Shown piece by piece: positions 1 to 64,000 of a DNA stretch of 64,000 nt. A model generated the notes under the pieces. The model did not search any database. It worked only from the letters and a program-made list of their open reading frames with translations, and had not been told where the DNA came from. A program made the translations under genes and the position numbers. Location: contig OZ287694.1 in assembly GCA_965649825.1 (NCBI GenBank), positions 1,239,197-1,303,196 on the forward strand, in the 5' to 3' direction. Each line of letters begins with the position of its first letter. The first letter of the stretch is position 1. The DNA is from Penicillus capitatus. Taxonomy: Eukaryota; Plantae; Chlorophyta.

Positions 1-2
1 TT

Positions 3-1055
3 CACAGAGCGCTTGAACAGTATCCCCTGTTGCCCTGTTGGCTGGAAAAAGACCTGCTCAATACCTCTACCCCTCGCAACGCCTCGCTCTTCTTTGCAGC
101 CTCTTTGCGCGATGCCGAGCATATCATGCCGAACTTCATTGTCCAGGTGTGCCGTTTGGCGCTACGTTTCCGACGAGAGAAGCTCTTTGTGTCGATTTAC
201 GAGAGCTCCAGTCATGACCGAACGCCACAATGGCTTCTCGTATTGAAAGAGTTACTGGATCTGCTACGTTGCCCCAATCGCGTCGTCATTTTCGGCGCCG
301 TCCGGCCGAAAGAGGACGAGCATTCGACGGAGTTCTATGCCAGATTGCGCAACGCCGCATTGGAGCCATTGCGCCACTACCAAGAGACGGACTTCGACAA
401 AGTCGTCATAGTCGATGACGTCTTCTTCTGTGCGCAGCAAGTCCTTCGATTGTATGCGCTGAACGTCGATATTGCCTGCGCGATGGATTATGTCGAGGCG
501 CCGCCAAGGAGGAGATGGTGGTCGATGGCTAAACCTGCCCCGCCGTTGCTGATCTTTCGCGATGTGTGGTCATCCATCGACATCACGGGTCGCCATTTCA
601 ACGCTCTGCCGCCGTTTGTACTGGACGCTTATGGGCGCGATCTGCTCTACAAGGGCAAGCCATTTCCGGTGCATTCCTGCTCGAATGGTCTGCGCGTTAT
701 GAAGACGCAACCACTCTTTGCCGACATCGTTTTTCGTGGTCGACCATCCGGATCCTGTCCGGCATCCGAAAACGTCCTTCTCTGTCAGGACTATGCCCGT
801 GCCGGGTTTCAGCAAATCGTTATTGATCCTGGCGTCAAAGTTGGCCATGTTTATCGTGAAGCTGTCCATGTACATCGCCGGGACTGTAACGGCAATGTAC
901 CGTTCGTTTCGTCAACAGAGATCGAGATCCCGACCGTCTTCCCCAATCATCCCTCGGAAGTGGAATGCTGTCAGCGTCTTGCACAAGAGAACCCCCGGCT
1001 AAAATTTAAAATCTGTCGGAAAGAGCACTTCGCTGTACGAAAAGACCGGACGTAG
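3..1055 (+). CDS. Glycosyltransferase family 69 (CAP59-like alpha-1,3-mannosyltransferase), 5' end outside window
   Basis: Motifs resemble CAP59/GT69: FDKVVIVDDVFFC, DIACAMDY, FRDVWSSIDITG, PFPVHSCSNG, CPASENVLLCQDY...IVIDPGVKV. The frame is open from position 3. TGTAA at 1058-1062 follows the stop. Confidence 0.75.
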   Translation, partial: HRALEQYPLLPCWLEKDLLNTSTPRNASLFFAASLRDAEHIMPNFIVQVCRLALRFRREKLFVSIYESSSHDRTPQWLLVLKELLDLLRCPNRVVIFGAVRPKEDEHSTEFYARLRNAALEPLRHYQETDFDKVVIVDDVFFCAQQVLRLYALNVDIACAMDYVEAPPRRRWWSMAKPAPPLLIFRDVWSSIDITGRHFNALPPFVLDAYGRDLLYKGKPFPVHSCSNGLRVMKTQPLFADIVFRGRPSGSCPASENVLLCQDYARAGFQQIVIDPGVKVGHVYREAVHVHRRDCNGNVPFVSSTEIEIPTVFPNHPSEVECCQRLAQENPRLKFKICRKEHFAVRKDRT

Positions 1056-1075
1056 TCTGTAAATCGCACGAAACC

Positions 1076-2923
1076 TTAGGCGTTGGGCCTCGATCGCTTC
1101 GGAGACGGCAATTCTGCCTCTTGACTCGATTGCAGAGCTTCTAGCACGGCTTCCCAGGACAAACCGTCTGCTCCATAACCGTCGCTATCTGCATCGCTCT
1201 CTTCACAGGGCGCATGGTCGATGACGGCCTCCACAGGCTCGATCTTTTGCACGCCTTCTTCAGGTATCTGATCCATCCGTTCCTTACCCTCTGTCTCATC
1301 TTCTGGCGTGAAATATCCCTTCTTCTGCGGCAAAGATTCCAGTGTGTCCGCTACGACCTGAACGGAAAGCTGTTTGATCGACTCTTGTGCTTGTTGCACG
1401 AGCTGCAGCTCGGGATCCTCGACGCGCCTCTCTTGTGCTTGAGGCTCTGGGGGTCTGTTTTCTGGCGGGGCAGTAAAGAAAGGAATCTTGCCTCGTTGCC
1501 AGTCGTTTAAGACCATCCTGGCCACCGTCTTCATATCCGGATCGCCTCCTTTTAGCAGTTTCCCTGATCTCCGAGCCATCTGCTCCAAGAAATCTTCTGC
1601 ATCTGACCACGATCGAATCTGATAGGCTCTGCAAAGATACTCAGGCTTCACTCTTTCGAGTACAGATGGGATATACTCCGTTGCATCATCCAACTGCTCC
1701 ACTCTTACCACGCCTTTCAGCACCGAATCGATTTTTGAGTCCTCTGTCGAGTGATGTACCACTCCAGGACAGTCGATGAGATTGATCCTTTTGATCAAGG
1801 TGATGAACTGCCAGACGCGTGTCTCGCCGGGGACGGGTGCCACTTTGCACACCTTCTTCGTCCGGAGGGTATTGATGACAGACGACTTGCCGACATTGGG
1901 ATACCCAATGAACCCTACGGAGATCGATTTCTTGTCCGATCTCAGCCGAGAGAGCTGACGCAGCACCGACAGCAATGCTCCTTTTCCAAAGGGATGGGTC
2001 AGATTAGAATGGAATGCCAGCGTGGGGTACGTTCTCGACAAGCGATGCAGCCATCTCTTTGTCACCCAGGCAGGAACCAGGTCACACTTATTCAGCAAAA
2101 GAATGAGGTGTTTGTAAGGATAGTTCTTTTTGAGATGCATTTCCAGGTGATACGATCGTGTTCCTTCAGGATCTCTCGAATCTAAGACCTGTCACATCAC
2201 GGACGCTGTATCGAACGATGGCCTGCAGGAAATGCCTTGCCTGGATCACCACGTCTGAAGAATCGATCACCTTGTAGAGCTCTCCCCAGATGCGCTTTGA
2301 CTGTCCTTTAGAAAAGAGACTGTCCATTCCTGAATCACGCAGTCCTTCATCCTCCTTCACCAAATCCTTATCCTTTGTCCCACAGTAATCCCCGGACCGA
2401 TCGTCCACGTGAGCCACGAGATCATTCAGCGTCGATGTCTCGAGTTTGGGACGGTGCCTTTTCCGTTTCCCGCCAAAGACATCTTCAAATGGCTCTACCT
2501 AAGGACACCGATCGTTAGGGCCTGTCTCGAGAGCGCTGATGTGACTTGAAGGAGTGAGGTGCTCTTGCCCACGTGAGGATTCCGCGAAGCCGGTTCTTTC
2601 AATAGCTGTAGAGGGAGTTTCTTCTCGCGTATCAATACTTTGAAGGCATCATCCACTTTCACCCGCATTTCTTCGCGGAATTTCTCCAACTGCTTTGCCC
2701 CGACGACACGGGTGTTGCCAAACCATCTCCGATCCGGTGCAATGCGCGTGTTCGGCAGGTCTCGACTCTGGAGATCCTGATGCACGATTTTGCCTTTTTT
2801 GTTGCGAACGGGCCGTTGACGATAGAGCTTCAGTCGGCGGACAGTCGCAGCAGAGCGTCGACCCGGTCCTTCGCCAGACGGTCTATTGGGATCCAACGAG
2901 TGCCTTGGCTTTCGCTGCGACAT
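1076..2923 (-). CDS. NOG2: Nucleolar GTP-binding protein 2 (NOG2/NUG2/GNL2)
   Basis: NGP1NT region ([14 protein letters not shown]) and circularly permuted GTPase motifs ([10 protein letters not shown]; [18 protein letters not shown]; LIDCPGVV). Two short introns, one of them GC-AG (2189-2240). Confidence 0.95.
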
Positions 2924-2990
2924 GTGGACGAGGCGGCGCAACGAACGCACAGGCGGTGTCTCGCCAAATGAAATGCCGTTAGGAGGGAAT

Positions 2991-4127
2991 ATGATGTCGA
3001 TGCGTTTTCGACTCGGAGCGCCGTCCACAGGGCGATCACTGCGACGGATCCGTGGTCTCGCAAGCGACACGGCAGAGAGATCGGCGATAGAGGGGCAACT
3101 GAGTGCGCGAGTGACGTTGGACAGAGGATTGTATGTGGTGTCGACCCCTCTGGGAAATTTGGGAGATGTGACCTTGCGTGCTTTGAGCGTGCTGAGAAGC
3201 GTCACATGTATCTATGCCGAAGACACGCGACGGACAAAGAAGCTTTTGAATGCGTTTGAAATGACGACGCCCCTTATCAGCTGCCACGCCCACAACGAGA
3301 TCCGTCGTGCAGAACAGATGGCCACGAGAATCGATCTCGGCGAGGTGATGATCATCACGGACGCTGCATCGCTTTGATGTGACGTTTTGGACGTCCAGGC
3401 GATTGCACTCGTCAGCGATGCCGGGACACCTGGTGTCAGCGATCCTGGCGAGAAAGTGATTTCTGTGGCCATACGGAAGGGACTGCCAGTGATTCCCATT
3501 CCCGGTCCGACAGCCGCGATCGTGGCATTAACAGGTTCAGGACTGGATGCACGTTTCTTCACCTTTGTCGGATTTCTTCCAGAAAAAGAGGGTTCGTCGG
3601 ATACATCTGCTTTGGACACCCGCCTCATCTCTGTGCCCTGCAGGAGCCTGTCGGAGAAGACTGGAAGAGATCGAAGATATCCCGACGACTCTGGTTCTGT
3701 ACGTCGCGCCCAGCGATCTCGTGACGACACTAAAACGGAGTGCAGAGATTCTGGGCGAGCACCGTCGCTGCTGCATTGCCAAGGAACTGACAAAAATCTA
3801 CGAGGTGCCATTGCGTCATTCTTTGCTCCATCTGAAACGTCGGTCCCTCTCGTGCAGTCCTTTGATCGAGGAACACTGGCGGAATGCCTCGAGCGGGCGA
3901 CCTCGGTTAAAGAGATAAAAGGAGAGATCACAGTGGTGATCGAAGGGGCAAGCAGATCTTCTGTGGACATCTCCGACGACGTGATCTCCTCCAGGTTGCA
4001 ATTGCTTCTGAAGCACGACGCTGTTCCGCTCTCCGAGACCGTCCGTCGGGTATCGCGGGAGCTCGGCATCAAGAAGAGTCGCGTATACCGCCTGGCGCTG
4101 ACATTGAAGGGCGATACGTATTGCTAG
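2991..4127 (+). CDS. rsmI: Ribosomal RNA small subunit methyltransferase I (RsmI family), probably organelle-targeted
   Basis: GLYVVSTPLGNLGDVTLRAL, YAEDTRRT, ALVSDAGTPGVSDPG, PIPGPTA, RCCIAKELTKIYE, KGEITVVIEG. Three introns. The start codon is uncertain. Confidence 0.9.
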
Positions 4128-4272
4128 CCATGCCTTCAGGTTATGGGTCAAGCCACTGGTTGGCAGAAGTGATGACGTGGGACGCATTCCGTTCGACAGG
4201 TGTCGAATTCAAATTTTGCGTTGACGGTGGAAACGACACGGCGCATTACGTAGAAATTGAAAGTACGGGACG

Positions 4273-5619
4273 ATGGCAGACTACGAGAAACTGAAAGAGG
4301 ACGTCAAACAGCTCAAGGCCGATCGCAAAGAACTTGTCCATCAACAACATGCACGCAAGCTCGTGCGCTCTCTTTGCCTACCGCGTCGCCGATTGTGCAA
4401 AGCGGTCAGATGGGCGAACGCGCTTTGGCAGAGATTCGAGGCGAATACGAAGAAGCTATCCGACAACGGGACGACGAGATCGCTCGACTGAAGAAACAGC
4501 TGAACGATTCGACGCAACGCGAAAGTCGACATCGTTCCCGACTGGACAAGTCAACTGCCTTTGCTTCACTCCGTGCCTGTCAGGTGATCGATACGGAAAA
4601 CAGGGAGATGAAGAGACTCCTTAGCAAACACAGCAAACTCGCCGTCGCCTATGAATCGGACAAGACGCTGCACAGAACGGCTATTGACCGTCTCGCTGCG
4701 GAATGCGAAGATTCCTGCAAGAAAGAAGCAGACCTTGCTCGACAGAAACTGCAGACTCAGCGCGAAGAGATGGTAACGACGGGCCGCTCACAGATCGAGT
4801 TCGATGTCGGTTGCGAGATGCTTTCACAGATGACAGAGTTTGAACTGCGGCTCAGATCGGTGCATGAGGCATACCATGGCGCGTTGAGTCGTTGGGAGTG
4901 TCGACAGGAGCAACAGACGGCACGACTGTCAGAGTTCGCTCGCTCTCTATCCGTAGAAGACAGGGCATGGTCTGTTTCCCCGCCTCCTGCTATCGATCAA
5001 GCCTCAGCCTTCGCCACTTCAGGGCTTCGAGATGTGATGCACTCGTGGAGAGTCTGGACGATCTGCAGAAGAAGGTTTTTGAGCAGCAGAAGCGAAAACT
5101 GCAGAACGTGCGCTGACGGCTCTCTCTTTATCGAGGCTGCACTGCCGATGTGGACAGGCGCTTGTTGCCACGAAGGATTTATCGGCTGCTTACTCAGAGG
5201 AAAGGAATAAGCGTGGTATGACGCAGAGGGATTTGCGGGTCGCTCTCGACGAGGGAGAGGAGAAAAGACGTCGACACGAACACGATCTCCATCACCTGCA
5301 GCAAAAACATGTGCACAATGTAGGGCACGATCTACCCCGCCGCCTGCCTGGTTGAGACGTCTTTTCTAGATCCAGACATGCCAGCAGTCTCACATGCGCG
5401 AGTTGGACGAGATCCGCCTGCGCGTTCACGAAGTGCTCGAAGAAAAGGAAAAAGTCATTGTCGATTTGACCAACAAAATGCAAGTAAGAGTGACCATGCC
5501 CAATATCTCACTCTTTTGACATCTTTTCCTTGCAGGAATTGCAGAAGACTCTGTCTGAGCAGAACATCACACTCGTTGCCTTTGCCTCGGATATGGACAT
5601 CCACCCACCCGATTCCTGA
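4273..5619 (+). CDS. Uncharacterised coiled-coil protein (multi-exon)
   Basis: Heptad-rich E/K/R/Q/L segments (YEKLKEDVKQLK..., ELDEIRLRVHEVLEEKEKVIVDL) joined through GT-AG introns. No recognisable domain. Confidence 0.55.
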
Positions 5620-5852
5620 ACAGACGTGTGTCTATCTTTCCCGTGCGAACTGCTGGCTGACAGAGGAAGAATCGGCCGGCCGCGCCTCTCTGTTTGTCCC
5701 TAACCGACACCGCCATCGATCGCATTGATCAACGGAACGGCACTTCTGCATTTGTCCATTTTACGTTTCGGAATCTGCTTCTTGTGCCGTCTGTCTGTTG
5801 TGTCCAGCCTTCTGCTCGACGCTTTCGTCCATCTTCTGAGACAGGAGGCAGT

Positions 5853-8060
5853 ATGTTCCGTTCCGTTGCACAAAAAACCTCAGCTTTACTACGGACCTTT
5901 CGTCCACTGAGCAAACAGCTCCCTTCGACGAAACCGTTTTCGACGACCGGCGCCTATCAGGTGATCGACCACCAGTATGATGCCATCGTCGTCGGGGCCG
6001 GCGGCGCAGGGCTACGTGCCGCCGTTGGGCTTTCCGAGCAAGGCTTCAATACTGTGTAAGTACCGCCGCCCGTGACGGAAAGCGAAGCTAACCTTTCTCC
6101 TCTTCCTCCAGCTGCCTAACCAAGCTCTTTCCGACACGGTCCCATACGGTCGCTGCCCAGGGAGGCATCAACGCCGCCCTGGGCAACATGACGGAGGATG
6201 ATTGGAGATGGCATGCTTACGATACCATCAAAGGAAGCGACTGGTTGGGAGATCAAGATGCGATCCAGTACATGTGCAGGTCTGCCCCTGAGTGCATCCC
6301 CTCACAACTCTCGCATGTTTGATCTGCTTCAGGGAGGCGCCAAAGGCGGTGATTGAACTGGAAAACTATGGTCTGCCCTTTTCGCGAACGGATGAAGGAA
6401 AGATCTACCAACGGGCATTTGGAGGACAGAGTTTGGATTATGGCAAGGGTGGCCAGGCCTATCGATGTGCGGCGGCGGCAGATCGTACCGGTCATGCCAT
6501 GTTGCATACCCTCTATGGCATGGCGATGAAACACAACTGCCAATTCATGGGTAAGCTGCATCGCAGACAACGTCTCTCCTCTCACTCTACGCATCGCAGT
6601 GGAGTACTTTGCTCTGGATTTGATGATGGATAAGGACGGTTCGTGCAAAGGAGTGACGGCGCTCTGCTGCGAAGACGGAACCATTCACAGAATTCAAGCG
6701 CATCAGACGATCATTGCCACGGGTGGTTATGGCAGAGCGTATTTTTCGGCGACGTCGGCCCATACGTGCACGGGAGATGGCAATGCCATGGTGGCACGCG
6801 CAGGACTCCCGCTACAGGATCAGGAATTCGTCCAGTTTCATCCGACAGGAATCTACGGAGCCGGATGTCTCATCACCGAAGGATCCAGAGGCGAAGGCGG
6901 CATCTTACGAAACTCAGAAGGAGAACGGTTCATGGAAAGGTCAGTCGAGAGCGAGTACATTCGGAAGAAACGTGTGAGAATGTGTGACAGATATGCACCG
7001 ACTGCAAAGGACTTGGCATCCAGAGATGTCGTTTCGCGCTCGATGACCCTCGAGATCCGCGAGGGACGCGGCGTCGGAGCAGAGAAAGACCATATCTTCT
7101 TGCATCTCAATCACCTTCCTCCAGAAGTCCTGGCCGAACGTTTGCCAGGCATCTCGGAGACGGCCGCCATCTTTGCCGGCGTGGATGTCACGAAGGAGCC
7201 CATCCCCGTCATCCCGACCGTTCACTACAACATGGGCGGCATCCCGACGAACCACAGAGGAGAGGCGCTGAATCCAAACAGCAAAGAACCGGATGCCGTG
7301 ATCCCTGGTCTCTTTGCAGCGGGAGAGGCTGGATGTGCATCGGTCCACGGTGCCAATCGACTGGGTGCCAATTCGCTTCTCGATATCGTTGTCTTCGGCC
7401 GTGCCGCTGCCCTTCGATGCGGTAAGCTCATCGACGCCCTCCGTTTTGCCGTTCCTCATCTTCTGGACAGGCGAGATCATGAAGCCCAACAAACCGCACA
7501 AGCCGTTGACAAAGACAGACGGCGAATCTTCGATTGCAAGACTGGACAAGCTGAGAAATGCAAAGGGCAAGTTGAGGACAAGCGATCTGAGATTGAGACT
7601 GCAGAAAGTCATGCAGAGTAATGCTGCCGTGTTCAGAACACAGAAATCACTGCAAGAGGGCGTTCAACAAGTCGATGAATGCGTCGAAGCCTTCGGAGAC
7701 ATTCAAGTCAGCGATAGGTCCCTCGTCTGGAACACGGATCTGATGGAGACGCTCGAATTGGAAAATCTACTCATCAATGCTGCCATCACACTGCACGGAG
7801 CAGAACAGAGAAAAGAAAGCCGTGGCGCCCACGCCCGAGAAGACTTCCCTAACCGCGACGACAAGACCTGGATGAAACACACACTCGGTACGGCACGATC
7901 GCTCAACATTGAACAAACGGCGTCTAAATCGATCTCTGGCTGTGCAGGGTATATGCCAACCGTCGATGAGGCCAAAGTGAACATCACTTATCGACCCGTC
8001 CACGAGAAACCACTAGATGCCGAGATGGAGTATGTTGCACCAAAGGCACGTACGTATTAG
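5853..8060 (+). CDS. SDH1: Succinate dehydrogenase flavoprotein subunit, mitochondrial
   Basis: [69 protein letters not shown] and an N-terminal presequence. Confidence 0.98.
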
Positions 8061-8406
8061 GCGACCTGCCTTGCTGCTTTTTCATTTGGACATCGCCATC
8101 GTTATTGGCTGTTGCAAGATCGCGTGTTTGCGTCAGCTGCGGGGTTGCCGACGTTGCTGTTGAATGATTCAAGTGGGTATGAAATGAACATGTCTGTTAC
8201 TGTTGTGCCAAAGCGCCCGCCGTACGGTCACATCACGGGTATCTGTGGTGCGACTGTGGCGTATCGTTTGCGTTGTTCCGTTCACGATAACGCAGATTCG
8301 TGCGTTTCTCTCGAAGAGTGGCACGCGTTTGCACTCAGCCATCGCCGCTTCGTCTTCATCTATCCGTCTTGCCAGTGCTTTCTTCGGAACGAGAGTCGCG
8401 GCCGGT

Positions 8407-9776
<1,370 letters not shown>

Positions 9777-10036
9777 TGCGAAAGATGTCGTACGGTGGAT
9801 GCGTTTTTCGGGATTTAAATGCATTACTGGCTGCTAGTTTCACAGATGTATTGTCACGTATTGCGTTATGTGTTATCGCCGCCATCTGTCGATAGATCCC
9901 AGTACTTTGTGTGATGTCCTCTATCCACCACGACAGAAAAGACACATCGCTTCACAAAAGATCTCACGCTCTCCAGAATCTCGACATGACGTACACTAAT
10001 GATCTGCCTGTCACTTAATTTACGATGTCGGTGGGT

Positions 10037-11463
10037 TCAGTACGATCCAGGCTTCTTTCCAAATTCACCACTAAATATGTTCGGCCCATGGCTTGGCAGG
10101 AGAACGGCGCTGGTCTGTGGACGCTTCCGGCTATGTGGACGTTGGACAACATCGGACGGCAGAAGGGGTTCCATTCTCAGATCGTCCTCTCTGAACAACG
10201 TGGAGAAGTAGGGATGACGCAGGCAGGTTTCGGCGGTTGGACGTTTGGCAGGGTCATGGATGAACATGGACTCCAACAGATCGATGGCATCGTGTGGCGT
10301 CCCTGTAAAGTAATCTCGAAGGTTCTGGCGCTTCATCACTGGAAACTCGTGCCAGTTATCGCAGCAACGAAGCGCTTTCCATTCTTCCTGCGTCGGCGTG
10401 CCGATGAGGCGGAAGATCAACATGAGCTGCTCGAACTGAGAGTGACCCGAAAAAAGTGTGACCTGCATCAGCAACAAGCAATGAGCAAAAGACATCGCTT
10501 AGAAGAAAAGCGCGGACATGTTCGTAGAGCTCCGAGAGAATACAGGCGGTACTCCAGATATCGACGGCAGGACTGTGTCCCCTATACCCCAACAGCACTT
10601 CAGGCGGGCGGTACCAAAGCGTGATGATCTGTACAGATGCATCTCTGCACGCAGCAAAGTGTGATAGTGTGAGAAGCGATACCTCTTCTGTCAGTTGTCG
10701 GATCGGCATCGAAGAGATTGAGCGCCCGAATCCAAAATCGGCAAGCTTTGCCGTGGGCCTCGCTTTGTCTGACGTGTCGAGCAAAATGTTGTGTGGCTTG
10801 AGATCTCGATGCATCAGTCCGACAGAGTGGCAGTGATGCAATCCCAACAGTATGTGATACATGATCCTCTACGCGTCCGCCATTCCACGACCCATTCAAC
10901 AACCGTCTCGCTTTTCGCTTACTCTGATCGAATCGGATGGCATCGGTCGCTCTTTCCCAGCATAGACGTGCAAATCGCAATCCAGGTGTTCAAAAATCTA
11001 TGCATACGATTGAGCGCCGATCGCTTGTAACAGCGCTCCTCACCATGTAACTCGTCGGTTGGTCTTGTCCTTTGCCCGGCTTGACGTGAACCACTTTAAG
11101 CAACCTGAGTCACGCGTTGACGGTCCATCGTGATGACACAGGCGATACGGCATCAAATGCACACGCTTGCTTACCCGACGACGTAAGGTGACTTCTTGAG
11201 CATCCTCAGCAACGACGTCTCGCGCAGAACGCACGGAGAAATGCCTTTCTCGTACTCCTACAGGCGCGATGATGGTTTGGGCGTTGACTTTGATGGTCAC
11301 TCAGGATTACGATGTGGTGTTGCTGTTTGATCGCGACATAGCGCCCCGTTGCCTTCTCGAGTGCGCGATAGACGGTGCCGTAAGTTCCTTCACCGAGGAA
11401 AGCCCGAGAGGGATCCGTGATTTCGTAGCCATCAATCGTCAGGAGGTTTTCTCGCGGCGGCAT
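10037..11463 (-). CDS. Divergent cyclin-dependent kinase (CDKA/CDKB-related)
   Basis: LGEGTYGTVYRA, VAIK, cyclin-binding helix GISPCVLRETSLL, HRDLKPHNILL, ADFGFG, IITLWYRPPEVLLG, LFSGHSQFEQL. Confidence 0.85.
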
Positions 11464-11613
11464 TCGGCAGCGCCTCGGGTTGCGATTGCAGACGCACGTC
11501 GCAAAGGGGGAATGGGAGGCCACGAGAAAAGCACGGCAGAAGTGACAGTTATTCATTCATTCCGCCGCTCATTATATAGAGAAACGTCCCATCCCCGTGG
11601 CCGGACGAACACG

Positions 11614-12886
11614 ATGCACAACGGAGACGCTGCTTTTGTTGACGAACTCTATGACGAAGCCGTCGAGCATTATACGAAAGTGTGAGGGCAGCCAAAAAAG
11701 AGTGAGAAATGCAGATAGGTTGTAACAGGCGATACAGAACGGTGTCGGCGCGGTTGGCTATGCCGCACGAGCTCAGGCTCAGCTGAAGCTCGGAAACTAC
11801 ATGGAAGCGGCAGAAGATGCGGGAAAAGCGATCGAATTGGACAATCGCATGGCGAAAGCGCACTTGCGCAAAGGGTGATGATGCTCACCCCATCTCACTC
11901 TTCCTACCGCAACAGCGTGTGATGTTTGATAGGATAGCGCTATTTCGAATGGAAGAGTTCGAAACGGCGAAGAGTTTTTTTGCCTCGGGCGCAAAGCTCG
12001 ATCCCAACAATGGTGTTTTTTCGATGTGGCTTCGCAAATGCGATGCCGAAATGGAAGGTGACCGTTTCACACTAAATGACGGACTTTTCTCACACTCTTT
12101 GGACGTTAAGAGGAAGATGCCGAAATGGAGGAGCCAGTCGCAACAGAAACGCCGCCGCCACCGCCGCCGCCCACTGCGCCCGAGACGAAACCAGAGGAAC
12201 GGAATGATCATCAAGCATTGGCGCCAAGTGCACCCCAACCCATGACACGAAAGTACAGGTAAAGTGTTGAGATCAATGTGCCTGTGTCTCGATCGGTCAC
12301 ACCTTATCTATCTAGACACCAATGGTATCAGACGCAGACACATGCATACGTCGAAGTCTTTGCCAAGAAGCTCACATCAGATCGCGTCTTGATCAAAATC
12401 GAGAAAGATCGGTTGGAGATCCGGACGAAAGAGTCCGCCGAGGATCCCAACTTCGACTACGAATTACTGCTCGATCTGAGCGAAGTGATTGTACCCGAGG
12501 AGAGTCGCTTCTCCATTCTCACCACCAAACTCGAAATCAAGCTCAAGAAAGACATGCCTGGACACAACTGGACCTCATTGGAGCACGGTAAGTCTGCAGA
12601 GGATGACGATGAGACGCTGCATTATCCAACATCTGCCAAGAAGACAATCGACTGGAGCAAATTGGAGGCGGATGTGAAGCAGGACGAAGAGAATGAGAAA
12701 GAAGAGGGCGATGCCGCCGTGCAGAAGCTCTTTCAGAAGATCTACGCCGACGCCGACGAAGACACGCGTCGCGCGATGAATAAATCTTTTCAGGAGAGCA
12801 AAGGCACTTGTCTGTCGACCAACTGGTCGGAGGTCGGGTCCAAAACGATGTCGCCGTCGCCTCCTGACGAGGCAGACAATCGATGA
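11614..12886 (+). CDS. SGT1: SGT1 co-chaperone (TPR-CS-SGS)
   Basis: TPR start (AFVDELYDEAVEHYTK), CS domain (RHQWYQT), SGS domain (GDAAVQKLFQKIYADADEDTRRAMNKSFQES...LSTNW). TGTAA at 12888-12892. Confidence 0.95.
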
Positions 12887-12982
12887 ATGTAACGCGTCGC
12901 ATTCTGTTCTGTTTCACTCGCCTCGCTGTCGTCATCGATCGCTCTATACTTTGAGCATCTAAATCGTCTTTTTGTCAACAAA

Positions 12983-15139
12983 ATGGGTCTCTCGGAGAAG
13001 GAGCCGATGACGTCTGAATCGCAAACGAGCCCCACCCAAGTGGAAGAGGTCGAAAAAGTCATCGCCAACGAAATGTTCGTCACGGTACGCGACACGCCTG
13101 AGGCTGTGAAGGAAGGAAGGCGGTTTTGGTAGAATCAAATCACGGTGGTGTGGCTGCTGCTGTCTATGACGGTGTGTTTAACATACTGGCTGCAGAAGTA
13201 TCGCATTTCGAAGGTTTTGCCGCCGTCTATTGCGGCGATGGTGCTGGGAATGTTCGTCAGCATTGTGATACGCTATCTCGGTGACCCATGAGATGCGGTC
13301 CTAAGTGTGAGGTCACACATTTTGTGGGGTTTGCAGGTCTCGCTCCTCCAAAATTCTCACCGACGGTCTTCCTCTATGGCCTGCTGCCACCCATCGTCTT
13401 CTCTGCTGGGTTCACTCTTAAGAAACGCGCATTCTTTCAGAATTTCGGAACGATTGTGACGTTTGCTGTGCTGGGCACCGTTATCTCTACCCTTGTTTTC
13501 AGTCTCTTCACACTGATGCTCATGGCGATCGGCGCCGTGGAAAAGAACAAGATCGGTGCCGATCCCGGAATCAAGATTTTCCTCTATGGTCTGAGCTGAC
13601 AGGCCGTCGTTGTGGGGACAAACCACGTGGACTGTTGTGTTAGGGTCCCTCATTTCGGCCATCGATCCCGTTGCCACGCTCTCGGTGTTTGGTGACATGG
13701 ATGCACCACCCTTGCTCTATAATCTCGTGTTTGGGGAGAGTGTGCTCAATGACGCTGTCTCCATCGTGCTTTTCAGGACGTTTGAGGGATTGCTGGGCGA
13801 AAAGATCTACTGGTGGACCATATTTCTCGTAGCAGGTGATCACGACACGCCTCTCCCCGCAGCTCTGTTCGATGTGCTCTCTGCTGCAGCGAAGTTTTGC
13901 TGGATCGGTTTGGGCTCGCTTACCGTTGGGATGGTCGTAGCGCTGATCTGTGCAGCCATCCTCAAGAATTTCAATCTCAACGGCCAGAGTACCGGGCATT
14001 CGGACGGGACCGTCTACGAAATCAGCATCGTCTTCATGACGGCTTACTTGGCCTATCTCGTACGGCCTCCATCCGTCAGCCGCTGTGTGACCGAAAGAGT
14101 GATGTCTATCTAGTTGGCTGAAGTGATCAGTCTCTCCGGCATTGTGGCACTGTTCGTCTCCGGAATTGTTCATGCGCATTACTCGTTTCACAACATCAGT
14201 GCCGATGCTCAGATCGCGATCAGCAAAGTGGCTAATGTCGTCGCTTTCATCTGCGAAATCTTTGTCTTTGAATACCTCGGAATGCAAGTGGCCCTCATTT
14301 CCATCCAGAACATCGATCCCGGAATCATTGTCTCAGGTACACACGTCTCTCCAGACGGTAGGCATGGCCTGTCGTGATCGCGGTTGCTGTCTTAGGGATC
14401 CCTCTGTGTTTGCTTTCTCGTGCCGCTAACGTGTTTCCTTTAACGTATCTGGTGAACCGATTTCGACAGTTTCCGATTCCCCATCCTGTACAGATGATGC
14501 AGTTCCTGTGCGGCCTCAGAGGTATGCGTCCAGTCCTACTGCCTGACACGACCTCACTTCCTAGAGTGTATCAGGAGCTGTGGCATATGCTCTCTCTGCA
14601 TACCTTTCCAAAATCAATCCTTCTGAATCGATCGAAGTGGGAACTCTCGTGATCGCTGTCGTCTCCACCATCCTGTTTGGCGGCGGCACCGGACCTGCCA
14701 TGCGACTACTACATCTGCAGGTTCGCTCTCACACAGCGATGTCGGCTCAGTCCGTGCACCCCTCGCTCTTTTCTCGGTTCAGGGAGCCGATGATGAAGAT
14801 GTCCATAGAATGAACTTCAGTGACGCCGCTACCAGAGGCACACGATCCACGCCCAATCGAGAAGGGATCGAAATCAACGGTCTGCTCTGGATCGTCGACT
14901 GGCTGTCCAGTTTGAACGGTACTTGTGCTGTGCACAGAAATAGAGTCGACGTGGGAGCGATTGGACAACGCCTATCTGAAGCCCTATTTCGGAGGAAGAT
15001 TGCCCAGCAGCCGCTCTGGCGGCGAAGATGCGGCTTTGCTGAGCTACTCCTCCGAAAACATGGACAGTCGAGAGTCGCCCGGCGTCTCATCTCGTCGACC
15101 TTAGTAAGTTTTTTGAGGATTGATGGATGGAGAAACTGA
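12983..15139 (+). CDS. Na+/H+ exchanger, CPA1 family (NHX/NHE)
   Basis: [73 protein letters not shown]. The 3' end is approximate. Confidence 0.92.
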
Positions 15140-15561
15140 TAAATGTGCCTGGGCGATCGGTGTTGTGTAAAAGTGTGATTTCATCGCAAGTAGAGGATGG
15201 ATGTCGTCGCGTTGACAGTGATGTGACGTTTGAGGGCGACGTCGGTGCGAAGCGCTCTGTTGTTTCAATTTCCCAAGTAAACGTTCGACAGTTTTTGGTC
15301 TCCGTGTTAATTGATTCCATCCCAACTCAAAAACGGTAAACGACCGCAAACATATCACATTGCGCGAAATGGAAACGTCGGCGGGCGTCCCGCAGGAACG
15401 GTTTCTCCTTCAGCTTCTCCAACGTCGAGCGCATCGATTTCGTCGCTGAGTATCAGCGAAAGACGCGATGCGTGTGTCGGAATGCGAAAACGTCGTCGTC
15501 TGTTGTTTCCCGCCATGTTGGTACGTTCGTTTTGACACGTCGCGGGTTGTAGTCGCTCGAG

Positions 15562-16814
15562 ATGTCGAAGAAGTCCAAAGTTGAAGAAGTTGTGAAGAAA
15601 ACGGAGAACGCAGAGACGACACCGGACACAGACACGCCCGCCTCTGGCGCTCTGTTTCCTGTCCCAAACGACTTTGAGATCACCCAGGATGGTAAGCACG
15701 GGACACGTGTGTGGCCTGACGCACGGTGACACACACGGGTGTTACAGCGACAGCCTCGGCGGCGTCGACGTATTTCTTGCCACCGACGGGCGACAGCCAA
15801 ATGGAGACGCAAGATGGACAGCAGCCGGCCGTCGTGATGAATGGACTGACACTGGAAGACCTCCGCGCAGCCATGCAGCATTTTACGCACGAGCGCGATT
15901 GGGATAAATATCACACACCACGAAACCTCCTCTGTGCACTGGTCACATCTAAAACCATGTTAAAATGTGTGACATGTGTGATGGTGGACAGGTTGGAGAG
16001 GTGGGTGAGCTGTCAGAGATCTTTCAGTGGAGAGGCGAAGTCGAGAGAGGACTGCCAGGTTAGCCTGTCCCTCTGCCTCTATCCATCATAAGCTCAACGC
16101 GTCGTAGATTTCTCAGACGAAGAGAAGAATCATGTTGCTGAAGAACTCGCCGATGTGAGCGTTGTCTTTGCAGTTTCTGTCACATAGTGTGATAAGTGTG
16201 ACCGTACTTAGGTACTGCTGTATCTCGTCCGTTTGTCCGACGTGTGTGGATTCGACCTTGCCCAAGCAGCGTACCATTGATCTTTCTTAGACGTGGTCGA
16301 TTGCTCAACACGTTGTGTCTGTAGGATCAATAAACTGCAGATAAATACGCAAAAGTACCCTCCGGAAGCTGTCCGTGGATCGCCTGCCAAATTCAACGCT
16401 TATGAATCGTCCACGCGCAGCAGTCGCCGTCACAAGTACGACATTCCTTCGTCACACCGCAAAGATGATGACGAATCCGGAAGAAAACGCGCCCGCGAGC
16501 GTTTCTCCGAAGATCAAGTCGCCGCCATGACCGAACTCGCTGAGAAAGCGGGCTGGTCGATCACGGCCCTCACTTGGGAAGAACGCATGAAGTTCTGCCA
16601 AGACTACAACATCACCAAAGAGCGCCTATGCAATTTTTTTAACAATCGGAAGCCGAAGGAAATGAAGAGAGGACGCGTTGCTTACATGCGCCGTACCACT
16701 GTGCCACATAGCTACGATCCACATCACTACGATGCCTCACACTTTCAGACAGCCACCGACGGCGACGCGCACATGCAAACGGACGAAGGATTTCTGAAGC
16801 ACATGAACGACTAG
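15562..16814 (+). CDS. dCTP pyrophosphatase (DCTPP1/MazG-like) fused to a C-terminal homeodomain, copy 1
   Basis: Manual splicing over five GT-AG introns gives ERDWDKYHTPRNLLCAL|VGEVGELSEIFQWRGEVERGLP|DFSDEEKNHVAEELAD|VLLYLVRLSDVCGFDLAQA|AINKLQINTQKYP. In the same last exon this continues into RKRARERFSEDQVAAMTELAEKAGW...FCQDYNITKERLCNFFNNRK. Confidence 0.88.
15821..15982 (+). repeat. 162-bp near-identical copy (2 mismatches) of 37644-37805, inverted orientation
   Basis: Direct sequence comparison. The tract covers about 120 nt of exon plus the first ~40 nt of the following intron. Confidence 0.92.
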
Positions 16815-17181
16815 CGCCTTGAACGCCCACTGATCGAACGCATGATATGTCAATGGACTGCTCTCCTGCAACGGACGATTGTTGTTTACTCTCTTGTTTG
16901 CCCCTTCGAACACACCGATCAACGTCGTCCCCGTTTCGCAGCGACGACGACGAGGGACATTCCCGCGATGACGTGACGTTGTTATGTTCATTCAGCGCTC
17001 GACGTCGGGTCGATTTCCGTCGTCTGTTTTGTTTCACTCGTTACGATCCGTTTCGCAGGAGATCCACCTGAACAACGTCCTGTCAAGACGCTTACTGCAG
17101 AGCCGCGTTCTTTGCGTCTTGTCCCATCACTGAGCGCTCGTCGACAGCCAATTCGACCATCCGTTGAAAGTGTTGTGCACG

Positions 17182-17701
17182 ATGGTAAGGCCAGAGAGTG
17201 ACCCTCTCTACGGCACGAGGACCTCTGGAATGGCACACGGAACAACAAGTGCCTTGTGATGGGGGCCCATACGTCTGCCGCTGTGGCGGCGGCGGCGATC
17301 TGGTCGATACTGAGAATGTGTGTCTTGCCAGCCGCTCTCCAATGATATTGACTTGCTGAACCCTCCACTTGACTTGGAGAAGTCGAAACATAAGCTCAAA
17401 CGGCTGGTGCCCACACCCAATTCATTCTTCATGGATGTCAAGTGCCCCAATTGCTTCAACATGTATGTTCGTTCGTTCGTTCGCCCGGATAGCGCATGAG
17501 GAATGACAATGCCGTGTGTGCTGCAGTACAACGATTTTCTCACATTCGCAGACAGTTGTGACCTGTTCCAGCTGTACGGGGGTCCTCTGCACACCGACCG
17601 GCGGCAAGGCGAAGCTGTCAGAAGGTAAGATGTCGCTATCTCGGGGAAAAGAGTGAGAGGGATTGGAAACAGGGAGTGCTTTTCGGAAAAAGGGAGATTG
17701 A
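17182..17701 (+). CDS. RPS27: 40S ribosomal protein S27
   Basis: ATG|intron|[12 protein letters not shown]...[23 protein letters not shown]...[15 protein letters not shown]...[13 protein letters not shown]|GSAFRKKGD*. Confidence 0.96.
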
Positions 17702-18304
17702 GGATATGGCATCGGCCTTTGAGCAACGAGCGACGTTCCTTATTTCGTTGAGTAGTCTAAGTGGACAGTGAGTGACTGCGATGCATATGGATGGATGCAG
17801 AAACAAAGAGACCAACCGCTATCTCATGGACGTTCTGTGAATCTATTCATCTGTCGGACACGGTATAGCCGATAACGCATTCGATGTCGCACACAGAACC
17901 GACAACCATTACCAATCGTATGCGGTCGAGGGAGACCACGACTGAAAAGACAGCGAAGGTGGATAGGGCAGAGAAGAGCTGTTTATGGTAAGTAAAGACC
18001 ACGAGCAACGTTCAAACCGACAGGCGCATAGCTTTCGACGAAATCTCTACGAGGCTGGGTCTCTGTTCCCAGTGACGAGCCTGAGCACTGAAAGAACGTT
18101 TTCTATGCGGAAGTTGAACGTTTCTCGTTGTCCGCGGTGTGACGCGTGAGACTCGGTATCTCGGTGGAGTGCAGGTTGTTCTGTTCTGTGTAAGCGGGAT
18201 GGTGTCGTGTTGACGCTCGCGATGTGCCGAACAGAATCTTAGCGGACGGTAACGGTCGGTTAGAGGAGAGAGGAGGACGTCACCTTCACCAACGTCACAT
18301 CATC

Positions 18305-20057
18305 ATGTCTCTCAGGGCCTTAAGCAGTCCTCCACGTCTAGTGCCAACGCTTCTTCGGCTTTTGCCGTCCATATCTCGTTTCACCAAACAGCATAAGGCG
18401 GAAAGCGCAAGATGGGTCAGAGGGAGACGGCAACGATGCCGAGCGGAGGAAAGAGTGTCGGATGAACCGACCTTCCAACAGAAGAAACAGCTGGAAGAAG
18501 GTGTCTCTTCCCTCACAGACGCTTGTCACCTATGCACGTCTTCCTCTAGTGGTCCAGACTCGGATCGAACAGGCGGCGAAGATGCTGGACGACATCATCG
18601 ATGACATTGTGTGCGATATGTCTGCCGTCCAGTCCATAGGGTATATCTATAACGAAGTCCCGACCGAAACGGAAGGAGACATCATTAGGTCAGCCATCGC
18701 AGCGACAGCGAGCGATTTAAGAGAAAAGCGTGCACGTGTCTAGAAACGTGGTTCGGAAGTATATGGATCAACTTGATCAGAATTTTCTCGCATCGTTGGA
18801 GCCGTTTCAACAGAAGGCCAAACGCATGAAGCAGCCAGAAGTTGCTCGACTCATTGGACAGGTTAGAGGTCCTCGACGCACAACTGGTGCGAATAGAGTG
18901 ATGGTGTGAATAGATTCGATCAGAAGTGATGAAGCAGACGAACGCACGGTTTCCGCCTGAAGTCTCACTTCTGGAAGATCTCATGAAGATCTCTGATAAG
19001 ACAGAACGGATCGAAAAGATCAAGCTTGTCGCAGAGGATCCTGCTACAGAGAGCAATGCGCAGCCAGAGAACCAAACGTACGTGATCGATCCGTCCGATG
19101 ACGCCGAATTCGATATGAACATCGACGAAAATGTGCCGATCGATGAGATGGATGTGAAAGCAGAGCTTAAGAGATTGAAAATCCTTAAAGGAGAAACCGA
19201 TCTGCGGTCTCTGAAAGAGGAGTTAGATAAGGAAACGGCCGAGCCGCCGGTCATCGAAGAGCAGCCATCCGATTTGGACGACGTGTTGGAATCCATCGAC
19301 GATCTGCTCGACGACTGCTCGCCCGATCAGGAGGGAGAGATCCAAAACGCGTATGGCAAAAAGATCACTCCTTTGCAGTTGGAACTGGTGGCAAATCAGT
19401 TCATCACGGATATTGAAGAGAAAGAGCAGGTGGCCAATCGGCAACTCCTTGCTAAACTCTGCATCATTCGTGAGGAAGCGAGACTCGTACATATGTATGA
19501 CACCCTTGTGGTCACTCTTTACTAAATCCATCTTCTCTGTCATCAGGGAGAGGCAGTTTGCCGGTCTTACCGACGAGGAGAGCCCGATCAAGATGCGACA
19601 GAATGTTCCGTCGCAGGTTATGGGTATCATTCAAATCCTCCTCAAAACAAATGATTCGCTCAAAAGGTCACTGTTCCTCTGTGACGGCGTGGGACGATTG
19701 CTGTCGTTGTTTAGAGTCGGCCTCATTCGGAAGGCGTTTGAGAAGGATGAGTATCGTCCAGCTACACAAGATCTCACACGTGCCCCCGGTTATGTCCGTC
19801 CCGGGATTTTTATGACGGCCTTGACGATGACCCAAATAGAAGCGGATCAACGATCGAAGCTGCAGAGCACAGCATCCTCGATCTCATCTCTGTTTCTGCA
19901 GCGAATCGATGACATCCGATTGGAAGCGATGCTTGTGTTGCGTGAGATCGCCTGGGGAGAATTCGATTCCGAAGAACTCGCTCAACGACAGAAGGAAAAA
20001 GAAGAGAGGCAGCAAAGCAGCAAAAAAGAACACTCTCAAAAAACCGACAATGTTTAG
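18305..20057 (+). CDS. Chloroplast PRDA1-like protein (PEP-related development arrested 1 family)
   Basis: Transit-peptide-like N terminus. NRQLLAKLCIIREEAR, VRPGIFMTALT and LVLREIAW match my recollection of plant PRDA1 (DRKLLARLVLIREEAR, VRPGMFLETV, LQVLEEIAY). Confidence 0.65.
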
Positions 20058-21687
20058 AGGGCGCTGTCAAAGAGAGACCCATTCAGAAAAGGATGGTTTA
20101 AGCAGGATCCGGCTGTCGGTCTCGATTTCCAATCGGTTTGAATCATGGCCTGAATCAGTTCCCATCCGGCGCGGTCGCCCATATCGAGAAAGGCGACACT
20201 TGTGCCCAGATGTTCATCTTCGCAACAATACTCTCGAAAGCTTTCGAGATCCAGGCCGAAGGTCGATTGGACCAGGCGATAGAGACGCGGCTCATCGATG
20301 CCGCTCGAGGGCGAGAACGCAGACAACGAGGTGTAGAGAAAGAGCAAACCCAACGAAAGCATGTCATCTGCGATGCCATAGTTCCGTTTGTCGTGTTCTG
20401 ACCACGCTCCAGCATTTCTTGCCTGTGTCCACAAAGGCTGACTCGAGACTAGCCTAAGGACACGATAGCAATAAGTGAGCAATTGATGTGACGTAAGTGT
20501 GACCTCTGCCGTTGCTGTTCTCTTTCATTGGCAATATTCCAGATCTCTTCGAGCGTCACTCCAGCAGATAGCGACAACGCCTCGTCTGAGGCATCCACTC
20601 CGAAAGCTAGATCTGCGATCTGAACCTTCAGACGCGAGATATCCGTTTCCTAGTACAGAGAAGCCGTCAAAACGCCGCCGGCCTAGTTCCTCTGGTGCCA
20701 CATTGTATTGTGCGAGCGTGATGGATTCGGGCCCAAGACTCTGGTGTAGTTTGTAGTGTCGATGCATGAATTCAAGTCCTTGGGCGATCTGCTGAAAGAC
20801 ACGCAAAATGAACATCTGCCGCTTCATCTCTGCTCGTCTGGGATCCAAAGCATCCCACACATCGGCTGATCCCACGACGCGTCCTGACTGTGTCGCTTTG
20901 GCCGCCATCTGAAGGTAATGACCCAGCGTGGCTCTTTTCCCCTCTCTTCTAAACACCAGACACTGCATGCATCATCCAACAGTGAAAAAACGACAGATAT
21001 CACATACATGCGCAACTTCTGTTTCGTAGCCGCCGATCAAGAAGCTCAATTGGTCGCAAACACGATCCGTCTACAGAACAGGAGTCCGTCAAAGTCGTTC
21101 TCAACACACTCCTGGTATCTCACATTTGGAGGCTGCAGTTCGGCAAAGACTTTGAGTTCGTTAGCAGCCAAGGCATCGCATTCGATGTTCTTTGGATACA
21201 TCTTGATGAATACATTCCCTCCGACGGAAGGTTCGCCCTTCAGCCGCCTGTAAGAAATCGAAACCCATTTGGTATGTTCGCCATTCCTCCATGTTGTTTG
21301 TCAAAGAGACACGCACCCTTCGTATTGCCGAACTTCGATTCCTTCTTGCTGGACGGTGCCTCCCATGCGTTGCATTTCTTCCAGCTGCGGTCGCCATTCG
21401 TCCCCCTCGCTCATGCGTCTCTCTTTCATATGCTCACTGCCAAGTCACATCGTTATTGAGCGCGTCCATTCGGCCGCCATCACCTCAAGAGCGTCAGGAC
21501 TCCCACAGAACCCACGCGTCTCTCCAGTACAACATCCTAATACCCATCGCAATCCCTTAGACCAGTGATCGTATGGACGGCGAGCGCTGACCTTCGGGTT
21601 GAGTATCTGAAGTTCGCACCGTGCTGCTTTTGCACAAGGACGCGTGTTGACAGGCACTGGCGCTCTGAATGTCCGGGAGAGGCGCAT
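20054..21687 (-). CDS. Plastid STN7/STN8-related atypical Ser/Thr kinase
   Basis: Transit-peptide-like start, GLEFMHRHYKLHQSLGP in the catalytic-loop position, C-lobe motif AGWELIQAMI...RPTAGSCLNHPFL. Several introns. Confidence 0.7.
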
Positions 21688-21748
21688 CGCGTCCAGCACA
21701 GCGACAGTGATGGGACGTCCCCTGACCGTCCATTTCTGTTTGTGCGCG

Positions 21749-22778
21749 ATGGCACTTCTACAACGGATCACTAATCGTCGTCTCTCACCTTCGCTGCTCC
21801 GTCTGTGCTCGTCTGCACCGACATCCGAGCACGACACTGATGCGACCTCGGCGGTCGACGCTACGACGCCTTCGGCAACGTCCTCCGACAAGGACAACCC
21901 ATCGTTGACGGAACACTACCGCACGAACCGTCTGTTGCCGAAGTGTGCTTTCCTCTTCCCTGCGAAGCCCCGTGTCGTGAACAAGAGACTGCATCTTCGA
22001 TCCTTACGCCGTTCCCGATTCTCCACTGCCTCATCCCTCCATCATGATCGTTCGAACGCACAAACACGTCAGGGATGTACAAATGGGGAATGAGATGTAG
22101 AGACACGAAGATGCGCTTGGTGCCAAGCACCAGCAGCTGGAGATGAGGCTTCTTGCCCTATATGTCAGAAAATCCTGCCTGTTGAACAGAATCTCAACCT
22201 TTTTCGGATTTTTGAGCTGGAACCGTCGTTCGAGATCAACATCCAACAGCTCGAAACAAAGTTCAGAAGTCTGCAGATGCGGTTGCATCCGGATCGCTTT
22301 GTCAACAAAGGCCAGCAGGTCATGTCCATGCTATGTGACCGAAGCCATTGAGATGGATCTGTGATGTGACAGGAGCAGGATCTGGCAACTGCCCAAGCGT
22401 CTTTACTGAACAAGGCATTTCGCAAACTGAAGCAGCCACTGGACAGGGCTAAGTACTTGCTGAGACTGAAAGGTTTTTTATTCGACAAGGAACAGACGAT
22501 CAAAGATCCAGAATTTCTCATGGAGGTGAGCGGCATCTCCGGAGTGCGATTAGGTTGAACCGACTGTCTAGATGCTCGAGATGCAGGAAAGAGTCTCGGA
22601 GACGGATGACAGAGAAGAGCTCTTGGATATTCTGTCCGAGACACAACATCGAACAGAATCTCTGTTTGATTCTCTGTCACAAGCATTCGCCTGCAATGAT
22701 CTGAACCGGGCATCTAATATTGTCACTGAGCTCTCTTATCTCGATAGAATCCTCCATCGGACCCGAGACAAAATGTAA
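21749..22778 (+). CDS. HSCB: Fe-S cluster co-chaperone HscB/Jac1
   Basis: CxxC...CxxC module, J-domain LHPDRF, LLNKAFRKLKQPLDRAKYLL, C-terminal DPEFLMEMLEMQE. Confidence 0.92.
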
Positions 22779-22998
22779 TGACGATCGTCGCATGCCTTCA
22801 GAAAACCTTGTACCTTTTCACCGAACAAAAACGACTCGGCTAGACATGGGACATTGGTTGGGTCTTACTCAGGCGGCAGGAGGACAGGTATGGTGTTCAA
22901 TATGTGCTTGCGAACAGCGATGACGTGACAGGGTCCCATCAAAGGAATGCAGGAGGCGGGTAGGCTGTAGGCGAGTGATATCCAGTCGTACAGCATTT

Positions 22999-25116
22999 AT
23001 GGCATTGAAGGTTCTCGCCGCAGATGGCGTTAAAGTGAGAGAATCCGTCGCTGTTTGCGCTGAATCGTTTTTTCGGGCAGATCTACAATCTATCGAGCGG
23101 GAAGAGTTTGCCAGAATGGGTGAACGATAAACGACAACGCCGAGAGTCGTCACAAACAGCAGCAGAGCAGCAGCAGCGCGTGGAGCTTCTTCAAGACTTT
23201 CGCTTTCCGAGCGCCTGTCACAAGATCCAGTCGACATCGACTGGCGACTGCCTCATCGCAACGGGAAACTATCCGCCGCAAGTTCGCCTGTTCGATGTGG
23301 CAAATCTATCCCCGAAAGTCACTCGTCATTTCGACGCCGATATCGTCGACTTCGAAGCATGTCCTGCTCAAGAAACAGCCTTTCCACTTAGCGTCTTTTT
23401 GGTGACAGATTCTGACGGAGGATTTTTCAAAGCTCGCTTTTCTCTGTGCCGATCGGACAGTGAAGCTCCATGCGCGATTTGGATATTACTACGAAACCAG
23501 GATTCCGATCTGTGGCCGTGTGGTTACCTATGTGCCCTTCCTCGCCCATCTGCTGATCGCAGGATCGTCTGCTGAAGTACATCGACTGGATCTCTCCGAA
23601 GGCAGATTTCTGCAGCCACTGGTTTCGCAGTTGCCTTCCATCAATGCATGCGGTCCGACGGAAGCGCCATCCACTTGCACACGCAAACAGTCACTGTCGT
23701 AGATGTCAGCCCTGTCCATGGTCTGGTCTGCTGCGCTGGTAACGATGGCGTATTGGAATGCGTCGATATCCGACAACCGTCGATTGTTGGCAGTCTCGAC
23801 ATCGCTTCTGCATTGGAAAAAGTGCGCCGTGGACTGGAGTTCGTTTCGTAGAGAGAGGATATTTGTGGATATGACAGGCTGGATCAGAGTTGACGGCTGT
23901 TCGGTTTGATCGACATGGACTGCACTTCGCCGCGGGGACCAGCACTGGAGTGGTCGGTTTGTTCGATTTACGATCGCAGAAACCGATCTTGACGAAAGAT
24001 CACATGTACGACGCGCCGATACACAGTCTGCATTACCTGTCTTCCGATCAAAAGGCCAACGGCGGTCCTATGGAAAACAAGATCGCTTCTGCCGATTCCT
24101 TTGTCGTCAAGATCTGGGATACACTCACAGCGGAAACGTACACCAACGTCGAGCCTGGCAAGAGCGCGGCCATCAACCACATGCACTGGTGGCAGGATTC
24201 TGGCCTGTTCTTCCTGGCATGCGACGATGCAAAGATCCAGGCAACTCTGTCGCATTCATTGGATGCGGCTGTCCTGATCGATCGGATGCTTTGTGTATCA
24301 GTCTTACTTTATTCCTTCACTGGGGACGGCGCCATCGTGGTGTTCCTTTCTGGAAGGGATCACAGAGGAATTGGAAGAGGAAGCAGGTTTGTGTGTATCC
24401 ACGGATGAAAAGAGTGAGAGATCATGTGTGATGTGATGGTTGGTGTTTAGGACACGTGCTCTACGATGACTTTCGATTTGTCACACAGAATCAGTTGGCG
24501 GATGTCGGGCTGGCGCATCTTATTGGAACCGATCTGCTCAAAGCGTACATGCATGGATACTTCATCCACAACAAACTCTACTCAAAGTGATGAACGCATT
24601 CACAAATTTTCGTTTCCGGTGTGGCGAATCGGTGCTGTCATCAGGGCACAGTTGATGCATCAGCCACAGACTGTGATTCCGTTGCCTCTTCCAGAAAGCC
24701 GAATCTCTTCGTTGCGTAAAGTGCCTGATGCAAGGAAAGGAAGCGACGAAAAGAGAACGCCGATTCAAGATCGGCGTTTCAAAGCCATCTACGAAGATCC
24801 GGCGTTTGCGATCGACGAGAACAGACGCATCGACGATACAGGCGAGAGACAACGACATTGGATATCCGCCGATATGTGATATGCTATTCTCACAGATTCT
24901 CTTTTGGTGCCCTCGGATACCGTGCAACGAAAGACGCCGGGCGATGACGCCGATGAGGATGAAACGGTGATGCCTTTCGAGATCCGTACGGCTCAACGAG
25001 GAAGACGCAAAGCGACATCGCGTTTTCGAGGCTCCGCCGATTTCTGTTTTACACCAACGTCACGAGAAGGGTCATCGAAAGACAAGAAAAAACGTCAGGG
25101 CCGACAGAAACGCTAG
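22999..25116 (+). CDS. NOL10: Nucleolar protein 10 (NOL10/ENP2)
   Basis: VK|[61 protein letters not shown]153-like [17 protein letters not shown]. Confidence 0.93.
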
Positions 25117-25120
25117 ATCG

Positions 25121-25632
25121 TCAATCGCTGTCCGATCCGGTCATCATGATCTTTTCGAAATCGACGAAATCGATCGATCCGTCACGATCACGATCGAACG
25201 TGTCGATCATGTCTTGCAATTCGGCATCTTCGATGGACAGGCCGATCTCTTTGCAGAGACGCTTCAGACCTCGTGCATGAATCTTGCCGGATCCATCCAC
25301 ATCTAACAGTTCAAAACAGTGACGCGTGCGTTCATCCGGATCACGATCGATCATCTCTTCGGTTAGGATCACGCGAAACATGTCGGCATCTATCGGATCA
25401 TCGGGCTCGATGCCGCGATTCCGCAGCAGACGTAGCACGTCAGCTTTCTTGACGTCAAAACCAAAGGCGCGCAACGCTGCCTTCAGTTCATGACGATAGA
25501 CATGTCCCATCTCATCTGACAGCACATTCATACGGCACATTGCCGTTTTCAATCAAACGCGACACCTTCATCGAAGATTCGGAACGCTTGGTCCACGAGG
25601 TCGATCTCTTCATCCGTCAGTTTTCGCGACAT
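25121..25632 (-). CDS. Centrin-like EF-hand protein (CETN3/Cdc31-like)
   Basis: AFRIFD, HELKAALRAFGFDVKKADVL, DRDPDE, DVDGSGKI, LQDMIDTFDRDRDGSIDF. Confidence 0.8.
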
Positions 25633-25798
25633 CGTTCGCTGTCGCGATCGAACGGGCGATGCGCTCGTGTCAAGTCGTCCAGGCAAAGTCGTCATCGTCC
25701 ACCGCGATCCTCGTATTGATGTGACGTCTACTGAAGATGCATGCGTCGTCGCCATCTATATTCACCTCGAAACGCGATTCTTATTGACTCTTTGAACC

Positions 25799-27973
25799 AT
25801 GGCCGAATTCGATGAGTGCGTCTCGCAACAGCCGTCCAATGTCCAACGTGTTCTGTTCTGATTCCTAGATACGAGTATCTCGAGAAGAATCTAGAGAAGA
25901 AGGAAGAGACAATTGAGAATGGCAGCAGTGCAGGAGGCGAGCGTTCGTCCAAACGTGAACGCCGTCGTCGCAGTCGAGAACGACGTCATTCCCGCGACCG
26001 TCGTCGACGCCGCGACCGTTCGCGCTCCTATTCGCCTTACAAACGTCGTTCGCGTGGCCGTCGCGAAGAGCGTCGACGAAGACACAGTCCATCACCTAAG
26101 TAAACCCTCACTCTTTTTCTATCCGCCTCGAAGTGTGAGAAGGCGTGAGAGGACCCCTCCCGAAGTCAAAGCCGCACGCGAACGCGAACGGGAACTCAAA
26201 GAACTGGAGAAAGATACCCGAACGATCTTTGCCTACAATCTCAACCTCAAAGCAGACGAACGTGATTTGTTCGACTTCTTCTCCAAAGCGGGGAAAGTGA
26301 CGGATGTCAAGATTATTATGGACAGGAATACGAGGAAATCCAAAGGCTTCGCCTATATCGAATTTGATAAACAAGTAGGGCACACGGCTGGATAGAGGGA
26401 CAAGGGAGATATGGGCTGAATGGTGTAGGAAGATGTGTTGAATGCATTGACTTTGACGGGACAAGTGCTGCTGGGCCAGGCGGTGATGGTCAAGGCATCG
26501 GAGGCGGAGAAGAATTTGGCATGGGAGGCCCAGCAACAACAGCAACAGAATCAAGCTGCGGCGGCAGCATTGTTGGGCACGAATCTGTCGACCTCCGGTC
26601 CATGCAAGCTCTATGTCGCTGGCCTGCACCCAGATATCACGGTATGCTCTCCGTTATGGAAAAGTGTGAGAGAAGAGTGAGATGCATGTTTAGCAAAATG
26701 ACCTCAAACGCATTTTTGCCCCGTTTGGTGATGTGGACTCTGTTCAATTGGCCGTTGACGCGAACGGCACGTCACAGAGCTACGGCTACGTCCAGTAATA
26801 CACTCTCACTCTTTCTCACTCTTACCCAGACGCCGTTCTCAGGTTTTCGCGCATGCAAGATGCCACTAAGGCAATGCAGCAGTTGAATGGACTGGAGATC
26901 GGTGGTTCTGCCATTCGCGTTCAGATCGCCTCCGTGGCGGCGGGAGACATGGGAGCCGTGACCTATGGAGAATTGGACGAGGAAGATGGTACGTAGACAC
27001 GCACGCACGAGAGAAGTCTGTTTACGCCTGCACAGTTTCTGTTCGTTTTTCTCCTTTTCTGGTTGGAGATGGTTCCTGTCTCAATGCATTGTTTGCAGGA
27101 CTGCCTGCCTGCCTCCTTTGCCACACTCTCTCTTAGTCGCTGTCGATCATGACTGAGGCAGACCGAAGCATTGGTCGCATCTCCGTTTTCTCCCACATCC
27201 AAAGGCTCCGTCCTTGATTTTAGGGGGTGAACTTTGGTATCGTGGATTCTTGTGCAGCGCTCGCTCGTTGTTTGTTGTGTTCTGCATGGCATCGTATGCT
27301 GAAACCGTATCTCTGTGGTGTGTAGAGATGGGAGGTGGTATGAAGCTGTCATCTCATGCCCGTGCGGCATTGATGAATCGCCTGGCCAATTCAGCCGGCC
27401 TCCAAACAGGCAATCCCTTCAATATCCCGGGGACGGGGTCCGGTTCTGTCCCTGGCATGGGTGGAGCGGGATTTCAGAGTGGAGCGACAAACAAAGTGAT
27501 GCCGAGTCCTCTCTCTTACGATCAAGGCGTTTTGGGTCCGGCCTCGCCACGTCCCACGCAATGTCTGCTCATCAAGAATATGTTCGATGCCTCTGAGTGA
27601 GATCGCACTCGTGTGTTTGTTTGTTCGTTCGAGAGGATGGATGGATGGATGTAGGGAATCCGATCCCAACTGGGTGCGGGATATCGAGCAAGATGTGACA
27701 GATGAATGTTCAAAGTATGGAACCGTGAGCCATATCCATGCCGATCCCAAAAGCAAAGTAATCCCTCCCACTTCTCTATCCATACCGTCATGCATAAGAA
27801 TGCGTCGTATCACAGGGATTTGTTTATCTCAAATTCGAAGCTCTTCAGTCAGCCGTCGCCGCACAGAAGGCGCTCCATGGCCGCTGGTTTGCTGGTCGCC
27901 AAATTGTGGTGGAATTCCAATTCTTGCAGATCTACAACAATCATTTCCAATGCTAAACGCGTTTTCGACCTGA
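25799..27973 (+). CDS. RBM39: RBM39/RBM23 (CAPER/CC1-like) splicing factor
   Basis: RS-rich N terminus, RRM1 (RTIFAYNL...KSKGFAYIEF), RRM2 (KLYVAGLHPDIT), C-terminal UHM (CLLIKNMFD...DVTDECSKYG...RWFAGRQI). Confidence 0.9.
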
Positions 27974-28106
27974 CACTGCATGGATGCTGGCGAATAGATG
28001 GATGGAAGATGCATGGAATAAGAACACATCTCTAAACATAGATGTCACACAGCATATCAGAGCATCCGTCGCTTGCTCACTTGAACAGAAGAGGATTATT
28101 GCCAGC

Positions 28107-29672
28107 TCATTGAAACCATGATGTCACAGCTATACGCTCAAAATGCGTTGGTAGAACAGCGTGGTCCACAGCTCCACTGAGAAACAGAACGCAACGTCCG
28201 CCGAGCGGCGCGACATCCAATACCATTTCACCGCCGACTTCCACCCATTCCACGGCATGCCGTGTCTGTTCGTGGAAGTACGAGCTGACGACTGACATGT
28301 CGTCGATGCTGCTGACGTCGAACTGACCGTCGATTAATCCCAGATCGGCCATCACGGAACTCGTCGTGGATTTGGGCACGCCGTTCAACAGATGCGGCTC
28401 TAATCCATCCGAACGCAGCGAACCGCATTCGCTCGGCTCCGAGATCGAGATATCGGCTTCCGAGATGCCGGGGACGGTGGATGGCTCCGTACGGGGATAG
28501 TCCTGCCATCCGTTGCCAGGGCGTCGATCATTGAAAGGCTGCGCTCCCAGAAAACGCGAAAGATACGGGAGATTATGTGACCTTTGTGGCGGCGGCGGCT
28601 GTTGTTGCTGCCCATTCGAGGCGTCATTGCCGCCGCCGATGCCGGACTCTGTATTTCGCAGACGCTGCTGTTCCACGAGGGCGGCGTGATTCACGCGCTG
28701 ATTCTTCCGAGGAGGCCAGATACGAATCTCTCCACCATCTTCGGACTTCCAATCCGGATTCATGTACACCACCGCCGTCACCTAGAACAGGAGAGTATCA
28801 CGGAATGACCCATGTGTCCGTCACACAATGCACGACGCACTCTTCGCTGCTGCGGCTCGCTGCCGTCGTCCGGAAAAGCATCGCGGTGTTTCTTATAGGC
28901 AGAGCCGTCCGGGGGATAATAAGCTAATTGAAACTCAGCTGTGCTGTTTCGCAGCTTCATAAATTCGTACAGATCTGAACGGAGCTCCTGAAAAGCCACA
29001 GCGAGAGAGGCAAACGGCTGTGTATCAAACGGCGGACGTCCCGACTGCAGCCAGGCAATCGAATCGCCTCGTGCCTTTGTATCCTGATACTTTGCATTCC
29101 CCAGCTTCGCAGCCTCGACCAAAGCGCCTAGAGAAACGCACCTCATTTTTAGCGACCTCATTAACTATCCCTGCCTCTATTATTGAGAGACAGCGCTTCG
29201 GCCCGGATCGCTGCGATTTTCTCTTTGTTAATAAAGTTATCGAGGATCAGATATCCATGCTGCTTGAATTCCTCCATCTGAATGATGTTCATGCGCTTGA
29301 GGGCGACTGGATTGCTCAGACGGTGGCGGAACAGTCGTGAACAGAGCTATCCAGCAGCACGCATGTCGCTAGAGACGTCACGTCACAACAAATGGCCCCA
29401 ACCTGAAACGGATCCTCCTGCGCGTCCAGCACGCGCAGCACATGCTCTTCTGTCACTTCGATGAGCTCTTCCTCCTCCTCTTCAGGAAACGTCCCGAGCT
29501 CCTGCTCTTTCGCCGTCGCATCCTCGAGGTCAATCGCCAGTCCCGCAATGCGTGATGCCAACGATGCCGTCGTGGCGACCGTCGAAGAATTCGTGGAGAC
29601 GGTGCTCAACACGTCATCGTCAAATGCACCCGCCGTTCGCACGGCAACTTCTCGACTTCGAGGCGAACGCAT
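28107..29672 (-). CDS. 2-oxoglutarate/Fe(II) prolyl hydroxylase, EGLN/PHD-like
   Basis: GYLILDNF, ARGDSIAWL, QLAYYPPDGSAYKKHRD (HxD), VTAVVYMNPDW, GGEIRIW, VAPLGGRCVLF, DHAVLPT, RIAVTSWF. Confidence 0.85.
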
Positions 29673-29800
29673 GGAGGAAGACAAAGTCGTTATGAACAAC
29701 GAACACACCTCGTCCCAGATAATGATGGATGGATGGGATGGATGCGTCGATCTTGGCACATCGATCGATTCGCGCGCCGACTGTCTGCTCGTTCGAAAGC

Positions 29801-30435
29801 ATGGGCTCCGTAACAGGTCCGTCCGTCTGTCCATTCATCCATCTCTATCCCAGCTCCGATAACCCCAACGCCGTTTTCTCTGCAGTTCCGCGTAATTTTC
29901 GACTGTTGGAGGAGTTGGAACGCGGAGAGAAGGGCATCGGCGACAGTACTGTCAGTTATGGTATCGAAGACATGGACGACATCCTCATGCGTAGCTGGAA
30001 GGGCACCATCGTGGGAACGGGCAATGTATGTCATCCTTCGCTTGCACCGAAGCGATGTCTCACACGGCGCACAGACGGTGTATGATGGACGCATCTATGA
30101 ACTGAAGATTGTTTGCGGACTGAACTACCCAAACACAGTGAGAGATTTTGACATGGGTCGTGATTGTTGTGCGTGTGCTACTAGCCACCCGAGGTGCGAT
30201 TCTTAACCAAAATCAATCATTCGAGTGTCTTGCCAGATGGCAGAGTGAGATGCACGACATCAAAGACAAAGTGTGATAAGTGTGATGTCTGTAGCTAAAC
30301 CCCAATACGTTTCACGTCTTGCGTAACTGGAAGAGAGAGCATACGATGGAGTACTTGCTTGTGGAGTTACGTCGAGAGATGTCGTCTCCACAGAACAGAC
30401 GAGCGCCTCAGCCGGCAGAAGGATCGAACTATTGA
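29801..30435 (+). CDS. UEV1: Ubiquitin-conjugating enzyme variant UEV1/MMS2
   Basis: [55 protein letters not shown]. Confidence 0.95.
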
Positions 30436-30532
30436 GAATGTCTTGACTCGGAGTGGATCGTGGCATCCATCATCATCGCCGTCATCGTCGTCGTTGTATG
30501 CGGTGTGAACTGTATGTATGTGGTGGCTGGTG

Positions 30533-32350
30533 TTAAACATGTTCTGACTTTGACATGACATCCTCTAACGCCGCAAATCGCTCATCGTCGTTGCCCTCTG
30601 CGATCTCGGCCGCCAAGTGCGAAACAGACGGGCCTTTGAGAAACTCACCATCGGGATAGAGCCATTCAAAATGCGACAGGCAAGCCTGAAAATCACGAAG
30701 GTGTCCAACCATGCCCCTGGGACCGCCGACCAAGCAGACATTGGGGATGGTATCGTCGGCAAGCTCCATACAGGTCTGTCGATAATAACATTCAAAGAGT
30801 AATTGAGGGGCGGCAGGGAGGGAGAGGGAGAGGAGACGATGCACAGTCTCAGACAGATCGGCCTTCGGGTGTTGCTTCTCCGAGGAGCAGCTTCCGTACA
30901 ACAGATACCTGCACAAGGCCTCGGCCTTCGACATGAGCTCGATGAAGGACACGATGCCTACTTTCCTGGTGGACAGGACGGTTGGCCAACCTGCAGAAAA
31001 GTGACAGGCTTGTTCTGTCCTCTGGGCACGACGATCATCAACTGCTGTTTGCCTTCCTGCAGCGATCGGTCCAGAACACAGACAACGCGAGAGATCTTTG
31101 TCTCGTGCAGGGCTGCGCTGTCTGGTATCTCTGATTTGAGTGTTGGCAAGGTGGATAGATAGTGGACCGGCATCACAAATTTCGCGCAGCGGATCCACTG
31201 GCCGTGCTCTGTTTGAATTCGGATGGGCTCGGCCGAGTTGGTTGGGAGCTGTATTGCTTGCAGGGAGCAGTTCAGGATGTAAACACCACCGTGTACGGCA
31301 CACAGACGACAGAAGGCCTAAACGGCAGTCTCGTAGAAAAGTGGGCGCTGTCTCGATAGGTGACTTGCGGGATGTCGCTGCAACTGTAGCATGGAACAAT
31401 GAATGGCCCTGAGTTCACTCTGAGCCTTCCGGCCGACTGCAGGTAATACCCGAGGGCTTCGAATTTGGCCAAGTCCCCAGGAAATTCCTCGACGAAGCAG
31501 ACACCTGTCTTGACCATTTGCAGGAGAAAATCATCGAATCCTTGCTCTGTTAGCCACGCATCGAAATCCTGCACCTGTAAGGAGCATTCCGTCTCGATCG
31601 AGTTCTTCTCACACAATTGAGTGACTTGAGTTTGGTCCTGCCTTTCCAAAAGCTCAACAGCGCTCTGCAGAAAAGCCGTCAGTTTTCGTTTTTGCATGGC
31701 TGTCAGTGTTCGATCTTTGAAGATGTCGGATCGGGAGGCGGGGATCGGAACGAAGCCATCCTCCGTCATCACATAACTGACAAATACAGCAGATATCACA
31801 CTTGGTCACACGTAATCTCACTCTTTCTCGCACCTGGCTTCCACCAGCCGATAATCCACATAATGATGCGCACGTGTCTTGATCAAGCTCATCAAGAGTG
31901 GTCCTGATTGATATGTTAACTGACATTCCCAAAAGAGTGCCTGTCATTTGAAGAGTGCGTGAGATCTCACTTTTGGGGAGAGCTCAATAATGTAATCCTT
32001 TGCGTCTCCCAGCTCTTCTGCCTTTCGCTGTGGCACCTCTACGTGCTCATAGACGCATGGAGATCCACAGAATCGATGCAAATGTGGCTCTGATGCATCG
32101 GCATTCGCATCTGTCACATCATCTGGCGGCGCGATATGTGTGAGAAACTCTTCCATATTGAGGCCCGACCACAAATCCCCATAATACGACCGCGCATCGA
32201 GATGCAACACTTTCTTGCCGAGCAATGCCGCAGAACTGCACACACAAACATCGCCGCCTCGTCGCTTGGCAGCAATCACCTCGCAAGGATCGATTCCCTC
32301 AAGCCAGTGCCCAGCACCACGAGATCGTAGACGTCGGGCGTGATGTCCAT
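30533..32350 (-). CDS. REP: Rab escort protein / Rab-GDI family protein
   Basis: YDLVVLGTGLRESILA, GKKVLHLDARSYYG, IELSPK, VPASRSDIFKD, SDIPQAFCRLCAVYG. Confidence 0.88.
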
Positions 32351-32449
32351 CGCGATGATGACGTGACTTGTTGGATCGGTTGCATTGTAGAGCCAGAACG
32401 AAGGCCTTTACCAACAACATCTCTCCCGTTTGTTCGCGTCTTCACCGCA

Positions 32450-35400
32450 ATGTATGCGTTTACACTGTCGCCATTTGTTACGCCGCATGTGGTTCGCATG
32501 CCTTGTGTCCCACAGCGGACAGTCCGTTTTTCCCCCGCACGAACACACATTTGGCAACGCGATGAACGTCGTGCCGTGATGACGCGTCGTTATCGCGCGG
32601 CGTTTCCGATCGTAAACGTCGCGACGTCGGGGGAGACGACGACAACGACGACGGTCAAAAGAGTCTACACTTTTAGCAAGAGCATCTCCGAAGGCAATGC
32701 CACGATGAAGCAACTCGTCTGTCAACGCCTCAGTCTGAGACATGACTAAGACGTATGGTCGTAGTTGGGCGGCAAAGGCGCCAATTTGGCAGAAATGTCG
32801 GCGATTGGACTGAGTGTCCCTCCCGGCTTCACCATCACCACCGAGGCATGCAATGCCTTTCACGAATCCGGTCAAGCGATCGCAGAGTATCTTGTTGATG
32901 TGACAGGTGTCTCGTAGGACGCCAATTGCCTGATGGCTGTTGGGATGAGGTTCTGGAGGCATTGACCACGGTGGAGGCGGAGCTCGGCCTAAAATTCGGC
33001 GATACCAAATCACCTCTCCTCCTGTCCGTTCGCTCAGGCGCCGCCGTTTCCATGCCCGGAATGATGGACACCGTAATCTCCGTCTTGATCCTAAGCCAGC
33101 CATGTGTGAGAGTGTGAGATGTTTTCTAGGTTTTGAACCTCGGCCTGAACGACACTGTGGTCCAGGGATTGGCAGCCAAAGCCGGAGAGCGTTTCGCCTA
33201 CGATGCCTACCGACGTTTCCTCGACATGTTCGGCAATGTGGTCATGAATGTACCCCATGCCAATTTTGAAGCCAAGATGGAAGAACTCAAAGCAGAAAAA
33301 GGGATCGAAGTGGACACAGATCTCACAGCAGAAGATCTGAAAACACTCGTCCAGCAGTACAAACAAGTCTACATCGATGCAGGGACAATGTTCCCCGAAG
33401 ATCCCTACGAACAACTGAAGGCATCGGTCTATGCCGTTTTTGATTCTTGGGAATCTCCCCGTTGCAAAGTCTATCGCACGGTCAATCAGTTGACAGGCTT
33501 TCGAGGAACGGCTGTCAATGTCCAAACGATGGCTTTTGGCAACATGGGTGACACCTCTGCCACGGGAGTGCTGTTCACCCGAAATCCGGCAACGGGAGAG
33601 AACCTCCTGTACGGGGAATACCTCGTCAATGCGCAGGGCGAGGATGTCGTGGCTGGCATCCGAACGCCGCTGCAGATCGAACAGATGAAACAAGATATGC
33701 CAGATTTGTACGACCAGATTGTTAAGAATTGTGATATTCTGGAGAACCATTACAAAGAGATGATGGTACGCCTAAGTGTATTGGAATGCATGTGATCTGT
33801 GTGGATTGTCTGGCAGGATATTGAATTTACGATTCAGGAAGGGAAGCTTTTTCTTTTGCAATGCCGGACGGGAAAACGAACGGGCCAAGCCGCCTTGCGC
33901 ATTGCTATTGAGCTCGTCGATGAAGGTCCACGTCACACATCACTCTTTTGCTTCACATGAAAGGGATGGTGCTTCAGGCATGATTGGACCTCAGGAAGCT
34001 GTCCAGAAGGTGGAGCCAACACACCTGGATCAATTACTCCATCCGCAGTTTGAAGACGAGAAAGCTTACAAGAACGATGTCATTGCCAAAGGGCTTCCGG
34101 CCTCTCCTGGCGCCTCCGTTGGACAGATCGTGTTCACGGCTGAGAAGGCAGAGACGATGCATGCCGCAGGGGCCGATGTGATTCTGGTGCGAAAGGAGAC
34201 GTCTCCCGAAGACGTCAAAGGAATGTTCTCCTCGGCAGGAGTGCTGACACAGCTGGGAGGTATGACATCTCACGCAGCTGTCGTGGCTAGAGGCTGGGGT
34301 AAGACTTGCGTGACCGGCTGCTCGGCGCTGCAGATCGAAGAGAAGGATGGATTCTTGCGCTGCAATGGCCACGAATTGCACGAAGGCGATTTCATTTCGC
34401 TCAACGGATCGACCGGCGAAGTGATTCTGGGCAAACAGCCGCTCAAAGCTCCTGAGCTCTCGGGCAATTTGGGACGACTGATGTCGTGGGCAGACGATTT
34501 TCGAACCATGGGTGTTATGGCCAATGCCGATACGCCAGACGACGCACGAACCGCTCGAGAAAACGGCGCCCAAGGCATTGGACTGTGCCGTACAGAACAC
34601 ATGTTTTTCGCTTCGGAGGCCAGAATCATTGCGATGCGTAAAATGATCGTCGCCCAGTCTCCCGAAGCACGTCAAGCAGCACTCGATGAGCTCTTGCCTT
34701 TTCAGCGATCCGATTTCGAAGGCATCTTTCGGGAAATGGACGGCCTCCCTGTGGTCGTCCGTCTCTTGGATCCACCCCTCCACGAGTTCCTTCCTCCCGG
34801 AGAGCACGACGAAATGGTGCAGCAGTTGGTGAATCAGACCGGCATCGATGAGAAAGCCATCGAAGAGACGGTGGATCGTTTGGAGGAACTCAATCCTATG
34901 CTCGGATTCCGAGGCTGTCGTCTGGCCATCATGTATCCAGAAATTGCGTCCATGCAGGCACGTGCCATTATCGAGGCAGCCGTTCGGGTGACGCAGGAAG
35001 GCAAGAAGGTCTTCCCCAAAATCATGGTCCCTCTGGTCGGTACCTCCGCCGAACTCATCAATCAATCCAAACTCATCCGCTCTGTCGCCGATGCTGTTCT
35101 GGAGGAAGCTAACGTGAAGCTGATGTACAACGTGGGCACGATGATCGAAGTTCCGCGTGCCTGTCTCGTGGCAGACAAGATCGCCGAGACGGCCGATTTC
35201 TTCTCGTTCGGTACCAATGACTTGACGCAGATGTCGTTTGGCTATTCCCGAGACGACATCGGCAAATTCCTTCCCATCTATCTCGACAGAGGCATCCTCC
35301 AGGTGGATCCCTTCGAGGTGCTCGACACCGAAGGCGTCGGACAGCTGATCGATATGGCGGTGGCGAAGGGCCGCTCGGTCAAGAGCGACCTAAACATCGG

Positions 35401-35536
35401 CCTCTGCGGCGAACAGGGAGGCGAAGCACGTTCCGTTCAGTTTGTGAATTCGGTCGGTCTCGATTACGTTTCCTGTTCTCCTTTCCGTGTGCCCATTGCC
35501 CGTCTGGCTGCAGCACAGGCTGCGGTTAAGAAATGA
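32450..35536 (+). CDS. PPDK: Pyruvate, phosphate dikinase, plastid-targeted
   Basis: [54 protein letters not shown] (catalytic His, regulatory Thr), [21 protein letters not shown]. Confidence 0.98.
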
Positions 35537-35667
35537 GATCGATCGTATGAGATTTGTGTGGGATGGGGGATGCAACGGCGGCTTAATTGTTGGTAAGAAG
35601 ATGGACACAGTGGCGGCGGGAAAACCTTTACATGAAAAATACGTCCGCCGTTCTAAGAACTCATGTT

Positions 35668-36021
35668 TTATGGTTGATCGATGACCATGGCTTTTCGCAA
35701 AATACTGCCAACAGTGTCACTCGGCTGCGCTCCAACGGATATCCATTTCTTGATCGCTGGGGCATTGAGATTGGTCTCCTTCTTCAGAGGATCGTGCCAA
35801 CCCAGGTACTCCAGCACGTCTGTCTCTCGAGGGGCGCGAGAGTCCACGGCGACAATGCGATAGAAGGGACGCTTTTTTCGACCAAATCGCGAGAGCCGAA
35901 TCCGAACGCGATCTTCGACGAGGAGGTCCTGTCGACTGGCGACGGCGGCGTGGCGCTGGGCCGTTAGGCAAGACGTCGAGGCGACGGAAGATTTGAACGC
36001 CAGAGATGGCATCGTCGTCAT
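35668..36021 (-). CDS. RPS16: Nucleus-encoded plastid-type 30S ribosomal protein S16
   Basis: Ser/Thr/Ala-rich presequence followed by VRIRLSRFGRKKRPFYRIVAVDSRAPR...LGWHDP...GAQPSDTV. No intron. Confidence 0.92.
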   Translation of the reverse strand: MTTMPSLAFKSSVASTSCLTAQRHAAVASRQDLLVEDRVRIRLSRFGRKKRPFYRIVAVDSRAPRETDVLEYLGWHDPLKKETNLNAPAIKKWISVGAQPSDTVGSILRKAMVIDQP

Positions 36022-36124
36022 CGTTGTTCTTGTTGTCGACCCTAGGTTGATAGAACGGTGCGCGCACCGGGTAATGCCTTTGAAACACAGGCCGAGACGA
36101 CAGGCGGTTCGACCAATTCACTGT

Positions 36125-36758
36125 ATGGAAAATGAAAAATCCTCAATGCCGTGTTTGTCACGTCGCCCCACTCCAATGCCCCTTCTATCGTGTGACCTCG
36201 TTGCCTTGCAGGGCCAGAAGAACCCGGGGGCGCACAGCCGAACGGTCTATGTGGCATAGTAAAAAGCACTGGACAGCTAACAGCCGAAACTCGCGTGCCT
36301 TCCAACGGCTACATGAAACGCATATGGTACGTCGGGAGCCCGCTCATGCGCCTGGCTGAACTGCCGCTGTTCGGCATAAACTGTATAGGAAGAGGTTATT
36401 CGGCTGGTTGCACCTCAAGGCTGGAGGTGGCTGTTTCTTGCAAGCATCTGTTTCTTCACAGTATGAGATCACCTTCATCGAGGTGGACCGAGAGCTATGG
36501 ATTCGTCATGCGTAATAAGCAGTTATAGAATGAAGGACTGCACGTCGACGACGAGAGACCGATTATGTAATGTTCTGTAGAAGCGCATACGTTTCGATAA
36601 AAAAGACGTCGCCGAGACGAGATGATGCGCATGTCTGTGGCTTTTTGTTTGACAAAGACACCATACCAGGCAGGCAGCATCAAAGGTGCACTTCTCACAT
36701 GATCATCACCGTTTTGAACAGAGATCAAGGCATGCCCACATTGATGGAACTCCTGTGA
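36125..36758 (+). CDS. Possible small multi-exon hypothetical protein
   Basis: Open segments joinable by GT-AG introns (e.g. YMKRIW|KRLFGWLHLK). No recognisable domain. Confidence 0.3.
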
Positions 36759-36828
36759 GGGCTGCTTCCGTGGACAGTCCAGTGCAGCAGCTTGTTGTGG
36801 AAAGAGATGGAATGATGGCGGCTGTTCT

Positions 36829-38154
36829 CTACTGATTCATATGCTTGAGGAAGGCTTCCTCGTGCTGAGGTGCTCCCGAAGCCGGATACTGTGAGGTATC
36901 GTAGTGCGGATCGTAGTGCGTTGTCATTGAGGGACGGCGCAACATGGCAGCACGTCCCCTCTTCATCTCTTTGGGTTTTCGATTGTTGAAAAAATTGCAC
37001 AGACGCTCCTTCGTCACATTATAGTCCTGACAGAACTTCATGCGCTCCTCCCAAGTCAGCGCCGTGATCGACCATCCCGCTTTCTCGGCAAGTTCTGTCA
37101 TGGCCGCCACTTGATCTTCGGAGAAACGCTCGCGGGCGCGTTTTCTGCCTGTGTCTTCTTCTTGTTTGCGTGTCGTGGGGATGTCGTACTTCTGACGACG
37201 GGAACGGGCGTTATCGTAAGCAGTGTACTTAGCAGCTGACCCTCGCACTGACTCTACCGGATACTTATGTGTATTGATTTGCAGTTTGTTAATCCTAAGA
37301 GCGTCAGAGAGTGAGCACACAGCGTTCGTTATGTATGAACAGATCTTACGCTGCCTGGCCGAGGTCAAACCCACACACATCCGACAATCGTACCAGATTT
37401 AACAGTACCTAAACATCACACATCTCACTCTTCCTTCTTGGATCATATGCCTCAGCATCCCGTACATCTGCCAGTTCTTCGGCAACGTGACTCTTCTCAT
37501 CGTCTGAGAAATCTACACAGCATCACACGTGTCATGGATAACAAGGATGGAGGCAGATCGGCAAACCTGGCAGTCCCCTCTCTACTTCGCCTCTCCACTG
37601 AAAGATCTCCGACAATTCGCCCACCTCTGCCATCTGCCGTCAAATCACACATGTCACACATTTTAACGTGGTTATAGATGTGACCAGTGCACAGAGGAGG
37701 TTTCGTGGTGTGTGATATTTATCCCAATCGCGCTCGTGCGTAAAATGCTGCATGGCTGCGCGGAGGTCTTCCAGTGTCAGTCCATTCATCACGACGGCCG
37801 GCTGCGTTCCCTGGCCATCCCCTATCCATCACAGCATTCCTCAACAAAACTATTTCCCCTTTTGATGCACCTATATTAGGAATGGGCAGTGCATCCTGTA
37901 CCAAAATGGACGCATTCGACATCGGCGTCCCTTTCCATTGCCACATAAAGACAGGAGCAGGATCTTGACTTTCTACCTTCGCCTTGGGGAGGCATCGACG
38001 TGGCATATTGCGGATAGGCGTATTCGCTGGGGACAGGAAACTCTGTCGTTGCCGTCAGAAAAGCGCCAGAGGAAGGAGGCGTCCCTTCTGGCGTCTCGTC
38101 CGCATGGCTCTCCTCCTTTACCGTCGTCGCGTCGTCGTTCTTCGCTTTCGACAT
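36829..38154 (-). CDS. dCTP pyrophosphatase (DCTPP1/MazG-like) fused to a C-terminal homeodomain, copy 2
   Basis: Same intron positions in the DCTPP1 domain as copy 1: ERDWDKYHTPRNLLCAL|MAEVGELSEIFQW...|DFSDDEKSHVAEELAD|VLLNLVRLSD...|INKLQINTHKYP. Its homeodomain differs from copy 1 by a single I/V change. Confidence 0.87.
37644..37805 (-). repeat. Partner copy of the 162-bp tract at 15821-15982
   Basis: The reverse complement matches 15821-15982 with 2 mismatches, both in the intron part. Confidence 0.92.
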
Positions 38155-38413
38155 CTACCACGCACAACGTCGTTCATTTTGAGGCGCGTTTCTTTTCGCG
38201 TCCCTTTGTGCCATCGCCTCCGCCATCCAACAAAACGACGAAACCAACCCATTTTACACACCTGATGAGAATGGCGTTTTCTCCAATGGTTCAATTCACT
38301 CAAAATGAAACAAACGACGCACAAGAGAAAAACCGAAAACGCAACAGGGTGAAAGACGATGACAGTTCATCAATATCAAATACAATCATCAAGACGCGGC
38401 GTTACGTCACGAG

Positions 38414-40537
38414 ATGGCGACTGCGACACGACGGCTCTTCTCTACGCGATTGGCTCCATCTCTCATCGCACTTCGGCCGCTGCGCCAGACGACTGTCGTC
38501 CGTCCTCGGCTGAGACCCATCGCCACGATGGAAGGAGAAATCGATGCCTTGCTGCCGACCTCGGAAGAACGGGAAGGAGAAGAGGAATCAACGGATTCCG
38601 TCTCTACGGCCAATCCCAAAGCGACGTCGGAAGTTAAAAACATCAAACGGGCCAAAGCGTGGGCCCTGAGATCCGTCCTCAAAGGTAAGGACAAGAAGAT
38701 GGCGTTTTGCACGGCATGAGGAAATGTCTCTCTCCCTGTGATGCAGTCTTTGTCATAAGAACCGAGCCAAACTATGCACAGCCATGGCAGATGCGCCCGC
38801 AACGCAGCGCCACGGGTTCTGCCTTTGTGGTCAATACGGAGAAACGCAAAATCATTACAAATGCCCATGTGGTATGCCCATGAGGTGAAGAGATGCTAGG
38901 GGGGAGAAATGCATGATCTAGGTGAGCAATGCCACTTCTGTCCATGTACGACGACCTGGCAATCCGAAGAAGTGGAAAGCGACGGTGCTGTGCGAGGCAA
39001 AGAGCTCAGATTTGGCACTGCTGACAGTGGAGGAGGATCTGTTCTGGCAAGATGACTTGAGGCCTGTAAAATTCGTGGATGTGCCCGATCTACAGGTGAC
39101 CCAGTGCCATGTTCCGGCCATCGGATAAGCGTGTGTGTCTAGCATTCCATTTTCGTGGTGGGCTATCCGATGGGTGGCGATTCGTTGAGCATTACTAAAG
39201 GAATTGTTTCCAGAATAACGATGACGCGTTACGTCGTCGCATCCAACAAATTGTTGGGTACGGTCTCTCGTAAGGCGAACACGAGAGCGATGGTGATATC
39301 GATGTGGGTGTAGGTATTCAAATCGATGCAGCGATTAATCCAGGGAACAGTGGAGGTCCTGCGTTCTCAGATCTGGAAGGAGGTCTCGTGGCAGGTGTCG
39401 CCTTTTCCAAAATCTCGTTGGCGGATAACGTGGGCTACATCATTCCCTGGCTCATCGTCGAGCATTTTCTTAAAGAGTACGATCACCATCAGACGTTTCG
39501 CGGAAGCTGCACCAGCGGCTTTCGTTTTCAAGACATGGAAAATACACATCTCAGAGCCTACCTCAAGGCACATCTATCTCTTCATGAAGAGTACCCACAG
39601 CGACGCGGTCTTTTCAGGTTCCTGAGAATCGCTCTGGCTGTGTCGTTTTCAAAATCGATCCGCTGAGTCAAGCCAGCCAAGTTTTGCACGTCAACGATGT
39701 CGTGCTGGAGGTCGATGGTGTGCCGATCGCAGACGATGGCACAGTTCAGTTCCGTGATGATGAACGCGTGGATTTCTCACACATTATTCGCAAGAAGCAT
39801 CTCGGAGATGCCATCGAATTGCGTGTTCTTCGAGATGGACAGGAGAAACTGTTGAGCTATGAATTGGGTCAGCTCCGTCCGTTGGTTCCGGTCCTGCATG
39901 GACTGGACTGTATGCCATCCTATTTCATTGTGGGCGGACTGGTGTTCGTTCCTCTGTCCATTCCATTTTTGGAACACGCTTTCGGTGCGAGAAAGTGGAG
40001 GCAGATGAGTCCAGTGCCCATTCTTGCCATGATACCAGAATTCAGAGGGTTCCCAGATGAACAAGTAAAGATCGCCGCCAGGCCTTTCCCGTTGCACCAT
40101 GGTGTGCTGTATCAGATTGTTGTTTTGGTTCAAGTCTTGGCGTCTGAATTGAATTTCGGCTACAATTTCTCAACCATTCGATGTCACACTTTCAACGGCA
40201 TCACTTTGCGGAACCTCAAACATTTGGCGGAGTTGGTCGACAGCTGTACGGACAAGTTCGTTGCCTATCGATCTTTAAAGAGATTGGCGATGGGTGTTGT
40301 GGTAACGGCAGATACTTGATCTTTGGTTTGGAGAGTGGCAAGTCGGTGATCTTGGAGAGAGAGCAGACAATTTCTGAAGGGCCCAATATTCTCAAAGACC
40401 ATGCCATTGCGTTCGATCGGTCGTCCGATATTTCTCTACCTCCGGGATCGTCGTCCGGGAATGGCTCCAGATTGGGTGGAATGATGAAGATGGAATTGAT
40501 GGAACCTCAGAAACCAGAAGACGAAGTGCAGAATTAG
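38414..40537 (+). CDS. Deg/HtrA serine protease with PDZ domains (Deg2/9/10 type), organelle-targeted
   Basis: Catalytic triad motifs ITNAHV, SDLALL and IDAAINPGNSGGP, plus GYPMGGDSLSITKGIVSR and PSYFIVGGLVFVPL. Confidence 0.93.
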
Positions 40538-41599
40538 GATGAGATGCGCCACGACGAAATGGCCTTCGTTAGCCAAGCCTTAAGTGGCATGGATTCTTGA
40601 GGATAACAAGTGCAAGTGGCGAGTGCTAAAGAGGTGACATTTATGTCCCAAAGATTTGTAAGTTTTCTCGCATTCGATAATGGACATTCCACAAACCCAC
40701 TCCAAAACAACGCTCGGATGACGCTTTGCACGACCCGATCCAAAATATGAAGTCATTTGGCATGATACCAGGGAGATTGCTCTTCATGGTCGTCCATGAT
40801 CGAATTCTGTAGACGTCATGGGTCCCTGATCGCGATGCTGGGAGTACAGAACCACAGACTCGTTTTGATGACCTGTCCGTGCAGAGATGCACTTCGAATC
40901 TGCAGAGAAATGCTTTCTCTCCAATCTTTACGTCTTTATCTGTCTTCATGGTTGGAATAACAATCCACTGCCTTTATCGCCTACATCCCTTCCCTCCGCA
41001 CAACGCGGGCACAAGTAAAAACACTCCGGATGTTTGCGTCGGGAACACAGATCCTTGTAACTAGAGTACAAAAGGCGGCCGTCTTTCGCACAGTCTAGCT
41101 TTTACGACACATTCTTGCCGTTCCGCCACCAAATAAGCTCCAGGAAGAATGTCGGCCGATTCGTCTCTGCGCGACCTGAGCAGTCAGTTTTACGTCGGGC
41201 ATTGTTGTTGACGTCATTCGTCGATACCGGACGCTTTGGCTTAAATTCGGATTAAATCTGAACTTGTTTAAAAGAAAATAGTTTCGACATGCAATTCAGT
41301 GTAAACGAATGCATTTCTGATCCAGCGCGAGAGTAGCGTCATAAGCCGCAAACGCGTTTTTATCCCATGTTATAAGCCAAAATGTCAAAAACAGCTTCCT
41401 ACGGCAGATTGGTGTGGACATAACAACAACCTTTAGAGCAGAAGGCGTCAACGTGGTAGGCAAAATTCTTCGCGAAGCGTAGTTGGTTAGTGGCGGTGGA
41501 TTGCCAGAGCCTTCGACGAAGTCGTCAAGGGTGCAAGATGCGCTACGGAGAAAGTCGTCAAAAAAGCGTCGGCGAAGTCGTCACCGGTGGGCATACGAT

Positions 41600-41892
41600 G
41601 GGGTCGGCAACTTCGCGACTGTGGGGATCGACCCGAATGCGGATGGTGCAGTTGGACCAGTTCGAGAAGTACGACCGCGGGGGTTCGATTCCTGCGCCGG
41701 ACTCAGAGGAGGGTGTCCCATCAGAGTTGACCCGGTTGAGTCTGGCAAGCCCGCGCCGAGTTGGATGGGTTACGGCGGGGAAAGGACAACGTCGCGCTAA
41801 GTTCGGGGGCCGACGATAGGGTCACCACCCGGACAAAAACTTTTGTCGACTTCCCCTTTAACCTCTTTAGCCGACGAAAACGCGACTTTTTT
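41600..41892 (+). ncRNA. Candidate Pol III-type structured ncRNA or tRNA-derived SINE-like element
   Basis: A-box-like TGGTGCAGTTGG (41644-41655), perfect B-box GGTTCGATTCC (41682-41692), several consecutive hairpins, T-runs at 41841 and 41887. It does not fold as a tRNA. Confidence 0.3.
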
Positions 41893-43059
41893 CTCGGACC
41901 CGAGGTTCTGACGTGTCTACTAATGTTTTTTGATAATGGTCACTGACGGTGACTTTTGTCTACCTAGGAGTCAGTTCTATCTGCCCTTTGACCGAGCACA
42001 AGCACTAGAGAAGCTGTTATCGTGTTTGCGTATAAAGATGTCGCATCGGCCATCTCCACTTCGCCAAACGAAAGCGATCTGAGCTTAGGACAACGCGTCT
42101 CGCGGTAAAGGACATACGATTTGAGCCGGATAACCCGTCGAATACTAGGATCTGATGTTAAAGATGTTATGGAGCGGTTTAGTATTAAAGAAATCGTCAA
42201 CATTTTCCTTACACCAGATACAATGAATAAGCGACACGCCTCTAGCAGTGTCTTCGTGTGTCGATGTTCTACTAACGCTTTTCAATCCCGATTCAAATGG
42301 AAGGCGATTTCGTGACAGGAACCAACCTCTTGACGAGAGGGAGAGGTTGACCTAGGATAGACTTGGGTATGGTTGTCCTGCATACAGCAGAAGTAAAATA
42401 CTAGAAGAATGATAACCAACCAGAACGAGTAGTCAGGTGATAAAAACAACTAGGCCCACTTTCAGACAACAGAGCTCGCTCGGTCTTGTTCAAATTCGCC
42501 CGCCAGCTAACAAACAAATGAGGTACCAATAAAGAACGTATCCATCAGTGCACACCCATCCCCCATAAGACATCTTCGTCATCAAGCAATCCCCGTTCCC
42601 TGAACCATCATTCACAGGCCTCATAAACGCTGTCTCGGATAGAGTTCTTTCGAAAGACAGGTGTTTGTCTTTATGGAGGTGATGTTTGTTTTTCGACGAT
42701 ACTTTCCATCTCTGGCAACGAATCCACAATTCTGTCGAGAACTTAATAGAAAACTGTGCTGCTGCGAGCCATTTCTAAATCAGAAAAAAACATTCTGCGG
42801 AACATGGCTACAATTAAATGGACCGTTGATATTGTCCGTCCGTCGATCAGTCACTGGGTCAGTCCGTCAGATGGGAAAACGAATCTTCGACTTTGCTTTG
42901 CGTGTCGTCTTCTTTTCGGTTGGTGGAAATTGAACGTGGATTTCTTGTGCAGATGATGTGCTTGGTTGAGTCGAGCCAGGCGGGAGAGGAACATGAGAAA
43001 TAGGTAGTGGCGGCTGAACCTGCGACACATCACTCATATCACACCAAGCACACGTCACA

Positions 43060-43989
43060 TCATCCGGCCATCACTTGGAAGAGGGGTTCAGGCCGATAAG
43101 GCGTGTGGGATACCATAGGCGGTGGCGGCGCCATCGGCATCGAATAGAAGACATCGGGATTGTGAGGCATCGGTGGTGGCGGTAGAAACGGCGCGTTGAT
43201 AGAATCGACCTGTTCTTCTTTTTTCGTCGTCTCTTTCGTATTAGTTCCGCGACGTCGGCGCATCATCCAACAACATCCAATGCATGTGGCTAAGGCGACT
43301 GCTGCCAGTCCCACGCAGACAGCGCTCAGAATCAGAATGAGATCTTTTTTGTTATCGCCCTCGACGCACACTGCCGATATGGATCACAGTGAGGGAAGCT
43401 GAGGGGAAGCAGATGGCGGTACCTTGGTACTCAAAGTCGACAGACGCCGTAGAGCGGTTTGGATCAATATTCATGAGCATCAAGCACCAGTCTTGCACAT
43501 CGTGCAAATCGGCAGTGTGCTTACAGCTCTTGTCAACACAGTAGCTTCCCGGAATGATGACTCCCTTGGAGATCAATCCGTATCTCCCGCGGCTCTACGT
43601 CACATCACAGCACTTAAGAATCGTCGTCATTGGCCGTTTCATCATCGTGCCTGGTATGCCTCTCGATCGATGACAAAAGCTTCGAGCAAGGCACTTGACT
43701 TGTAGCTGTAGTGAATGCATCTGGGTGTCGATGTCAAATCAGCGGCACCACAGGAAAGGACCGCTTTTAAGGTGTCAATCTCGGCATGCTGTCCTGTGAG
43801 AAGGCGTACGGTTTCTGCGTCTTTGTATCCCAGACTACAGCAGCATATTAGATAGGCTGGGCAAGGCATAAGCTGTTACGCGTTAACAAGGTCGTCTTCG
43901 AGGGCCGAAACGGACATGGCAGCGTGACATGACGACACGAAGAACAAAAGTGTGATCAGAAACGCAACGTTACAGACGGGGCCGCGCAT
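43060..43989 (-). CDS. Unknown type I membrane protein A (signal peptide, Cys-containing ectodomain, TM, Pro-rich tail)
   Basis: Signal MRGPVCNVAFLITLLFFVSSCHA, ectodomain with YCVDKSCK, TM LILILSAVCVGLAAVALATCIGCCWMM followed by RRRR, poly-Pro tail. Three introns, one GC-AG. Confidence 0.75.
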
Positions 43990-44817
43990 CGAGCCGTGTT
44001 GTCGGAATTCGTAGAAAGTCTAAACGGGTCGTCCGTCGCCACAAGTACCGTCAGAGCAAACGGCTTGGCGATTATAGAAGCGCAAAAGAGAAGTCCGTCA
44101 ATGCACCGCTGGAGACAAGGCAGAGGGGAGAATAGGAGGAAGACGCTACAAACGTTCGTCGAAGTGGATGATGACGATGATGACGATGATGAGGAGATGA
44201 CACGACTCGTCAGCATGTGGACGGGATCCATCGGAGAAAGAACAGAAACAGATCAGCGAAATCTGACGTCTTTGATACCATAACCTCGATGACAGGTGAT
44301 TGCAAGGCCTCGTGTCGAGATAGGAGCATCGACGATGGCCTGGTGATGAAAGCGGATGATGATTTCGAGTGTGGATAATGACGTATGGACGATCCTTTCG
44401 ATACGCGATTGGTCGACGTGCTGTGCTTTGATGGAGGAGACGCGTCGATGGACGGTTTTCTTCGATGCATCTGCGCTGGAGACGTCTCGATCGACGTGTG
44501 GTTTTTCGTCGTTGCGATGGCGTCGGGGTCCGTGAAGGAGGCACGATGGATGTCTATCGATTCGTGAACGCATGGTCGCGGCGATTAAACATTTGATGAG
44601 AAATGCCATCGATGTTCATCAGCGCCTGTCAACTGTCAAGTCACGTTTGGGGAGGTTGCCGTTGTGGAGACAAACAGCGTTCAAGATTCAACTCAAGACT
44701 TTAGGCACTTCTTTGCCGCAGCCAATAGCCACATTCACGCCAAAGAAACGGCCGCGGTCGCCTGCGCTTTCTTTCCGTATCTTTTCGATATGGCGCGTTG
44801 TATAGCAGGCGTAAAAG

Positions 44818-46364
44818 ATGTGGATTAGGATCCTTTGTTATTTTTGTTGCAAGAGAGGACGTGGTCCGAAGCTGAGCGCAGAAGAAAAGCGGAAGAAATG
44901 GTTCCGTCTCGTCGGTCCGTTGCCTTTCCTGGCGCCATCTATTGGCTTGAGTTATCATGGTGCTCTGTTTAGCCGTGATGTCTATCAGGACATATGGAAC
45001 ACAAGTCATTTCCAGATTCTTCTATACTTTTCTCATTGCCGAGGCGCTGATATCGACGAAGTCCATCTGGAAAGATTTCAGGGAGTATTCTGACTGCAAC
45101 AATGAGTATACAGCAAATGTCACATCACTCGTTTCTGAGTAATCCCTTCCATCGACTGGAGATAGATTTGACCCATCCCTTTACATGTAGGCAGTATACC
45201 GAAGCTGCTGATCAATTGGCAGCGTCCATAATGGAGAGAACGGCATGTTTGACGAGCATCGCGGACGTCGAGTTGGCTGGATTTCATGTTGGCATTGGAG
45301 ATGTTTTGGATGCATCGTTTGGAGATGTATTTGGCTGGTTCACTCCTGGCGAGGGCCGTATCCCGACAGCCGATCTCGATCTCCAGACCAATACCGATGA
45401 AGTCATGAGAGTATGCTTGCCTTCCATCTGCTCCATTTCTTCATCCAAAGCATCTCGCATTTTGCAGAAAGTGGCAGATGATCTACAGTTTTTGGGAAAC
45501 GTTGCCTTTTGGATGCGGATCGCTGGATTCGTCTTTGCTGCTTGGGCGATCATCGCTATCTTGCTCAAAGCTACCTTCTACACCTTGGAGAATCTGCCTT
45601 GGAAGCCAGGAGTGATGGGCTTGACGATGCGATTTGTCGAAGCCTTTCGTGTTGTGGCAGCTTACGTTGTCCTGTTGGGGGCTGTGTATCTCCAAGGCTA
45701 CATCATCGAGAAGTCCTGTGATATCAATCTGAACAACACCGTCATCCAGACACCGATGTGCGAAGTGGTCGGAGAGAAATGCGAGTTTGAATGTCAAGTG
45801 TTCGAACAGAACTTCACAAGTCCTTGTACAGAATGCGATATCCAGTATCGCAAGTGGTACGTTTGTTCCTCAGTGAGATGCCGCAGATGATGGGCGAACG
45901 ACTTAGGTGGGAAGAGCCAACGGCATGGCCGAACATACTGGGAGTTATCTATCTCGTCTGCATTTTTGTCATCATGTTTATCGAGCTGCGGGAAGCGAAG
46001 AATCAGACTAGAGAACTCAAAGAAGCGGAACAGAGGTGCAATATCGGCGCTAAGACGGTCTCCTGTTTTGCTAAGAAGAAAATGACAGGGAGAAAGAAGA
46101 ACGTGAGAGAGAACGTCAAGAAAAAGCCGAACGCAAGAAGCGCCGCAAGAAGAAAACGTCCAAATATCAAGCGCCAGATGAACAGACAATGGATGAGGTA
46201 AAAGCCGATCGACAGCAGGAGTGTCCATCGCCGCTTCTCCTGTGTAGGACGAGACCCGGATTCAAGTAGATTCAGATGACTACGAAGACAGGCCTCATAG
46301 GAGGAAGTCTGCTTCTAACCGCAAACCCAAATCCTCCTCTTCCAGAGAGAGGAGATCTAAGTAA
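44818..46364 (+). CDS. Unknown multi-pass membrane protein with a Cys-rich loop and charged C terminus
   Basis: At least three hydrophobic segments (IAGFVFAAWAIIAILL; VVAAYVVLLGAVYL; ILGVIYLVCIFVIMFI), a loop with six Cys, and a K/E/R-rich tail. Confidence 0.65.
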
Positions 46365-46746
46365 GGACGCGTTCCATAAGACACCGAAATGGCGATGTGC
46401 AAACATTTTTGCAGGACTAAAGCCGCAGGCGACGAAATGGAGCCTGGCTCAAGCGAACGACTCTAAATTTCGACTTGTGCTCAGAACAGGAGCGTGTTTT
46501 CAACGATAGGAAAAATTCGATGAACAGTCCACTATGAGATGATTGTTTGAATGAATCCACATGAGCCTTGCTTATATGAGCAGCACACACATCCACGTGT
46601 GCACCGCCGATGGACGAGATCATGTATGGAATGCAACACCATGGCATTGTAAAGGGTGTGTGGTTCAGCCTTGAGATCGACAGTTGACGCCGTCATTTCA
46701 TGTACATGGCTGCAGAACCGCTCGCACTTTACAGTGATTGCGAGGT

Positions 46747-47755
46747 ATGTCGCGGTTTGTCTCGAGTCTCATTTTCCTCTGCGGAGTCCTCGCTGCCGGC
46801 GCGCTACCGCACAGGTTTTACACTGAGCTTTCCGTCATCTTCGCCATTCCTTTCGTTGCAGGAGCTTGTTGAGCATTTTCGGCAACAAGGATTGCGAAAC
46901 GCAGTTCGGCGATAGCATTAGAAAGCATCTCCCGGCCGGTGAAGGGGTCTACCATTGCTTCCGGAATCATGTCTCCTGTATCGATTACCACCTTCGCGTG
47001 CAGTACCCGATGAACTCCAAACTTCTCGTTGTCATCGCCGAAAGGCAGAGCGTCCAAGACATCTCCCAGAACCCCGAGGATGAGGTCCGGCATGTGTGAT
47101 CCAAAGGCACACCTCTGCAGCCATCGTGTGGTGCCTTAGAGAGTCCTGCAAAATTACTTGGAGCACACAGTGTGCAGAGACTCATCATGCAAGCGGAGAA
47201 TCAATGTTGACTCTTCTAAGCATTACTCCCTTGTCGTCATCAATGCAAATTTCAGCCGCCCGGAATTCAACGAATCGAGCGGAGACTCTGTCGAATATGT
47301 GCTGGACCTCTACGGTCTGTTGCGTGATACTTCGTCATCCGATATCGCTGTCATGTCTGTCTAGGCTGTCTCACAACGACGCAGAAGATTGTGATCGTCG
47401 CGATTGTCATCTGTTCCATCTTGGCAGGTACGTCTGTCGATTGATCACGCTGTCTCTCTCCATCAGATATGTTGCAGTGTGTGGCTGCCTGTCATGTATT
47501 ATTGTGTATTTTCGGCGCAGTTCTCGTATGGCGATTGCTCAACAACATCAGGGCTACACATACAATGGAGGCGATGAAAAACCGATTCAAATGGTTGCGA
47601 CACAGCCAACGCATTCGATGGCTCCAACACCGCCAATGCTGTCGTCACAGGGTCATCTTAATGGGTCGGGTGTACATATGCATACACAGTCGGCGATTCC
47701 GTGGGCAACTCCTGTATCACCTTCCGTACAAAGCTCCGGGGCTCCGCGTTTTTGA
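46747..47755 (+). CDS. Unknown type I membrane protein B, paralogue of protein A
   Basis: Signal MSRFVSSLIFLCGVLAAGA, ectodomain with VCRDSSCK, TM IVIVAIVICSILAVCGCLSCIIVYF followed by RR, Pro/Ser/Gln-rich tail. Confidence 0.75.
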
Positions 47756-47900
47756 TCCTCTCCGCGTTTCTGTGCACATACAATGCGTCTGTTTACATGC
47801 CTAACTGGATGCCTGTATTCATGTACTGACAAACGCATCGGGTGGGCTGGCGATCGATCATGTAACCGAACGTACGAACATTAGTAAACAGTGTGGCGCG

Positions 47901-48538
47901 ATGCCGAACGGAGATGCCACGCCTGAGTCCGAATTTATCGAAGACGTCGCTGCGTTCGTCGGTGCCAAATCGGCAGACGACGTCATCAGCGAACTACAAG
48001 AAAAGTTCCGAGGGTTCAAGAACGACGAGGCGCGGCTCCTTCAGCGACGCGTCTACAATTTGAACAAGCTGCCCAAAATCGAACGCACACTCGATATCGT
48101 CAACGTCCTCATCGAAAAACAAGGAACGCACGAAGCGGTGAGGTCCCTCGTTGAGTGCAACGTCAGAAGTCGTCCGATAATGCAACGGTAGATGAAGGTG
48201 GATTACGAACTCTCGGACAGCGTCTACGCGCGTGCAGATTTCCAAGTCCCCGAGCGTGTTAATCTCTGGCTGGGCGCTGGAGTGATGGTGGAGTATCCCA
48301 TCCACGAGGCCAAGGACGTTCTGCAAAGCAGTCTAAACAGATGCAAGACGAATCTGGAAGAGACGAAGAGAGAACTCGACTTGGCCAAAGATCGCATTAC
48401 GACGACAGAAGTGTGACCGACCTCTTCGGCATCTCACTCTTTTGTGATGGCCTTTGCGGCGTGATATAGGTGAGCATTGCGCGTGTGTACAACTACGATG
48501 TCGAACAGCGAAAACGCAAAGAGAAGCAGAAATCGTAG
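47901..48538 (+). CDS. PFDN3: Prefoldin subunit 3 (VBP1)
   Basis: EFIEDV, KLPKIERTLDIV, YELSDSVYARA, VNLWLGAGVMVEY, ITTTEV|SIARVYNYDV. Confidence 0.95.
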
Positions 48539-48657
48539 ACGGCGACGATTCGATCCTTGTAATCGCATCGCATGCGTCTTGGCGTATACGGACTGGCGTA
48601 TCGTACCGTATATACGACGCGTGTGCGAGATAGGAGGTGTCTTTTGTGAAGCGAGAG

Positions 48658-51183
48658 ATGGCGGAGACAACGGGGAATACATCGCTCTTTCCTGTGTTTG
48701 TGTTGACGATTCTGTCCATCGTCCTGATTCCGTGGACCATCTACAAGCTCTGTTGCTCTGCCTCGTCTGACGGTGCGAAAATATGGGAAGCGGTGAGCGC
48801 GCTCCTGATATGAACCGACCTTCGTTGACCGTCCCTTTCCCTACAGGCCGACAAGCGGCGAAGCGTTCTGCGAAAACTGAGCTCGTGGGTGACAGTTGGT
48901 AAGGCGGTCGACTGAGATGGGTCTGATGAAGTCGAGATGATGTGACAGGGAATGTGCTGTTGGTGTTACTCTGGCTGCTATGGGCCTTTCTCTTGGTCCA
49001 CATCAGCCAAACGCAGAAAGATATGACCCCCTTCGATCCTTTCGAAATCTTGGGTGTCTCACCTGGGGCCACGCCGGGCGAAATCAAGAAAGCCTATTTC
49101 AAGAAGTCATTGAGATATCATCCAGACAAAGTGCGCACGCATTTGACAGCGGTTACTCTTTTAGGCATGTCCGTTTTTTAGAGCGATGATCCTAAAGATC
49201 ACAAATACTTTGCGGAGTTCATCTCCAAAGCTTATCAGGCACTGACAGATCCTACAGCAAAAGAGAACTACGAGAAGTATGGCCATCCGGATGGACAGCA
49301 GGCGAGTGTCGTCGTCAGGTTCCGCCTTGCCCTGAACAGAATGCGTTTGCTGACAGAGTCTAGATCTGGGGATTGCTCTACCGGAGTGGCTGTTTACCAA
49401 AGATCCTCGCACGCTGCTGGTGTTGGTGCTCGTATTCATTCTCTTGCCCCTAACAACAATGGCATGGTATCTCTTTCGCTCCGATCAGTACACAGGGCCC
49501 AACAGCATCATGCAAGAGACATTGCTCCGTTATCGTTATGCCAGACAAAATATCAAGGAATCACAGGTAAGAGGATAATGAAGATATACGACGTACGTCT
49601 GTCTTGCGCAATCGGTGTAGAGCATCCGACGGATTCCGGAGACATTGGTGACTGCAAAAGAGTTCATGCTCATACGCACACCCAATGAACATCAGCCTGC
49701 CTTCGAGACACTGCGCAGATTGACGCTTGATTTTCATCCAGAACTCAAAGAGAAGCCACAGTTCTGGAAGAGACATGCATCCATCGTGAAGGTCTCGTCT
49801 TGTCTGATGCAGTAAGGTGGAGATGAGCGGCATCTAGGCACACATGTTGTTGTATGCCCATCTGGAACGGGCCCATGCTGATGTACCGCCGATTTTCAAA
49901 GCAAATCTCAATTTTGTCTTGGAAAAATCCATCCCGCTGCTACAAGAAATGTTCAAGATTGCCTGCTTGCCACGAAGTCCTTATGGATACGGATGGATGG
50001 TGAGTTGTGCGTGATGTGACGTGCGTCATAATGATGGGTGACTGTGTGTAGACACCAGCTTTGGCCACTATCCAGTGCATGCAATGTGTGACCCAGGCCG
50101 TTTCGCTCTCTGTCCGGCAAACGCAATTGACCAAACGCGATACAAGCGAAGGCTATCCAGCACTGCTTCAGCTTTCTGGAATGAGCGATCACGTTGGCCA
50201 CGTCCTCGGGAAGAAAGGCGTCCGATCGTTGAACAGTGAGAGACGGCTCTCTCTTTGGGAAGTGCAAGTGTTGAGGTCTCTTCGTTTAGATTTGCAGGAA
50301 ATGGATGAAGAGGACCGAACAAAACTCCTCCATAGCTTGAAATTCGATGATGCCATGCTGCGCGATATCGACACCGCACTGCAGGCAGTGCCATCCATCG
50401 AGATGTCTGCAGAGATCTTCGTCGAGGACGAAGAGGAGATCCAGGAAGGGGACCTCGTGACGTGTCGAGTTGGCTGTTCTCTCTACGAGACCCTGGTCAC
50501 ATCACAATTGTGTTTAGGTTCGATTGCTGCTGACACGACGAAGCCATGCAACAGGCGACGTGTCGGATGCAGATCTGGCCGGAACCGGCGTTTTGTGTTT
50601 CAGTCCCTATTACCCAGCACCTCGGCCAGAGAAGTGGTATGTTATGGTCACCATACCCAGCGACAATCGCGTCATCTGTTCCAAACACGTTGTCCTGAAA
50701 GAGGCAGAACTGGCAGGGCTCCGTCAACGATCAGCCCAAAACGTGAGCTCTGTCAGGGAGCATCTGTCCTCCCCGGCATCGGTGGTGCTGTTCTAGGCTG
50801 AAGAGGAGGAGGTTGGTCAGGTCGTGGACCTGCAGTTCCCTGCACTGTTCGAAGGGATACTCCCTGTTCAAGTGGGCTGCTACTCAGACTGCTGGATCGG
50901 ATCAGATAAGACCACTACTCTAAGACTGACCGTGAAGAAAGCAACCAAAATCCGCCAAGCGACAAAACCTGCCCCACGCGAAGCATCCTCCGATGAGGAA
51001 GATGCGGCGCAAGCAACAGATGAAGAAGGAACACCGGAAGGCGAAGAAAACAACAGAAGTGATGGTGACGTATCTGAAGGGGAGGAGGAAGACGACGACG
51101 AGTATGACAGTGAAGAGACAGGTGAGTTGGAAACGGGAACAGACGAGGAGGAATCCGCAGAAACAGATGCTGTGGAACAATGA
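48658..51183 (+). CDS. SEC63: SEC63 translocon subunit (ERdj2)
   Basis: N-terminal TM ([18 protein letters not shown]), J-domain (FDPFEILG...SLRYHPDK...KYGHPDG), GIALPEW, Sec63/Brl region ([18 protein letters not shown]), acidic tail. Confidence 0.95.
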
Positions 51184-51262
51184 TGATGTAAAGGTTGCCA
51201 TTTAACTGCCCTACGATTCGGTCGTTGGAAATGTATGGCGTCGCGAAGCGTACGATAGTCAA

Positions 51263-51334
51263 GGCGCTATGGTGTAGTGGTTATCACACTGGACTTTGAA
51301 TCCAGTAACCCGAGTTCGACTCTCGGTAGTGCCT
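51263..51334 (+). tRNA. trnQ-UUG: tRNA-Gln, anticodon TTG
   Basis: Acceptor stem GGCGCTA/TAGTGCC, anticodon arm CTGGA-CTTTGAA-TCCAG, T-loop GTTCGAC, downstream TTTTT terminator. No intron. Confidence 0.96.
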
Positions 51335-52273
51335 CGATCTGTTTTTCGATTATATCGATTCGAAACGCAAAGGGCACTGTTTGAGATGTGCTGTCATTTT
51401 GGGCAGTGGACGGACAGAGGTAAGACAGAAGAACACGCCAAGTCTTGTTTCGGGCGAAGGACGCAGGCTTCGTGGTCCACACGCACGACATCGGCTCTGT
51501 GCCGTTTGGCTAGGACATCATCCAGGTGCAGTCAACTGGCCTCGTAAAAGACTTTCAGTGTTCCTTGTGCTTCGCATCACTTCCGTGGAAATCTGTCGTA
51601 GGGTTGTTACGCATACAGCTGTCTCCTAGACAAAAGGCTGTGGAAACAAAAGATAAAAGCAACGTCTCGGGTAGGCCTGGTTGTTGAATTTAAGAACGAG
51701 TGGCTGCTTCTAGCGTCTCGACGAGATGAAGTTGTTCGGATCGGAGAAATGAGACGGATTTCAGTTACGGGTGCCACAAAATGACCACAGTGAGGAGGAT
51801 GACCCTATGGGTCAGGGCAAGCAGAGAACGTAGGAACTGGTGAATGGATTTGAGATAGCTGTCTGGAATGAAGAGAATGTTTCGCTGCATTGCGTGTTGA
51901 GGTAGAGAGGGCGACGGTTCTTCAGGACAAGACGGCACGACGAGACGCCTGCTGCAAGCCTCTGGTAAAGGACGAGATCGATCAAAGGCGCAGAATTCGC
52001 TGTGATGTGACGTTTCAGGAGTGTGAAGAACATGTCCCTCTCAAAATGGCTTTGGCGACAATGCCCCGCCAAAAAGAAAGAACTAACGGAAGAAACGGAG
52101 ACTCTTGCTCCAGAACATAACGCATCCGACACTCCACCACAGGCACGAGACGCCGAGACATGTTTCCGTGCTTCCGCAAAGGGTGACGTGAACGAAAAAC
52201 CGACAAACGAAGAGGCGTCAGACGACAAGGCAAGGGCACCATTCAACCCCATCTCCAATGCCTTGTAACAAAT

Positions 52274-52802
52274 ATGGTGCAGTTTTTCGAAGAATTGACA
52301 AATCGTCTTCAAAGTCCAGAATTCTTAGAGAGACTCATTGCTATCGACTCGTCGTCCCTAGCCGTCATTTCGTCGACAGAGAAGGACACACTGGACGATG
52401 TAACAGACTGTCCTGCAGGGCGAAATGTTGGAGCTAGACATGTAGGATGTCGATGAGTTTGTGTGGGTCACGAAGGAAGATGCTTTGGAGAGTATGGCTG
52501 AAGTCATTGCTCAGTATGTTCTATCGTGTCCAGAAGCGCACAGCATGCGGCCTCATGAATTACAGGAAGCGATCGTCACTGGTTGCAAAGTGAGAGGTCA
52601 CTCTTTCGGCTTAAGTCTATATTGATCTTTGTAGGAATTGAAGAAAAGCAGAAGGAAGATGATGTGGGGATGGCTCATGTTCATCTACCGCACAGCATCG
52701 TTGGGTTACGTGGCTTTTGAACTCTATACCAATCAATGGCTTCTACGAGCCATCGTCGCAGCCCTGTTTTCGGCCCCGAGTCTTCTCGCAATGCTCCTAT
52801 GA
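52274..52802 (+). CDS. Conserved-looking uncharacterised protein (3' part; further 5' exons likely from ~51.7 kb)
   Basis: DEFVWVTKEDALESMAEVIAQYVLS...ELQEAI...RKMMWGW...LYTNQWLLRA resembles an uncharacterised plant/algal family. Boundaries are uncertain. Confidence 0.5.
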
Positions 52803-53059
52803 AATCAAAAGATCTGTAGAATATTGGCCTGTAAGAGCAGAGATCTCGTGGTCAATGGGACATCGGGTATGTTCACATATCTATTGCTTTTGCTGGATCG
52901 TCGCAGTACGTCTGGCATCCACCCCTCCGTATGCTCTGTAGTCGTACATTCCATGCGATTTGAACAGCCGACAATAGATCAGACTTATATGGTGCTCCCG
53001 TCTCTATTCCAGTTTTTCTAAAAGGATGGTCCCTCATAAAAGAGCGCCTGCGTCAAAAG

Positions 53060-53245
53060 CAGATTCTGCGATCAGTTGAATCAGTGCTGTCTGACGAAAC
53101 TACGATCAAAACAGTCGTGCTGTCTGAAAACGTTTCTCGGTCGAGATCGCATGCCGTCGAAATCAGATTCTGCGATCAGTTGAATCAGTGCTGTCTGACG
53201 AAACTACGATCAAAACAGTCGTGCTGTCTGAAAACGTTTCTCGGT
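53060..53245 (+). repeat. Two perfect 82-bp direct repeats (53060-53141, 53164-53245) with a 22-bp spacer
   Basis: Direct comparison. Each unit contains GTGCTGTCTGA twice. Confidence 0.95.
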
Positions 53246-53291
53246 TTCGCGATCAAACGATTCAGTGCCGTCCGAAATAGCACTTAATGGG

Positions 53292-53298
53292 TATATAA
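53292..53298 (+). promoter_or_regulatory. Putative TATA box
   Basis: TATATAA about 90 bp upstream of the ATG at 53388. Confidence 0.5.
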
Positions 53299-53387
53299 GG
53301 CCGAAAGAACTCCGGTGTTTTGTTCGTCGTGCGTTTGTCTTGTGTCGCTTGACTTTTCGGAAGCGTCATCCGTCGTAGATTCCTATC

Positions 53388-53758
53388 ATGAAGATCTTAG
53401 CGGTTTTCTTGACTGTCCTCGTCGTCATGGGAGTAAGCCACGCGACCTTCGAACACTAAATGCGTTGACTGTTGCTTCAGGGAGCCAGTGCTCAAGAGTG
53501 TAGACCAATCTACGACATGAGATTTGAATTTCCTATCCACTCAGAAAACGTCCCCGACTATATGGAATGCTGCTATCTGTGTTATGACGATGCAGGTGAG
53601 TTCCAACTGTCTTCGATTCTAGTCAATTCTTCGTTGCAGGGTGCGATATGTGGTCTTTTGATATCAGCACCTCATTGTGTGAATTCTCTGAGTTGGGTGA
53701 ACTCATTCCAGCTCCAGGCTGGATATCTGGCGAAATATACCTTGATGCCACTAAGTAG
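53388..53758 (+). CDS. Small secreted PAN/apple-like Cys-rich protein
   Basis: Three exons give MKILAVFLTVLVVMGGASAQECRPIYDMRFEFPIHSENVPDYMECCYLCYDDAGCDMWSFDISTSLCEFSELGELIPAPGWISGEIYLDATK*: a signal peptide plus a PAN-type ECC..C....C..WSF......C pattern. Confidence 0.72.
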
Positions 53759-55209
53759 ACAGCACTGCAATACATGAGCCCGTTGTCCGTTCATTTCTAC
53801 CTAGTTGTAGCTTGATACCCAAATGTCCAACCTGTTCAACTGTTGATGTAACGAGATAGATCATTGTAGATGAATTGCCAGGTGCCGATCACCTGGAAAC
53901 TCAAACGCGCAGAAGGGCGTTAAGAAACGATTGCTTTCGAGCGGCACAGACTCCGACAGCACGATCACAGCTCGACCTAGTCTCACAGAGTGTCTTTCCA
54001 ACTCTTCGTGATAGGTAGAGGAGATTGGTGTTTGAGTCTGTACGCAATGGAGGGATTTCAGCGCCCGAGAACACTGATGCGTTCTACGAGGTCCGTGGCC
54101 AAATTTTTGATCGTTCTCGTCCGACCGAGATGAAGACAGTGAACTCTCTCCGTCTTGCCGTTCGGCTAAGCTACTTTCGTCGAGTCACTCGATTTCTACG
54201 CAGTGTCTGTTGTGCATCTGATGGGCTATCTTGTCGTCTTGGGATGCGCGCCGATCGTGGCGAAGGACTGGATGGAAGAGAAAGTCATGCAGATTGGGAA
54301 TATGTAAAGGACAGATGTCGAGATTCCAGGAGGGATGAATAGAGCTCGTAGAAGTCCTCAAGCGGCTGTCTGTCCTGTTCCCGTACAAACACCTGCGAGG
54401 AGTAGGCCCATACCCTCGATGCGTCATCTGCCGACAGACAGAGGTGCTGTGCCATTCGTCCTTGTCTTGATGCAGTCAGTCTAAGGGTATCTTCTCTACG
54501 AAGTGCTTCCTTCTGTATGGGGCAACCGCCATTCCACAGCAAATTATGTTCTGCTCTAGAGCAAGACAGTGTCTCTATCCTGTGTTTGACAATTGAGTTC
54601 TTCTGGAGATTGGATGCGAAAGGGGTGCCCCTTTCTGGTTTTAGACCCATACGTGTTAGACAGGTTCTACTTGTAATTATTAGTCATCTGTTAGCAGTGG
54701 ATGTGCCTCATGGGTTCTAGGGAGTTCTAAGGCGAGAAATCTTTATGTGGCTTCTCTTCTCCTGACGAGACAGCACCAGTGACGCTTCGATAGTCCCCGG
54801 GTCAACGTGTTTAGTTTTCTCGAGGCCAACATGGTGCGTCCTGTGGTGCTGATGGACGTGAACATGAAGTTGACGGTTATTCGCAGCATGATTGTGCGTA
54901 TGCGATCCTAATGCCGTGCTGTGAAACTGAGAACGTTGAGCTTCTGCCGTATGCGGCCTAGAAACGAGGCAGACCAACTCGAGAACCTGGAAGCTATTCT
55001 TGAACCTATAAAGGAACAGACCATGCGCTTTGATGCAAGTCCAGTCGTGTGTTTCCCTACGTGCCCTCTGGAGTTTCTCGGCCGTTCAGTCCGACGAATT
55101 TGCCAAAGCTAGACGCTCCATTCTGAAGCGCATTTTCCGAAGGCCTAGTGTGGTGCCTCGAAGCGATACGCTGCAAGCGTCGTAGCGACTTTGCTGTCGA
55201 CAAGAACCT

Positions 55210-57194
55210 ATGGAGTCCAACTCACTAGCGATTGTTCGTTTCTTCAAACGAATAATCAAGGACGGCTATTCGTGGTTTTTGCCCAAAGAGGACTCCGATG
55301 GGCAGAAACCGGAGCTCTCCATTACCAAGGCTGCCTACAGTCTTGCAAGATTTGCCGAGCATGCTTATGACGTACCGGCCAAATTCAACCTAGAAAGCTT
55401 TTGCGATACTACAGAAAACGGCGGCAGTGTCCACTACTATACCTAGTAATATTGATGTCTTCGACCACAGCTGTGTGATTGGTATTTCTGTGTCTAGTGA
55501 AACGGCAGAGGCGGCATTCGAAGGTGTTCTGAAGATTCACATACAAAACGCTGTTAGTAGTAACCACAGGGTAAGGCTACGACCCGACGTGGCTTAAATG
55601 TCCAGAACTTCTTCTTTGAATGTAGAATTATCTCTGGGGATATCGTGACAATGACGATCTTTACGTCTCCTTCTCTATCGGCTCTTCCATGATCAAAAGC
55701 GAAACGAAGAAAAATCAGAAGAACCCTTCTTGGGATTCTACTCACATTCTGCCAATCAGGTACAACACGCATCATACCTCAGAATAGAGTGATGTTGGCG
55801 GCTTGCTACAGGAGAGAGTATCTGAAGAACGGTTTCGATGAGCTGCTGCATGTAAAGTTGTTTGATTACGAAAGAGGATGGCCGTGGCAGAACGATACGC
55901 AAGAACCGTTGGGTTCTGGAACGTTCAGCTTGCATGAGCTGAAAACAGAGGGAAAGCGACAGTCCCATCGCTTGAAGATACCTCTAGGCGCATTCTCCTC
56001 AAACTATGTGACCGTAAACTTCACTACTGAGTATTTCTCTATTAACGGTGCGCCGCCATCCCTGCAGATCGTACCAAATCTTCATTTTTCGCTGTCTTGT
56101 GTAAAAGATGCTTGGAACTGGCGGAAGCTTGGCGTAATCGGAGAGCAGAAACCGACAAGACTTCAAGATGGCGATGAACCTCCCTTTATCGAAACCGTCC
56201 CTTGGGCCAAAGAAAATGAGAAAGTCGACATGCAACCTATCGCTTACTTCAATATGACCTCGACGGACACACAGGTTAGATCCAGTAATAAACGATGCGA
56301 AGTTAGTGAGAGACTTCTAGGCATGGCTATGGAAAGACATCAATCCAGATAACAAAGTGTTGATCGTCTCGTTTCGTGGAACAGAGATCACGAAAATGGA
56401 GGACATACTTGCCAATTTCAGCATGTCGTCTTCGAAGCTTGGAGACATGGTCGGGGATCGCTACACAATCAAGCCCACGACGGCGCTCCAGACGGACGGC
56501 ATCCGAGCACACGAAGGGTATCTGAACTGCTATACATCCATCAGAGAAGATATTCTTCAACTCATTCACGACATTACCCGTTGGGATCCCAGTTGGAGTA
56601 TCACGGTGACGGGTCACTCTCTTGGAGGAGCTCTCTCGACACTCGCAGCTTTTGAGTTTGCGAATCGACGGTGATCTCGACTGTTCTTCCCAGCAACAGA
56701 ATGAGATGCTGTTTGTGTGTAGTATGAACGAAGCTAGACCTGATATCTCTCATATGACGTTCGGGGCGATGTGCGTTGGCAATGAGCGCTTCGTTCAGAT
56801 TTTTTCAGATACAGTTCCGAATTCCGTACGCGTCGTTAACCGTCAAGACGTTTTCCCTCTCCTTCTACAAATGTGTTATCATCACACTGGCGGAAAAGTG
56901 AGCATCAGAAGCGACGACGGATATTTTGTCGACCTCGAGGAGGAGCCAGACGTGTTCGCGAACAGCCAAAACGATGACGACGGTATCCTGGTAAGGTTTC
57001 TGTTAGAATCTCTGAGCCTGATCCATCCATAATCGCAGGATAACATCAGGGACGCGGTGTCGGATTTCACAGACTTCGTCATGCGTGTGCTTGGAAGAGA
57101 ACCGTTTACGGACGGGTTGTACCACCACCTGCCACAGACCTACATCCAAGTCGTTAAGAGAAGCGTGGAAAATTTACTCCATCACAGCGGTTAA
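55210..57194 (+). CDS. C2-domain class 3 lipase (HIL1-like); 5' boundary uncertain
   Basis: C2-like HVKLFDYE...LGSG, then DTQ|AWLW...IVSFRGTE, AHEGY, nucleophile elbow VTGHSLGGAL, RVVN.QD, terminal YHH. Confidence 0.8.
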
Positions 57195-59205
57195 GCTGTT
57201 CGACCTTGATTATGTGCAAATCGCGATCTCGGAACTGGTAACCTGTCATCGTTCCCTTCCTGACTGAATATCGTTCTATCTGTCCGGTTCACTTGCGTTT
57301 TATTTCCGAAGAAGCCGATACGTATTGTGCAACGCTTTCCTTATGCTTGAATATACGGCTTTGACATTCCTTGCCAGACATCCGTCTTGTGCTTTCGCAT
57401 TCCATGTTTACAAGTGGGAAGTGGGATCTGTCTGTTTTCTGAAAAGGACGAAAGTTTACTTATTTGGGCGCATCCCTGTCGTTAGAACAGGGAGCAGGCA
57501 GTATGTAATGTAGGACATGTGACGGTTGTTGCATCGTCCATTCTGTCTACTTGCACATGTCCCAGAGCGAACACCACACACGAATGGCGCAGTCTTATCG
57601 AATCGATGTGTAAGCTGAAACCAGCATCGAGGTGAGTGTTGATTCGAGTGCTGAGCGATCGGACAGGCACTTGGCGCTGTACAACACAGGCCAAAAACGT
57701 CAGCAAACCGAAAGACGTTACGCTTTTTTCGTCAGAACGTCAGGCGACGCGTTGCGACTCAATTCCGCACGTGAGTGACCGCACCCTTTAAACCTCGACC
57801 TCTTCTAAGAATTTCTATTTTATATGCCACGTGTCCATCTTGTTTGCGTTTTTCACAGCGTTAGTTACACACAGGAAACAGGTTTTGTGCCACTCTCAGG
57901 CGACCTCACGATTTCACACTCTCGCTTCAAGGCGACGTCATGATTTAGTCCCGTCGCTTCTTGTCGATACTGCGCTTTGACACTTCTATTGCGCTGCTAG
58001 TCCAAATTCCGTGCCATCGCCTGACTGCGACGCTGCGTGCGTTTTACGGCACTAACCGAAAGTGCGGAAACATGCATGCGTCATGTGTTCGACAAATGCG
58101 CACGTAACGTACCTCCTGTCGTAACAGTAATCAAACTGTCTCCTTCTTAGGCTCTATTCAGATCACACGCTTTGTCATGCGCCAGGGACGATATCTCGGA
58201 TGAGGAGTTCTGTTTGGAAGGTGTGTCCGTGCTGCTGAAGATCGGTATCTGGACCTGTAGAGAGAAGAGTACTAAGAATAAATAGCTACAATTTCCACAG
58301 CAAGGATCCGCATCGAAGTGCCAAAACTATACATCCCGTGGCTCCGGTCGTCACTGTAAGGCTGTGTCGGACATAAAAATGGTGCTCTTGGTGATCCGAA
58401 TGTATTAACTGACGGGTAGAATCTGCGTAGCACTCCTCTGGCATACACAAAGGAGAGATGCATTAACGTCGGTTCGCAGATAGAGACACGTCGACTACAA
58501 ATACTTCCTCCATGTGCCGGACTGAGTGGAGGGATAGTCCATTCACGAAGTGCACGACCTCTTCCTAAATAGCGTCCGATGTTTTGGACGACGATAGCAG
58601 CAGCGCGACCTTCAACAGACTTATCGGACGTCGGCTGGTACCCCGCAATGCCTCAAACGGACGACGCGTGCGATGATGGGACAGGTACGGCGTGAATACG
58701 GTGCGCATCCGAAGCGAATGTCCGCGCATGTACGCACCATTCTTGTGCGGAAGAGCTTCTCGTGATGGATGACGAATGGCGAATTAGGATGAGAAGGCGA
58801 GAAGTTCTATGGAACTACAGCAACCACAACTCGTACTTATTCTGGGAAAGTTCTTGCTTGAAGAGTGTGCTTGCATAAGACTGTTCGGCGAGAAGTACGA
58901 CGAAGGTGTTTAGCTTTGACGGCGAGCCGACGGCTCTGTGTTTTCACTGTTGCACGACCGACAGTGAACGTCTGTTGATACAGTGCCACTTTTGCTCTTC
59001 GTAGACCCCCTTGTCTATCAGACGACAATGAGTTCGAGCAGTCGAACATCCAGAAGAAGAGAGAGTTCACTGTACCGCCCACTCACAGGTCCTAACGCGC
59101 GACCGACTCTGAAACGCATCCTCATTCTGTTGTTGTTTCAGAGGAGACTGATGACATTCAACCTAATATTACATTCGGTGCAAATGAACGGATCTCTGTC
59201 CGATC

Positions 59206-61358
59206 GTGGTCCGAGGAGGCAACGAACGCGTGAGATACAGAAGCCGTGACACAAGTGTTAGTATCTATGTGTGCAGGCTGACCTCTAAGCATGGGTACGA
59301 GGTGATCAATTTCAGGACAGACGAAGGAATCAATCTTCTCTGTGACGCTATCCTGAACTGCTATTTCGACTGCGCAGAGATTCTGCTGGAATTCGAAAGA
59401 AAGCACAAACTGTTCGTCATGATCAACACTGGAGAGTGTGTCACCTTAGACCATGGGACAGCACAAGACTCTGTCGTCGTCGCAAAGTTCGTTCTCGACC
59501 GCGTTGCGGCCAAACAGTTTACAGTGGACGAATCCTGCAACATTCTGACGAACTACTTGCTCCCACTGACACAGACATTCCCCAATCTCATGCTCGATTA
59601 CTTGAAAAGAGACGCCTTCTCTTTCGAGTATGGCAGAGTGATGGTGCCTGCTACTCTGTTCGACGATCCTGAAGGTCTGGTCGGAATGACAACGGACGAA
59701 AAACTAACAGACTGGACGTCGCTGGACAGTGCAGCAGTGAAGGAGTTCTGGTCAAAGAACTGTGGAGAACATCGAACGGCGTTTGATGAGACGTCGAGTG
59801 TTCAGGTCGAAGCCGTTGCCAAGTTCCTCTGTGTCAATCAGCACTCTGTCCGTCAAAGCTGGTCTGATGACACTGTTGGTCTGAATGAGCGCCGTGACCG
59901 ATCTCGTCTCCTTGGCTTCCCTTCAAATCGACGAGGTATTCCGATGAGAGTCGTCAACTCCGAAGTTCTGCAAGCCTTCGCCGACTGGGTGTTCGGCCCA
60001 TTCCGCGGGCGCTTCGGATTGTTCATCATATCAGAGGTCCTTGCCGGGGTGCTCCTTTTCGGTATTGCTTGGAGTCCCAAAGCATTGCAAGACGAAGAAG
60101 ACCCATCGCACTCAGCGAGGATGTTTGCCACGAGCTATTTGTTCTCTATCTCGACTTTTCTAATACGTGAACTCATCATTGGACGCGCCCGTTTCTTGTA
60201 AGACAATACACCACAAGAGAAAGCATGAATAATACTTGGAGTGCTGAATGTTTAGCGTTCCAACCGGTGCAATTCTGTTGTATCGCATGGCAGATTTTGT
60301 GAGACTGAAAGACTTCACGGGATTCTTCGCCATCGTGGGGTCTTTCCAGTCCATCCTTTGGTCTCTTGAAGTGAGCATCATTGCACGCCGTGTCACTTGA
60401 TCTGCACGAAATGTTCGTGTGTTTTATTTGTAGGGGATGAGATTGATTCTGTACCGTGGACTTCATGGACCATTCGTGCCAATGCTCAATCGTTTGTTCT
60501 ATTTCGTCGCAATCGTTGTCAGTTTTTGCACTGCTGCACCTCTTGGATTTTCCTTATCAGTCGTGTTGTTTTTCGTCCTAGACCTCTTCGGTTATTGCAT
60601 TGTCGCAATCATTGGACTTTCGATGGGCATCGAGGTCGGCAGCTTTCATGATCACCGCAAATCGAAAGATGGCTGCGACTGCGAATACCCTTTTTATTCT
60701 TGCTCTGGGGGCTCGGGAGAATTGTCCCGCTTGTTTTTCGGGGATAATGAATATTTGGCACACTTCTGTTTGTTCGATAACATATGGCTTACAATGAAGG
60801 AAATCAGCTCGACGGCAGGGTGGGTTAGCGCATGGAAAGTGTTTGCCTATAATTTCCTTGTGTTTCTCGGCGCAGTTCTTTTGATTAACCTTTGGATTAT
60901 CATTCTGGTTGATACCAGATATCGTTCCGAACTCATGAAGACGGCTAGGGCGGCCAGGCATCGGGCCGTTATAGCAGGAGATGTTGTGTCTTCCATCATT
61001 CATCGCAACATCACGTCAGAAGACGAGCACCGGTTAGCATCGCCAAATGCCTCCGCTGTGTGTGTTCACATCGTTTCTTTTGGACAGTGGCTGCTTTGGA
61101 TGGAGAGCAATCTTCAGACGGATGTCATCGATAGCACCATTCTTCAGATCCTGTCTTTACAGAAACAAGATCCGTCAGCGAGCCGGTGGCAAGTACTTTC
61201 ACTACTTGGTCCCTGTCGAAAGAACAGGAAGAGAGCAAAGCGATTTGTGGGAGGAAAACATCCGTGAGATCGAAAAGAGCCTCAAGAGAGAACTGAAAAA
61301 GGAGACCCAGGCCGCTAGTCGACGCACACAAGCCTCAGTGGACAGTTTAGCAGCCTAA
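59206..61358 (+). CDS. TRP-like cation channel (ankyrin-like region plus transmembrane domain); further 5' exons likely back to ~58.2 kb
   Basis: Ankyrin-like LLCDAILNCYFDCAEILLE, multiple TM segments, S6-like AVLLINLWIIILVDT, coiled-coil tail. Confidence 0.6.
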
Positions 61359-62161
61359 CAACGCCGCAATGAAAGACAAAAACAACAAATGCAAACAAAA
61401 ATCGCAAACGCTTTCTTGCATTCTACAGAAGATTGATCGGGGCCAAACACGAGGGTGCTGTGTTATTTGATGCCCTCGAAAACACATAAACCATGTTTAA
61501 GATTCTGTTCTTTGCTGGGGGTTTGACTTGTTTTTTGATGACCTTGAGGTCTGCAGATTCCTTTTGTAAATATTCTTTCCAGTGACAGACTCTAAGTCTG
61601 TCAGATCTTTCTTATACAATTATCCTTATCTTCGATTTCTCAACGGAGAATCGTCTGCACGGCAGATGATGCGAATAACATCAGATGCGGCAGAATCGAA
61701 GACTGTTTTGCATCCGTTGGTGTCTGTTCGGCCAAAGGATAAGAGACAGAAGACGTAACCCACTGGCGATCGAAGGAGTCTTACTGGCTGCTTCTCATGT
61801 AATCGATTGTTCGCCTGTTCTAGTTTAGCTAGTAGCCCTTATCTATTCGATCACTCTGCTGCCTCGTTACGATGCCGCTGGCAACCGGCCGCGATTCTGT
61901 ACCGTCACCGTTTTCTATTCGGCAACATCATGCTACTCCTCCGAATCATCCGTCGTTTCTTGGCTTTCATTATCACTGTATCCTTCATGAATCTTCGCAA
62001 TATCGCAGGGACGATCATCAACGGGGCCTGAATGTTCCTTACACAGGAGTACTGTCGCACTCTACAATCATCAAAAAACAATAAAGAATCTGAAAGGGCT
62101 GCCAATGGATCGAAGCCAATCAACGACGTCCGAGCATTCGGTGAGTGATCTATATCGTCTC

Positions 62162-62977
62162 TCATTCCTCTTCTGCCTGCAGAGAGGCAAGAACGAATCC
62201 ACCGGCGAAGAACACCAGAAATCCAGTTCCCAGAAATCCAGCCACTCCGTACCGGAGAATGGCTTCGACGAGGTTGTCTCCGGGAATGAAGACCAAAGCG
62301 CCGATCGTCGCCACCAGAAACGGAACGGACAGCGACGTGACTGTGCCTGGATTCGTCGTCAGTGCGTCCTCGGCGACGGACAGGATTCCCAATTCCTCGG
62401 CAGTCGACAGCAGACCCAACTCTTCGATCTTCCCCAACGTCAGCCCCGCCTGTCACACATCTCTCGCACATGATCATCCTTCGATCACTCTTCTCTCACC
62501 TTCTCTGCAGCCGAGAGCAAACCGGCAGACTCGACGGAACTCAGAACCTTCTTTCGCTCCAGTCTGGGGAACGCGGTGCGGCAGAGATTCGATGGGAATG
62601 CAGATCGAGGTACTTTTCGAAGACATTGACGTTCGTGTTCTCCTGGTCTTCCGAAAACATTCCGTATCCGAAGAACCTCTGCACCACACGCGCGCACATG
62701 AGTCAGTCCCATATGGAGGCACTGCCAACGACCTTCGTCCAATCCTTCTCCAGTGTATTGAGCTGCATGCACGACGTCGCATCACTAGACACAGAATACG
62801 ACGAGAACGGATCTCTCACCTTCTTGGGAACGGCGTTCAATCGCGTCGACGGCGTTGCGCCTCTTCGCTGTTTGGAAGCGTCCTTGACGCTGAGACTGAG
62901 TCCCTTCTGCACGCTGGACGCCGACTGGAGCCACGAGACAGATCTCTCATGTCGGAGAACATTCGACGACGCACCAT
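62162..62977 (-). CDS. DUF1118-family chloroplast membrane protein
   Basis: Spliced PKK|LNTLEKDWTK|RFFGYGMF...NVNVFEK|LERKKVLSSVESAGLLSAAEK|AGLTLGKIEELGLLSTAEELG matches the DUF1118 pattern as I recall it. The start codon is inferred. Confidence 0.75.
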
Positions 62978-63075
62978 CGCTCGTAAGGCGAGAGAGGAGA
63001 CGTTGTGGTCTGGCCGCGAGCAAGGCAAAGATGAAGAGATCTGTCCGATCGTCGTCATCCATTAAGACGTCCGTC

Positions 63076-64000
<925 letters not shown>

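What the first reader, a model, noticed from the sequence alone, without database searches (positions are those of the whole stretch)
15562..16814. dCTP pyrophosphatase fused to a ZF-HD-type homeodomain: a candidate nucleotide-sensing or chromatin-targeted regulator
Seen: the spliced reading frame contains a complete DCTPP1/MazG-like domain with both metal-binding motifs (EVGE; EELAD) and the base-binding W/H/W/Y residues. The end of that domain and the homeodomain lie in one exon, so the fusion does not depend on a guessed splice. The 57-residue segment RKRARERFSEDQVAAMTELAEKAGWSITALTWEERMKFCQDYNITKERLCNFFNNRK aligns without gaps to the land-plant ZF-HD (PLINC) homeodomain as I recall it (KR.R..F..EQ...M..FAE..GW............FC.........L.....N.K). 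It keeps Asn51 but has Phe in place of Trp48, and there is no zinc finger. Known: DCTPP1 enzymes are oligomeric and hydrolyse dCTP and modified dCTPs such as 5-methyl-dCTP; ZF-HD factors are considered a streptophyte family. Inference: the enzyme domain could oligomerise the DNA-binding domains, sense dNTP pools, or sanitise nucleotides at chromatin. I know of no described protein with this architecture.
Basis: partly seen in the sequence, partly recalled or inferred. Interest (0 to 1): 0.88.

Follow-up and report, generated by a model that had tools for sequence, protein, structure and literature searches.

The report
dCTPase fused to plant-type homeodomain
A green-seaweed gene joins a nucleotide-cleaning enzyme (dCTP pyrophosphatase) to a DNA-binding homeodomain whose closest relatives are land-plant ZF-HD factors; the fusion is real and conserved across many green algae, has never been studied, and may link DNA-building-block pools to gene control.

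Summary
Window 15562-16814 (+) holds a six-exon gene with five GT..AG introns of 49-57 nt. It encodes 328 aa: a DCTPP1-type MazG domain (residues 77-189), a disordered linker, and a homeodomain (219-280).

The splice model is supported by an intron-less contig from a relative. It is also supported by an 86%-identical collinear locus where 55 of 60 exon differences fall at third codon positions.

The MazG part aligns without gaps to mouse dCTPase (E 9e-33) and keeps all metal-binding residues. The homeodomain matches the ZF-HD model TIGR01565 end to end (E about 1e-9), but below its curated cut-off. Its best solved relatives are the two Arabidopsis ZF-HD domains. It has no zinc finger and has Phe, not Met, at position 49. 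It is therefore ZF-HD-like, not a ZF-HD member.

The architecture is not unique. It occurs in Bryopsidales, Trebouxiophyceae, Chlorophyceae and Tetraselmis, mostly labelled "hypothetical". A second paralogue lies in this window (36829-38154, -). I found no paper on it.

The likely function is an oligomeric DNA-binding regulator that keeps a working nucleotide site. Function is inferred, not shown.

The parts
15562..16814 (+). Paralogue 1: the complete MazG-homeodomain gene (ATG to stop). Exons are 15562-15691, 15748-15941, 15992-16058, 16108-16154, 16212-16270 and 16325-16814. It encodes 328 aa.
   Evidence: Splice model. An intron-less contig of a relative is collinear with the exons. In the orthologous locus, exon differences fall at codon positions [4, 1, 55] and exons have no indels.
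15562..15845 (+). N-terminal region, residues 1-76 (spans intron 1). Predicted disordered. It contains the short conserved 'SGALF/SGAFL' motif.
   Evidence: AlphaFold2 pLDDT is below 50 for residues 1-74.
15846..16394 (+). DCTPP1-type all-alpha MazG domain, residues 77-189 (spans introns 2-5). Metal-binding residues are E111, E114, E117, E143 and D146. Pocket residues are W95, H99, N103, W121 and Y150. The RGSxxK(F/Y) tail is also present.
   Evidence: Pfam MazG-like scores 30.4 bits (cut-off 27) and MazG 27.2 bits (cut-off 22). Mouse dCTPase aligns without gaps at E 9.4e-33. Foldseek matches 6sqz/7mu5 with TM 0.83-0.85 and rmsd 2.1-2.4 A.
16395..16481 (+). Linker, residues 190-218. Predicted disordered, with the conserved 'KYDIP' and acidic 'EE(E/D)(S/T)G' motifs.
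   Evidence: pLDDT is below 50 for residues 190-216.
16482..16667 (+). ZF-HD-like homeodomain, residues 219-280. It has an N-terminal arm RKRARERF, three helices, and the recognition helix ERLCNFFNNRKPK (F48, F49, N50, N51, K53, P54).
   Evidence: TIGR01565 matches at E 1.6e-9 to 2.7e-10 over the full model. PDB top hits are 1wh5 and 1wh7, both gapless. AlphaFold2 pLDDT is 94-96, and all top Foldseek hits are homeodomains.
16668..16814 (+). C-terminal tail, residues 281-328, plus the stop codon. Predicted disordered. It ends in the motif FLKHMN(D/E/Q), conserved in the Caulerpa-related lineage.
36829..38154 (-). Paralogue 2: a second MazG-homeodomain gene with the same five intron positions, about 317 aa. 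Its protein is 74% identical to paralogue 1. The homeodomain (37149-36952) differs from paralogue 1 by one residue. The pocket Tyr is replaced by Asn (EELADVLLNL). The intron 1 boundary is ambiguous.
   Evidence: tblastn, gene model, identities, Pfam MazG-like, coordinates.
15821..15951 (+). A 131-nt tract perfectly identical to paralogue 2 (37805-37675). It crosses the exon 2/intron 2 boundary. This is a probable gene-conversion tract between the paralogues.

Best explanation
SHOWN. This is a real, selectively maintained gene of a bryopsidalean (Caulerpa-related) green alga. One polypeptide carries two folded domains joined by a flexible linker. The first is a DCTPP1-type dCTP pyrophosphatase domain with every metal-binding residue intact. 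The second is a three-helix homeodomain whose closest known class is the plant ZF-HD/PLINC homeodomain.

INFERRED MECHANISM.
- Oligomerisation. The MazG domain assembles into the DCTPP1-type oligomer (a tetramer in the mammalian enzymes; established knowledge). It thereby presents several homeodomains on flexible linkers. It would play the role that the dimerising zinc finger plays in streptophyte ZF-HD proteins.
- DNA binding. The homeodomains bind DNA through the conserved Arg5 arm and the N47/N50/N51 recognition helix. By analogy with other Asn51 homeodomains, an AT-containing core is likely. This would make the protein a multivalent nuclear DNA-binding regulator.
- Enzyme activity. The active site is conserved in most members, so the protein probably still binds and hydrolyses dCTP-type nucleotides, including modified forms such as 5-methyl-dCTP.
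- Coupling. Substrate occupancy could then modulate DNA binding, because the RGSxxKY segment that follows the last MazG helix leads directly into the linker. Alternatively, the enzyme could simply act while tethered to chromatin. This coupling is the most speculative step.

Evolution. The homeodomain type predates the split of chlorophytes and streptophytes, or was exchanged early. It was combined with different oligomerisation partners in the two lineages.
For: Gene reality:
- Splice model.
- Intron-less orthologous contig.
- Third-position bias [4, 1, 55] and indel-free exons against a collinear relative.
- Single transcripts carrying both domains in MMETSP, Trinity and Logan assemblies of other chlorophytes.

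Enzyme domain:
- Pfam scores above the gathering cut-offs.
- E 9.4e-33 and a gapless alignment to mouse dCTPase, with EVGE and EELxD kept.
- Foldseek TM 0.83-0.85 to mouse and human DCTPP1.
- E143, D146, W95, H99, N103 and W121 are invariant, and E111 and E114 are at least 90% conserved, across 19 fusion proteins.

Homeodomain:
- TIGR01565 matches in 17 of 17 members, best E 6.5e-12.
- PDB top hits are 1wh5 and 1wh7.
- A reverse profile search of 1.8 billion proteins recovers bona fide ZF-HD proteins, and I saw no other named homeodomain class among the 28 hit sequences I read. One example is Selaginella 'zinc-finger homeodomain protein 2', which has Pfam ZF-HD_dimer.
- R5, F8, N51, R52 and K53 are invariant.
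- pLDDT is 94-96, with a homeodomain fold.

Regulator reading:
- Paralogues in Tetraselmis, and a Symbiochloris protein, keep the homeodomain while the catalytic motifs have decayed. The MazG fold therefore has a role beyond catalysis.

Recurrent theme:
- Liverworts fuse DCTPP1 to a Myb/SANT DNA-binding domain.

DCTPP1 and 5-methyl-dCTP:
- PMC4491611.
Against: - No functional data exist for any member.
- The homeodomain fails the Pfam Homeodomain gathering score in this protein (12.2-17.5 bits against 22.9). It also fails the TIGR01565 cut-off.
- Trp48 is replaced by Phe. An invariant Pro at position 54 shortens the predicted recognition helix. Sequence-specific binding is therefore not certain.
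- The oligomeric state was not modelled.
- AlphaFold2 gives no fixed arrangement between the domains (pTM 0.35). Allosteric coupling therefore has no structural support.
- Caulerpa showed no stand-alone DCTPP1 among the top hits. This fits a plain housekeeping enzyme with an appended tether as well as it fits a regulator.
Confidence: 0.6

Rival explanations
1. Chromatin- or nucleus-targeted housekeeping dCTPase. The enzyme is the function: it cleans dCTP, 5-methyl-dCTP or halogenated dCTP near replicating DNA. The homeodomain, with its basic flanks, serves only as a nuclear-localisation and non-specific DNA tether, and regulates nothing.
For: Catalytic residues are intact and conserved. No stand-alone DCTPP1 from Caulerpa appeared among the top 120 hits, so the fusion may be the only DCTPP1 in Bryopsidales. 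Chlorella DCTPP1 has a plain basic tail where the homeodomain would sit. Liverworts tether the same enzyme to a different DNA-binding domain.
Against: The recognition-helix residues (NFFNNRKP) are invariant across classes of green algae. That is stronger conservation than a non-specific tether or an NLS would need. Tetraselmis and Symbiochloris proteins keep the homeodomain after losing the catalytic motifs.
Confidence: 0.25
2. Transcription factor with a pseudo-enzyme. The MazG fold is only an oligomerisation, or at most a ligand-binding, module and no longer turns over nucleotides.
For: Catalytic motifs are degenerate in the Tetraselmis proteins and in Symbiochloris. Ostreobium has RDVGQL in place of GEVGEL. 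Paralogue 2 here and Caulerpa g7601 have replaced the pocket Tyr with Asn or His.
Against: In paralogue 1 and most orthologues every metal ligand and pocket residue of mouse dCTPase is kept. Against the close relative the MazG domain (residues 77-189) shows a single conservative change, E135D, and the helices are unchanged. This argues for a retained active site.
Confidence: 0.12
3. Artefact. Either two neighbouring genes have been merged by a wrong model, or a chance homeodomain-like stretch lies in a 3' region that is not translated.
For: None found. No transcript data from this organism itself were available.
Against: The last MazG helix and the homeodomain share one exon and one ORF. A relative's intron-less contig has one ORF covering both. 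Third-position bias extends through the homeodomain exon. The architecture recurs in at least four green-algal classes and in transcriptomes.
Confidence: 0.02

Closest known systems
DCTPP1 / RS21-C6 (mammalian dCTP pyrophosphatase 1, all-alpha MazG-like NTP pyrophosphatase; PDB 2a3q, 2oig, 6sqw, 7mu5)
   Same: About 50% identity with a gapless alignment. The EXXE...EXXD metal motifs, the pocket Trp/His/Asn/Trp/Tyr and the RGSxxKY tail are the same. The fold is the same, with TM 0.83-0.85.
   Different: The algal protein carries a 76-residue disordered N-terminus and a C-terminal linker plus homeodomain, which mammalian and most plant DCTPP1 lack. Activity and oligomeric state are untested.
ZF-HD / PLINC homeodomain transcription factors of streptophytes (Arabidopsis ZHD proteins, PDB 1wh5 and 1wh7; TIGR01565)
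   Same: The homeodomain length and loop spacing are the same, with a gapless alignment. Shared signature residues are R5, F8, the A-E-x-x-G/N-W motif after helix 1, the Cys in helix 2, L before helix 3, and N51. The algal profile retrieves true ZF-HD proteins from 1.8 billion sequences.
   Different: There is no ZF-HD_dimer zinc finger. Position 49 is Phe, not the class-diagnostic Met, and position 48 is Phe, not Trp. Pro54 is invariant. The score is below the TIGR01565 cut-off. The partner domain is an enzyme placed N-terminal to the homeodomain. The lineage is Chlorophyta, where PLINC is reported absent (PMC2775110).
Liverwort Myb/SANT-like + DCTPP1 fusions (Marchantia, Riccia and Calypogeia predicted proteins)
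   Same: The same enzyme family is joined in one protein to a DNA-binding domain, and the fusion is conserved within a plant lineage.
   Different: The DNA-binding domain is different (Myb_DNA-bind_4/MADF) and sits on the N-terminal side. This is an independent fusion event. It is also uncharacterised.
Bacterial NrdR (functional analogy only, from general knowledge)
   Same: A nucleotide-binding module is joined to a DNA-binding module, so that (deoxy)nucleotide levels can set transcription.
   Different: The folds are unrelated (ATP-cone plus zinc ribbon) and it is prokaryotic. No evidence yet shows that the algal protein regulates nucleotide-metabolism genes.

Membership tests
DCTPP1 / MazG-like all-alpha NTP pyrophosphatase | Profile match above the curated threshold (Pfam PF12643 / PF03819) | tested here: met
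   PF12643 scores 30.4 bits (cut-off 27) and PF03819 scores 27.2 bits (cut-off 22). Paralogue 2 also passes.
DCTPP1 / MazG-like all-alpha NTP pyrophosphatase | Metal-binding EXXE ... EXXD motifs and the nucleobase-pocket residues of mouse dCTPase | tested here: met
   The alignment to 2a3q/6sqw is gapless. E111, E114, E117, E143 and D146 correspond to mouse E63, E66, E69, E95 and D98. W95, H99, N103, W121 and Y150 correspond to W47, H51, N55, W73 and Y102. The assignment of roles to these residues comes from knowledge of the family.
DCTPP1 / MazG-like all-alpha NTP pyrophosphatase | Four-helix all-alpha fold | tested here: met
   AlphaFold2 pLDDT is about 90 over residues 101-180. Foldseek matches 6sqz_D and 7mu5 with TM 0.83-0.85 and rmsd 2.1-2.4 A.
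DCTPP1 / MazG-like all-alpha NTP pyrophosphatase | Homo-oligomer (tetramer) and dCTP / 5-methyl-dCTP hydrolysis | not testable with these tools
   This needs SEC-MALS and enzyme assays.
Homeodomain superfamily | Pfam PF00046 match above the gathering score | tested here: not met
   The window protein scores 12.2-17.5 bits against 22.9. All 17 family members match at E of 1 or less, with best E 1.7e-6.
Homeodomain superfamily | Three-helix fold with an N-terminal arm, plus the conserved residues R5, F8, F49, N51 and R/K53 | tested here: met
   The helices are predicted with pLDDT 90-96. The top 50 PDB neighbours are all homeodomains, with rmsd 1.3 A over 52 columns. R5, F8, F49, N51, R52 and K53 are invariant. 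W48 is replaced by F.
ZF-HD / PLINC class | ZF-HD dimerisation zinc finger upstream of the homeodomain (Pfam PF04770; CxxCxCHxxxH) | tested here: not met
   Pfam finds no match. The protein has only four Cys, and none forms such a motif. As a positive control, Selaginella P0164 scores 83.9 bits.
ZF-HD / PLINC class | Homeodomain matches TIGR01565 above the curated cut-off | tested here: not met
   The score is 35.7-40 bits against 57.45. The match is nevertheless full-length, 1-57 of 58, at E 6e-9 to 2.7e-10.
ZF-HD / PLINC class | [quoted passage not shown] | tested here: met
   The alignment to 1wh5 and 1wh7 is gapless. Against Pax6, goosecoid and other homeodomains there is a 4-residue gap.
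ZF-HD / PLINC class | Met at homeodomain position 49 (PMC2775110) | tested here: not met
   Phe is invariant at position 49 in all algal members.

The most novel reading that the evidence does not exclude
The protein is a eukaryotic transcription factor that reads the deoxynucleotide pool directly. Occupancy or turnover of dCTP or 5-methyl-dCTP in the tetrameric MazG core would change how its four ZF-HD-like homeodomains engage DNA. It would also be the chlorophyte counterpart of the ancestor of the land-plant ZF-HD family. That would mean the PLINC-type homeodomain arose before the chlorophyte/streptophyte split and later swapped an enzyme for a zinc finger as its oligomerisation partner.
Probability: 0.15. 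Interest if true: 0.85.

Novelty: new variant of a known kind. Interest (0 to 1): 0.62.

Why it matters
Both domains are well known, but the combination has not been described or studied.

For plant evolution, it places a ZF-HD/PLINC-like homeodomain in Chlorophyta. The literature reports the class there as absent and dates its origin to streptophytes. It also suggests that the same homeodomain type was paired with two different oligomerising partners.

For nucleotide metabolism and epigenetics, it offers a natural experiment. A dCTP/5-methyl-dCTP-hydrolysing enzyme is physically tied to DNA. Enzyme-dead paralogues in Tetraselmis, and an independent Myb-DCTPP1 fusion in liverworts, point to a recurring advantage of that link.

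The question is directly testable with recombinant protein.

Tried and rejected
- Merged-gene or read-through artefact: rejected.
- Minus-strand ORFs overlapping the locus (15453-15914 and 16639-17037): rejected. The third-position bias fits the + strand frame.
- Foldseek on the isolated homeodomain model did not separate ZF-HD from other homeodomains. 1wh5 ranked 28th, although it had the highest identity, 26%. Fold alone cannot assign the class.
- The word-indexed homologue search with the homeodomain-only profile returned only short ORF fragments. It was uninformative about distribution.
- Some long multi-stretch hits of the homeodomain profile are repeat proteins, and P0133 carries repeated HTH-like units. 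P0133, P0156 and P0186 are not homeodomain relatives and I set them aside; P0124, P0154 and P0171 show the same multi-stretch pattern but I did not read them.
- A search for a named Chlamydomonas reinhardtii or Volvox orthologue, starting from the Polytomella protein, found none. Only stand-alone DCTPP1 was seen in volvocine algae. Presence in the main model alga is unresolved.
- Literature searches found nothing relevant for dCTP pyrophosphatase + homeobox + green algae, MazG + homeodomain + fusion, or DCTPP1 + Chlamydomonas. The Caulerpa genome paper discusses only TALE homeobox genes.
- Species identity was not established. The nearest named proteins are the two Caulerpa lentillifera paralogues. 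Halimeda, a polyploid with subgenomes (PMC11441479), is a possibility only.
Full report
**1. What is at the locus**

Window 15562-16814 on the + strand holds a six-exon gene. The exons are 15562-15691, 15748-15941, 15992-16058, 16108-16154, 16212-16270 and 16325-16814. The five introns are 49-57 nt long, and all are GT..AG. The spliced CDS is 987 nt and encodes 328 aa. The last exon is also a plain 173-codon ORF. It contains the final MazG helix (INKLQINTQKYP), the linker and the homeodomain.

**2. Is the gene model real?**

Two independent comparisons say yes.

- Contig L001 (JGI sample 3300008031, 1401 nt) carries an uninterrupted 329-aa ORF, P0001, which is 78% identical. Its nucleotides are collinear with the window's exons. 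All five introns are missing exactly at the predicted junctions. For example, window 16154|16212 corresponds to L001 611|612, and 16270|16325 to 670|671.
- Contig L003 (ENA ERZ26696514, a 1.36-Mb contig) is 86% identical and collinear with window 12561-18246. I projected the exon model onto it.
  - This gives a 987-nt ORF with no indel in any exon.
  - The 60 substitutions are distributed over codon positions as [4, 1, 55].
  - Only 6 amino-acid changes result, none in the homeodomain and only E135D within the MazG domain (residues 77-189).
  - The introns are 57-88% identical, and four of the five carry indels.
  - The donor and acceptor dinucleotides are kept.

This is strong purifying selection over the whole reading frame. 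Minus-strand ORFs over the locus are not supported.

**3. The enzyme half**

- Pfam MazG-like (30.4 bits, cut-off 27) and MazG (27.2 bits, cut-off 22) both pass.
- Residues 77-198 align without a gap to mouse dCTPase (2a3q/6sqw) at E 9.4e-33, and to human DCTPP1 (7mu5) at 1.2e-28.
- In mouse numbering, W47, H51, N55, E63, E66, E69, W73, E95, D98 and Y102 are all identical. They correspond to W95, H99, N103, E111, E114, E117, W121, E143, D146 and Y150 here. The RGSxxK(Y/F) tail is also kept.
- AlphaFold2 models the domain with pLDDT around 90. Foldseek places it on mouse and human dCTPase, with TM 0.83-0.85, rmsd 2.1-2.4 A and about 50% identity.

**4. The DNA-binding half**

*Profile matches.*
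- Residues 219-275 match NCBIfam TIGR01565 (homeobox domain, ZF-HD class) over model positions 1-57 of 58. The E-value is 6e-9 for the whole protein and 2.7e-10 for the isolated segment. The score, 36-40 bits, is below the curated cut-off of 57.45.
- The general Pfam Homeodomain model matches only weakly, at 12-17.5 bits against a cut-off of 22.9.

*Solved structures.* A profile of 17 algal homeodomains (A2) was searched against all PDB sequences.
- The two Arabidopsis ZF-HD domains come first: 1wh5 at E 3.1e-7 and 1wh7 at E 1.6e-4. Both align without a gap.
- Every other homeodomain scores E of 0.025 or worse and needs a 4-residue gap between helices 1 and 2.

*Reverse search.* The same profile was searched against 1.84 billion representative proteins and gave only 81 hits at E of 0.001 or better.
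- The strong hits are the same fusion family.
- The weaker hits include bona fide ZF-HD proteins with the CxxCxCHxxxH finger. Named examples are Selaginella 'zinc-finger homeodomain protein 2', Cryptomeria and Diphasiastrum proteins. For the Selaginella protein, Pfam confirms ZF-HD_dimer plus Homeodomain.
- I saw no HD-ZIP, WOX, KNOX, BEL or animal class among the 28 hit sequences I read.
- Three multi-stretch hits that I read (P0133, P0156, P0186) are repeat proteins and were set aside; three more with the same pattern were not read.

*Structure.* AlphaFold2 gives three helices at pLDDT 90-96. All of the top 50 PDB neighbours are homeodomains. The fold search does not discriminate between classes.

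*Features that differ from ZF-HD.*
- There is no zinc finger. Pfam finds no PF04770 match, and the protein has only four Cys.
- Phe, not Met, stands at position 49. Phe, not Trp, stands at position 48.
- An invariant Pro at position 54 ends the predicted recognition helix early.

Mukherjee et al. (PMC2775110) name the finger, M49 and the helix 1-2 insertion as diagnostic of PLINC. Only the insertion is met here. The correct label is 'ZF-HD-like homeodomain', not a ZF-HD family member.

**5. Distribution**

The architecture is widespread in core Chlorophyta. Proteins with both domains come from the following groups.

| Group | Examples |
|---|---|
| Bryopsidales | Caulerpa lentillifera (two paralogues, g5111 and g7601), Bryopsis sp. 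KO-2023, Ostreobium quekettii |
| Trebouxiophyceae | Myrmecia bisecta, two Trebouxia species, Symbiochloris |
| Chlorophyceae | Polytomella parva, Chlamydomonas eustigma |
| Chlorodendrophyceae | Tetraselmis |

- Several of these are transcriptome contigs (MMETSP, Trinity, Logan). A single mRNA covering both domains is therefore documented in other species.
- Across 19 proteins the invariant columns include the catalytic residues E143 and D146, the pocket residues, and R-x-R-F ... W-S ... NFFNNRKP in the homeodomain.
- Bryopsis shares four intron positions within the MazG domain with this gene.
- Public names are automatic: 'hypothetical protein', 'Homeobox domain-containing protein', 'dCTP diphosphatase'.
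- Chlorellales and volvocine algae show DCTPP1 without the homeodomain. I could not find a named Chlamydomonas reinhardtii orthologue.
- Literature searches found no description of the fusion. PLINC is reported absent from Chlorophyta and is dated to the streptophyte ancestor (PMC2775110, PMC7027972).

**6. A second copy in the window**

tblastn of the protein against the window found a paralogue on the minus strand at 38154-36829.
- It has the same five intron positions and encodes about 317 aa. The intron 1 boundary is ambiguous.
- The protein is 74% identical to paralogue 1, and the homeodomain differs by one residue.
- Its pocket Tyr is Asn (EELADVLLNL). Caulerpa g7601 has His at this position.
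- A 131-nt tract (15821-15951 = 37805-37675) is perfectly identical between the copies and crosses the exon 2/intron 2 boundary. The flanks are 50-80% identical. This pattern indicates gene conversion.

**7. How it most likely works**

*Shown:* two folded domains with disordered N-terminus, linker and tail; an intact active site; and conserved DNA-contact residues.

*Inferred:*
- The MazG domain oligomerises as DCTPP1 does. Mammalian DCTPP1 is a tetramer (family knowledge). It would present several homeodomains, taking the place of the dimerising zinc finger of ZF-HD proteins.
- The homeodomains bind DNA.
- The nucleotide site stays functional.

Two observations bear on the balance between enzyme and regulator.
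- Tetraselmis proteins and a Symbiochloris protein keep the homeodomain while EVGE and EELxD have decayed, for example to NSGE and EHLAQ. Ostreobium has RDVGQL. The MazG fold therefore has a role apart from catalysis.
- In most lineages, including paralogue 1 here, all catalytic residues are invariant. Activity or at least ligand binding is therefore normally selected.

Coupling of nucleotide occupancy to DNA binding is plausible, because the conserved RGSxxKY segment leads straight into the linker. It has no direct support, and pTM 0.35 shows no fixed inter-domain geometry.

The main rival is a chromatin-tethered housekeeping dCTPase. Two findings support it: no stand-alone DCTPP1 from Caulerpa appeared among the hits, and liverworts independently fuse DCTPP1 to a Myb/SANT domain. 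DCTPP1's link to 5-methyl-dCTP and genome methylation is documented in human cells (PMC4491611).

**8. Verdict**

The fusion is real, and the ZF-HD-like affinity is real, but formal ZF-HD membership fails. The architecture is common in green algae and is not unique to this genome. Function is untested.
- Novelty: a new variant of known kinds. It is an undescribed but conserved domain combination.
- Interest is moderate to high. It relocates a supposedly streptophyte-type homeodomain into Chlorophyta. It also offers a testable candidate for a nucleotide-linked DNA-binding protein.

**9. Context**

- The upstream neighbour is an SGT1-like gene with CS and SGS domains (12278-12886 +).
- The downstream neighbour is ribosomal protein S27e, from about 17320 (+).
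- The organism is a bryopsidalean green alga nearer to Caulerpa than to Bryopsis or Ostreobium. The species was not determined.

Noticed in passing
window 36829-38154 (-): A second MazG-homeodomain paralogue lies 21 kb from the first, on the opposite strand. It has the same intron positions. Caulerpa lentillifera likewise has two (g5111 and g7601).
   Followed up: yes
window 15821-15951 (+) and 37675-37805 (-): A 131-nt tract is perfectly identical between the two paralogues and crosses an exon/intron boundary. The surrounding sequence is 50-80% identical. This is a likely recent gene-conversion tract.
   Followed up: partly
window about 37400 (-), paralogue 2 motif EELADVLLNL; also Caulerpa P0003 and P0005: The nucleobase-pocket Tyr (mouse Y102) is Asn in paralogue 2 and His in Caulerpa g7601. 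One paralogue lineage may have altered or lost substrate binding.
   Followed up: partly
proteins P0122, P0125, P0127 and P0155 (Tetraselmis, Symbiochloris, one unnamed): These are MazG-like + homeodomain proteins in which the EVGE and EELxD catalytic motifs are degenerate but the homeodomain is intact. They look like pseudo-enzyme versions of the family.
   Followed up: partly
proteins P0102, P0104, P0077, P0092 and P0068 (Marchantia, Riccia, Calypogeia): Liverworts carry an independent fusion of DCTPP1 to an N-terminal Myb/SANT-like (Myb_DNA-bind_4/MADF) DNA-binding domain. Pfam confirms this for P0102.
   Followed up: partly
proteins P0164, P0172 and P0189 (Selaginella, Cryptomeria, Diphasiastrum): A divergent set of vascular-plant ZF-HD proteins keeps Phe49 or Arg52-type residues (YWFHNRK, YWLYNTRQK). 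They are the ZF-HDs most like the algal homeodomain and may be an intermediate sequence type.
   Followed up: no
proteins P0004, P0005, P0130 and P0145 (relatives' genomic ORF calls): In several relatives the ORF call runs on into non-homologous sequence right after 'ITK' inside the homeodomain. This implies an intron at that point. The window genes have no intron there.
   Followed up: no
window 12278-12886 (+) and about 17320-17700 (+): The neighbours are an SGT1-like gene (CS + SGS domains) upstream and ribosomal protein S27e (split by introns) downstream.
   Followed up: partly
L003 5762-6606; window beyond 18246: Collinearity with the 86%-identical relative ends at window 18246. The relative has a reverse-transcriptase (RVT_1) ORF just beyond, which suggests a retroelement difference between the two genomes.
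   Followed up: no
window 10037-10862 (-): ORFs here carry protein-kinase motifs (HRDLKPHNILL, WYRPPEVLLG). They resemble a CDK-like kinase split by introns.
   Followed up: no
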